A DNA stretch of 64,000 bases from NCBI GenBank assembly GCA_017654855.1, contig CM030332.1, positions 2,666,001 to 2,730,000 on the forward strand, in the 5' to 3' direction. This DNA is from Podospora anserina. Taxonomy: Eukaryota. Both the position numbers and the translations under genes were made by a program. The notes under the pieces are model-generated. The model made no database searches. It had not been told where the DNA came from and saw nothing but the letters and a program-made list of their open reading frames with translations. Below are positions 1-64,000 of this stretch, piece by piece (within the stretch, counting starts at the first letter, position 1; each line of letters opens with the position of its first letter).

Positions 1-1552
1 GTCCATGAGGTCGACCGCGTCGCCTTCACCTTCTGCTTCCCCGCCGTCGTTGCCCAAACCGAGGCCGGCGTCAAAGACACGCATCATTTGGGGTTCGAGA
101 GCAGCTTCACGAGCCCAGGCTTCACCGCCCTCGCCGAAGGCTACATCGCCGCCGAGATCGAAGGTGCCGAGGCCGTCAAAGTCGTCAAAGCCGAGGGGGT
201 TCTCGTCGTCGATGTACATCTCAGACTTGTTGCCAGCCCCGGGGGTCTTCTCCTTCTCCTGGTCTCGCCAATCCTCCGGCGCTCTAAGGAAGGGAATGTC
301 AAGCGAACCAGAAGGATCGCCAAGATCAAACTCCTTGAGCGAAGGACACACATCCATCTCATCCAACCGGCTCAGGTCCGGGAAGAACCTCTGCCCAAGC
401 CCGACAACATCAATCTCAATATCCCCCTCGTCCTCCTCCTCCTCGGGCATTTCCGTGTCTTCCTGATCCTGCATCGACCCATCCATACCCTCGTCATCTT
501 CCCCTTCCACCCCTCCCTCCTCCGCCTTCTTCCTCGTCCTCGAAGTCGACGCATCATTCGCATCGTCACTACTATCAAACACAATCCTCCCCTGCGAATC
601 AATCATCAAATGATTCAACAACAACCCCTTCGCACCCCCCTCATCAAAATCCGCCGACGCCTTCTTGAAAAGCGGATCCACCGCAAACTCCAGCTCAAAC
701 TTCTTCAACTGCAACGAAGCAAACGACGGCGCCAGCGTCGCCTCAGACGACCGCTGCGTCTTCTTCTTGGCCTTCTTCCTCACATTCCCATCCTCATCCA
801 CCTCATCCTCCTCCTCATCCTCCTCCTCCTCCCCCTTCTTCCTCTTGCTATCCCTACTATCCGCCAACCCGCTCAGCAACTTGCCCGTCTCGGTCGCCAC
901 ACTGTCCACCCTGCTGGTGTAAATCTTGACACACCCGTCCAGCGTGCAGCTCGCCTTTTGGAAATTGACCCCATCCCCCTCCTTCAGCAAGCTCATGTCG
1001 TGAAAGTAGTCGATCAAAGCAAAGTTCCACGAGTTGGCCGCGTTGATCTTGTTGTCGGTCGCCATCTTCATCCACTCCTCAAAGTTGGCCAGGATGGGCA
1101 CCCGCTTCATGGGCGTGACGGCCTTGCCGCCGATCACGACGTCGTTTTCGTCGTCGAGGAAGTTTTCCCTGCCGCTGTGCCGGCGGCGGCGGTTGTTGTT
1201 GGGAGTGCGGGGGTTGGATTGGGAGTTGTCGGGCGAGTCTACGCCGTCGAGGTCGACGAGGGCGAGGGACTGGCGGCGGGGGGTGGTTGCGCGGGCGGCG
1301 CCTTCGGTGGCGGCTTGACGGAGCTGGTTGACGTGGGCTTCGTGGAGGGCTTTGCGGCCGTGGGAGCGCTGGGCTTTTTCTTGGGCGTCGTCGTTGAGGG
1401 GCATTCTGGTGTGGCATTGTTAGGGGACTGTTGAGAGGTGGGCATGAAGGAGGTGAAACGCACTTTACTGGCGACTTGAAGGGTGAGGCGGCCATGTTCC
1501 CCGAGGGGACCCGGCTCACGCTTCTGCGGTGCGCCGCTGATACACGAGGCAT
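1..1552 (-). CDS. BRN1: Condensin complex subunit 2 (barren/Brn1/Cnd2 kleisin); 3' part runs off the window start. Exon 1 1552-1464, intron 1463-1406, exon 2 1405-<1
   Basis: Manual minus-strand translation gives VTPMKRVPILANFEEWMKMATDNKINAANSWNFALIDYFHDM..NFQKASCTLDGCVKIYTSRVDSVATETGKLL..VDPLFKKASADFDEGGAKGLLLNHL, hallmark Cnd2 motifs. The intron GTGCGT...CTAAC...CAG restores the frame. Exon 2 is absent from the ORF track because it has no stop in the window. Confidence 0.93.
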
Positions 1553-2716
1553 CTTGGACTGATTTTTGAACTCTGAGTGCGCTGTTATTGTCGTCGAATC
1601 ATCTGTTCCAAAAAGGCGATCAGAAAAACAGGTTGTCGCGCTCCTGGCGTCGGTTCGTGGTGGTGGTGGTGGTGGTTGTCGTTGATGGTTTCGGCGTCTT
1701 CAAATTTGGCGATTGATTGATTTGTTGGCGGCGACAAACCCCCCTCCCTTCTCGGTGCTGTTTGTTTACTTTGGGCCTCGAACTGCAAAACCGATTGCGA
1801 CGGCGCGATTGGCTGGCAACGGGTCTGATGTGGCTCGTGCGTATTGAGGAACACGTGCTGATAAGGAATGGGAGTGTGGGGTATATCGCTGGGCGGAATC
1901 CGGGGGTTTGGGTTTTGAGAGGGAAGATTTCAACGTGCAAAAGCAAAGCGGTCAGACGGCTCCTTGATGGGCGGGCGGATGGCTGCAACTGAAAGGTAAC
2001 GACATGTTGCATTAGGGCTGTTGGATTTGTTTTGAAGGAATGACGGTTGTGACTGTCTGTGCTCTGTTGATTTTATGCCAACGTCCCCCCGCTTGATATT
2101 CATCATGATGCTTCCATCGTACTTCGAAGAGACAAAGCTCTTGCGCCTTTTGGTCCACGACCTTTGACCTGAACTCAATCCTTCTGTCAGTGCACTCATC
2201 TTTTCTGTCAACAACCGAGTTAGTTGCGCCTCTAGGTAGTGTTTATCCCAGTTGGCCTATCATCAGGACTCTTTTCCGCATGATGTTGCCCATCTTCAGT
2301 CTCCTCACGATGCACCCATATCACACGTCGACGCATGCCGTTTCAAACTGCCAAGGTCTCGACACCCGCTGATTGTTGGGACCCAATCAGCGTCCTCGCC
2401 ACCGCCGCTGTTGTAGGTGCCACCAAAGAGAGCTGAAGCCCACGCGGCCCAGACCGTTTTGTTCGCTAACTCGTCCCGGTGCCAAGCCAGCTCCTACCTG
2501 AGAGCACCGCTAGAGGGATGATCTCATACTTAACGAAACAAGCAGCTACCCAACCGTCGGCTACGACCTGCTCTTGGAAAAAGGACAAAACAATAACAAT
2601 TCGGTACGCCCGGTGAGACTTATATAGCTCCACGGCCCGCACGCCGGCTTCGCCATTACCGGCGCATCGATTTCTTTCAGTCCGCTGCCGCGCAATGCCA
2701 TGATACCACGAACAGA

Positions 2717-5700
2717 ATGCCACCTCCTCTCCGCACGCGGAGCAGATACAGCTCCCGCCCTGTTGTGACGGCCCTCTTGCTTATCATGATAATAACGACG
2801 TATTATGCGCTCTTCTCGCCAGCATCAGATATCGCCAGTCGCCAACAACTACACCGGCGCAGTTCGAAACTTGTCGCGCGACATGTCAACGACAATGTGG
2901 CGAGAGTGGAGGACGTCGACTGTCGCATGGTGCACACCGCCGAGGACCAGTGCGCCTTCATCCTCGCCAACTGCGAAGACGACGAAGCCGGGCTCGTCCA
3001 TTACTTGTCGTTTTACTACTGCACCCTCGGCGGCGCGAAACCCGTCGCCTTTGCGATTCTTGCCAGCTGGCTTGGTTTGCTATTCACGACTATCGGGATT
3101 GCCGCCAGTGACTTCTTCAGCGTGAATCTCAGCACCATCGCCAGTGTCCTGGGTCTGAGTGAGAGCTTGGCAGGGGTTACGTTTCTCGCGTTTGGAAATG
3201 GCTCTCCGGATGTGTTTAGCACCTTTGCCGCCATGGGGTCTAATAGCGGGAGTATGGCCGTTGGCGAGCTGATAGGAGCGGCTGGCTTCATTACTGCCGT
3301 TGTGGCGGGTTCCATGGCGTTGGTGCGGGAATTTAAGGTCAGCAAGCGCACCTTTGTGCGAGACATCGCCTTCTTCATCGTGGCTATTAGCTTTACGATG
3401 GTTTGTCTGGCGGATGGCGAGCTGCACTTGTGGGAGTGTTTGTGCATGATTGGGTTTTACCTATTTTATGTGGCGGTTGTTGTTGGGTGGCATTGGTTTA
3501 CGGCTAGGAGGAGACGTCAAAGATTACGAGATGTTGCGTCCCGTACGCACTATTTCGGGCCTTCGGGTAGGGGAACGGAAGAGTTCGAGCCGTATCGTGA
3601 TGAGCCGGAAGATGATTCGGCACCGGTGGGTGGCCGGTCGAGCAGTGCTCCGGAGGTTGCCGATATCAGTGTCTTGGAGCGGGCTCCACGAATCGAGGTT
3701 GATGGTGTTGAGGTCCCGGCCGCGCCGTCACCGGAAGATCAAGAAGATCGAGAATTGCACGTTGCGACGGAGATGGCCAACAGCATGCGTGCAAATCGCC
3801 CTCGATGGACTCGGAGCAACACCACCACTATTGCTCCTATTCGACCTAGCCTCGTCGGTGTGTTGGAGTTCCGATCTGTATTGTCCTCGCTACAGAAAGC
3901 GAGGAATATGCATATGGGGCCCCTTCCTACTCGAGCAAACTCTGGTCACCAACGGGCCAGCTCTACTGCCGAACTTCCTCGTGGCCGTCCCAGGAATAGT
4001 ACCCTGCCGGCTCATCTACCGACAAACTCGAGAGAAAGAGCGCTGTCACACGGCAACAACCCCCTGAATCTACCAAACGATGCTCTTCCACAGCCCGAGT
4101 TTGCCCATGGCAGACCGAGCACCCGGATGAGTTCAGCAAGCCGCACCGTTGACGGCATGCTTGCACCACCATTAGGCTCTTTGACAGCAGCCATCGACCA
4201 TGCGATGCGGGAAGAGCAATCGCCTGGGCAGTCTCCCATGCCTTCTCCACGCTTGCAGTTGCAAATACCGCCATCACACAGCAGAACTTCCAGCGGTCAC
4301 TCGTCACCATCGCTCTCACCTTTTCCCGGATTCATGGAGTCTCCAGCCCTTCTCACACCAGCCTCACCAGAACACCCACCCGCTTTCCCCTTTTCAGACT
4401 CTTTGGATATGCGCCGTCAGTCCATTTCTGGGTTTTCTGACCAAGTAGAGGAGCCCAAACCGGTCAGATGGTGGCCTTACTCGGTGCTACCACCTCCTCA
4501 TGTGCTTCTCGCAACCTTGTTTCCCACACTTCAGGGGTGGAGGGAAAAGACGTGGTGGGACAAGATACTCAGTGTGATATCGGTACCGAGTATCTTTCTG
4601 CTCGTCACAACACTGCCGGTCGTCGAAACGGATGCCGGCGACGGCGAGAGCTCGGAAGTGGATTTCTTGGACTCTCCCCCGTTCGGCCAGCCGGGGAACA
4701 CTGCGGTGCCCGTCTCGGTAATGGAAGCCAACCTCGCGGAACCCGAGACAGAATGGGAGGAATACCGACGAAGGACCAAGTCCGTGTCGTCACGGTCGAT
4801 GATAAGCCCATCGGCATCTCAGTTGTCACTACAGCAGCCACCAGACTCGAGCTCGACGCTTGTTTCTGGCTCTGACCGCCAACAACAACCGCAATTTCCC
4901 AACTCTACACCGGTCACGCCACAGGTCAATAAACCCGTCAGCCTCGAACCCGACCGAGTGACCACGGCATCGGAGCATCCAGCAGGATGGAACCGCTGGC
5001 TTGTCGCCCTCCAGCTTTTTACAGGGCCAATGTTTGTTGTCCTCATCGGGTGGGCCAACACGATGGAGGACTATGCGAACCCGACGAAGACGCTTTTGAT
5101 GCTTGTGTTGTACTCGCTGGTGGTCTCGCTGTGTCTGCTGGCGGCACTCCTTTTGACGACATCACCGGATTCGAAACCCAAATACCACTTTCTGCTCTGC
5201 TTTCTCGGGTTCGTGATTAGTGTAGCGTGGATCTCGACGATAGCAGGGGAGGTGGTGGGGGCGATGAAGGCGTTTGGGGTTATTCTGGACATTTCGGAGG
5301 CGATCTTGGGGTTGACCGTGTTTGCGGTGGGGAACTCGCTGGGGGATTTGGTGGCTGATGTGACGGTTGCTCGGTTGGGGTATCCGGTTATGGCGTTGTA
5401 AGTTTGCCGTCATTGTTATTATCACCACAAGTCAAAAAAAGCTAACAATTCGCACAAACAAACAGGGCGGCATGCTTTGGAGGTCCAATGTTGAATATTC
5501 TGCTTGGGATAGGGATCGGGGGCGCGTGGATGGGGATCACGAAGGCGAACAAGCGCCATAGGAAACACCCGGACAGACCGATTGAGTACAAGCCGTATCA
5601 CATCCAGGTTGGGGGCACGTTGATGATCTCGGCGGCGACGGTGCTGATGACGTTGATTGTGCTGCTGATTTTGGTGCCGGGGAACAACTGGATGATGACG

Positions 5701-5796
5701 AGGAGGATTGGGTGGGTGTTGATTGCCATTTGGTCGGTTAGCACGCTGGTCAATTTGGTGGTTGAGCTTACGGGAGTGTGGGCGGATGTGTCGTGA
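2717..5796 (+). CDS. Cation/Ca2+ exchanger (CaCA superfamily, CCX/YDL206W-like); intron 5398-5465
   Basis: Alpha-1 repeat AGVTFLAFGNGSPDVFSTF and alpha-2 repeat ILGLTVFAVGNSLGDLVAD. Splicing GTAAGT..GCTAAC..CAG gives MALAACFGGPMLNILLG, joining the two ORFs. Confidence 0.93.
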
Positions 5797-6577
5797 AAAA
5801 TTACTTTGGGTGTGATGAGCTATGATTACGATGGAATGAGTTCAACTGGTTTGAGATTGTGGTGGTGGTGGTGGCGGGAAGGGATAGAGACAGGTTACGT
5901 GGCAGGAGAGAGAGGTTCAAACAGCCACAGATGGTAATTTTACCTTTTTTATATTACCTTTTGTATGATGTGGTGGTTTTTTTGGGGCTTGTGAAAGCCA
6001 TGGAGCGCGAGGAATGTTTTTCGGTTGGTTGTTTTGGAAAGGTGTCAAGATGGGAAGGGGAAAGAGAATATATCTGGCTTCAGGAAAGTCTAATTTTGAT
6101 GTTCGAGACGGAACAACCAACAGGTGGTGTACGTACGTTACGTATGTCTATATGAGAATCACAAAGACGGGATGGGATGGATGAGGCTGGGTGTGTTTTG
6201 GAACAGGACAGATATATGGGTTTTGCTGATAGGTGTGTACAGGAAATGTATATGGAGTGTACTTTGTATCTTTCTGGGTTCTGTACACTGCAATATGATG
6301 TGTCGACGACAAGGTTGCTCAGGTGAGACTTACATGGTGGGGTGTGTCCATCAAGGTGTGTGCAAGGTGTGGTGTGGTGTTTGACCCCTGAAAGTCTCAA
6401 GCTCCCTTCGCTCCCGGGAACTTCCCCGCAATTGGTCCAACTGTGGGGTTTTGGTGAGAGCCAGAGCCAGGAGAGAATGAGATGAGGGGCAATCGGACCT
6501 CTCAGAGCTTCCCTGTCTGGCAACGTGGGACTTTTTGTTTTGGGCTAGACTGTTGCTGCTGCTGCTGCCGCGTTGTG

Positions 6578-6601
6578 TTGCTTGCTTGCTTGCTTGCTTG
6601 C
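6578..6601. repeat. (TTGC)6 microsatellite upstream of the phosphomannomutase gene
   Basis: Directly visible; a short (GA)n tract follows near 6626-6637. Confidence 0.9.
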
Positions 6602-6748
6602 TCACCGCGATTTTGAAGTTTAAAAAGAGAGAGAGAGCTCTCTTTCCAACCGCTGAGCCTCTTTGCCAAATATCTATACAACCCGACTCCCCTTTTCTCG
6701 AGCTCTCTCAACTACAATCTTTGACAACAAACAAATACAACCGCAACC

Positions 6749-7704
6749 ATGGCCACCAGATCCGAGATCCAAACCTACCCCCCCCTGGCCGAGCGCCCAA
6801 TCAAGAACACCATCGTCCTCTTTGACGTCGACGGGACCTTGACGCCCGCCCGTCTTGTAAGTCCCCATTCGCACAAACCCCCTTGAGTCTCTGAAGCAAG
6901 GTCAAAACTAACAGTCAAAATCTTAAAAGGACGCCTCCCCCGAAATCCTCCTCCTCCTCTCCCAACTCCGCCAAAAAGTCGCCATCGGCTTCGTCGGCGG
7001 CTCCGACCTCCCCAAGCAGCAAGAACAGCTCGGCGACCCCCTCCGCGTGCCCGTAACCTCCCTCTTCGACTTTTGCTTCTCCGAAAACGGCCTCACCGCC
7101 TTCAAGCTCGGCCAGCCCCTCCCCTCCAACTCCTTCATCAAGTACATCGGCGAAGACAACTACAAAGACCTCGTCAAGTTTGTCCTGCACTACATCGCCG
7201 ACCTCGACATCCCCATCAAGAGGGGGACGTTCGTCGAGTTCAGGAACGGGATGGTCAACATCTCCCCCATCGGGCGCAACGCGAGCAATGAGGAGAGGCA
7301 GGAGTTTGAGAGGTTCGACAAGGAGAGGGGTGTGAGGAGGGAGATGGTGGAGAGGTTGAGGGAGAGGTTTGGGCATTTGGGGTTGACGTACGTATCATTG
7401 CCTGACATGATTGGGAAATGGGTTTGCTGATTTATGACAAAAAAAAAACAGGTTCTCCATCGGCGGTCAAATCTCCTTTGACGTCTTCCCCACCGGTTGG
7501 GACAAGACCTACTGCCTCAAGCACCTCGAGGAGGACGCCAAGAAGGAGGGCGGGATCGAGTATACCACCATTCACTTCTTTGGCGACAAGACCATGGTTG
7601 GCGGGAACGATTACGAGATTTATGAGGATCCCAGGACGACTGGGCACTCGGTCAAGGGGCCCGAGGATACGATTAGGGAGTTGAAGGAGATGTTCGACCT
7701 TTGA
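6749..7704 (+). CDS. SEC53: Phosphomannomutase (HAD family). Exons 6749-6856, 6930-7387, 7452-7704
   Basis: [14 protein letters not shown] (HAD motif I), [61 protein letters not shown]; two GT-AG introns keep the frame. Confidence 0.96.
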
Positions 7705-7998
7705 AGGTTTGGGGGGGAGGGGGTCGCTTTGATGTCAAAAACAAGGTGTTTTAGCAGGCAAGGCGCTTAATGGGGGGGGTTGCGTAGCCTGGCTTGCTTG
7801 CTTTTTGATGCAAAATAAAACAATAAGATCTGTCTTTCAAATTTCCATCACTATATTTCACAACGTCCCAGTACAGGATTATGCTCAAAAAGTGTATGTA
7901 AATTTCAACTATCCAAGCACACCAACTGTAGAATAGATAGCATCACGACAATAAAAAGAATGGAATAAATAATCCCAAAAAAAATCATCCCCTACAAA

Positions 7999-10900
7999 TC
8001 AGTGCCCAAACTCCAAATGCGGCACAATCACCGGCCCATACTTGGTCGTCGCCGTGTAAGCTCCATCCCCCTGCACCACAAAATCAACCGCCAAACTCAA
8101 CTTGCTCAACCCTCCCGAATTTCCACTGTGCACACTCCCCGCATAACCCGGCTGCCCCTGCCCCTGCTGCCCCCCATTGGCAATCACCTCCGGGTCATAC
8201 GCCACAATGGCGACATAGTTCCTCCTCGCCATCAGCTTCTTGTGCTCCCTCGCCGCGCCCGACGCATCAGTATGGAAGATCTCCATCATGTCCTCCTTTG
8301 TGTCCGACACTTCATGAGTAGACTTGTGGCCGTTCTGGGGAACGTAAAGAAGCTTGTTGTTGTGGAGCATCTTCATGAGGTAATTGCTCGAGGGCGCGGC
8401 GACGACGGGGGAGGCGATGAGTTGGTACATTGTTTTGTGGTCTTGGGGGTGGGAGGGGTCGTGGACTAGGCCTGCGCCGCAGGAGTTGACGTCTACGAGA
8501 CACAAGAATTAGTAAGGCGGTTAGGAGGGGGAGATGGAAAAGAGAAAAAGGGGGGGGGAACTAACCTCCTGACAGGAACGTCATACGGATACCCTTTTGC
8601 TGGGCGATCCCCTGGAGTGTGCGGATGAGGTAAGTACGCTCGAGGTCCTTCGACTCGTGAGTCCAAAGGTCTTTGAGCTCTTCGGCAATGTCAAACTCGC
8701 CAAACTGGTTGAGGACGTTGCCCATCAGCCCAGACTTTCCAACGGCCTTCTTCACTTCCTTGAAGCCGTGCTGGACCATCTCCTTGCCGCCTACCACGCC
8801 GGCGACGGAGGACGTGACCTTGCCGAGGATGTTGTAGGTGGTATTGACGGCTTTTTTGCCCGTGGCAAAGGTGTTGGCGAGGGTTTCGACTGTTTCGAGA
8901 CGGGGGTAGATGACCGGTACCGAAATCATCCAGATGCAGTGCTGGACGCTGGGCGGGAGGGTGGCCACCTTGGGGAAGATGCCTTGGTATGTCGGGCCGG
9001 CCATGACTCGGGTTTGAGTACGCTCGGAGCGGCAGTCTGGGCCGATGACTACCATGGCGGGACCGAGGTACTTGAGGAAGTGCCAGCCTGAGCCGGTGAC
9101 AGTGAACAGATCCATGTCTGAGCTGACGTTGCGTAGGATTTCAACTGTAGTGTGATGCTGGAAGAGAAGATACATCTCAATAGCGATCCGGCCGATGCCC
9201 TTGAAGACAGCAGACGACTGCATGTAGTCGGGATAGGAGCCAAACCCATCAAAGCTGCAAATAATCAGTATCAAAGTAGAGCAACCAAAATGGGGTTGAC
9301 CACTCACATATCATGATCATCAATCTGCAAAACGTGCGGAATCTGCGCAAACGCCTCGCGCATAAACGGCTGGTCAAAGTGACTGGTGTAGTAGTGAAAG
9401 TACGCGTGCGACACATCCTCCTGATGCCGCGCTGTCCACGGCGCATTCTTTCTGTTTTCTCTCCCCTGCATCGCCAACCACTGCCTCAAAAGAGGCACCT
9501 CCTTCCAGAGACGATCACCGTAGATTTGAGCTCCTAGGCCGAGCTGGACATGGAACCCGCCGCAGTCGATGTTCTTTTGAAGGATATCCTTCCACATGAA
9601 GCCCACGCCACCAAGCCTCGCCCTTTCGTTTTGGTTGGTACTCGGCGCAAAGTCATTGCCAGAGTGGGCAAGCATGCGCCATCCTGTCTCATAGCGACCT
9701 GCAACGACAAATTCGTACCGTGTGCATCCCAAGTGCGAAGTCACTGCGTACGTCCACCTCTCGGTCCCATGGTCCGACATCTGGAGCGCCACATCGTACT
9801 TCCAGAAAGTCCACCTCTGGTGCGCATGTATGTTATTTGGCACAAGCTGCCGAGGATTGGGGGAAAGATCCATGCTAAGATGAATGTGAATGGTGGGAGG
9901 CTGTGGCGCATCGGTCACGATCATGATGCTGCCAAGCCAGACCCCCTTTTCCAGGTCCATGTTTACATAGCGCAGATACGGTCCAAAATAGACGCCGTTT
10001 GTTGGCATCACCTTGTACACATCGACCCCGGCACTGGGAGGAGGCCCCGTGAATCCTGCTGTCGAAGGAGCTACCGATGCTGTGACGCTCATGATGCTCT
10101 CGGCGTAGCCTGGATGGCCTTGGGAGTGGAACATGGGCGAGGCCAACGCGGACTTGCCGCCGCCCAACAATGGCGAGGCAAGCGGGTTTCCATAAGTGGA
10201 TGTGGTGGGCGAGAGGGGAGCTGCGTCGTGGTTTAGAGGAGTTGGTCCCTTGGGAAATTCCCACTGTGTGGCCTGGGTCGCCAGGTGAATGTAATAGTAC
10301 TGTCCCGAGTTTTGGTCAAGATGCGCAATCCAGCCCTCCGGCAGCGGGGGTGGAGAAGACGCTGCCGCGAGAAGAGATGGTGTATGTGCCAGCGCTGGTT
10401 GCCCATTTTGCACCGCTGCGGGCTTTGCCTCGTTGGCGAAAGCGGGGTGATCGTTCGCAAACGCGGGATGACCGGCGTTGTGTGCTGGTACGGCGGCAGC
10501 TGTATTCGCAACAGGCTTTGGCTTCTCTGGCGCTGGCGATGATGAAGCAGCCGGGGCCGGACTGGCGTTGGGTCGGGAGCTGGAGGCAACAGCGTGCTGG
10601 GATACGGCACTGGGGGCAGGGCTCGGAGCCGCGTTTTGGGCAGGGTGTTGCGCAACGCCGGGAACAGCTGGGGCCGAGTTCGAGCTGGTCGGTACCGGGC
10701 GTTGCTTCTCGTTCGGGTACTGGGAGCTGTTTGCGCTGGGATTGACAGATGTATAGGCAGGCGGAGGAGTCGAGGCTTGCATGCGCTGGAAGTCTTGCTC
10801 CAATACCGAAACCTGTAGGTTGCTGCTTGCTGGGGCCTGAGAAGCCGGGTTGGGATTCTGGGGAAGATTGTAGCCTCCTTGTTGCGGTGGTGTGGGTTTT

Positions 10901-11952
10901 GGGACTACATCGGCCCCCTGGTACACCGTAGGCGGACCGAAGGGCTGCTGGTCCGGAGCTTCAGTCGGCGTCCAAGGCCGGGTGGGCTGTGGCTGCGCCG
11001 GGGGACGTTGGCCAGCGTATTGCGCCAGTCGCGACTGTGCAGCAGCGCTTTGAGCCTGTTGCGCTTGTAGAGCATTGAGAGTCGCGGTCCCGGAGATGCC
11101 TGCAGCAGCATATCGTGCCTCGATGCCGCCCCCAGGAATCGCACCTGGCTCCACAATAGGAGTCTCAGGGGGCGGGGGTGATCCACGACTGGCGCGAGTT
11201 GTCGAGGTTGACGCCGTCGACGAAAAGCGGTTGATATTGCTTGCGCCGCCGGGAGGAGGATAATAGGGCTTTTGCTGATAGGCATTCGAAATTTTGGGCG
11301 CTGGAGAGGCAGAGCTAGTCGAAGAAGAAGTCGAGGTCGAGATGGAAACGGCTGGGTTCCTGAGAGGCTTTGCGAACAACTCATCCCTGTCATCCCCTGG
11401 GCTGTCAGGGCTCTGCAGCGGTTTGGGTGCTGTTCCACGTCGTTCAGCAAGACCAGCCTTCTTGTCTCCCGTGTTCAGGGTCGGCCGTGAAGCTGAGTCT
11501 CCGTACGGCTTGGGACTTGACGATACCGGTGGAGGACTGTAGAGCCTACCAACAGGCGCGGGTGAAGAGGTCTTGCGGCCATCATCTGGATAGGGTAGCC
11601 GACTGGGCTTTGATGGCTGGGTAGTCTTGTGGAAGTCGTCGTCAGGATACGGAAGCGGCGCCGCAGAGCTTGAGCCCCCGAAAGGAAACGAGGGGAGTGG
11701 TGGCAGGGACGCAATTGCTGGCTTGGGTGCTGGCGATGACGATGGGCCTGCCGCGGTCGAGGACGAGTAGGAAGACGACGATGAAGGCGGGGCGGGATAC
11801 TTTGGCCGGTTGGATGCCTTATCGGGGGCCGGGCTCAGTGGTTTGAATATTCTCAACGGCTCAACGGTCGGACTGTCGCAATCTTCCCCAGACGGCGCTG
11901 GGCGGCTCATAAAGAGCTCATCATCCGGGACATCGCGCGACCGGCTGGCCAT
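7999..11952 (-). CDS. WW-domain + PhoD-like phosphatase-fold protein with a long Pro/Ser/Ala-rich N-terminus. Introns 9307-9255 and 8565-8493
   Basis: WW: PPLPEGWIAHLDQNSGQYYYIHLATQATQWEFP. PhoD-like blocks FGPYLRY, QIYGD, DDHDIFDGFGSY, DCRSERT, FLSGDVN. The first ATG is at 11952; the ORF track start at 12006 is a GTG. Confidence 0.85.
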
Positions 11953-12780
11953 CTTGTCAGGATGGTGTGCGGGGTGATATGCGCCGGCTTGCGCTGAAAC
12001 TGCCACTGCCGGGCACAGAAGTTGAAACTAGGTACGGGATCTAGGGACTGCTTTCCCTCTCCAGATCCTTGAGGTGCGTGTATATCTCTCACCGAGAAAG
12101 CTGCAAGTGGTGCCAGCAAAGGGTCGTGATTCTGCCTGATGGAAGGCGGGGTGGTGCAGGGTTGGGAGACGACGTCCTCTCGCCAAGGCGTCAGCTGCAA
12201 GACGAACCCCTCCTTGAACCAGAAACGAAGCACCCAGAAGACAACGAGTTAGAGGATGATGTCCGGAAGCACATGCAGTTGAGACAGGAATGCCAGAAAA
12301 AAAAGTTACAGATCAAGACGTCGACGGGAGACCGGGGACGAGGTCAATATGCGGCCAGATGCGCAGACCCTCCTGACAGGGGAGCACCGAGGAGAGACAG
12401 GGGATTGTTCCGCGGGAGGGGCACCGACATGGGAGGTGGCGGCACTTGCGCACAGCTTCACGCTCAAGGACCCGTCGGCGAGCGCAACCGTGATTGGCCT
12501 TGCACCGTGGGCGCTTAGAGGTCTGCCCGTCTCCAGCCAGTGAGCAGCCCAAGCAAAGCGCCTTCACTGCCATGGCATGTGGCATGGCGGTTGCGTACCC
12601 TCACAATTGGGCATATCGCATTGAAGTCGACCCCGCCTAGACTCCATCTGAACATGCCGAGACGATAGAGAAGAAGCAGCAGATGCGGGTTGGGGGCGGA
12701 AACTGCCCATTCATAAATTGAGTGGTACGGAGTAGCTACCTACCTATCTTCTCAGAGTCTTTCCAGCAAAGCTCGGTTCA

Positions 12781-14740
12781 TTAAGCCTTCGCACGCTGTA
12801 CTTTCCACCAGTCCCCAACTCGAAGGCTGTCCATCAAGCGTACAATTTCATACTCGTCAGTCATAGGATATGTTTCCGCTTTTGGTCTAACTAACCACCT
12901 ACTGCCCTTCTCACCCGCCTTGTTGAAATACACTTCCCTGGGGGAGGGCAAGACAAACGTCTGTTCCACTAGGCAACGCGATTCGTGCTTTTCATAGTCG
13001 GACCAAGTGCCTGCCAGGGGTTGATTTATCTGACAGCAGCATGTCTGCCCTCTGACAACCATCATTTGGGAAGGCTTGTGGAAAACTCGAATCCTGCACA
13101 AGTCAAAACGGCACTTGCCCAGGCAATTTGGGCGCCGTTGTTGTAGCTGAGCACCATGCCGTAGACTTGGTTACTTGTCCAGCTATGAGTCTTTGCTTTG
13201 TTGTTTGCTGGAAAGTAGAACAATTGAATGCTGGCTAGATCACCGAGTCGAGCGAAACTGTCGCGGCTCAAGTGAGCATCGCGTGGGCGCAACGGTGGTA
13301 CGGGGCTTGGTTGACCGATGCTAGGGTCACGATAACCCTGAACAGAAAGTGCTGATGGTTTCTGATAGGAACCATCGCGGTTCATTTTGAGATGGAGAAC
13401 CAGTGCCGTGGGCATGATGCTGTGCTCATTTACCATGTAGGTCTGATGGCTGTTGTACCGTAGACAAAATAGACCCCCAACCCAACCGATACCAGAGAGC
13501 TCCCTGCGAAACTATGATGTGATATGTAAGCATGCTGCGGACAGAACAAGCAGAGTAGTCATGAGCATGCGATACAACATACCAGTAATGCCGTATGGTA
13601 GCCCAGAACAACTTCACGACATGCCGTGATTTTGTCGCCGGGTGGGGTAGGAACGTATATCCATTGGCAATGATTCAAAGACTTGGGCGCAGTGGCGGCA
13701 CAGGGGTATGATCCATCCGTATGGGCGTGAACGCCCTTGATGCCATCCCCGCCGACCATAAAAGTGATACAACTCGCCCTGTTCCAATTCCACGGTCCAA
13801 CACCGCTCAACCATAGGCGGTAGGTTTATCCTAGTAGGGGGTGTGGGCGTGTCCCATATGGGGATTGCGAATCTGGATTTACACTCCCCAGACGTAAGGC
13901 GCCCGAGACCAGACTACCAAGGCAAGGTCAGTATCGGTGAGGGCGCTGATAGAGGAGCCAGAGGGACAGACCTTGAACCACAAAACGGCCCCTCGCACAT
14001 CCCTTTCATCAAACACTGCAAAGGCCTTCGATTCGGACCTCCCAGGGCGATGAGCGGGCTTTTCTTGTAGCCTTTCAACCCTCTGAAGTCCGCGCGAGTC
14101 GACGGTCAGACGAATGATCTGTGGCATGGCCGACTCACAACCGTTTGCTGCGAGGACAGGTTCTCCGCCGCGCTCCCAAGCGGAAATCTTGGATAGATGA
14201 AAAGCTTGTGGCATGACAGACAGCGGGGGCCCATTTCCCGTGAGCCCAATCACTCGAGTGAGCCTCCAAACAAGGTTGTCGGCCGAAAAGTTTTGGATCA
14301 TCTTCGTAAGCTCGGGTGGCAGCCGGGTAAGCTGGGGCAAGCCCGAGAGCTGCAGCAAAATGGTGTACAGGGAGGATCTCGATGTTGCTATTCTCTAGTT
14401 GTGGCTTGGGGCGAATATTCCATGGTTGGCTCCATATGGAAAGCTCCCGCAGCGCTGTCAGTACCTCCTGCTCTGATATTTGGCGGTATCGCACAAAGAT
14501 ACGGAAGCAGTCATCGTGTACTGAGAGGCGGTTAGAAACTGTGCTTCATGGTGAATGACAAGATACCAATTACCCCGCGAACGCTGTTCCTGACTCTTGA
14601 GTTCTTGTGCAGCGAAGGCTCGGATCAGCGCCGAAAACTTTCAGATTCGTCAGTCGTGTCGGCCTGAAGCTCCTGTGCCGGCCATCTTCCAGATAGCCAG
14701 GCGACCAACAGTCGCAGAGGGCGCAGCGCGATTTCCACAT
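12781..14740 (-). pseudogene. Disrupted gene of an uncharacterised fungal family (H-x-D-C...W-x-x-PW...F-box-like LPPELxxxI), with introns and at least 3 frameshifts
   Basis: Consecutive fragments read as one protein only with frame changes near 14343, 13778 and 13122: HDDCFRIF..LSIWSQPW..AALG/LPQLTRLPPELTKMI..IWDTPTPP../SCITFMVGG.GIKGVHAH..FRRELSG..GMVLSYNNGAQIA/LGKCRFD. Intron-like segments 13971-13914, 13582-13512 and about 14573-14521. The 5' end is uncertain. Confidence 0.7.
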
Positions 14741-15827
14741 GAGTGCGGTCGCAGTTGATACTGGTAGGCGTCAATGGTTGAGGTCAAACACAGAAGAAGG
14801 TTGGCTTTTTTTCTTCTTCGAAAAACCAACCGGTGTCGAGAAAATTAAGCTCTCAACACAAGCCACAAGCCTGATTGATGTCTTGACCACTGCCATTTTG
14901 ACAAGCCCTCAGCCCAGTTTTCGTAGCCACATGTGGAGAGAGCCGATGAGGCTTGTAAACTTAGTTCTGTACCTTCACAGGGTCAACTCGACATAGTTCG
15001 AGAGGGTAATGTTATGAGAGCTCGCTCTCTCTCTTATACCATGATATCAAAAGGGGAAGCCGATGATGAGAATGAAAAAGGTAACGCGTTGCAACGCCGT
15101 CTCAGCCAGGCCGTCTTACACGGCTTCGGGACCAATCGGAGCTGCTGATGGGCATGCGGGGTTAGCCGCTTCGTGCATGTGCATCATGGACATCTGCGGT
15201 AGCTTCTGAACACAGTCACCTGCAATTGCAAAAATATCTGCAACTGTCTCTGCATTGCATCATCAACTCTGGATGCCGCTCCCGGCCGATGGCCTGGGCT
15301 TCGGAGCTTCCTCATCACCCCCGCTCCAGTGGATATTGAGACGATGTCGGACGGGAGGCTGGGGACCAGTTGCACCTGCATCTCGTCAAGTGACAAGAGA
15401 TGGGATGATGTTTACAACAGCCACGACACCCCTTGCTGTTTAGCTTCTTTCTTTATTTCATCCTCTTTCCTCTTTGTTTTCCTATGAAAATTCATCCGAC
15501 CCTGTCTTTCTTGACATATTCCAGCCTGTCACCCGCATCCTCCACTGACGGCCATTTCCCCACAGTCGCTTGGCAGCCCCGCAAGGACCGGGGCTGCAAG
15601 AAGCGTTTCTTGGCTGCTTGGAGCTATTCAGAATCCCCACCCTCAGAGCTTGTTATCGGCCGGCCCCCTCCAAGTCCAAGCCATTGACGAACCAAAGATC
15701 CTGTTGTTCGTCCAGTCTTTGGTCCGACTCGGATATAAGTCTCGTCCAAGGTCGTGACGGCGAAAACAGACTTTTCCCCTTCTTGCTGTTCTTCCCCGTG
15801 CCCGCAAAGCCCAAGCACAAGCCCACC

Positions 15828-17634
15828 ATGTCACTGCATCGTGTTGCGTCGCTCGAAACTTTCGCCATCCTCCCAACCGACCAGAGGTCAAGGAGGAGCT
15901 CCGATGCTTCGGCTCGCGCCCGCAAATTAACCTTCAACCCACTCCCGCAAGAATGGGATCCTCCAGCTGGCCTGGACCAACTTCATGCCGTTGGCGCCTT
16001 TGAGGTGCCTCGCTGGAAGCGTCTACGTAGGTCTCGCATCTCCTCACTGTGGCCTTTTGGTGTCGTTGCCCCAGTGTGCTCATGCAGTGTGTGAGAACAG
16101 TCCAGGTTGCCGCCGCCGTCTTCTACTGCCTCTTCGCGTCCGGTGTTGTCTTTGGATATGCCGCCATCAAGCCAGTCCTCAAGTCGGAGGGTGCCTACAA
16201 AGATATCTGCTCAGCCCCGGGCGGCCTAGTCAGTGAGGACACATGCATAGAGATACATCTGAACTTGATGTTCACGGTGGCTGCTGTGGCTACGAATGTT
16301 GCTGCTCTCCCTATTGGAGCTATCCTCGATCACTATGGGCCTCGGGTGTGTGGTGTACTTGGCAGTCTCTTCCTGGCCATTGGCGCGGCGCTGATGGCCA
16401 ACGAGAGCCGCTTGCCTTTTGACGGCTTGTTGCTTGGTTATCTTTTCCTGGCTCTGGGAGGCCCCTTTACCTACATCTCGTCGTTCCAGCTGTCCAATGC
16501 CTTCCCCAAAAACTCGGGTCTCATTTTGGCCCTCTTGACGGGCGCTTTCGACGCCTCCAGCGCCTTGTTCTTGGTGTACCGGATCATCTTTCAAAAGTCA
16601 GAGGGCGCCTTTGGACATCAGCGGTTCTTCATGGTGTACTTGATTGTACCTGTGGTGATCATCATCTTGCAGTTTACGCTGATGCCATCTCAGTCTTACA
16701 AGACGGTTGGTGAGCTGGTGGAGGAGATCGAGGAGCCAGTCGCCGAGGAACCGGATGACCAGGTTGACGAAGAAACCGCCCTGCTCCAGGAGGAGGAAAG
16801 GCAACATCGCGCTGATGTCATCGAGGGTCTCCAGAACGTGCTCGGCTCGGCCAAGGCGGACAAGCAAGCGAAACGCGAGGAGCGCAAGAATGAGATCTCG
16901 GGTGTCTGGGGTGTCATGCACCCCTACACGTCTTGGGAGCAGATCAAGTCCCCTTGGTTTATTTTGATCTGCGCTTTTACTGGTATGCTGCTGCTTTATC
17001 TGATCCTCGACGTGCGTCTAATGTTTGGTTGTTCACAGTTATCCAAATGACCCGCATCAACTACTTCGTTGCCACAATTCGCGCCCAGTACGAAGCCATC
17101 TTTGGCTCTATCGAAAAAGCGGCCGAAATCAACGAATTCTTCGACCTCGCTCTCCCCATCGGCGGTATTCTCAGCATTCCCTTCATTGGTATGATTCTCG
17201 ACCACACCAGCACCGTTACCGTGCTTGCCTGCCTCGTCACATGCGCCACCACGATCGGCGTCCTGGGTATCATCCCGCAGACATGGGCTGCGTACGGAAA
17301 TATTTGCCTGTTTGTTCTTTACCGTCCATTTTATTACACGGCGGTGTCGGACTACAGCGCCAAGGTGTTTGGATTCAGGACGTTTGGCAAGGTTTACGGT
17401 ACGATTATCTGCCTGTCTGGCGTCTTCAACTTCTCGCAGTCTGGGTTGGATTTCTTGTTTCACCAAACCTTCAAGGGCAATCCTCTTCCGGTGAATGTGA
17501 TGTTGTTGAGTTTGGGGTTGGCAGTTGGTCTCGGGCTGGTAGGCTTCGTGGCTATCAAGGCAAAGATGATCAAGAGGAAGATGCTTTCAGAGGAGGCATA
17601 CGGTGCGTTCAGTGACCCAAGGTGGAATCACTAG
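15828..17634 (+). CDS. FMP42: MFS transporter, FMP42/SLC43-like. Exons 15828-16026, 16101-16982, 17039-17634
   Basis: CLFASGVVFGYAAIKPVL, GAILDHYGPR, SSFQLSNAFP, LTGAFDASS, QMTRINYFVATI, YRPFYYTAVSDYSAKVFGFRTFGKVYG; many hydrophobic helices; introns preserve the frame. Confidence 0.88.
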
Positions 17635-18474
17635 GGGAGGTCCAGCTTCAGCAAGAAGAGCAGGAGAAACAGATTGTCGCGGAGTTATCAGAATAGCGGG
17701 GGTGATTTGTAAAAAGAAGCAAGATGAATGTTGGAAAGGAAAAGGAAAAGGGATTGGAGGACCATAATGGTGTTTTTGTGTGACATGGACAAATCGGTTT
17801 GGATGATACCTGCATGGTGGGAGGAGGAACGCATGGGCACATGGCGATGGCGCACTAAGGATTTTTGGTTTAACGGGGCATTTATGTTGAGCATGAGTGG
17901 TAAGCAAAGCAGTCGAATATTTAACATTTGCATATCGGACCTTTGCCCGCTTTCTCTCTCGTGATACCTTGAGTACGGGTCACAGTTGCTGCTTGGACAA
18001 GACTATTACCAGTGGGCGACACCTAACCTACCAAATTGGCGCGCACGACGTCATTTTAATCTTTTCGATGTCTATAAACCTAGAAAACTATCGTTTCGAC
18101 ACCTGCTCTTGAACAAGACTGGCAACATATTGCGCAAGACCAATCGAAGACTCTCGTACAAGTATCTATCCAACCTGTTTCAAAAACCATCAACCATATT
18201 TCAAGATACCTCTTATGGACTACCTGTCTTCTGTTCCACTGGATTATCATTGTTCAAAAGCCTTCTGAAATCAGCTAGAAAGACGGCACGCTGCCTCAAA
18301 AAACCATTCGCACGGTGTTGAAAGACACACCAGTAATACCACATGGCCACCCGAGTACACTTGAAAATAACCTATACTCTCGACCTGCCAACTCCCTGAA
18401 TTCTTCTCCTCATAATCTCACCCTCCAAACTACAACCAGACCAATCCTAGGTGGCAAAGAAGAAAAACCCCTTC

Positions 18475-19977
18475 CTAAACAGCCATCTCCCCCTCCACTC
18501 CCAACCCCTGCTCCTTCACCCTCCGCTCCACCTCATCCCCCTCCCTCTCCCCCCTCTCCTCCTTCAACCTCTCCTCCACCTCATCCCTCACCGGCCCCAA
18601 ATCCGGCGGGATAATACTGCTCTGCACGCTCGGCGCGTGCTGCACAAACCTCAACTGCTCATGCACATGCGCCACAATGTCCCTCAGCCTCTTCTCTGTA
18701 TTCTTGTTATTCCTCGGCTCACTCATACTCTGCTCCAGCGTCGGGAAAAGCGTCTCGTGCACAAAGTGCTGCCTCCACGGCGCATGCTGCGGGATCTCCG
18801 CCGGAATGTTCTGGTCGGCGCCAATCGCGATGGAGGTCTCGTACGCCCACGCCCTGGCCACGTTTCGGGGCGTGTACCCCCCCCCACCAAACAAAATCAT
18901 GGGAATGCCTAGACTTTTGCAAAACCTCACGCAGGCCGCGTGACCCTCTACCTTCAGATTGAACCTACCAAGTCGGTCGCCCGCAAGAGAGTCGGCGCCG
19001 CACTGGAGGGCGATCGCACTCGGGCGGAACGTGGTGTTGACTTGCCCAATGATGGACTTGAACAGGTGCTCGTACTGCTCGTCTGTGATGCCGTCGTTGA
19101 GGGGGACGTTGATGGCGTGGTGAGCTCCGGGGTTGTGCTCGGATTTCGGACCGTTGTCGTTCAGCCCGCCGGTGCCGGGAAAAAAGACTTCGGGTTGGTA
19201 CTTGTGGAACGAGACGGTCATGACGCGGTCGGTGCTGAAGAAGGCCTCTTCTACGCCGTCGCCGTGGTGGACGTCAATGTCGATGTATAACACGCGGGGG
19301 TAGAGCCGCAAGAGCTGGAGGATGGCGAGGACGATGTCGTTGATGTAGCAGAACCCGGAGGCTTCGGACTTTTTGGCGTGGTGAAGGCCACCGCCCCAGG
19401 CGATGGCGATGTCGGATTGTTTGTTGCAGATTTTGCGGGCGGCGTCTAGGGAGGTGCCGGCTGACATGGAGCAGTAGTCGTAGAGACCGTGGAAGAGGGG
19501 ACAGTCGGAACCGCCGAGGTTGAACTTGACGTCCTTGTCGGGGTTATCCAGGTCTCGGGGTTGGTCCTCTGGGGCGGCCGTCGCGAGGTAGTCCAGATAA
19601 TCGCTCGAGTGGAAAGAGTTCAGCTCTTCGTAGGTGGCGTGCCGGGTGTTGTAGTTGTCCATGGCGAAGGGCATGCCATAGGCTGTCACCAAGCTTTTGG
19701 TGAGAGTTAAACGCCAGGGCTTCATTGGGTGGGTTTGGCCAAAATGGTGCTTTTCCATCTCGGAGGTCGCGTGGTATGAGACCGTGTACCCTTTGGGTCT
19801 GACGATGTTGAACTCTTGGGCGGCGAGCTTCATTTTCTCAAAGTAGGCGGCGTTTTCGTGGTCGCTGGCCCTTCCGAGTGGGATCTCGAATTCCTCCACG
19901 ACTGGATCCATGTCGATGTTGTGAGGGAGGTAATTTGTCTTTGGCGGACGCCAGCGGTACGAATCGACGTCCATCAT
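18475..19977 (-). CDS. HOS2: Class I histone deacetylase, Hos2 type
   Basis: HHFGQTHPMKPWRLTL, DCPLFHGL, WGGGLHHAKKSEASGFCYINDIV, YIDIDVHHGDGVEEAF, QCGADSLAGDRLG, GGGGYT. First ATG at 19977. Confidence 0.93.
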   Translation of the reverse strand: MMDVDSYRWRPPKTNYLPHNIDMDPVVEEFEIPLGRASDHENAAYFEKMKLAAQEFNIVRPKGYTVSYHATSEMEKHHFGQTHPMKPWRLTLTKSLVTAYGMPFAMDNYNTRHATYEELNSFHSSDYLDYLATAAPEDQPRDLDNPDKDVKFNLGGSDCPLFHGLYDYCSMSAGTSLDAARKICNKQSDIAIAWGGGLHHAKKSEASGFCYINDIVLAILQLLRLYPRVLYIDIDVHHGDGVEEAFFSTDRVMTVSFHKYQPEVFFPGTGGLNDNGPKSEHNPGAHHAINVPLNDGITDEQYEHLFKSIIGQVNTTFRPSAIALQCGADSLAGDRLGRFNLKVEGHAACVRFCKSLGIPMILFGGGGYTPRNVARAWAYETSIAIGADQNIPAEIPQHAPWRQHFVHETLFPTLEQSMSEPRNNKNTEKRLRDIVAHVHEQLRFVQHAPSVQSSIIPPDLGPVRDEVEERLKEERGEREGDEVERRVKEQGLGVEGEMAV

Positions 19978-20271
19978 TTCGAAGTGGTGGTGGGTTTGTG
20001 TGAGATGGGATGAAAATCTCAGGTGAGTGAAGGGCTTGGGAACGAGCTTTCTTCGAAAGAAATACGGGCCCTGCCGCCGAGCTTCATAAAATATACGGGC
20101 CTCGCCTCGGAACAAGCTGGAGCTCGAAGTTGAGCAAGCTCTCGATGTACAAAAATTTCGACGAATATACTGACTTGTGATGAATGATAGCTCGCTGAGA
20201 TGAAAACCGTCGCGTAAAATTCACCAGTGCAGTCACGTAAATGATTCCAGCTGGTTATCGCTTCACGACGG

Positions 20272-20299
20272 TGATGATGGTGATGATGATGATGATGAT
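20272..20299. repeat. Imperfect (GAT)n microsatellite in the HOS2-YNG2 intergenic region
   Basis: Directly visible tgatgatggtgatgatgatgatgatgat. Confidence 0.85.
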
Positions 20300-21158
20300 C
20301 GTGATTTCTGCACCTGGGTATCCTACAACCGTGATAGACAGTAAAAGACTGCCTGTGTGAAGTGAGGAACTGTGTAGTGTAACAAATTGATTGTGTTTGA
20401 AAGACGGTGCTGAGTTGAGATCTTGAAAAGACCCTGGCGCCGGAAGCTGCCCATCTGCAAATGGTGGTTGCACCAGTCTGGCGTGGCGATCCCTAACCGT
20501 GAAAGAGGCTAACCGCTTTGGGCCTAGTCAGCCGTAATCCGGCAGGGGCAGCCTTTCTCCATTTTTGACGATTAACTCCACAGCCGCCACACCAGAAACC
20601 TTTCCCTTTGGTGGACAGGGATCATATCAACTTGCATACAGTAACCTCCATCCACACGTAGCGACAAACACCACCGTGAAAAGGTCCTTTTTTTCTTTTT
20701 CGACAACAGGAAAAAGAGACAGTCGTGTTGTCTGGCTCCTGAGGTGAGCAAGCGGAATCTTTGCTCTTGACCCAAAACCCCAAGCTCTCCCCAAACAAGC
20801 CTCAAGAGCACCGAGGCACGCTGCGTCATTCTCGGCTTGGAGTCGTCCCACTCGCGACTCCACGCGCCTGCTCTCGCTTTTGCTCTCTTCCCTGCCCCAG
20901 TCTCTCTCTCTCTCTCTATATCGATTTCATCTCACTCAATGCGCATTCGGAGTTTATAAGCGTTGATATACATCCGCTTTTTTTTTTCTCTCTCTCAGTC
21001 TTTTCATTCGAGTTCTCTCCTTCAACAGCCAGACCTGCCCAAGAGTCGATGTCAGGATTTCCCTAAATTTTGACTGCGCTATACCCTTCAACTTATCAGT
21101 CTTACTTTTCATACCGCCATATAAGCACACGCTGAACTCGCGTGAGTTAACACTCATC

Positions 21159-22763
21159 ATGCCTAGAGACGATCTATCCATCGATTTCGTGCGCAAAATG
21201 CCACCAGTCGAGCAGCTTGACCCGGCACTGGTCCTGGATGAGTTTATCAACCGGGCTCAGAATCTTCCCGAGGAAGTTCGCTTTATGCAGGAGGAGCTTC
21301 GAGATAAGGAACTGCGGTATACGGCACTCAACAAGGAAAAGGACGAGCTGGATGAACGGTTACAGAAATGGATCAAGGCACATGGCAGCCACCAGCCCAA
21401 CCCGAAGGAGGCAGAAATCCGCGCAAAGGCAATAAAGAACTATGACTTGCTTCAACAACTATCCGACGAAAAGCTTGCCCTCAGCGCCAAAGTACTACAG
21501 GCTATAGAGAAACACACCCGCCATCTCGACATACAAATCAAGATGTTGTATGACCGGAACGAGCCAGGATTTGCCGACCCGGATGAGCTGCCGTCTCTAA
21601 TCCGCCCAAGCGCTGCCAATATCACAAACAGTCCCATTGTTCGCCCCCCAAGCGGCACCAACGGGTCTTCTCTCAGTCACCTCGCAAACAGTGTATCACA
21701 ATCTTCCATGCGTGGTTCCAACTCTCAGGTTCGAAATACCCAGGCTCAACATCATGGCTCGGCCTCGGCCCCCGCAACCCCAGCAGCAAGCATGATCATG
21801 AATCGGCAAGCCCGCGAAGGGTCCGCCGGTCCTCCCAAACGTGGCCCCCGTCTCAACACAAGCCTCTCCAACCTCCCAACCACATCCTCCGGCCTGGCCC
21901 GCCATTCCTCCCTCGGCCCCGGCACCCCAAAGGGCCACACAACCGCAGCAGGAAACCAACGAGCCGGCAGCGCCGGCCCCAGAGCCTCATCTAAGGCATC
22001 AGGCTCTGGAGTCGCCAACCGCAAAGCCGGCACCCCCTCCAGCAGCTCGGGTCGCATCTCTGCCTCCCACAAAAAAGGCTCCTCCCTCGGTGGGAACGAC
22101 CCCCGAAGCGGAACAGCCAACAAATCCGGCCTCTCCCGCGTCAAGCGCGCAGCAAAGAACTCTCCCTCCTCCACAGCGGAAAGTGAACTCTCAGACGCGG
22201 AATCGGCCGTCAGCGGCGAGGAAAGTGATGCTGCCCCATCAAGAAACAGCACCGGCAACAACGCAAGGGGAACCCCCTCTTTACCTCGTCAAAACTCGGG
22301 AAGCCACCAGTCTCTGGGTAATCAGCCCACGAGCAGCTCCACGAAGAACTCGCCTCACGCGGCTCACGTCCACAAGGCTGGCGGCGGCGGGCCGGGGAAT
22401 CATCATGGCCCGCCACCGCCGTCGCACAACAGACATCATGATGACGACGATGCGATGGACATTGAGGAGGATGACGCGGGGGATGACAAGAAGTATTGCT
22501 CGTGTCGGAACGTGAGCTATGGGAACATGGTGGCGTGTGATAATGATGATTGTCCGTATGAGTGGTTTCATTGGGGGTGTGTGGGGTTGAAGAGCGAGCC
22601 GAACGGGACGTGGTTTTGTCCTGACTGTAGTCGGGCCGCGGCTGGGGGGGATAATAGGAAGAAGGTTGTTGGTGGAGGGGGAGGGGGAGGTGGTGGAGGG
22701 GGAGGGGGAGGTGGTGGGCATGGGAGTAGGCCGGGTGGTGGGGGGGTTGGTGTTGGGGCATGA
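21159..22763 (+). CDS. YNG2: ING-family PHD-finger protein (Yng2-like, NuA4 subunit)
   Basis: N-terminal ING helical domain ([24 protein letters not shown]) and [47 protein letters not shown]. Confidence 0.88.
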
Positions 22764-23864
22764 GGAGGGTTGATAAGCAGGTGTTTTCTGGAATGTAGCG
22801 AGGATTTAAGATAGAAGGCGAAAGATGTCAAACTGGTTGCTTGTAGAGAGGCGCTTGATGTTTTGTGATTAAATTGTTCAGGGTGTGTATATATGCTTCT
22901 TGTGTATGTTGTTGTTCATTGCCAATCTAACCTGGCGAGAGCGAGCTACATTAGGGGGGGGGATGATTAACACTACACCTAAAAAGTTCAATAGATGGCT
23001 TAGGTTAGAATACCAGCTCACCCGTCGCTGTATGTTTATTGGACTACGCATACAATCTGAAACTACACCATTCATCATGCCCAAACGGCATGTACGTCGT
23101 GAAATACCTAAAGAAAAGTTCGTGTGATATTACACTGCTAGGCTGTTATGCCTCACGACTAGGGCGGGCACACTTGCCCCCAGAATATGTTATGACAAAA
23201 GGTAGTTGGTTCAAAGAACCGAGAGTGTATTCATGGGCTTGTTCCAATATTTGCTGCTACCTATCTTGGTGTTTATGATGCTCTTGAAACACAAGAGACT
23301 GGACACTTTTCTTTTGAACAACATGAGACGAAATGCTGGGACGACTTCAGGCCGTACAACAGAAGCGCACAAACATAACCTCGGGATGAGCAAGAATGGA
23401 AGGAACAATAAAGAAAGTTTCAAGGGCATCGTCTGCTCAAAGTAGCTCTCCCCACAAAAGCCAACCCAAGCACAAGATAATGTCATTCATATTCACCAAT
23501 CACAAGCAGAGCAATATCATAAAAACAAATTCTACAGGCTACCATTTACTATCCCATATCTTCCACAGGATCAAGCCTTCCGTGTGTATTTTTTTCTTCT
23601 TCCCCAACCTTCAACCACCGGGCAAAAGATACCCTGCCCTCAGATTACTTTTTAAACAACAAAAAAAAAACACAAGTAATCCGCCCAAGTCCTTTCCCGT
23701 CTTTCCCACAACTCAAGGCTTAGAACTCGCCATGGTATATCTAAGCAATCCTGTTTCAAGGTGATGTCCAACCTGCAACAGAAGCAACAAAACCCAGCCA
23801 GTACTGTTAACAGCAACACAAAAACCAAACGCTATGTCCATGCCCGATTCTAACAAAAAACACC

Positions 23865-26001
23865 TTAATGCTCAAGCAGACGCAAGCTACCCTGGACGAC
23901 AACGTTCTCGAGGATGGATCCTGGGGGAATGTCGATGGTCTGACCCTCTGTCGCCACAATGATGACGGTACCCTTGAGGACGACACCGCGACCAAGGTTG
24001 ACCGCACCGGTGATGGTGAGGTGGTCAAGCTCAATGATCTTGGGGATGCTGGGGATGCGCTTCTGGAAGTCGGACACCTTCTTGAAGTCACCACCGAGCT
24101 TGATCAGAGGAGCATCACCGAAGCGGGCTGTGCTCATCTGGAGCTGGCCGTGCTTGACGGTGTAGAGATCAGACTTGACAAGCATCAGATCAGAGCAAGT
24201 CTTGACGGGCAAGAAGCGGCGACGGGGAACGTTGACACCGTGGGCGTTCTTGAAGTGCTTGATGGCAGCACCAACAGCGGTCTCCAGCTGGAGAATGCTA
24301 ATGTCCGACTCGCCCTTCTTATCACCGGGGATGGTCTTGCCGTTGGGGATGATCTCCATCTCGAGCTCGTTATTCTCGACGACGCGCTTGATGGCCTTGA
24401 CGTTCATCCAGATGTTGTTGGTGTTGAAGTACTTGAACTTCTTGATGGACTTGAACTCGTTGACATGCTCCTTGGGGACCTGGGCGATTTCGAGAAGGCG
24501 GACGCTGCCCTCGTAGTCAATGATGGTACCACCCTTGACATCGGCCTTGGTCTTGTTGGTCAACTCCATGATGTACTCGGCTTCGCTCTCAACCATGTGC
24601 TGGAGAATGCGGAGATCAACAACGGCGCCGAGGTTGTCAGCGTTGGAAAGGAAGATGATCTCGATGCCACGGTCGATGAGCTGGTCAAGAACACCAGAGT
24701 TGTAGAGGGACTCGAAAACGTCACCGTGTCCGGGAGGATACCAGTCATGGAGAGCAGAGTCAAAGGACTTGGGGACTGGGAGGAGGGAGTCCTTGAAGAT
24801 TCTGGGGTACCTCGACTGGTTAAAGGTAAGAATGTCGACGTTATGACCCTCATACTTCTTGATAATCGCCGCGGTATCATCGTGGGTGTTGAAAGAGTTC
24901 ATGAGGAGAATGGGGACGTTGGAGCCGTAGCTGCGGTTGAGGTGCTCGACCTGGCGGACGGACATGTCAAGGAAAGACATGCCATCACGGACCTCGATGA
25001 CCGACTTGGGACCAACGCAACCCATGGAGGTACCGAGACCACCGTTGAGCTTGAGAACAGCAAGCTTGTTGAGGAAGCCAACAGACTCGGAGTGGGCCAA
25101 GTCCTCGTAATCGACGACCTGGCCAGCAGCGGGAGGAGCAATGCGGTCCCACGAGCTATTATTTCCTGTCAGCCACATGACCTTTGTTCAGCCAATTCTG
25201 AGGAACACATACACCTCGTTGCCCTTAGCCTTGTCATTGAGATAGCGGCGGAACAAGGAGAAGAAGTTGTCCATCTCGGTCTCGAACAGCTTCTTCTCCT
25301 TGGGGTCCTTCACGGTCTCGGCGAGGTTGGTGAGAGCATTGCGCATCTGGGCAGCAGCAATGTTGGTCGAGGTGTTCTCGAAAGCCTGGTGGAAAATTGC
25401 GGGTTAGTCTGACGTCATTGAAGCCATTGTGCCAGTGCATGGCAAAAAGAAACCCATTAATGCTGTTGTTGTCCCCTCGACGGACAGCGCCGGTCCCATA
25501 TTGTCCACAGCGGTATTCTCTCGGAGTTATTACGGATAGATTGTTCGTGCACAGCTTGTCCAACAGTTGGGATCCTGTCTTGGGAAGGGCCCGGAGATTG
25601 CGCCGTTGGAGCAGCTCCACCTTTCGAGTCGGACAACAAGGCAGTTCGGGAGACAGAGCGGGTGACCGGGCCGTGTTCTTTTTCGGTGATGATGTTGGTG
25701 AACCCGTGACAGGCGGATGATGCACGTCACAGAAGCAGTTGCTCGCTTGTGCCACGGGCTGGAGCAAGCCGTGGTCCTGCTCGGATCCTCCTTTGTTGGG
25801 GAGCGGCACCGACTCTGCAGAACCCGTCCTCGCACTCGTCCAAGAGAACAACACACCAGCAGAAGGGATGGGAATAGGAGATGTGCAAAAACTAACCATG
25901 TGGGAACGAGTCTTGCCATGATGTCTCTTGGCAAACTCCTGCTCGTCGCCGTTGCCGGGCTTGAGGTGGGATGGGAGAGCGCTCTTAATCGCCTGTGCCA
26001 T
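23865..26001 (-). CDS. UGP1: UTP-glucose-1-phosphate uridylyltransferase. Exons 26001-25897, 25385-25213, 25155-23865
   Basis: [75 protein letters not shown]; both introns are GT-AG with branch sites. Confidence 0.97.
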
Positions 26002-28796
26002 TTTCGCCGTGTGATTGGTGAAGATGCTTTGGGCGGACTGGAAGAATGGAAGAGCTATGTTGGCGGTGAGAAGAGGAAAAGAGAAAAAGTGGTTTGGTTG
26101 AAGAGGTGTTGGGAGGAAGTTCGATGACGATGGAGGGGGAAGTTACAGATGTAGTAGCTGTTGGGCAGGTGCTGTTTTACGAGATAAATTAGCCAGTTGA
26201 CGTAATAAAAGGAGTTGACAGGCCTTGAAATAGGAGCAGGATCAACCTGGATAGACCCTCTTTCCTGCAGTGGAACTGGCGAATTGCAAGCAATCACATG
26301 GGGAAGGGGGTGGAAGCTCGAGATGAACAGATCCAGATGAGGGCGGGGGGGGGGAAGAGGGGGAGGGGTTCCCAACATCCAGGTAGCTCCAACTTTCAAG
26401 TAACCTGGAAGACGTACCTGTAACTATTCTCAAGCTTGCAGCAGCTCCGACGGTTCACAGTGGTTTGAACCTTGAGGATGGACGGATGGAAAGAGAAGAA
26501 GGACGTGGAATGCAGAGCTCAAGAGGGTGCCCCTGAATCTTGAAGGTTTTAATACCTGAGTAGTAGGTGGTGAGTTACGAATGTCGGCCAGGAGAAGCAT
26601 TGGGCCATAGCAGCTCAATCGGGCAAAAAGTTATTGTTAGTGCATCAGGTACCCGAACTGCCGCTCCTGTCAGACGAGGATCACTTCTGCGAGTGGCGTC
26701 ACCACAGGCAGGGGCATCTTGATACCACAACTGACCACCCACCACCAGCTGAGCTTCGAGTTTTCCGCCAATTCTCACGGCACGGAACCCAATGGTAGGT
26801 GCAGGAGCTTTGCAGCTCTTCAACGTTGCTGCACTGTTTGATCCGTGTCACGGTGACATGTTGTCTGATTTCTGAAGCGCAACTCCCGCGCCGGAAATCG
26901 CGGGGTACTAACTAGGCTTCGATACTTATGGAGCCTACCTATAGAATTGATGCCGTCACAGTAACCTGTTGACTGGTCCTGCTGTTGACAGTTGCACAAA
27001 GAAATCAGAAAAACCATCCGGTGCTGAGATATCCTCCGATATATCAAGTCGCATGAAGACGCCGCCTTTTCAAAACTGAAGTGCTGAACAAGCCTCCTCC
27101 TTCCATCGACCAAGTCTGGATATGAATATTGGCCTGTGCCGCCTGGTACCCGATTCCTTAACAGCTGGGCCAAAACTACCCCTCTCCCACACGGTAGCAT
27201 TTCCAGGGAGCCCCTGCTGGTTGCCATGGTGTCTGGCAAACCCGAGAACTAAAGCTTCAGCCCAACGGGAGCTAAAAACAGATGATGGGCTCGTTGTCAT
27301 AACCCAAGTTCCACCAGCCCATCAACCGGGAAATTTGATGCCGTCCCGATCAGGAGTCGAGGCGCCTCAGTTATTCGCCAGGCAAACGGCGAGCGGGATG
27401 CTGCTTGGAATTGTTTTATTGCCATGTCGATATCTCTCCTATCTGGAGGGCGTTTTTTGTTTCTTTTTTTTGTTGGCGGGCTGTCGAGTAGATCCAGCCA
27501 CTATCACGAGCTGTCAGATATAAAACACCACCACAAGATATCAGACCTCCTTCAGCTCTCCCAACTCGGCCCGTTATCGTCCAGAGCCCTTTGAGAGGGA
27601 GGGAATAAAGGCAACGTCGTATTTTCTGGAAAATATCGCATCTCGCCACGAAAATGACGGGCCAGCGTCCCTCGTTCCGAGCTCCACCAGGTTTTTATGA
27701 GAACGGTCGCTTCATGAGTTGACGGCTTCCAGATGCAAGGCATCAAGAAAGGAGGTGCAAGGCTGCCCAGCTGCTACCCCCAGCACTGCCGCAAAATGAA
27801 TGGGTCCTAGAACAGATGCATGGAATCTCGGAATCTCGCGATCGCGCTCCGCCGATGAAGAAAGGGACCCACGTGGGGAAAGGAGCCAAGTTGTTTTGTC
27901 TCTCCTTTTCGACGAAGCGTGATATCGGTACCCGAGACATTTTCGTCAGTTTCTTGAGTGAGGGACATGATGAAAGTCATTGCCAGTTTTCGGTTGCCGT
28001 GTATCGTTATCTCTCCCAGTCATGACGATCGGGTCAATATATCTTTTGCAACATACAGAGGAAAAGCAAACAAGAAACAAACAGCAACCCGCCACGAAGC
28101 AAACGGCCCACTGGGTCCCCTCGCTTCGATGTCCCCTAGCCTCCAATGCTCCGGCCCAGTCCAGAGTGATCCAAGATCTTGGGACTATCGGACAGTGTCC
28201 AATCTGATGGGAACGGGCAGCTATTTGTGGTCTGCACTAGGCCGAGAAAACAATAGCCCCAGGCCGTAGATTTTTCTGGGAGCACCAGGGGGCTAAGACA
28301 GGTCTCGGTCCGGCCCCCTCGCTGTCTCTCGGTACGAGGGCCGGGATTGCCAAGCATGAAATGTCGGCCCCACTCGGCCGGAGATTCGCCGTCCACCCAC
28401 TCTGCTCCGAGGTGTGAGCCCACTGGACTCCGCTCTTTCAGCTTCCGTTGTGTTGCGCCTGCCCTTTGCGATTGTCCCTGATCAGCCCATGCAAGCCACC
28501 CAGGCTGCAAGCCTCACGACGGACTTTCTTCAGCTGTCTGCATTCCTTCCGGGTTGTTGGGCCTCCCTACGGTATGTGGGGCACTGTAGGCCCAACGAAT
28601 ATCAGCAAGCCACTGCCGCCTGCATTTGAACTGGAGTCTATCGTTCGGGACCGACGACGATCAAGTCACTTCTGACAACCTCAAACACCGAGCCAATCGT
28701 ATCTCACCTCTCCTTCTGCACCCACCTTGTCTCACTTCTCTCTTCTTCAACCTGTCGTCTCTTGCGTGTAAAACACTCCCCCCACCCCCACGAATC

Positions 28797-29591
28797 ATGG
28801 GCAGCACATCTGATGATCCCCCAATGACATCCACCACCAACACCACCAACGGCGATGCTACCATCTCTTCCCCCAATGGCACCAACTCCTCAGAAGAACA
28901 ATCCCGCAAAGATGAAGAAGACATCCCCTACTGGAACGTAAACGTCCCCCCCCATCTCCGCACTCAAACCTGCCCCTCCTACCTCCTCAACCTCAACCCA
29001 AAAGACCTCTCCATAATCTCTACCCCCGACTCCCACTACGAAATCGAATCCTGGCCCACGGTCCTCTCCAAGATCCGGTCGTACCGCCCCGACCTCTTCC
29101 AGCGCATCCCCTCGGACCTCCGCCGCTACCACGAGTTTTGTTATAATATCAAGCAGCGGTACGGGTCCGTCATGAACTTTATCCTCTCGCAGCGTCTCGG
29201 CTGGGAGCACCCCATCATCCCCAAGGGTGACGAGCCGTTTGAGTGTGAGGAGGATGTCAAGATACTCCGGAATGACTGGCCGTATGGTATAGATGGCAAG
29301 ATTGTCCATTTGGTGGTGTGGGTCAAGTTTGAGCTCGAGGCCGAGGGGGAAAAGGGGGATTTGACGGAGAAAGAGACAAAGGTGGTGGGGGAGTGGGTGA
29401 GGAAGAAGTTTGTGGTGGAGGGGGGGTTGGAGGAGGGGAGGGTTGTTTGGTTCAGGAATTGGACCTGTTTGAAGTCTGTCAAGAGTGTGGAGCATTTTCA
29501 TGTCATGCTGTTTGATCCAGACAAAGAGTTGGTGGATGGGTTGACGGGGGGGGATGTGCCGCTTTGTGAGAGGGTCAAGTTGAGTATATGA
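28797..29591 (+). CDS. DUF3605 / N-acetylglucosamine-induced protein 1 (Gig1)-like
   Basis: F-x-R-x-PSDLRRY, DVKILRNDWPYGIDGKIVHLVVWVK, WFRNWTCLKSVKSVEHFHV (HIT-like) motifs; first ATG 28797. Confidence 0.85.
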   Translation: MGSTSDDPPMTSTTNTTNGDATISSPNGTNSSEEQSRKDEEDIPYWNVNVPPHLRTQTCPSYLLNLNPKDLSIISTPDSHYEIESWPTVLSKIRSYRPDLFQRIPSDLRRYHEFCYNIKQRYGSVMNFILSQRLGWEHPIIPKGDEPFECEEDVKILRNDWPYGIDGKIVHLVVWVKFELEAEGEKGDLTEKETKVVGEWVRKKFVVEGGLEEGRVVWFRNWTCLKSVKSVEHFHVMLFDPDKELVDGLTGGDVPLCERVKLSI

Positions 29592-29630
29592 GAGAGGGTT
29601 GGTCAAGTTTTGGAGAGGAGGTGGGGTGTA

Positions 29631-29660
29631 TGAGTAGGAGGTATACAGTACTCCTACTCA
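29631..29660. other. Perfect 10-bp inverted repeat (hairpin) downstream of the DUF3605 gene
   Basis: TGAGTAGGAG-gtatacagta-CTCCTACTCA. Confidence 0.8.
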
Positions 29661-29901
29661 GTGGGGGCAACAGGACAGCATGTGTGAGGTTGGACAGACA
29701 GAGGCAGGGTTTACCTAATTTTTAGTATTCGATATCATCATTTCCTTTGGGGTTTTAGAAGGGGGGAGCCGCTAGACGACCTTGAGAATGGGACACTTTG
29801 AATTTCGGTGTTGAGATGTAAGATAGAGACGGAGGCTCAAATAGACTGGAGACAACTGCTTCAAGCATTGCTAGATGAACACTTTGATGCCGTACAACAA
29901 A

Positions 29902-30869
29902 TCACCTATAATAATCCTGCACCACTCTCCTCACCTCCACAACCGGACACTCGGCCAACGGAACCGCAATCGGCTTCTCGATTTTTACTCTGACGGTGTA
30001 ATCCTCCCCATTGACAAAAACCTCCTCCACCTTGTCAATCAAGTGCGCCCCCAACGCTTCCAACGTCTCGAATGATGACTCCTCCAGCGCCTATTTCACT
30101 CAATCAGCATTTCTATCCCATCCCCTTTTCTTTTTTTGCTTCATCTTTCACTCACCTTCACAACCGCCTTTTCAACCCTGACATACCTATCCCCCCTCAC
30201 CTTGATCCCCTCAATCCCCACCGTAACAACCAACATCTGCCTCGCCTCCCGCTCGTTAGGGTTAACCCCGACCAACGTCGGCACTCCGAGTCTGGTGATC
30301 TCCATCCCTAGCGCGCGGGCGGTCATTTTTCCCGTGTTGTCAAACCCCGCGCTTGCGGTGAGACTCACACCCTCGCCGAGCAAGCTCGCTTTTGGGAGCG
30401 TCAGCTTCACACCCAGAAACCCGATCCTATCTAAACTCCCCCCCAAAAAAGGGGTTCCGTCCCCCCTGACACCATCGATAGACAATCCAGTGAGATGAAC
30501 GAATATCTGGTTCAGCACCGAGATCGCATCCCCCTCGTCCTCCTCTGGAGAAGAAATGGCGGCTGTAGAATTAGGGCCGAAGTAAGTCTCTACAGTGTCG
30601 AGGAGTGCCTTTGATAAATTGCCGTAGTGGATCGTGTCCTCGCCTAGCTTGTCGGTTGCGGAGGCGGTTTCAAAGGGGGAGGTGAAACTGATCTCTGCCG
30701 AGAGGAGGAGGGGTTGGGGGCGGAGGGGGCGGTCCCAGGCGTCTGTGGCTGCGCGGAGGAGGGTGCTGGATAGGTTCTTGACTGAGACTGCTGCTGGGAG
30801 GAGGTCGGCGGTGGTGAGGGAGCGGAGGGCGGGGGTTGGGAGGAGGGGGATGGATGTGGGGGTTGACAT
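29902..30869 (-). CDS. Stand-alone dihydroneopterin aldolase-like protein (two FolB-type units). Exons 30869-30156 and 30090-29902
   Basis: DAWDRP.RPQP..ASATD.LGEDTIHYG.LSK; LTLPKASL; TLVGVNPNEREARQ; spliced exon 2 ALEESSFETLEALG..VKIEKPIAVPLAECPVVEV. Confidence 0.8.
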
Positions 30870-31822
30870 TTTGGGGGGGTGGTGAAGGTGGGTGAGAAAG
30901 ATATGGTGCTAGTTGGTGGGGGGGTGGTGAAAGTACTTTAACGAAACAGTGACTGAGTGGGTTGTTAAGAGGTGTGAGTGAGGTGTGAGTGAGGTGTGAG
31001 TGAGGGCGAGACTGTTGTGGTGTTGCGGGGTACCTATCTCTGTAATTGTGAGTCAAGCGAATTCAGAGGGTTTATCAGAGAAAACTTACCTTGAAAATAA
31101 TCTCAGGGCCGATGTGAAGAAAGAGAACCTGAATGACACAACTTTCAAGTCTTCGTCAAAATGGAAGGTGAGAAAATCGTATGACGCAATCTTGTCAACG
31201 TGGAGGGGTGTGGAAGAGTGAGTGAGGGTGAGAGAGGATGGATGGAGGGGTCGTCGCTGATAAGAGAAATCCCCTGAATGGCGATAAGAACAACATTTAT
31301 GGTCCAACACCAGCTCTCTTTCCACAACCTGAACCCTCTTTTGGTATGAAGAGCGCAATTTTACTTTGTTTTCTCACTTGGATGTAGGCATTCGAGCGGA
31401 ACGCGAGTGTCAATACCACTGTTCGTGAGAAGAAGCCTAATTCTATTCCGCATGTCACAAGAGCAAATATCATCAACGCCCACCCAAACCCTCAACCAAC
31501 TACGAGCATACCCACATTCGGCCGTGAAATTTGAAAGATGAAACAAGAATAAGATAAACCCAGACAACACTATTCCGCTATCATGCAAGACCCCAAATGA
31601 ACTAACCACTTCATGAGAAGAGAACACAAAAAGGGGTATATACTTCAACAAGCCATCCCACCAAATCCAGCTCCATGACCAAGCAGATACACCAAAAACC
31701 TAAAACATCTCGGTACAAAACTGGGTATCTCGTACTCAATCAAATCCCAACCAAATGACTTTTTTCTTTCGTAATCATCAAAATCAACAAACACTAGCAA
31801 ACCTCAATGAACGAAAACAACA

Positions 31823-34800
31823 TCACTGAGGGTGGTAAAACGGCCCCTGGGGTTGGTGTGGCGAGTGAGAAAACGGTGACACTGAACCCTGGGGTGTAAA
31901 CTGATGTTCAGGCCCAGTCGCATGAATATCAAGCATGTTACCCCCATACCCCATCTGGACCCCCGCGCTGGGATCTTGCAGCCCCAGAGCGTTCATCGAC
32001 ATGGCTGGCATGGCGGGAAAGGGCTCTATCTCTGGAGTAGACACATAATTGTTTGGCGGCGTTGGCATGTAAGGGCTTGTGGTGACGGGAAGTCCGCCGC
32101 CAAAGGCGGGCGTGTTGAGGCTAGTGAAGCCAGTGACGGGGTGGTGTCCGACCGGTTGCATGTTGAGATTGGTCTGACCCATGCTCTGAGCGAGATCACT
32201 AAAATCGCTGTGGTGTTGAGGGTAAAACTGTTGTTGCTGAGGTATAGCGTGATGGTAGACAAACTGGCCAGGGAGCGGCGCATTCGTATATCCTGGCATT
32301 GGGCCTTGTTGACGGACCATTGGCCCCTGGCCAACCGGAGATCGATCCCACTGGGTTTGGGTGTTGAATGTGGGAGGAAACTGCCGCGGTGGCGGATCTT
32401 GGACAGGACTGATGATGGTATCCTCGTCGAGATCCTTCTTGGCTACCAGCTTGAGAATCGGCAAGCTGATCTGCTCCATGTGCTTGGCCAAGTGGACAGT
32501 CAACTTCTTCCAGGTCGGGAACGTCTTGCCACAGAAGCGGCATGGTTCTTGTTGAGGCAAAGCAGTGGTCTCTTTGTGACAAGCCTCGACTCTTTGCCAG
32601 GTGGGGTCGTTACCACCTGCCCGCTTGATGGCCGCCTTGGTCTTCACCTTGGGCTCAGCAAACTTGTGCTCGCGAACCAAGTGTTGAAGGAAGTTGTCAC
32701 GGCGGTAGCAGATATGACGGCAGTCCTCAACGTCGCACGTCCACCACTCCAGGTGCCGATGACCTTCGTTCTCGTGGCGGACCCAGTCTGCCTTTCTCTT
32801 GAAGATCTTGGGGTCTCTGCATCGGTCCCAGGTGCAGGTAAACGGCTGGACATCTTCATGGACATGTTTGGTCCAGTCAGAAGGCTTCTGGAACTTCTTT
32901 GACGTGAAACACAGCTGACACTCAAACTCGGCAGGCAGTGTGCTGGTAGGAGGCATGGGGATGTCTTGAGGGAAGCTCTCCTGATTGATCGCGCCCTCTA
33001 GCGGCGTGATTTCTCCATCCGAACCGTCAAACCTGGCAGACAGGGGGTCGGTACCGCCGGCGTTGAGGATATTGGCACTGCCTCCGAGTGCAATGCACAT
33101 GCTACCGCAGTTGCAGTTTTGTGCTTTGACAGCCTGGATGTGCTTTACCCGAGAGTTGAGGAGGCCCTTGTACCGGATGATCTGCTGGTGGGCGATACGT
33201 TCGACCAGATAGGTGTTGACGGTACTCAGTTGAGGATTCAACTTGAGAACGTGGTCCTTGAAGCCCGCCATGTTGGGGGTGATGTCATCAATGAGCTTGG
33301 TTGACTCCGTCTTGTCGCCTTCTTCAAATCCGTCATCTTCCTCGTCATCATCGTCATCCAAATCACCAGCATTCGACTTGGCATTCCCAAGGTTGGAAAC
33401 CGGCGGCCCACCGGTCATCTTCCACATGTCGACAATGCCAGGCGGTTGGTTCTCTGACTTGCTTCTCAATCGGTTCATCAAGGGCTTCTTGACGCTCAGC
33501 GTGCTCGGGCTCCTCACGACTGGAGAGTGGACAGGAGTGGCGCTGAGGGAGCCGGATCGGGCATGTGTGGTCCCAATGGCTGCCACACTTCCCCCCATGG
33601 CAACAAGCGCCGTGTTGATGCTTGGAACACTGTTCTTTCTGTTCCATGGGGTGGGGCTTGGTGGTGCGAGCTTCACCTGGCTGTCTCTTCGCTCAAAAGA
33701 TGTGTCGGTTCCCCCAGAGCTTGCATCATCGTTTTCAACGCCACGAGACCGCTTGCTATTATTGACACTTGGTTTCCGGGTGAGCTTGTCGCGCATGACC
33801 CCAATGATGCTCGGTCGTCGACTGCTATCACCTCGGCTCAGCGAGAGCTTCTTGAAGAGGTTTGTGGTCGCCTGCACATCATAATCAAAGATGCTAGGTA
33901 AACTGCGACGCCGTGTTCCCCATGTTGCTGCTCGAGATACAACCGACTCGTTATCGCACATCCGCGTGTATCTCGCAATCGCGGCTTGAGCGGTCTCGGG
34001 CTGGTGCCGAGTGGAAGAAATGGACGATACCATGGGTCCATCAGCCCAGTTGCGATTCTGTCGAATGAACTCGACATCCTCTTCCGTCAAACCACCCGCG
34101 GCGTTCTCGTTGTAGTACGTTTGGCCAGGTTTTAGCACATTCTGCGTCTCTGATACTTCAATCTCGCGATCGGGAACATTGGTGTTGGCATCCTGAGGCA
34201 TGACAGGCACGAACTCTGAAGGTGTTGTTCGGGCAGTATGCTTCTGCAGCCAACTGTCAACCCTTCTGTTTTGCTGTTCCCGGTCACGATCTGAAGCCAG
34301 CTCATTCATGCTCGGGACCTCGACGTTTGGTCGACGAGCTGGGTCCAAACCGCTCGGGCCTGTAGACTGATTCGCCCATCGGCCCGAGAGATCACGGACA
34401 GTGGGAGATGGCTCGGCCTCATACACTGCCTGCTGGCTGGTGTTGAACTCATATGACCCGACATTGTTGTCTTGTTCCCAATGGGAGACTGTGACTCGCG
34501 GACTATGACTATGCATAATGGGAGCTGCTGGGGCAAGGCCGCTGTCGCTTGACTCCTCACTGTTGCTTGTCCTTGGAGTCAAGTCGAGAGAAGACGACTG
34601 TGCTGTAAGTGAGAGCTCGTGCGGCCCAATCGATGGCTGAGACAGGTCAGGAAATGTTGAAAACTCGCTTTTCCCGTCTGCGTGGGGTGAAGCCGTGGAT
34701 AGTGAAGGGGTCTTGTCGGGACTCAGAGGAAAGGTGACCGCGCCAGCCTGTGGCACATGTTGCGAGCTAGTCGAAATGTTGGACTGAGATGTCTGTTGGT

Positions 34801-35188
34801 CGACAAGAAACGAATCCAAGCTATCGTCCACCAAGAAAGAAGGGGAGCCGCCAATGCTATTGAAGCTCGCGCCAAAGAAGGGATCGTCAACTTCGCTGAA
34901 CTCGCTCGACTGGTAGTGAACACTGAGGGTGGACTCGGACTCGGCAGGGGTGTTGACGTTTAGGGAGGGCGAGGAGTACTGCTGTTGGGGCGATGGGTAT
35001 GCCGAGAGATGGCTGTTCTTACTTGGCGTCGACGGGGCGCCTTGAAGTTGATATTGCTGGAAGTGAAGTTGTTGTTGCGGTTGCTGTTGTGGTTGCTGGT
35101 GAGGTCTGCGGGGTTCATCAATCCGGTCCCGGCGGCGTGTGGTGGTGTCAGGGACGGATGAGGGGTACATGGTGTGAATCGAAGACAT
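31823..35188 (-). CDS. C2H2 zinc-finger protein (probable transcription factor), 1121 aa
   Basis: FECQLC..HVHED; FTCTWDRC..RHENEGH; WTCDVEDC..QHLVREH; CRFC..VHLAKH, flanked by low-complexity regions. Confidence 0.88.
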   Translation of the reverse strand: MSSIHTMYPSSVPDTTTRRRDRIDEPRRPHQQPQQQPQQQLHFQQYQLQGAPSTPSKNSHLSAYPSPQQQYSSPSLNVNTPAESESTLSVHYQSSEFSEVDDPFFGASFNSIGGSPSFLVDDSLDSFLVDQQTSQSNISTSSQHVPQAGAVTFPLSPDKTPSLSTASPHADGKSEFSTFPDLSQPSIGPHELSLTAQSSSLDLTPRTSNSEESSDSGLAPAAPIMHSHSPRVTVSHWEQDNNVGSYEFNTSQQAVYEAEPSPTVRDLSGRWANQSTGPSGLDPARRPNVEVPSMNELASDRDREQQNRRVDSWLQKHTARTTPSEFVPVMPQDANTNVPDREIEVSETQNVLKPGQTYYNENAAGGLTEEDVEFIRQNRNWADGPMVSSISSTRHQPETAQAAIARYTRMCDNESVVSRAATWGTRRRSLPSIFDYDVQATTNLFKKLSLSRGDSSRRPSIIGVMRDKLTRKPSVNNSKRSRGVENDDASSGGTDTSFERRDSQVKLAPPSPTPWNRKNSVPSINTALVAMGGSVAAIGTTHARSGSLSATPVHSPVVRSPSTLSVKKPLMNRLRSKSENQPPGIVDMWKMTGGPPVSNLGNAKSNAGDLDDDDDEEDDGFEEGDKTESTKLIDDITPNMAGFKDHVLKLNPQLSTVNTYLVERIAHQQIIRYKGLLNSRVKHIQAVKAQNCNCGSMCIALGGSANILNAGGTDPLSARFDGSDGEITPLEGAINQESFPQDIPMPPTSTLPAEFECQLCFTSKKFQKPSDWTKHVHEDVQPFTCTWDRCRDPKIFKRKADWVRHENEGHRHLEWWTCDVEDCRHICYRRDNFLQHLVREHKFAEPKVKTKAAIKRAGGNDPTWQRVEACHKETTALPQQEPCRFCGKTFPTWKKLTVHLAKHMEQISLPILKLVAKKDLDEDTIISPVQDPPPRQFPPTFNTQTQWDRSPVGQGPMVRQQGPMPGYTNAPLPGQFVYHHAIPQQQQFYPQHHSDFSDLAQSMGQTNLNMQPVGHHPVTGFTSLNTPAFGGGLPVTTSPYMPTPPNNYVSTPEIEPFPAMPAMSMNALGLQDPSAGVQMGYGGNMLDIHATGPEHQFTPQGSVSPFSHSPHQPQGPFYHPQ

Positions 35189-38100
35189 ATTTGCGGACGA
35201 CGGGTAGGAAAGTCCAGGGTGATATATTATACGATGAGATCTGGGGGCGTTGTCTTGTCTATGAAGGGGGAAGAGCCGGTGGAGCTCCCGATATCTTGGT
35301 TGAGAGGTGGGGAGTCAATGACCCTAGGCGGCATACATGGTCCTGCGGCTGCGCAACGGGAGTGTTGTGTCGGGTGTCACTGTCTTTGCCAGCTACAAAT
35401 GCGCCAGCCACGGTCCGAATTCCGCTTGGAAGTGCTATGGAAGGTCGCAGCAGAAGCAGGAATGCGGTTCAGGAGAAATCAAGTGATCGGCGTGTCGAGA
35501 GCAGGAGGATTGAAAGAGAAGAGTTGGAGTGTTGCTGTTGCTGGCGCGCGCACTGCTAGATGAGGCACGCCGCACCTGTTCCTTGGGCCAGTGGCCCGCT
35601 GACAGGGGTGATAATTGGGGGCGAGGCGCAGGGCGACGGCTGCGGTTCCGAGCCTGGACCGAGCCAAGCGCTTAAAGTGCTTGTGGAAAGGAAAGGGGGG
35701 AATGCAAAGATACCAACGGTCAAGAGGTTGAGATGATCAATCTTTGATGGAAAACACCAGATATCAAGGTATAACAGAATGGTGAGGTTGTGTAGAGATA
35801 AAGCTGAGAAGGCGGGAGGCAGCCGAAAACATGGATTAAGGCAAAGATGGATAACGATAGACCGAATTGATCAGTCAGCTGCATCTATGGGCGGGCAACC
35901 TGCAGAAATGGTGGTAACATCAAAAAAAAAAAAAGGAGTGATGGAAAGGGGACTGAGAGGTTGCAGAATTCAGTGTGGCTACTCAGACACGATATTGAAA
36001 GCCGAAGGGGACAAGATGGATGAATTGGCTTCTGTCATCCAGAGTCAAGCCACAGCACAGGCACAAGAGAGAACGCCGACTGTTCCGCCTCTTGGGTTGG
36101 CAGATTCGGCCACCGTCAGGACCCGTGAGAATGCGGCGACAAAGTATGGTGAGACGGTCAATGGTGAGATGGTCGAGGAGGGGAACCGTTTGGTGGGGCA
36201 ACAGTGTGCAACAAGCAACGCCCAAGACAGATAATGATGGGGAATCACCAATATCGCTCATGGATACGATTCGAGAAGGTCCCTGGGTAGCACTGTAGAG
36301 AATGCTGTGATTCGCAGACGACATGAGGCAGTGCCTCTCCCTTGCCGATGGGCAGAATTGGCAGACCCAAGAGGCAGAATTGCATCTGTATAACCTTCAA
36401 CCCCGCGCTGGGGTTTTCTGTGGTGAGGGCTCGAACAGGAAGCTTGTCCCCACCCCACCTTCGCGCTACTGACAAGGCATCCACTGCACGGCGAGCGGTA
36501 GGCGCACAGCCACCCTGGACGTGGCATAGAAATGCAGGAAAGAAGAGGGCAAGGCATTTTGAAAGTAACGCCAGGAGTCTCCCTAGTTTCAAACTCGCCA
36601 GTTCGGCGCCCTGTTATTGAGACACCTCACACAGCATCTGTCGATTTAAAAGAATCTCAAGATTCTCGGCAACAACTCGTCAAAAAGTGCTTGTCTTTGT
36701 TAGCGTGCCGATCATGCAAAGAAACCCGAGCGTCTCCACAAGGCCGTGGTGGATCTGTCAAGTCCAGGCCAGTATCATGATCCTCTCTGCTTTCCTCCTG
36801 AATTCTGTGTTTCTCATGATCGAGTGACCACATCGACAAAGCCATTGTCTGCTTGCAACTGACAATTTCCACAGCTTTAGGCTTCCTGATGTTGCATAAC
36901 AACTGCTGACATCAAAGCCCGGTTTTCGGCATCTTTTAAGTGTTATCGCTGGTTTGCCAAGCTCCCGTAGGGCCTGCACAGCCTCGTGGCGTTGACCCTC
37001 GCTGTTTGTCTTGGGTGCCGTCCGTTCGGATCATGGCGTCAGTCCCGGCCCCGCAACCTCCGCAACGGCGGGCCATGCCGTCTGAAATGTTTCTTCCCTT
37101 TGGAAACATGAGGAGAAGGATTACTAACCGTACGGCCCGGCAGTTGTTGATACGAACAGACGCCCGGCGGATTCCGGCAAGAGCGGCACCTTTTTGATCA
37201 GCCTCAAAGCATCTACCGAGTGTGATTCGTGATCCCTTGCGGACGTGTAGTTCTCCACTAGACAAGCCTCCTCCGGCGGTGGCTTGACTGCTTGGTTGTG
37301 TAACATTTGTTTCAACCTCGCGATCCCCTGCCCCCAGACGCCCGGAACAAATATGGAGTTTATTTCCAGAATACCTTGACCAGTCCAGACTCGGTATATG
37401 CCCCCAAGGTTTGTTCAGCTATCGTGCTTCGAAACCGAGAGGTGCGAGTGGAATAGGTCTGGGGTGCAGCAATCATAGGCCAGCATGTATGGCCGCATGT
37501 ATTACGAATGTCCCAATTCCGAGCGACGGGCAGGTGATTTATGCTTCTCTGTAGCCGGCATTTGCTCATCCCCGCTGTTTCATGCGACTGATCCTGATCG
37601 TGCCACATGGTCGTGATGAAAGCGGCCCTGGCAAGCGAAGGATTCAAGGTTATCACACACTCATACCAGCCACATCATACCTAGGCTACAATATACAATG
37701 CGCTGGCATCTCGCGGTTTGTTGTGGCTTTACTCGCTGCTATCTTCCTGCCTAATCTGCCTGTGTCTCGGATTTTTGATATTCGCAAACATCATTTTGCA
37801 TCCCTGAGTTAGTTGCAACCATGTCAAAGTAGACGATAGAAAAGTCAGACGGCAGGGACCTCGACATATCATCCTTTCATAACTCTTCTTCTTAGCACAT
37901 GGTCGGTTAATTATAGAAGACTCGAAATTCATGGAACAAAAACAGGTGATGGAGGACTGACTCCTAGAATCAAATAAAACCTTGAGAGAGAAAAGATAAG
38001 AGAAACAGCTAGAGTAGACCACTACATGTAAAGTAAACAACAGACAAATAAAATCGCAAAAAGCTCACCGACCATTGACCGGTTACGAAAACCTAGAGGT

Positions 38101-38940
38101 TTTAACGAAGAATCGAACGGGGGCGTCTCGGGGTTCTCGGTGAACCCCGGCGGAGGGCAGCCCCAATAGCCTTACCACTTGACCGCGAGAGCTTTGTGAT
38201 GAGGGTACTGGGGCTGGTTGAAATCTACTAGGTCGAACTAATACATAAAGCTTCTACCGGCTGGTGCCTAGCGCTGAGGACCTTGATGGTTGGCAAAAGT
38301 CATACACAACCCAACAGGAAAGAGCGAGTGAGCCATCAACGGATCTCGCGACTTCTGTTCGGATGTCTGCCGGCTCTGTCAATCTCCTTCGCTTTCACAA
38401 ACACTTTTTGTCTTCCCTATCGTCTGCTCCTACATATCCTCTCTGCTCCTCGCTGATGACGGTCAAGATTATGTCTTTATCGATAGACAATTACTCCCCT
38501 ACTCTTCTTTCTTAAATCCCACGTACACTCTCATCCGATGTTGAAATCTCACCGCGAAATCACCGCTCCCATATAGCCGTGGACCATGGAATAATAACTC
38601 GGTCTTATCAACATCCATGCTTCTTAGACCAAGCTGATATGACGCGGTCTGCCTTTTTACAAGAAAAGTTTTTCCATGGCACGAGGTTGACTGAATTCTC
38701 CCTTTAGATACCCACTCGACCGGAACAGATGGCATCTCGTCCCGTTCATGCTGAACATCGATAACGGGTCAACAACAAGAGCAGGGCTGGTTGAACGGAC
38801 ATAGCGGTAATACCCTCTCTTCTAATACACCTTCCGATTATAGGCCAAGAAGAAGCCGCACAAAGACGTTCCGTCCGGCTGGGTCTTGTTTCATGTTATT
38901 CGCGCGCATCGTCCAGCATTCCCGTCTCCGATCGATTACC

Positions 38941-38954
38941 CGGCCGCATCACCG
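38941..38954. promoter_or_regulatory. Candidate Zn2Cys6 (ClrB/CLR-2-type) site CGG-N8-CCG upstream of the GH7 gene
   Basis: CGGccgcatcaCCG about 590 bp before the ATG; TATA-like TATAAG at 39455-39460. The motif is short and can occur by chance. Confidence 0.35.
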
Positions 38955-39540
38955 GGATTTGCATTTTTGCCTATATTAACCCTCTAATCAGAGCCTCAAT
39001 GCTTGGACTTCTTGTCCCGCAAGCTTGTAGTGCTTGTCCGAGATAGGGTGCCATCCAGACCCGCTGATCAGGGATCGACGTCAATGCTTCCCGGTTGATA
39101 AATCTGCCCAAATAGGAGGCTTTTCGAGTCCCTGAGATCCGGGAGATCATCCCGCATGAGGGGGAAAACGATTTGGTTGGAATGGAGGCAATGGTTCGTG
39201 GGGTTGTGATAAGCGAGCCCGAGGCTTACGACGCGGGATGGTATTGCTAGCCGCTGGAGAATTGATCAACACCCATTGTGTTGGGGTCGTTGCTCCATCT
39301 CTTGGTCAGTTGGCATGATGATGCTTGTAAGCGACGACGGCAAGAGATCACAAGTGAATATCCTGCCACCTCGAGGTAATTTGTCTTCCTCCGTGACAAA
39401 CTTGGCAACTCAACCGGGCACAATAATGGGTTCAACATGTCGAACGACGAGAGGTATAAGATGATGGATCTGTCAGTGAAAGAGAGAAGATTGGAAAGAG
39501 GCACCGCACTCATCTCCCGTCGTCCACCCTCATAGCCACC

Positions 39541-41098
39541 ATGTACCGCTCAGCAACTTTCCTCACCTTTGCCAGCCTCGTGCTTGGACAACAAGTTGGC
39601 ACCTACACAGCTGAGCGCCATCCTTCTATGCCTATCCAAGTGTGCACTGCACCGGGCCAATGCACAAGGGAGAGCACGGAGGTGGTCCTTGATGTAAGTT
39701 ATCATCAAAGCCATAGGTTCCAAGATTGACATCTAACTCACCCCAACCAGGCCAACTGGCGCTGGACACATATCACGAACGGGTACACCAACTGCTACAC
39801 CGGCAACGAGTGGAACGCAACCGCCTGCCCAGACGGAGCCACCTGCGCGAAGAACTGCGCCGTCGACGGCGCCGACTACAGCGGCACCTACGGCATCACC
39901 ACCCCTTCCTCCGGAGCCCTGAGGCTCCAGTTTGTCAAGAAGAACGACAACGGCCAGAATGTCGGCTCCAGAGTCTACCTCATGGCCAGCTCGGACAAGT
40001 ACAAGCTGTTCAACCTCCTCAACAAGGAATTCACCTTTGACGTGGACGTCTCCAAGCTCCCGTGCGGGTTGAACGGCGCCGTGTACTTTAGCGAGATGCT
40101 CGAGGATGGTGGGCTCAAGTCTTTCAGCGGGAACAAGGCCGGTGCCAAGTATGGCACTGGGTATTGCGACTCTCAATGCCCGCAGGATATCAAGTTTATC
40201 AATGGCGAGGTACACCACCCCCCCCCCAACCCTTTCCCCCTTCCCTCTACTCATAAAATACTAACCCCCCCCTCCCCTCCCCACAGGCAAACGTCGAAGG
40301 CTGGGGCGGAGCCGACGGCAACTCAGGCACAGGCAAATACGGCATCTGCTGCGCGGAAATGGACATCTGGGAAGCAAACTCGGACGCGACAGCCTACACC
40401 CCGCACGTCTGCTCCGTCAACGAGCAGACCCGCTGCGAGGGCGTCGACTGCGGCGCCGGCAGCGACAGGTACAACTCCATCTGCGACAAGGACGGCTGCG
40501 ACTTCAACTCGTACCGCCTCGGCAACAGGGAGTTTTACGGCCCCGGCAAGACGGTCGACACGACCAGGCCCTTCACCATCGTCACCCAGTTTGTCACCGA
40601 CGACGGGACCGACAGTGGCAACTTGAAGAGTATTCATCGGTATTACGTCCAGGATGGGAATGTGATTCCTAATTCTGTCACCGAGGTTGCGGGGGTGGAC
40701 CAGACGAATTTTATCAGTGAGGGTTTCTGCGAGCAGCAGAAGAGTGCGTTTGGGGATAATAATTATTTTGGGCAGCTGGGGGGGATGAGGGCTATGGGGG
40801 AGAGCTTGAAGAAGATGGTGTTGGTTTTGAGCATTTGGGATGATCAGTATGTTTCACCCCCCTTTTTCCAAACCCGAGAGAGATGAAGCTAATGATGAGA
40901 AACAGTGCTGTGAACATGAACTGGCTCGACAGCATCTTCCCCAACGATGCTGACCCGGAGCAGCCAGGTGTTGCTCGCGGGAGGTGCGATCCTGCTGATG
41001 GAGTGCCGGCGACGATTGAGGCTGCTCATCCGGATGCGTATGTTATTTACTCCAACATCAAGTTTGGGGCTATCAACTCGACTTTCACTGCCAATTAG
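39541..41098 (+). CDS. Secreted glycoside hydrolase family 7 (cellobiohydrolase-like), no CBM1. Exons 39541-39693, 39751-40209, 40287-40846, 40906-41098
   Basis: Signal peptide then [55 protein letters not shown]; catalytic EMDIWE; LSIWDDH..MNWLD; YSNIKFG. Confidence 0.96.
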
Positions 41099-42841
41099 AT
41101 GGGCATGGTAGACTGGGCGTGTTGGGGTAGGGTTGAACCTTGCTAGAAAAAGGTGCCTGGGTTATGGTAGATGGTAGTGATACCGTATATATGGGGGTTT
41201 TACATACGGCTACAACTTACATAGATTGCATTTTCTTGTCCCCTTCACAAAAGTGATCACGTTTTTTCTATTCTCTTATCGACACTGTCTAGTGCTTATG
41301 AACCGGCCTTCCTCCCATCTCGAGAGAAACCATCTTGCATGTGACAGTGCTGGCCTCGATGGGCATTCCTTTGATCCCCAGCCAGCCCAACTTTCTTGTA
41401 TAGACAGGGCCCAACGTTGACATTTTGGCTGCCTTATCGCTTCCACCCAAGTCGTTTGTCGCATATATAAATGTCAAGAATGTCTACCAACTTCAAGTCC
41501 AGCTCAATTGCAGTGGACATCTCCAAGGCGAACAAAACTGGGAGCAATAATGATCCACTGCCGTGCCCAAACAGACTGCAGTGGTGTTTGCTTGCTCTGG
41601 GTTACAACGCGCGACATACCCCGCATGGATACCACGATACCCAATCCTCCAGCAAAAGTCATCCAAGACTATCAGAAAGAGGCAAAAATGCACAAGTGAT
41701 CGACATCGCAATGCGGCATAATAGGTCAGTTGAGCAAAAGTCCAGTCGTCGACAAGCAACTCGCCAAAAGAAGAGGCAACCCAACTTTTTGTCTTCAGCG
41801 ACACACTGTGCGACACGTGTGAAATCGAAAAGGGTCCCGTCCTTTCCGCCCTTTTCTGCAGCAGACGGGAGATCCTATCGACGATGGGGTATCCAAGTCA
41901 AAAAGTAGCGGCAGGCCGCGTATGTACCGACTCAGTACACTCAATATTGTATCCATACACAATACAAGCGGTGAAGAAAATGTTTCCTTCTAGTTTGATA
42001 GGGTATAGCAATCGGAAGCTGGGAATGCAAGACATACCTATACTCTGTAACTTCTGATGGTGACTGATGACACGAATCGGGCATCATTATTCGAGAATCC
42101 AGCAGCAGGACAAATGAAAATGCTGCCCTGTGAAACCCAACGACGCCTCTCGTTACCTTCCCATTCCAAAAAATACGGCCGGGTATTCCTGGCTGACTGA
42201 TCCGGGTTGGTGTTGGTGACTGGTCGTGACCTGCAGGTTGAGTCTGTATCTTGTCCAATCATTGGCCGTGGCGGTCGACGTCGCGGTCCCAGTGTCAGCT
42301 GAAGTCGTCGCGAAAGAAAAAAGAGGAGGGTGGTCCGTGGGGAAAAAAAGCTAGGGAAGGGTCAGCCGCGGGCGCTTGTTTGATTCTGTCCCCACAAGGC
42401 CAAGGGCCAAGCGCTGACAACCTCTCTCGGTTTGCTCCACTTTCTTGGTGAGGGGAGCTTTCAGACCCCGGCCCCAGAGCAGACGAGTTCAGGGTTCGGG
42501 CAGTTCCAGAGCTGGGTTAGCTGCGACCCCCAGCCTCTTGATTGATTGATGGTTCGGATGGAACAATCCATCTCAGATCTCCAAACAACAACACACACCT
42601 GAACCTCCATCTTCCATCCTATCCTTTCCCCAGTCTTTCGTTCCTTACTCTTGATCTTTGAAACCCAGTTGTCGCGATACTCGCTGGGTGTTGACGAAAC
42701 TAATACCAAGGCGCAAATCTGATTTTTTGAAATCAAGTACCCCTTATCGCGTGAAATAAACACAACAAAAAACAACCCACTTCAATGAATGGAACGTGAA
42801 GGAAGTTTGGACGACAGGTTGTTTCTTGAGCTTTCGCCAAA

Positions 42842-45800
42842 ATGATGCGAGAGCCAACGGCCCGTCGCCGGAGCCCAGAGAGCTCCCGGCGGCGACGCGC
42901 CGAGCGTCGGCATTCCAGAGAACAGCTCGCTGCTGCCGCCGCTGTCGCCGCCGGCGTCGTCGCTGCCCAGCCCGCCCCCCTACTACCACAACAACTACCA
43001 CCCGGACCCGAAGTAGGCGACCGCGCAATAATCCCGCCCGTGTCATCATCCCAAACCCACACTCCTACGCAGCACATGACGGCGCTATCTTCGTCCCAGA
43101 CACAAACTCCCACGCAGCACCAATATCACCGATCTAGGGCCGATTCCACCACATCCGCCTCCTCGTCGACCTCTTCGTCGCTGGTGAATGTCTCCCGTCG
43201 AAGCCGATTTGGCATCCGTAACTTCTTTGCCCTGTCATCCGTGAAGAAGGTCAAAAAGCGGCGCTCTTTCAAGAGGAAGAACTATTCGACGTCTTCAGTT
43301 GACAGCGATCTTGCCTACGGCAACGGATATGTGTCGCGGTCGTCCATCGAAAGTACCCATCGCCCATCGCCTTCACAGCACCAACAGATCCCGCAATATC
43401 CACAGCACCACCAGCCATATACCCCGGGGGCTTTCTCCCATGTAAGCGGCGCATATCCAGCACCACCAGGACCCTACTCCCCTCATCACTATAGCCAACA
43501 TGGACACCACCCTGGCCAAGGTTACCCTCCTCCTCTCCCGCATCAATATGGCCAGCCCCATCCGCGACAAGGTCCCAATGTTGGTCCGGACGGTCCTCCG
43601 GTCCTCAAGCGTGTCCAAACCGACGAGGAGATCATCGCCATTGGCAGGAAACTGTCCGACCTCGCCCGTGCTGAGAACCTCCGCGACCTCGAACGCCAGG
43701 GTAAATCTCGTCCTTCCCGTATGGTGGCCACCGCGACAGCTGTCTCTGCTTTCCACCGTAAAAACTCTGGCGGGATTCGCGGCATCAGCTCCTCTCGGCC
43801 AAATAAATCGCAGTCTTCCTCTAGTGATGAAGAATGGGAATCCGCCTCCGACTCCGACTCCGACTCTGATTCTCCCAGCTCTGATTCAGACTCTGGTCTC
43901 GCTTACGGTTCCATGCCTCGTTTTTCGGACCCCATCCTTCCTCCGCTGACAGCTCTAGCCGGGACAGCAGGCGTCATGGGCGCAGCGATTGGAGCCGGTA
44001 GCCTAGCTCCCACCATCATCTCTGAGCGCCCATCTGAAGCCATCCGTCCGCCAGACCGCAAGCCAAGCGCCGTCGATCCAGCAATGTTTGGTCCCGTGAA
44101 CTCTCTCCGGGGATATGTGAATACTCCTTGCGGTTTTAGGCCTGGGGAGTATGTCTCTCCGGTGCAGTCTCAGTATCAGTCTCCCGCACTGGCGCACAGA
44201 GTGACGGCTGAGAACCCGATTCCATTGCCGGGAAGCGCAAGCAATGAAGCTCTGGTGCAAAGGCAGAGACAGCAGCAGCATGGTTTTGATCAGCCTATCA
44301 CTGCGACCAATCTTGGTACCCCAGTGCAAATTCAAGCCCCGCGACCAAGAATTCCCGTCTCGCCTCAGGTGTTGGAAGAGCGAGGTCATCATAGGGAGCA
44401 TGAGATTAGCACGGGCAGTCCGAAGAAGCGCAGAGAGAGGGAGCGAGAGAGAGATAAAGAGAGTAATATCTCAGCAGCTCTTCCGGCTGTCGTGGGTGCT
44501 ATTGGGGCTGCGGTTGTTGCTGGTGCGGTGTTGAATAATAATAAGGACGAGGGGAGGAGGCCCGACGAGAAACGTGATGAGAGGCCACTACGTGATGATG
44601 ATTATGATCGGGAGAGACGCCGCCGTTATGATGATGATGCCAGGCGGAGCACCATTGATATTAATGATAAGAGGGATGAGAGATATAATAGGTAAGCTTC
44701 TTCTGAAGTTGTTTTGTGTCGTCTGTGTGTTTTACGACTTCAGATGAAATAAGGTTGGGCAGAGTGAGTGGTGGCTGACATGTGCTCAGACGCGACTACG
44801 ACCGTCCACCCACGTCAGATGCCACTAGATCGGATGAACGGTATTGTGAGCGTGAGCGTGAGCGTGACCGCCATTACGATACGCCGACTGGTCGCGACCG
44901 GGATGATAATCGCTATTCTCGACGGGAGCCCGAGAGCAAAGGTGGTATTTCCGAGGTCATCACTCCCGCTGTTATCGGTGCCGTGGCTGGTGCCGTGCTC
45001 GCAGCCGGTGCTCGTAGGGATAGCAAGACTTCGCCTGTTCACCGAACCTCGCCCAGCCTGGAGCGTGACGATGGATACAAGGAGCGTATGCGGCTCGAGC
45101 AGGAAGTCAAGCGGCATCGCGAGGACAGTGAACGTCACGCCCGTGAGGAACAGCGCTTGCGCGATGAATACGAGGTCCGCATGAAGGAGATCCGCGAGAA
45201 GGCCGAGGAGGAGGAGCGCCGGGCTAGGGAGGAGAAGAAGAAGCAAGAGTGGATCGAGCAGCAGGAGAGGATCGTCCGGGAGCAACGCAAGATTATCTAT
45301 CAGCAGGAGCGTGTGGCTAATGACGAGCGCGAAAAGGCTGAGCGCGACCGGAGATCCAGAGATGCCAACCAGAAGAGGGAGCGGGAGGAGAAGCGGGCTT
45401 TGGAAGCAAGTGGCGGACGTGAGCCAAGTCGTGATAAAGAGCGATCGCGAGATCGGAGAAAGGACGTGATTGTTGTCGTTGAGGGACGTCCTGATGTTGC
45501 TGACTCGGTTCCTGCCCCTGCTCCTACCCCTGCTCGCTCTGAGGTCAGCAAAGGGAAGGAGCGCGAGGTTGCTCCTCCACCTTCGGCACCTGCCCTCGAT
45601 GAGAAAAAGCCAGCTGGGGCCGACTCTCTGGCTCCTGCTGTCAAGAAGAAGTCCAAGGAGGAAAGGAGGCAAGCAAGGGAAGAGCTCCGCAAGTTGCTTG
45701 CTGAAACTCAGAAACAGATCGAGGCTGAGAAGGAGCGAGCCAGGCGGTTGGCTGAGCTGGAGGCTATTCAGGGTGCCCCTTCTGCCATTACCGTCGAGCC

Positions 45801-48800
45801 ACCTGCCGAATTATCTCGTGGGGAGCCGTCAGGCAGCAGCAGCAGCCGTGCTCCTGCCGTTGTTGACCCTTTCCAGTTCCAAGTCCCGACCGACGCCTTC
45901 CCAACTCCTTCCCATACCCCTCCCACTGATCGACCGTTGACCCCTGCCATTCTCACTGTCGAGCCAGACTGGGATCGCTTGGAGCCCGAGCCAGAAGGGG
46001 AGGTGCGGGAGCGTCTCAGCCGCCGTGAGTCGTATGAACTTGAGATTGCCCGAGCTCAGAAGATCGTTGAGGAAACCAACAAGTCGACTATCCCCGCCGA
46101 TCCTGCCACCATCGCTGCTGCCATTGCCGTCGTCGAGTCTTCCGAGAATGATAGAGAGCGCTCCCGCTCTCGCGCGCCCTCCAGAGGCCGTGACCGTGAG
46201 CCTGTCCGGGATCCTGTCCAGGAGGAAGCCAATCGAGTCTATCGCGAACGCAAGATCGCTGAGAGAATCGCAGGAGAGGAGTCCCGTTCTCGCAGCGTTT
46301 CGCCTTCGCCTTCCATCATGGACAAGTACGAGGATAACGGCGAAGATCCCGTGGTCCGTATCGTCACTCCCCCTGAGATGAAGCGTGCTCCAAAGAAGTC
46401 GGTGTTTGACGGCCCCAACGCTGATGTGAGGATTGACAATGTGATTATGCCTCATGACTTGGTCAAGTACCAGGCTCCTCCCGCGATTCCAGGTGTCAAC
46501 CCGGCCATGATGATGCCCATCTTCAAGTCTAGGGATCCGTCGTGTGAGAGGGAGAGACCGATGCTCATTTTGGTGTTGCCTACTCCTGCAGTATCGCCTA
46601 ACCCGGAAAAGATGATGCGGTCTGTGAGCTCATCTTCCCAGGCGGCGACTGTGGTTGATGCCGAACCGCCCAAGGACAAGGACGAGCCTGCCACCCCTCC
46701 TCGGAGCCCCAAGAAGGAAACAAAAATCATCATGACTCGTCGCGGTGAGGCTGTGGAGGTACCCGATGATTATGACACTGGTCGCGTGAGGGAGTCCCCC
46801 GAGAGCAGAGACGCGTCTCAGGAGAGGAAACCACTGAAGTTCAAGTTCGCGTCTCCGGGCAAGAAGACCAATGCTTGGTCGTCTACGCTGGCGGCTGCTA
46901 TTGCTGGTGCCACTGCTCTTGCTGCGAAGAGGAAAGAGGAAGCCAAGGCCGCGGAGGCTGCCGCGGAGGCTTCTGGTTCCAGGGCGATCGAGGGCGAGAG
47001 TGCTTCGGCAGCTGTTGTTGAAGAGAAGCGAAAGCCGGCCATTGTTACTGCTGAGCCGCCTTCAGAGCCGAGAGAGGTTGTGCCTGAGCGAGAACAAAGA
47101 GATACCTCGCCTGGTCCCGCCATCTCTGAGCCCCCGTCTACCCCACCACAACAGAGGAGGTATGTTCCCATTGATCTGGAAGATGAGACGCCCCCACGGG
47201 TCGGCCCGAAGCCGACATCATCCAGCCCCAGCTTGAGCCGGATGCCGGGCTCTTTCGAGGAAGATCTTGACTTCAACGCCACCGTGGCTGCTGGACTGCA
47301 GGCTTCGGGCTTTGATCCCAACATTGTGATCAAGAACGAAGATTTCCGCCGACGGGACTCCCCTCGCGGCTCAACCCAGCCATTCTATGTACCTCCTTCT
47401 GCCGAGACTGTTACTGATCCAAGTGACTCTAGCCGCCCATCACCTGCTGTTGTCACCGCCGCGCCCACAGAGCTTCCTATTGTACCGGCACAAGCTGAGC
47501 AAGACTTTGATTCTTCCCCCAGGAGGAAGTCCAACTCTTCAGAGGTGTCACGCAGCAGCTCAGGCAGCAAGAAGAGCAACAGGAGAAGCCATATGAGCAC
47601 CAGGAAAGATTATGTCGACATACCAGAGCACGAAGAGCCACCAGACAGGCCAAACGAAGAGGACCTCTCTGGAAGGGTTCCCTCCAACCTATCCAGAGAA
47701 GCTTCTTCATTCCAGGTGGTCGACCAGCCAAAAGAGGAGTCCTTTCGGGTAGTCGAGCGAGGGTTGAGTTCGACTCCGTCTGATCCTGTTGGCCAGACGA
47801 ACGACCAAGCCGACGATGCCAAGCACATCACTGGCAACGCTCAGCAACCCGCAGAGAACAGGGACAAGCAGTCTTTTTTAGCTAGAGCCGGCACCAGTGG
47901 CGACGGTGCCGGCCTGATGGAAGTCCAGGCTTTTGCAAGCCCGTACTCCCATCTCAACGCCGTCCTGCCCTCTTCCATAATTGAAGAGGTATTCAAAGGA
48001 TTAGGGGAAGCCAAAGACACCCAAGAGCCCATCTGGCGCCGTGAGCGAAGCATCAGCTACAGCTCCCAGAAGGTCGACCCTGAAGTCCAGGTGCATCGTG
48101 AGATTAAGCCAGCGATCGATCCCCAGTTTGGAGACCTGCTTCCTCTGCCTCCTAGTGAGCCAAATTCCCCTGACGATCCCAGCTTTTACGAATTGGACGG
48201 CTTCTTCCCTTCCTTGCCGGAGAGTCGCCCTAATACTCCGCCTCAAGAGCAACGGACCCGAAGCGCGACTGTCTCATCTCGCCGTCAGGGTCAGGGTCAT
48301 GTCAGAACTCCCAGTCGAACAGCAGTTCCGTTACCGTTGGTGATGGGCCGGCGATCTGTGCCATCTTCACCTCGGGTTGGAAGATCAAGCCCTGTTCAAG
48401 GTGTGGAGCAGCCGTACTCGCCCCCTAAGAGTAGACAGGCTAGACCAACAAGCTGGGATATGGGGAAGGAGTACAAGCCGTTGTGGTTGATTGAGAAGAA
48501 AGGCGGAGAGGAGAAGAGGGCGCCGAATGTGGTGGACTACCCCGCGCTGCCGGAGAGTGAGAGTGAGCCGCCTTCGAGTGCACCCGAATCTCCTGGCTTT
48601 GATGCTGTAGATCGAGATGAGGATGTCGATGTCGGCTACCTTCAGCGCGGCGGTTTTGGTTTTGCAGGTGCTTCCATTGGAGCGTTGGGAGCGCTCGGTG
48701 CTGGTAGGATTCTACAGGATCAGCTCAAGATTGACGTGCCACTTGCGAGATCATTCGAGCAGCAATCATCTGGGTTCGGATCTGGAGAGACCACGCCCCG

Positions 48801-51800
48801 TGCTTTCGCGGCTGACGAGTTTGCCCAATCTCCTGAGGCTAGGAGGAATGACATTGAAAGCTTGGAACAGATGTCACCTGTTGGATCTGTGCATCTCGAG
48901 AGCCAGTCCACCACGGACAAAGAGGATGACGTTCAAGATCTCGAGCAGCTCTCGCCAGTCGTTGTGCCCTTCAAAGCGCCTGCTAGACAGCTAGCCTTTG
49001 GTGATGAATTGGAGCTCTTGCCTGCGCTACCCGAGAGTTTGCCAAATTCACCTCTCGAAAAGGGCCCGTCACCATCATCTGCACCTTTGGTCTTTGGAGG
49101 ACCTTTGGAGGAGTTGCCTTCTTTGCCAGACTCTCCCATCCAACAATTGGCCAAGGAGGAAGCCTCTGCTTCGATCCTCTCAGAAAGCCGTGCTCTCTCG
49201 CCGCTTCAGGATGCCTCTACTCTGGATGTGCCGGTTGAGACTTTGGAATTGCCGTCTCTTGAGAGCTCCTATGGGACTTCAATTGACGACAAGAACTCAC
49301 CTCACACTCGAGAAGATGGAACCGAACTCTTGCTTGCTTCTAGCGGACCTGCGAGCCCGGTACCCAGCACTATGCCACAAACCACAGAGTCGCCAGAGGT
49401 TGTTGAGTTGCCCGCTCTCCCTGACAGTGCTCCTGCATCTCCTGTTCAAAACGTTTTGCCTGGCCACTTTGAGGAGATGGAGGAGCTGCCACCACTGCCA
49501 GAGAGCCGGGCAGATTCTCCAGTGCATATGGAATTGGCTTCTCCTCCTGTTGCAGTCTTGCCACATGCTGGAGAGTTTGAAGATGCATCTGCGCTGCCAG
49601 CTCTTCCGCAGGAGCAGCCTGGTACTCCTGATCATGAGAGGTTTCCGGCTCTTCCCCGAAGCCGCGCCCCCAGTCCTGTTCCGTCAGCCAATTTACCAGC
49701 TCTTCCTGCTAGCACTCCTGGCTCTCCAGTCATCGACACGCTGCCGGGTCTCCCCGCAAGCAGATCACCAAGTCCCGTTTCTTCAGGCTTGTCAGTTTCC
49801 GATTTACCGCTTCCTGCGGACAATCGTGTTGGTTCACGCAGTTTCTCGGATTTGTCAGTCGTCCCAGAGCGTATGCTTGTTCCTGATGTTTTTGCGGACT
49901 TGCCTGCTCTCCCTGATAGCGAACCTGCTACTCCTGTTCATACAGACCTCCCCGTTCTGTCTGAAACCAAACCTCTCAGCCCGATTGTTACAGCCCAGCC
50001 AACTACCTCGGAAAGCCAGCCTGCCGTTTCGGCCTCGCCCACTCTGCCTGAAAGTCGGTCTGCTACCCCTGTTGTCTCTGACGTTCTAGCTTCTGTAGAA
50101 GACGGACCCGGCAGCCCGGTCTTTGAGGATGTCTCAGTCTTCCCAGACAACAAGCCTCTTAGCCCTGTTCTTTCAGCCTTGCCGCCTCTCCCAGACAGCA
50201 CACCGGAGAGTCCCGTGGTACCGGCTGAAGCTATTGCTGTTGAGGAAGAAGCTGTTGTTGACGATAAAGTCGATCATCTTGACTGCAAATCTGCAGTCGT
50301 TGAAAGCGAACCTAGCAGCCCTGTCAGCTTGACCCAGCAAGTGGTTGCATCGAGCAGGTCTCTTGGTCCTGTGTTCCCAGGCTTGTCTGCCCTTCCCAAG
50401 AGCCGACCTGCCAGTCCTGTTCTCTCGCCACTGCCAGCTCGTCCTGACATCAAACCTGTTGCTCCAGTCCTTTCGGCTACGCCCAATTTTGCGGAAAGCA
50501 GACCGGCAAGCCTTGCTCCATCGTTTACGCCGCGTCCCCGCTCTGGTAGTCATTTCTTCACTACTCTCTTCTCCCTGCCTGTTCTATCAGGCGTGCAATC
50601 TCTTTCAAAAAGCCGTCCTTCGTCTCCTCTTCAGAAACCAAGCTTGGCTAATGAGACTCTTGAAGAAATCCCCGCACTGCCACTTTCTGAAAGTGGGCCG
50701 GTCTCTCCCATCGAAGACTTGTCAAAGTCGCTGGCGGAGGCGCTCGAAAAGGTTTCAGAGTCGCGCTTTGAGGCAGAGAGCCGACCCGAGTCCCCTGTGG
50801 AGTTGGCAAAGTCTCCTGTCCAGACCTTTGAAGACGTTTCTCAACTCCCAGCTCTGCCTGACAGTCAGCCCGAATCTCCGCTCGTGTTGGCAGAATTGTC
50901 TGCTCGGACCGTCTTAGATGCCTCACCAACTCTCCCCCCCTCTGAAAGCCGGTCTATCTCCCCTCATCCAAAGCCTGTAGATTTTTCAGATCTGCCAGCC
51001 TTACCTGAAAGTCTGCCTATGTCTCCTGTTCTGGAACATCTGCCAGTGCTCGGCAATTCTCAGCCAGCCACGGAGGACCTTGTTGATTCAAATCCCGCCG
51101 TAGTGTCGAAGGAGACTCCAACTCTTCCCGAAAGCCGCCCTCCCTCGCCTCTCCACGACGTTGAGCTTCCCACTCTTTCAGAGAGTCGTCCTGATTCGCC
51201 AATCGTTGATACATTGCAGCAGCAATCTTCTCCTGTTTTCACGCCTGTTGTCCCACGGGGACTAGAGTCTCTGCCAGCCCTGCCCGAGAGCGAGTTGAAT
51301 TCTCCAGTTCTTGAGCCTGTCCTTTCCCAGGGGCACGAGTCTTTGCCCGCTCTTCCTGAGAGTACGCCAATTTCCCCTGTTGTTGAGCCGACCTTGGCTC
51401 AAGCGCCAGAAGTACTGCCAGCACTATCCGAGAGTAAGTCAATCCCACCTGCTGCAGAATCTATTCTTAACCCGTAATTAGATGCTCTTCCAGCCCCTTC
51501 AGACAGTCTACCGGCCTCTCCTCTGCTTGAGGTTCTCCCTATTTCGGAACTCGACTCTCTACCAGCCTTACCGGAAAGCAAGCCGGGATCCCCTATTGTC
51601 GAGTCTGTTACTACTCATGAGCTAGCGTCTCTCCCTGTTGATTCTGGGGACACGTCAACTTCTCTTGCTCCTGAGCCCGTTCGTGCCACAGAACCAGAGA
51701 GCTTCTCCACGCTTTCTGAGACGGCATCACCTTCCCCTATTCAGCATCCCATGGTTCGCCAGCTTCCTGATGAGATCCTCAACAATCTACCAGCTCTTCC

Positions 51801-54800
51801 CGAGAGCCCGCTTGCTTCTCCGGTTGAACGGCCTGTAGAGCTCCAGAGCCTCGAGGCTTTGCCGCTCCCTGAAAGCCAGCCAGCCTCTGCCATCCAAGTT
51901 TCTGCCTCCAGCAAACATCACGAGTATAACTTGGATCAGTTGCCTGCTCTTCCCGAGTCTCGTCAGGATTCACCTCTACTCGAGCCCGTTCTGTCTGAGC
52001 ACCAGGAGATTCTGCCTGCAGTTCCCTTGGGCGTGTCTTCATCACCCGTTCATGTCCCTGTGCCACGCCAGTTCCCTCAAGACGACACAGATGAGCTACC
52101 GGCTCTTCCTGATTCTCAACCTGTCTCACCTGCCTATGCTCCCATCTCACGTCAGTTCCCTGATGAGTTTGCGGACAGTTTGCCTGCTCTTTCTAAGACC
52201 CAGCCAACGTCATCTGCTCAGGATAGCCTCTCAAGCCAGATTCAAGAGGCGCCTTTGGACACGCTGCCTGCTCTGCCGGAAAGCCAGCCAATGTCTCCTG
52301 TTCAAGATGCCTTCCCTGCTTTGCCTGGCAGCCGTTCTCCTTCGCCTTCTCAGCTGGCCCTGCCTCAGTTGGTCGATGCGCGCGATGAACCTTTGGTCAA
52401 TACGCCTGCCCTTCCCGTCAGACACTCATTTTTTCCGATCGAGGTTTCTGAACCTCGCCAACTTCCCAGCTTGGATTTTGACAGCTTGCCCGCTCTGCCT
52501 GAAAGCCAGCCAACCACCCCTGTGGAGGATTCTGGTTCAACTCAGCTTCATGGCCAAGATTTTAGCGACCTTCCAACTTTTCCCGATAGTCTGCCTGTAT
52601 CGCCTGCTCAGACCTCTGCTCCTCAGCTACCAGCCCAAGATCTGGACAACTTGCCGTCTCTTCCTGAAAGCCGACCAGGCAGTCCTACTGTCCGGTCCAT
52701 GCCCGCACCTGGTGATGCTCGACCATTGTCTCCTGTTCAAGCCCCTATTGAACAGGTGTTCAATGAAGGCGTTGAGACTCTGCCAGCCCTTCTGGATAGT
52801 CGGCCCGTGTCCCCCCTCGAAACTACGGCTGAGGCCGCTGTGGAGATCCCTGTGGAAGCTCCTGTCGAGGCTGCTGCTGATACGTTCTTTGATGCTCTTG
52901 AGACTCCTGATGAAGTTGCTGAGCATGAGCCTCCGGAGGAAGATTTTAAGAACTTGCCAGCTCTTCCCGAAAGTCCGCCAACTTCCCCTGTTCCAGACCT
53001 TGCTTCGCCTCAACTGCCCCGCCAAGAATCAGATGACTTGTCAGCTCTTCCCGAAAGCCGATCTGTGTCTCGCAATCAAGACCTTGAGGATTTGCCAGTT
53101 CTCTCAGAAAGCCAGCCCATGTCACCGACACAAGCTCCAGCTACACCTGAGTTGCCCAAAGAAGACTTGGATCAGTTACCAGCTCTTCCTGACAGCCCCT
53201 TCTTGTCGTCCGCTGAGGCTGCACAAGTACAACTCGATGTAGTCGAGGTAAACCTGGCCGATCTGCCAGCTCTTCCTCAGAGTCGCGCTTCTTCACCTGT
53301 ACACAAGCCTGTTCTGCCGCTTATCGTCACGGACTTGGAGAAAGCAGAAACTGTACCGTCGCCCAGATCAACTGGCAGGGAAATCGCGGGGGTGCAAGAG
53401 CAAGACTTCGCGACACTTTCTCAAGTCACAGATGGCAACGATGCACAGATTTATGAGCCTCCGTCATCTTATTCCGATGTCAAGACGCCACCGAGCCCCA
53501 TTACAAGGCGCGCACTTGAGAAGGAGAAGGAACTGGATGATTTCGACAAAGGCAAGTCGGTTTTTGTGGATACTGCCGCTGCTGCCGGCCCTGCCAGCAC
53601 TCTTGTTGTTGCCAACATGCGCCAGAACGGTTCTCAGCCAGACATCCAACGTCTGGGCTCTGAAATGCAGATTCCTCCCAGCCAAGAGAAGAGCGAGAGT
53701 GTCTATTCGTTCAATGAGGATGGAACATCTACCGTCGCTGCGTCTGAAGCACCTACTTACCTTTCTGGGTCAACTTTCTACGAATCTCAGCTGTCTGAGC
53801 CGACCAAGAAGAAAGACTCTCCTCGCCAAACTTTCAGTTCGCTTCTTGGGCTCTGGAGCAAGCGTGAAAAGACCCAGCCAGAACCGCCTGCTGTTTCCAA
53901 GGTCGTGGCTAAGGTGGTTCCTGCTACAACGCCTGAGGAGGAAATGTCTGAGGATGGTTTGGTTCCCAGTCCGACAAAGAAAGACAAGAAGAAGAAGAAA
54001 CAGAGGAAGGGTGAAAAGGAGGGGAGTGAGAGTGGGAGTGGATCTCAGCAAGAGCAACAGAGAGGCGAATCGTCCGGCGGTCTCAACATTCTTTCGAGCA
54101 ACCAGTCGACCAACGACCAGCCCGCATCGTCCATAGTCAATAAACCTGTTGTTTCTCGCTACCTGCCGGACGACGAACCGTCGCCTTCTCCTGACCAACA
54201 ACATGATGAACCGAGCCATGACGCTGACGTTGCTCCTGAAACCGAGGAATTCCCGGTTCCTGACGAAATACTCCCTGCTGAAGAAGTCCCTGCTACCGAG
54301 GAACCACCCACTCCCGGCAAAAAGTCCAAGAAGAAAAAGAAGAAGGCTAAGAAGGCTGCAGCCGAAGCTGCAGATGTGGCTGAAGAGGAGGCTGCTCTCG
54401 AGGCTCCACCGCCAGAACAGGACATTGCGGCTGAGAACGTGGCTTCAGCAGAAACGCAAGCTCCGAGCAGCGGTGAGCTTGATGATTCTGCAAAGGATCA
54501 GGGCCCTGGTCCTCAGCCTTCGGTCAGAGATGATGTGGATGATGTTGAACCTGCCGAGAAAGAGGAGCATATTGCAGCTGCACCGTCAAGGTCAGGTTCA
54601 ATCTCAAGCCCTACCACGCCAACTTTGACCAGAGATATCACGAAGAAGGGCATTCTGTCTATGCTGCCGGCTGTTTCCCCCTTTCGTACCGGATTTTGGG
54701 GCATCAAGAAGCAGGAACCGGCCACGCAGACAATTCTCGAAGAAGGCCCTGAACTCCAAAGTCAGCAAACAGAACAGGGGCTGGGTCTAGGCGAGTCTAG

Positions 54801-57800
54801 CGACCGTTCCATTGAAGTGGGGCCTGCAGAAGACGTGCATAAGCCTGAAGCCAAGGAGGAATTAGGGTTGAATACGGCTAGCCTTGCGCTAGACACCGCT
54901 GTTTCTCTTGTTGAGAGCCCTATCCTGGTCCAAGACGAGGCAAAGATTGAGCATGAGGCAACAAAAGAGTTGTCGGATGAGAGACAAGAACTGGTCGAGG
55001 CTGAGGTTGTCGATGTTGATGTTGATGACAAGGAAGAGAGCAAGGACACCGTGCGGAATGACGAAAAGGAAAGCACGTCGCGTGTTGTTGATGAGCCAGT
55101 CGTTGCCCACGAGCCAGTCCAGGATGTCTTAGTACCGGAGATCACAGCAGCAGCGTCTGAAGATGTTGTTCAGGAGGAGGCTGTTGATGAGCCTTTGCCC
55201 ACTACGGCTTCTGAGAATGTGGAGGTGGTTGAGCCTGCGACAAAGAAGAACAAAAAGAAGAAGAAAAAGAAGAAGGCCGCCGCTACAGCTACTGAGAACC
55301 TGGAGACATCTAACGCCACTCATGCTACTGAACAGTCAGTCTCGGAACTGGTCCCAGAGCCATCTGCCTCTTCAGGCCAAGTAGAGGAGGCCCTCACTGA
55401 GACTGCTCCTGCTGAGGAAGTTGCCCTCGCCGAAGATATCGCCGTTCTTTCCGAAGTGACCCCTACTGCTGAGGCAGTACCTCCCAAGGAGATTGCCGCT
55501 GCCCCTGAAGCTGCCCCGGCCCAAGTCAAAGAGATTCCCGCGTCTACAACAACCAGCAGTAAGAAGTCCAAAAAGAAAAAGAAGAAAAAGAACGCTTCCC
55601 AATCGACTGAAAATCTTACTACAGTCCCCATTGTCGAAGAGCCACCCGTCCAGGATACCACTGTTCAGCACCCGTCCACGGACCCGGAGCCCGAGACCAA
55701 GCAAATCCCTGAGGATGCTGCCACCATTTCGATTTCTACGGACGACGAGCTGCAAAAGGACGCAGACGATTCTCTCATAGACAAACAGGAGCCCAAGAGC
55801 ATGGAGCAGCCCCTCGAGGAGCACAATATTCCCGGACAGGTCAGTCGAGACTCAAGCGAGCAACCCAACATTAGCCATGGCAGCGACAGTACAACACCAA
55901 GAGGTGAGGACGACAATAAACCACACCAGACCGAGGCCCATCCCGTTTCTGAGGTTTTTTCATCATCGTTTTCACCAGCACAGTTGCCAGAAAAGAGCGT
56001 CCAGAACAACCAGGAGACGGTGGAATCTGCACTCAATGAGATTTCCAGCGATCGACAAGATGGTGTTCCTGTTACTATTCCCCATGATTTACTACTCCCT
56101 GACAATAATGATGCTGCTGTACAAGACGTCTCCAAGGAAGAACCAGGCTTTGACACGATTTCTTTGCAACAGGAACAGGACCTCCCCACCGCGCCACCGT
56201 TGACGACCGAAGCCACTCCGGAGCTGGAGCCGGTCATTAAGGAGGAGACTGACACTGGTGATGGCCTCGCCGAGACAAAGTCAACACATGACGTCAAGTC
56301 CGGCATCGGTAAGCTCTATATTGCCCCGTCAGAACACAAACACACTATGATGCATCAGATGAACTAATCATTTTTCATATTCAGTCGAACGAGGTTTCAC
56401 CGCCCCGCTCGTGGCTGCAGACAGTACCATTGAGGCCTTGACAGGTGGTGCATCTGGAAGGACTGCCGTTACCCAGTCAGAACCAATCGCTATTGAGGAG
56501 GCTGCAGCACTTGTACCGCTGCCGGAAGAGGTTGAATCTGATTTTCCCACTGATACTACAAGGGCAGAAGAGGAGAAGAGTAAGGAACACTAGAATTGAA
56601 TACAAGAACATCATTTAGACTGACATTGACCCAGCACCGCCAATTGATGAAGACAAGGCCGCCTCATCCGTCGCCCAAGGCGAGGTTCAACAACGGCCTG
56701 AAGAAGGTCGGGCTGAAACACCTGCAGTACCTGCAGCAACTCCCCTGCAAGAACAACAACAATTGGGTGACATCGCTGTACCTCCCCCACAACAACCGCA
56801 TTTGCAGCAACAAGAGAACTCGTTTCAGGCACTACAGCCAATCCCAACAGCGGCTTCCCCCATTGATGCTACACAACTGCATGAATTGAGGCTCGCCTCT
56901 TCCCCAATCGGTGCCAGGCCTCGCTCGGTCAGCTTCACCCTGGAAGCGATCAGCCCTGGCGCCTATACCCCCACGAGCAGCGGTGCCATGTCTCCTGTAA
57001 CGGAGCACGAGTCGGAGGATGCATCTGGTCCTTCGTCACGTTACACTCTCCGGAGCAAGAAGAGAGAGAAGCGGAAGAAGTCTACTGCCCTGAAAGCTGT
57101 TGCTAGCCCTACGGATGAGGAACATGGATGGCTCAAAACAAACAAGCCAGCCTCGTTGGGGTTGGTTGACTCTCCTAAGCAACAGGCGTCTCCTTCCCAG
57201 GAGAGCTTTGATCATCAGCTTGGCACGGTAGCGGAGGAGACTACTTCTGCTATTGAAAATGATGCTGATAGCATTAGCGATGCAAGGTCGGTGCTGTCGT
57301 TGGCTTTGGGGAAGAGGGCGGAGACGCCGTCGGAGTTTGGGGGAAGTATGGCTGATTCGGAGGGGACTGTTGGTGAGAAAAATGAGGAAGCTGGGCCTTC
57401 AGTGATGAATGGACTTTTGCTTGCGACAAGGTTGAAGAGGGTGGCGGGACGGTTCAGGGAGAGGAGGGAGAAGGCGGCAGCGAAGAAGAAGAGCGGGATT
57501 GCTTGGCCTAGCAGTGAGCAGGAGGAGAAGCAGAATGTGGAAGAGGAGGTTGGGAAGGAAGATGGTGAGAATCCCTTTTCTTTTGTATTATCGGATGAGA
57601 GTTGAAAAAATAAGAGAAGGGATTGAGACTAATACATGTGTAGAAGTGATGGTTGAGGTAGCTGCACCTGACAGTCGATCTTGGGAAGTAAAGGAAAATG
57701 TTGAAGAACAAGCAGTTGCGACTGATGCCCCTTACCAGCAGGCAGAGCAGACTACTCAGGAAAAGGGAGTTGCTCTTGGAACCCCTCTATCTCAGCTCAC

Positions 57801-60800
57801 GGAGCAGCTTGCGCAAAAACAAGCTTCGGAACAACAGGAGGCAGTGGAGCAGGAAACGACCACTGCTGTTGTTCCTAGGGACCTTTCGCCCATTCCTGAG
57901 GAGAGCGCTTCTGAGCCTGAGACTGTCGCTGCTGAGGAGTCTGTTGTTGATGACTCGACTCCTGTGGAAGATACCACCCTTACTGCCGAGTTTACAACTG
58001 CGGAGGAGGTTTCTGCTCTCCCGGAGCAAGTTTCAAACGAGGAGTCCGCTGTCGAGCCTACAAAGACAAGGGAGCTCGAGGTTGCTCCCGAGCAAATACT
58101 TCCCATCGCAGAGCCTGTCAGCGCTTCAGATGAGGCTGCGGTTGAGCAATCCCCTCTTGTTTTGGGGGCTATTCAAGAGGAGCAGATCGAGGAAGAGGAG
58201 TCTGTGGCTGCTCTTGAGCCAACTGCTGAGCCCGTTGCCGAAGAGGCCCAGGTTGAGGTTGTTGAAGAGATTGCTCCGGTCGACAAAGCTCCTGCCGAAG
58301 AACCCGCTGTGGCCGAGGCTGAACACCGCGCAACGGAAGATCCCGCCACTGCTATTGCTGAGCCTTTGCTCGAGACCGCTGTTGCTGCTCCAGAGAGTCT
58401 TGTTGAACCTGAAGTCCCTGTTCGGGTTGAACTGCCAGTTGCCGATATTGGAGAGCCAGCTCCCACTTTTGAAAAGCCATCGACTGTTCCAGAGGAGATC
58501 ATCGCTCCTTCGGTTGAAGGGGTCACTCCAGCTGTCGAAGTCAACATTCCTGCGCTTGAACAGAGCATCATCAAGCTTGATGACAGCACTCCTGAAACTC
58601 AGGACCAAGAATCAGTCGTTGGCCGCAATATCTCTTTGGATGCAGAGCCACAGCTTGAGCCCGAGGTCGTTCCACTTACGCAAGAGGCGGAGTTGTCAAT
58701 AAGTGAGCCTGAGCTCACTCCTGCCATCCAGATCGCTCCCGAAGCCCAGCTAGAACCCGCCAGCGCCGAGGTTGTGGAAGATGTCCCAGAGCAATCTCCC
58801 GCCGCTATCAAGCTCGAAGCTGAAGTCGGCTCTGCCGTTACCGAACATGAGCAACTCCAACACCGTATAGATGAGCTGACGGAGGCGATGTCAATTCCAT
58901 TGCCAGTAGAGGTCGAGGACAGTTCAGATCTTGTTCCAGTTGCTGAGCCTGAGCAACGACAACCTGAGTTCGATGAATTTGCGGAGGCTATCTCAATCCC
59001 ATTGCCAGAAGACCTCGAGTCAATCTCTGAACCTACTCTGGTTGCTGAAGTTGAGCAACCGCGACTTCAACAAGATGAATTGGCGGAGGCTTTGACAACT
59101 CCGTTGCCAGATGAGGCTGAAGAGATCTTTGATCTTACTCCAGTTGCTGAATTCGAGCAAGCGCAAGTTCGACTGGATATATGGGCGGAGGCTTTGACTG
59201 TTCCACTGCCTGAAGACTCCAAGTCAAAGGTTGAGGTCGAGGCTGATACTCCCCCAGTGATGGCTTCTGATGACGTTCGGGCTGTTGCTGTCGTTGAGAA
59301 GACTGCCCCGGTCGCGGTTGAAGAGCTAATTCCCACTGTCGATGAGTCAGCTCCTGTTGTTGAAGAGCCAATTTTTATCAGCGAGTCTGAGCAAGCTGTT
59401 GATGTCACGCCCACTCCTGCTGAAACGTCTGTTGAGGAAAAATCTCCCCTGCCGGAGAAGTCTGTCTCGGTCGCTGAAGACATTGCGCCCGCTTCGGAAG
59501 AGCCAATCAATCTTCTTACTGCCGATGAAGAGTCTGCTCCAAAGCCAGACTTTGATAGGGAGCTCGCCTTCGCCGCTGAGATTGCTCTTCCAGAGGCCAC
59601 AGCTGACGAGATCGAACTGCCTGCTACACCACCCGGACAACTCTCAGTCGACCAGGATCTCGTTTGGGCAACTGAGACCCCTCTGCCAGAAGACACAGCT
59701 GATGAAGTCGAACTACCTGTTACCCCCGTAGAAGAGCTCTCGGGGGGTCAAGGTTTCGCTTTGGCAGCGGCAACCCCTCTTCCAGATGTCACCGAGGATG
59801 AACTGGACCTGGTGCCTACACCAACTATAGAGTGCTCTGTGAATCAGGATCTCGCTTTAGCAACTGAAACTCCCTTTCCAGAAGTCACAGAGGATGAACT
59901 CGAACCAGTTTCTGTGCCAGCAGTTGACTCAGTCCCAGTGCACGAAGAGATTTATACTTTTCGCGAGGTTCTTGCACCAGAGACTAAGGAGATCGCTCTT
60001 CCTACTGTTGAAGAGCTGATCTCCACTGTTGTCGAAGAGGCTGCTCCTGCTACTATCGAGGAGTCAGTGACAGTCTTGGCTGAAGAGTCTCGGTCTGAGG
60101 TTCAACCTGTGGCCACTGTCGAGACAGTTGAAGGGCCTTTGGAAGTTTCTGAGATGCCCGTCGTTGAGGAGCCGGTCGTTCAAGGGCCTGTCCTTGAGAA
60201 GGTTATCGTCGAAGAGGTTGTTGAGGAAGGACCTGCAGCTATTGAGAAGCCTGTTGCTATGGCTGAAGAGTCTGCGGCTGCCGTTGATGAGCCTGCTGTT
60301 GTCGTCAAAGAGATGCCAGTCCCTGAGGAGGCTGTCGCTACTGTCGAAGAACCCAAAGTTAACATCCAGGAACCCGCCATTGTTGAAGAACCCGCCGTTG
60401 CCAGAGAAGTTCCGGATTCTGAACAGGTTTTGATCCCCGAAGCCACCAATATGGACGAAGAGGTTCTCGTTCCCGAGGAAGAAGTCCCGGTGGAATCGCC
60501 AAGTCTCCCTGTCGTCGAGACAGCTCCTGAGGAACCTGCTTCAACTCCAGCCCCTGTGATCGAAGAGACATTCGAGTTGCCAGCCAAGAAGAAGAAGGGT
60601 GAGAAGAAGAAGAAGAAGAAGGCCGCAGAGAATGAAGCTGAGATTCTAGGTGTTGCATCTTCAGCTAGCATCGAGGAGTCGACGCCAACAGTACCGGATC
60701 TGACTGTTGAGCCGACAATTGAGGAGCCGACAATCGAGGAGCCGACAATTGAGGAAACTATGATCGAAGAATCAACACCCGAAGAACCGACAATCGAGGG

Positions 60801-63800
60801 GCCCTCTGTTACAACGCATGAGTCCGTTGAGCCCGTCATTGCCACTCCAGCGGTCGAAGAGGCCATCGTTCTAGCATCTCAACAGTCTACGGCACGCGGA
60901 CTACCATTACTCGAATATGTCCCTGAGCCTATCGAGCCATCGGTTCCAGCAATCCAAGAGGTAACGAAGCCATCCAAAAAGTCCAGGAAGAAGAAGAAGA
61001 AGGGTTCCAAAGCCGGTAGTTCCGAGCCTACTTCTACCATTGCAACGCCTTCCCAGGAATTCAGCAATCCTCTTGAGCCCACAGTCGAAGAGCCCTTTCT
61101 TATGCCCAAGTCACAGGATGAACCCACCGAACCAATGACTGTCAATGAGCCAAAGTCTTTTTTATCCGAGGCAACGGCTGTACCGCTTCCGGAGTCCGAC
61201 ACAGAGGATGAGCCAATCCCCGCTCCTGAGCCAGAGGTCACCAAGCCTTCTCCAGTGATCGAGGAGTTCGATGCTTCTGACGCTGCTCTGTCGGAGCTTC
61301 CGAAGGCTCTCGATGTCGAAGGTGAGCCTGCGACCTTGACAGCCCAGCAACCCAAGGCTTTCGAGGCAGTTGGTATTCCCGAGGAGACCACGCCCATTGT
61401 TAAAGAACCAGCCTCAGAAGCACTTGTTCCTGAGCCATCAACAGACAAGCATTCAGTGGGCGCTGTTGAAATTGAGCCTGCGCAAGAGGTGATTCGGCAA
61501 CAATCCAAAGCTGAACAACTCCCTGTTGCTGCTTCGCAGCCCGAGGTGATTGATGGACCAGTTTTGGAGAAGCAAACCATTGAGGCAAACGCTCTTGTTG
61601 TCGACCCCGTTCAAGAGCTGAGTCAAGATCGCTCATTGGAAATTTCAAACAACACTCCTTCTTCACCCACACTCGACCTGGAAGTTGAGATGCAGACGGA
61701 AACTTTGCCTGACGTTGAACCACCTACCGTCGCCGCTTCTCCGGCCGAGTCTATCGAGCTGGTTCCGCTTGCCCCTGAGGAGCTTGTTCAAGAACCCAGT
61801 CAAGACCATTCTTTGGACATTTCCCAGACTTCTGAAATCGAGGATGCCCCCCTTGCTGTTCCTCAACCTGATACTACTGAGGAGCAAGCCAGTCCTGTCG
61901 TCGAAGAGATCGTTAATTTGCCAACTCAGCTTGGGGTTGCGATATCTTCTCGCAGCATTCCACAGACCGAGCAAGAGGTCGAGGTTCCTGCCGTGGCTGA
62001 GCCTACTCTTATCGAGGATCCTCTTGAGACATCTGACAAGGCCGAGATCGCCCCTTCCATCGACTCTCCCGTCTCGATTGAGGAGCAGTCTATTCCGCCT
62101 GAGACAGCTGAGCGCAGCGTTGCTCTTTCAGAAGAACCGATCACCGAATTCAGGCAAATTTCAGCCGAGCAGCAAGATGAAGTCTTCGTGCTCCCTGTCG
62201 TCGAGTCCAAGAAGCAAAAGAGAAAGAAGAATAAGAAGAAGGGCAAGAAAATCGAGGTTGAGAAACAGCCTGAGTCTTCTTCTGAGGTCACGCCTGCTCC
62301 TGGGCCCTCTTCTGGGACTACACTGGAGCGTGCTCTAGAGCCTACTTCTGATCTTGTCATTGCTCCAGCTGCGGAGTCCACCCCTGAGATTTCTGTTCAG
62401 CTTGTCAAGGACCCTTTCGACGACCCTGTCCAAGAGCCTACCACAGCCCTCGAGGTCGCTCCTGTCCACTCGACTAGAGAAGCTGAAGTCGCTGAAAAGC
62501 CAATCGATCGCCAGCTTCCTGTTGAAGAGCCACTTATTCAGCAACCCGAGTCTAAAGTTGGAGACTTTGGTGATGAAGAATTCTTCCCCTTGCCAACAAA
62601 AAAGTCAAAGAAGAACAAGAAGGGAAAGAATGTCCCCGCGGTGATCGACGATCATGACGGCGGCTCTGGTGTCACTACGCCGCTGATCATCGAGGAGCAG
62701 AAGCATGCACTTTTTGCTGCTCCTGAAGCTCACACTCCTCTAGTTGAAAAGGCGTCAAATGGTTCTCCAGATGAGGCAATTCTTGTGGAGGAACGCGGCT
62801 CTGCTGTTGGTGGTGCTTCGATTGAGGAATCTCCGGTTCCTGAAGAGACGCCAGTCACCGAGACACCTACCGTGGAAGTTTCGGTTGTTGAGACTTCTGA
62901 CGAGGAGACACCCTCTGTCGAAGACGCTCCAATCGTTGAAGTTGAAATTCTAGACGCCGAGACGGCTCCTGTGGTGGAGGTGGACGTTGTCGAGGAGATT
63001 CCCACTGTGGAGCAGGAGCCTGTGTATACAGAGGTTCAAGAGCCTATTGTTATCAACATGGAGGAAGAGCCCATCACCATCGCTTTGCCCAAGCCTATCA
63101 GCAGACCACAGACACCCGACATGCTCACTCGCGAGGCTGAGGTGACGCCTCTTCCTCCCAGCAGACCACAGACTCCCGTTCTTGAGAAGGTGGCTGTTCC
63201 TTTGCCCTCAACTCCCGCCAGTCAACAACAGGCCGGCAATCATACCGTTGTAACTCCCGCGCCTGTCACTAGAGACTTGGGCTTGCTTCCTGAGATCTCT
63301 TTACTTCCGCCAATTAGCCTTGAGAGAACACCCCCGCGGAGTGTCAAAGAGCAAGTCGATCTCACTCCCGCTCAAGAAAGCAGCCACATTTCGCATGATC
63401 CACCGTTCGAGTACGAAGGACGGCGCAAAAAGGTCAAGACAGTGGAGGCAGAGCAAGTTGAACTTGATGAGCCTGCTGAACCCGCCGGTGCTGAGGTTGA
63501 TGAGAGCTCTAACAAGGGGAAGAACAAGGAGGAGGCTGTTGTTGCGGCGACCGCACTTGCAGGTGGCGTTTCGTTGTTCGACAAGTTAAAGGAGAAGGAG
63601 AAGGAGGAGTGGAGAGTGATGGGGGATGCAAATATCAGTGTGTTGACTTCAGGTTGGGACGATATGGGGTCTGTGCTGGGTGGTGCACCGGTTTATGAGG
63701 AGTATGACGAGAAGGGAAAGAAAGTGGTTGGGAGCTTGTACGATGAGGAAGATGAAGATAAAGTTGAAAAGAAGGCAAGGAGATCATGGAAGACTGAGGC

Positions 63801-64000
63801 TGGACTGGGGAGGATGGATTCAGAGACGATTCCCAGGTCAGTTAGGGAGTTGTCCAAGGCGAAGACAGAGGATACATCAGAGAGGGGGAGGAAGATGGAG
63901 CGTGGGAAGAGCTCGCCGTCGCCAGAGCCTGTGCAGCGGTCGTTCTCTTTCCCGGATGATATTGCTGATGAGGAGGCATTCGAGACACGCGATACCACGG
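42842..64000 (+). CDS. lah: Giant Leashin-like Woronin-body tether ('involucrin-repeat' protein), 3'-partial. Exons 42842-44691, 44790-56308 (contains TAA 51475-51477, possibly removed by intron 51434-51481), 56385-56579, 56635-57564, 57644->64000
   Basis: Four GT-AG introns with branch sites join the ORFs in frame. The last exon has no reported stop in frame to the window end. Motif islands I associate with Leashin: TDEEIIAIGRKLSDLAR, VDPAMFGPVNSLRG, DPFQFQV, MPGSFEEDLDF..AAGL..SGFDPNIVI, DPQFGDLLPLPPS, RPTSWD, RSFSFPDDIADEE. Also acidic Pro/Glu-rich repeats and poly-Lys stretches. Identity is by recall, not search. Confidence 0.8.
48538..53300 (+). repeat. Degenerate coding repeat array, consensus about LPALPES-x-P-x-SP, dozens of copies
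   Basis: Visible in translation: LPALPESLPNSP, LPALPDSAPASP, LPALPDSEPATP, LPALPESRQDSP, LPALPESQPMSP and many others. Confidence 0.92.
58870..59900 (+). repeat. Second coding repeat family (D/E-x-x-x-A-x-x-x-PLP-E), about 8 copies
   Basis: DELTEAMSIPLP, DEFAEAISIPLP, DELAEALTTPLP, DIWAEALTVPLP, ELAFAAEIALP, DLVWATETPLP, FALAAATPLP, DLALATETPFP. Confidence 0.8.
60709..60800 (+). repeat. 15-nt tandem minisatellite encoding EEPTI
   Basis: gagccgacaattgag / gagccgacaatcgag / gagccgacaattgag plus degenerate copies. Confidence 0.85.

Follow-up and report, generated by a model that had tools for sequence, protein, structure and literature searches.

A Spliced, Stop-Containing Intron and Its Probable Origin from a Coding Repeat in a Leashin-Type Gene of Podospora anserina

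A long, repeat-encoding frame of Podospora anserina contains one stop codon in its interior, and the same frame resumes immediately behind it. The window analyzed here, a stretch of 64,000 nucleotides (contig CM030332.1, positions 2,666,001 to 2,730,000, forward strand), holds this frame at positions 44779–56367 (11.6 kb), where only two stops occur: the in-frame TAA at 51475–51477, which is the sole internal one, and the terminal TAA at 56365. The raw open reading frames 44779–51477 and 51478–56367, which meet at the internal stop, share one reading frame. The locus therefore raises the question of whether the stop marks an error in the sequence, a damaged allele, a regulated switch in protein length, or a segment that is removed from the mRNA, and, in the last case, how such a segment arose. 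The preliminary description of this DNA had placed the stop in a 48-nt intron-like segment interrupting an otherwise open exon of 11.5 kb. The stop is indeed the only internal one, but the sequence around it comprises several exons, from which 55559–55624 and, optionally, 55904–56172 are removed.

Structure of the gene

The gene lies on the plus strand and runs off the window. Exon 1 (42842–44691) begins with the ATG at 42842, comprises 616 codons plus 2 bases, and is ended by a joint at 44689^44788 (with the cut read two places rightward) that is found in all three RNA runs. Intron 1 (44692–44789; 98 nt, GTAAGC..CAG) is frame-breaking, and its joint is present in runs X15, X18, and X20 and absent from the DNA run X5. 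Exon 2 (44790–51433; 6644 nt) encodes a conserved N-terminal region together with the start of an LPALPESxPxSP repeat array, and exon 3 (51482–55558; 4077 nt) encodes the remainder of the array and an acidic, K-rich linker. Intron 3 (55559–55624; 66 nt, GTAAGA..CAG), whose joint is likewise present in each of the three RNA runs, is in frame and stop-free and translates as SKKSKKKKKKKNASQSTENLTTV. Farther downstream lie the alternative intron 4, described below; intron 5 (56309–56384; 76 nt, GTAAGC..CAG), inside which the TAA at 56365 terminates the raw open reading frame; intron 6 (56580–56634; 55 nt, GTAAGG..CAG); and intron 7 (57565–57643; 79 nt, GTGAGA..TAG). The last exon seen (57644–63999) is open to the end of the window, and the encoded protein, with its frame still open there, exceeds 6912 aa.

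Leashin (LAH) proteins tether Woronin bodies: they bind them through WSC, are needed for their inheritance or positioning, and attach to the septal pore by a conserved C-terminal region, which for the present gene would lie beyond the window. Judged by size and repeats, which fit the published description, the gene can be classed as a Leashin-type giant. The accessible text of the Neurospora crassa study (Ng et al. 2009, PMC2690989) gives Leashin a published size of 5936–7480 aa and an R1 repeat core of LPVDEDLDLLPALPES, and describes conserved ends with a poorly conserved, acidic repeat middle rich in P, E, L, and S. The LPALPESxPxSP motif was found in 27 copies in the gene product, and units such as ELDSLPALPES, NLDQLPALPES, and DFDSLPALPES match the published R1 core by eye. 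A Pfam scan of three segments of the protein returned no families, and among the titles and abstract openings that name leashin together with Podospora, none concerned the structure of this gene. A protein of Triangularia setosa (P0017; 7593 aa) is collinear with the intron-1-spliced form of the gene product, with 70.6% identity over 6522 aligned pairs. The two N-termini are near-identical, and the end of the window corresponds to residue 6815 of P0017.

Removal of positions 51434–51481 from the mRNA

Intron 2 (51434–51481) is 48 nt long. Its donor GTAAGT (51434–51439), the branch-like CTTAAC (51466–51471), the TAA, and the acceptor TAG (51479–51481), as read from the sequence, had all been correctly located in the preliminary description. 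CTTAAC departs from the CTRAY consensus by a single base and is not caught by a strict CTRAY filter; by our own reading, its candidate branch A lies 11 nt from the 3′ end, a spacing shared by introns 1, 6, and 7. The predicted consequences for the protein were also borne out by computation: removal of the 48 nt yields GAG-AAT-GCT (E-N-A) and keeps the frame, and retention ends the protein after 2845 aa. GTAAGT occurs 12 times on both strands of the window, compared with 12.2 expected, so its rarity provides no signal; on the plus strand of 42000–64000 it occurs once. Chance is not at issue for these signals because RNA shows the splice. Structured RNA offers no explanation for the site, since an Rfam search of 50500–52500 on both strands (E ≤ 1) gave no matches and the predicted fold of 51414–51501 is ordinary (z −0.42).

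The joint 51433^51482, which skips 48 nt with GT..AG borders, is present in one contig each of X15, X18, and X20, from three studies, and the shorter of its two flanks measures 255 letters. The labels of the runs ("RNA?") are guesses, and the RNA nature of these three was deduced from removed introns: all three lack five further introns of the gene, a 333-nt in-frame variant described below is removed in X15 only, and none of these is removed in the DNA run X5. No contig among the three RNA runs covers the inside of 51434–51481, and in each of them the dip in depth over the bin 50963–51613 equals 48/651, which corresponds to zero cover inside the intron. In X5, the joint is absent and a contig carries the 48 nt with 0 differences. 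This 51-kb contig, which may be related to the source of the window sequence, covers 42500–62000 (19.5 kb), again with 0 differences, and 1.00 of the words sampled from 50000–53000 are present in 14 DNA-like runs from four studies. The strain of the RNA runs differs from the window at three sites in 19.5 kb, and its intron sequence, including the TAA, is not directly visible in the RNA contigs. Positions 51434–51481 thus almost certainly constitute a genuine spliced U2-type (GT-AG) spliceosomal intron, and its removal is efficient in the RNA sampled. Because the intron is spliced out, the TAA is untranslated in the main mRNA, the gene is intact, and a full-length protein is encoded.

These data bear directly on the readings in which the stop would be a defect or a switch. 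That the TAA is an error of sequencing or assembly in place of a sense codon has next to no probability, since the X5 contig and the 14 DNA-like runs confirm it in DNA. Equally negligible is a plain nonsense allele or decaying pseudogene, in which the splice-like signals would be coincidental and only a truncated protein would be made: apart from the stop codon in the DNA, nothing speaks for it, whereas the exact junction occurs in RNA contigs from three studies, no second stop is found in 11.6 kb, and collinearity with the 7593-aa relative extends to the end of the window. The RNA joint and the unchanged DNA contig together effectively exclude both. A regulated length switch, proposed in the preliminary description, would use retention to produce an N-terminal Leashin of 2845 aa without its C-terminal anchor and splicing to produce the full tether. 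Retention would indeed stop translation at that point, and minor forms can hide in the three RNA runs, which were compared as contigs that lose rare variants, so that low-level retention could escape. However, none of the contigs retains the intron, the dip matches its length exactly, and intron 4 (269 nt) is represented both spliced and unspliced in the same assemblies. Furthermore, the retained stop would be followed by over 12 kb of open reading frame and by several introns, and a stop far upstream of later introns is a typical target of nonsense-mediated decay. A switch at intron 2 is therefore very improbable.

A tether-length switch should instead be sought at intron 4 (55904–56172; 269 nt, GTGAGG..CAG), which lies on the plus strand 4.4 kb downstream of intron 2. 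Its joint, 55901^56171 (cut again read two places rightward), is present in all three RNA runs, and an unspliced contig over 55875–56200 is present in X20, so that both forms were assembled. Splicing of intron 4 moves translation into another frame, which ends at the stop 56238–56240 and yields a protein of 4305 aa; retention leaves the giant frame open. A longer variant of 333 nt (55840–56172), which is in frame, appears in X15 only. The intron 4 segment is identical to P0017 at 76 of 90 residues. The preliminary description had regarded the coding appearance of intron 2 as setting it apart from the other introns, a distinction that does not hold: the 66-nt and 269-nt introns also read open and protein-like.

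Relation of intron 2 to the repeat array

Intron 2 lies in a tandem array of six 72-nt (24-codon) units on the plus strand (51265–51696), which can be aligned without gaps at a mean column identity of 70%. Unit 3 spans 51409–51480, and the intron begins at its 26th base, thus taking up the last two-thirds (16 codons). The intron part has an identity of 0.48 to the other five units, which show 0.46–0.53 among themselves. Unrelated exon positions used as a control give 0.254 ± 0.05; 0.0003 of them reach the observed value, as do 0 of 5000 shuffles. Since the paralogous units are only about 50% identical, the absence of extra divergence in the intron part has little power. The donor sits inside a motif copy, between LPALSE and SKSIPP, where the DNA reads GAGAGTAAGTCA, compared with GAGAGTACGCCA in the preceding unit, and the acceptor just precedes the strong unit *LDALPAPSDSLPASP (18.7 bits). 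The six-unit alignment, the identity relative to the control, and the motif copies bear out the earlier proposal that the intron was made from coding repeat, and from the sequence comparison an exon-derived intron 2 is very probable.

The intron part also differs from well-preserved units. In a test anchored on the exon-encoded half of the unit only, the window residues at motif positions 7–12 of the intron unit score 1.7 bits, in the bottom 6% of 32 units. The GC content of the intron, 0.417, ranks among the lowest 1% of exon windows of 48 nt.

A sequence of events can be proposed from these observations. Intron 2 would correspond to the final 16 codons of a single 24-codon unit, with its donor in the ...E-S-K-S... 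of an LPALPESxPxSP copy and its acceptor at the L-D with which the following unit starts. A few point changes may have made this repeat unit spliceable, after which decay would have left it with an in-frame stop, an eroded motif, and a low GC content. These steps would belong to the lineage of the window, either postdating its separation from that of T. setosa or having gone further there than in T. setosa. The segment was most likely spliced before it carried a stop, at first as an optional in-frame intron comparable to the 66-nt intron 3, and the stop would then have been a tolerated passenger. The RIP-type change of CAA to TAA suggested previously finds no support: in T. setosa the stop position is occupied by E (GAA or GAG), and if E is ancestral, the change to a stop would have been a G>T transversion. 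Taken as a whole, a real intron that is exon-derived and of lineage-specific origin in a Leashin-type Sordariales gene is the account we favor, with moderate confidence.

Age of intron 2 and comparison with known systems

How old intron 2 may be depends on its relatives. P0017 is the only alignable one and is a protein model. A search with exon 1 found 16 Sordariales relatives (1242–2864 aa, 33–47% identity), and seven of them, inspected by eye (P0001–P0007), have far shorter repeat regions, which could not be aligned to the intron site. Because these seven lack an alignable array, intron 2 would not be older than this array. An exhaustive search of representative proteins gave two matches, P0017 and P0018 (346 aa, E 1.7e-06). 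A word-index search with the junction region at the protein level (proteins of 1973–6281 aa and, in a second search, 3326–5000 aa) found nothing, and two metagenome scans for DNA of relatives yielded 386 pattern matches with none confirmed and no matches, respectively.

The T. setosa model reads the 16 codons corresponding to intron 2 as coding repeat, without gaps. At 10.2 bits, the residues at motif positions 7–12 lie at the median for the 37 units of this model, and the segment is identical to that of the window at 7 of 17 residues, which is low (12th–16th percentile), yet not a significant outlier. The coding status in the T. setosa model may simply reflect an open frame, as 16 random codons remain open about 46% of the time. 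Intron 3 (66 nt) is likewise treated as coding in the T. setosa model, with identity at 19 of 23 residues, and since the model reads through an intron that is spliced here, its annotation cannot show the absence of splicing.

The alternative to a young intron would be an old one, shared or optional and in frame, that is spliced in T. setosa and other Podosporaceae and in which the TAA is a late and harmless change. This is consistent with the treatment of intron 3, kept as coding in T. setosa although it is removed in all three RNA runs, and with N. crassa Leashin, where, in the accessible text of PMC2690989, six of the seven new introns found by RT-PCR are in frame, so that such introns appear to be a feature of the gene family. 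However, a unit as well-formed as that of T. setosa would be unexpected after a long period without constraint, and the distant Sordariales P0001–P0007 lack an array that can be aligned by eye. We consider an old intron unlikely, and the comparisons make a young intron 2 plausible. A more specific version, which we put forward only tentatively, is that of a newborn intron: point changes of the kind that distinguish GAGAGTACGCCA from GAGAGTAAGTCA would have made a perfect donor after the split from T. setosa, the unit would then have been lost and the stop gained, and the locus would display an exon-to-intron continuum, possibly a precursor of the lah-1/lah-2 split. If true, this would provide a natural, genetically tractable case of stop-associated intronization, with the open 66-nt intron and the frame-shifting alternative intron completing the continuum, and the 4305-aa short form produced by splicing of intron 4 would be reminiscent of Neurospora LAH-1.

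In-frame Leashin introns and stop-bearing intronized introns have both been described already. In N. crassa leashin, RT-PCR brought to light seven additional introns, of which six keep the frame of the predicted exons, and splicing of a further one, intron 10, changes the frame to give the LAH-1 C-terminus (Ng et al. 2009, PMC2690989, accessible text). The present gene resembles that of N. crassa in family membership, in its PELS-rich LPALPES linker, and in having in-frame introns, namely introns 2 and 3 and the 333-nt variant, and its 269-nt intron 4 alters the frame as intron 10 does there. In contrast to N. crassa, splicing of intron 4 leaves about 22 new codons rather than a 2607-bp alternative exon, and intron 2 has both a stop and a probable origin from a repeat unit, neither of which the accessible text of PMC2690989 mentions for the in-frame introns of N. 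crassa. According to the available portion of Catania and Lynch (2008, PMC2586383), the intronization model holds that new introns should be short and of a length divisible by three, and should bear an in-frame stop in structurally unimportant segments; cases in fission yeast are described in the accessible part of Zhu and Niu (2013, PMC3629103). Intron 2 conforms to this picture, being 48 nt long, containing a TAA, and lying in a disordered repeat linker, with the paralogous units and the T. setosa model coding. The order of events may differ: in the model as set out in that portion, the stop comes first and splicing rescues it, whereas splicing first is favored here.

For annotation, the gene model must remove 51434–51481, or else a protein of about 7000 aa wrongly ends at residue 2845. 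More generally, intron 2 represents a clean case of an intron that can still be read as the coding repeat of its own gene, with the coding state apparently kept in the sister genus, and such cases are raw material for testing an exon-to-intron origin. Introns may arise preferentially in long disordered repeat linkers, where the loss of one unit is tolerated.

Exitrons, known from plants and animals, are exon-internal introns that are alternatively spliced, a multiple of three in length, and stop-free. Intron 2 is like them in its position within an apparent coding exon, in its length, and in its coding-like sequence. It was considered as an exitron and rejected, as it has an in-frame TAA and no retained form among the contigs of all three RNA assemblies. 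Intron 3, with its 66 nt, open frame, and 19 of 23 conserved residues, fits the definition of an exitron much better than intron 2.

Splicing of the stop-bearing segment

The preliminary description had placed a lone stop codon within a 48-nt intron-like segment of a Leashin-type giant gene (intron 2, 51434–51481, forward strand). Its signals were all found in the sequence: the donor GTAAGT (51434–51439), the branch-like CTTAAC (51466–51471; one base off CTRAY and missed by a strict motif filter), the TAA (51475–51477), and the acceptor TAG (51479–51481). An ORF and stop scan confirmed that the frame 44779–56367 is interrupted by the TAA at 51475 alone and closed by a TAA at 56365. Removal of the 48 nt joins GAG-A|AT-GCT (E-N-A), and the frame continues, as had been claimed. 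GTAAGT occurs at an ordinary frequency in the window (12 matches on both strands, 12.2 expected), with a single copy on the forward strand of 42000–64000. Around intron 2, an Rfam scan of both strands gave no match, and RNA fold prediction gave nothing out of the ordinary.

Public runs were searched with sampled words of 50000–53000, and 20 of the 24 runs listed contain at least half of the words. Word content was 1.00 in 14 of the 20 (four studies) and 0.94 in the other six (five studies), whose RNA label is a guess. The region 42500–62000 was then compared with assembled contigs of X5, a DNA-like run, and of X15, X18, and X20, three runs from the 0.94 group (three studies). In X5, possibly related to the source of the window sequence, one contig spans the entire region with 0 differences from the window, and the TAA is therefore present in DNA. 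In each of X15, X18, and X20, a long contig joins 51433 to 51482 (“skips 48, GT..AG”), with 255 letters on the shorter side of the joint. Because five further forward-strand introns are also missing from these contigs (44692–44789; intron 3, 55559–55624; intron 5, 56309–56384; 56580–56634; and 57565–57643), they represent spliced RNA, which provides an internal positive control. The segment 51434–51481 is a real intron, removed by the spliceosome.

Retention of intron 2 would lead to a stop after 2845 aa, and a regulated length switch had been proposed on this basis. The proposal found no support at intron 2, the inside of which is never covered by contigs of the three RNA-like runs. In the bin 50963–51613, depth drops by 48/651 in each run (25.6 to 23.7, 44.2 to 41.0, and 29.2 to 27.1), which corresponds to zero contig cover inside the intron. 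Such assemblies can hold two forms if both are abundant, intron 4 being both spliced and unspliced, and they lose rare variants. The intron sequence was read from the window and X5, that of the RNA strain not being visible in its contigs. Any transcript left unspliced would be a potential target of nonsense-mediated decay.

A putative Leashin gene

With the RNA-supported introns, the gene begins with an ATG at 42842, and its reading frame has not closed by 63999. The TAA at 56365–56367, which ends the raw ORF 51478..56367, sits inside the CTAAT branch-like motif of intron 5. Given this intronic position, it does not terminate the gene, whose ORF carries on into 57436..63999.

An exhaustive search of protein representatives returned one real relative, a 7593-aa protein of Triangularia (Podospora) setosa recorded as hypothetical or “Involucrin repeat” (P0017). 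In a global alignment, 4605 of 6522 aligned pairs are identical (70.6%), and residue 6815 of 7593 aligns to the end of the window. The N-terminal exon is common to sixteen more distant Sordariales relatives (33–47% identity), and a Pfam scan of three gene segments returned no family. The window holds 27 copies of LPALPESxPxSP, frequently with xLDx just before. According to Ng et al. 2009 (PMC2690989), the R1 repeat core of Neurospora crassa leashin is LPVDEDLDLLPALPES, and Leashin proteins are 5936–7480 aa long, their ends conserved and their middle acidic and rich in P/E/L/S. The gene is thus named as a putative Leashin, based on repeat, size, and architecture.

Probable exonic origin and age of intron 2

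The segment 51265–51696 comprises six tandem 72-nt units that align without gaps. Intron 2 starts at base 26 of unit 3 (51409–51480) and ends 1 base beyond it. Its donor lies within the motif copy LPALSE|SKSIPP, whose DNA (GAGAGTAAGTCA) differs from the preceding unit (GAGAGTACGCCA) by two bases, and its acceptor within the L-D with which the following unit, *LDALPAPSDSLPASP, begins. Against a profile of the other units, that following unit scores 18.7 bits. Column by column, the 47 aligned intron bases have a mean identity of 0.48 to the five coding units around them; these units share 0.46–0.53 among themselves. Unrelated exon positions gave 0.254 ± 0.05 (a fraction of 0.0003 reaching 0.48), and 0 of 5000 shuffles reached the observed identity. 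Intron 2 is therefore homologous to coding repeat DNA, and an exonic origin is well supported. When units were anchored on the exon-encoded first six residues only, the intron-encoded residues (motif positions 7–12) scored 1.7 bits, which places them among the lowest 6% of the 32 units. With a GC content of 0.417, the intron ranks within the bottom 1% of exon windows of 48 nt. Both values are signs of decay.

Of the earlier suggestion that a young intron was recruited from exon, the exonic origin is thus borne out by repeat-unit homology, and youth is plausible by inference from T. setosa. There, 16 codons align gap-free (SKSVSPIVGLILTQEI versus SKSIPPAAESILNP*L here), and the unit is typical of the T. 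setosa repeats, its score of 10.2 bits being the median for the 37 units of that species. This fits a coding state in T. setosa and decay in the window lineage, the comparison being with a protein model only, one that also reads through intron 3, spliced here. Sixteen codons open by chance are not unlikely, and the segment shares 7 of 17 residues with T. setosa, only the 12th–16th percentile. The proposed RIP-type CAA>TAA change gained nothing: T. setosa has E opposite the stop, so that the change would be G>T if E is ancestral. Metagenome scans for relatives' DNA found none.

In the proposed mechanism, a single repeat unit in a disordered and elastic linker would have become spliceable and dispensable, and the stop would now be of no consequence for the protein. 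Intron 2 agrees with the intronization model of Catania & Lynch (PMC2586383), which predicts a short, stop-bearing segment, a multiple of three in length and of little structural weight. Intron 3 (66 nt) is in frame and stop-free, reads SKKSKKKKKKKNASQSTENLTTV, and is spliced in all three RNA runs; the T. setosa model retains it as coding, with 19 of 23 residues identical, and it looks exitron-like. Because the gene has this open, conserved in-frame intron, and because six in-frame introns are described for N. crassa leashin (PMC2690989), splicing before the stop is the favoured order. In-frame introns and a frame-changing one giving the LAH-1 end are already published for N. crassa, and intronization is an established concept for which fungal examples are known (PMC3629103). 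What intron 2 adds to these is that its splicing is verified, that it clearly originated from a repeat unit, and that it contains a stop.

Intron 4 and strain differences

Intron 4 (55904–56172, 269 nt) is spliced in all three RNA runs, and X20 also holds an unspliced contig across it (55875–56200). When it is spliced, translation moves into another frame and stops at 56238–56240 after 4305 aa; retention keeps open an ORF of over 6912 aa, 6912 of them up to the window end. The segment is coding in the long form, since its identity to T. setosa (76 of 90 residues) exceeds the 70.6% average. As a frame-changing intron, it is reminiscent of N. crassa leashin intron 10, the splicing of which makes the LAH-1 C-terminus (PMC2690989). 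Intron 4 is a better candidate than intron 2 for a tether-length switch. A 333-nt in-frame variant (55840–56172) occurs in X15 only.

At full depth, X15, X18, and X20 all carry a base other than that of the window at 44466 (A>G), 50082 (C>T), and 50716 (G>T). The codon at 44466 is AGT (S) in the RNA strain, the same residue as in T. setosa, and AAT (N) in the window. The three sites look more like differences between strains than like RNA editing. Short K-rich coding stretches (AAGAAGAA-type) lie at 54327–54346 and 60602–60622. Joints and loose ends between them were found in all four runs, including the DNA run X5, and were therefore rejected as splicing and attributed to a low-complexity repeat artefact.
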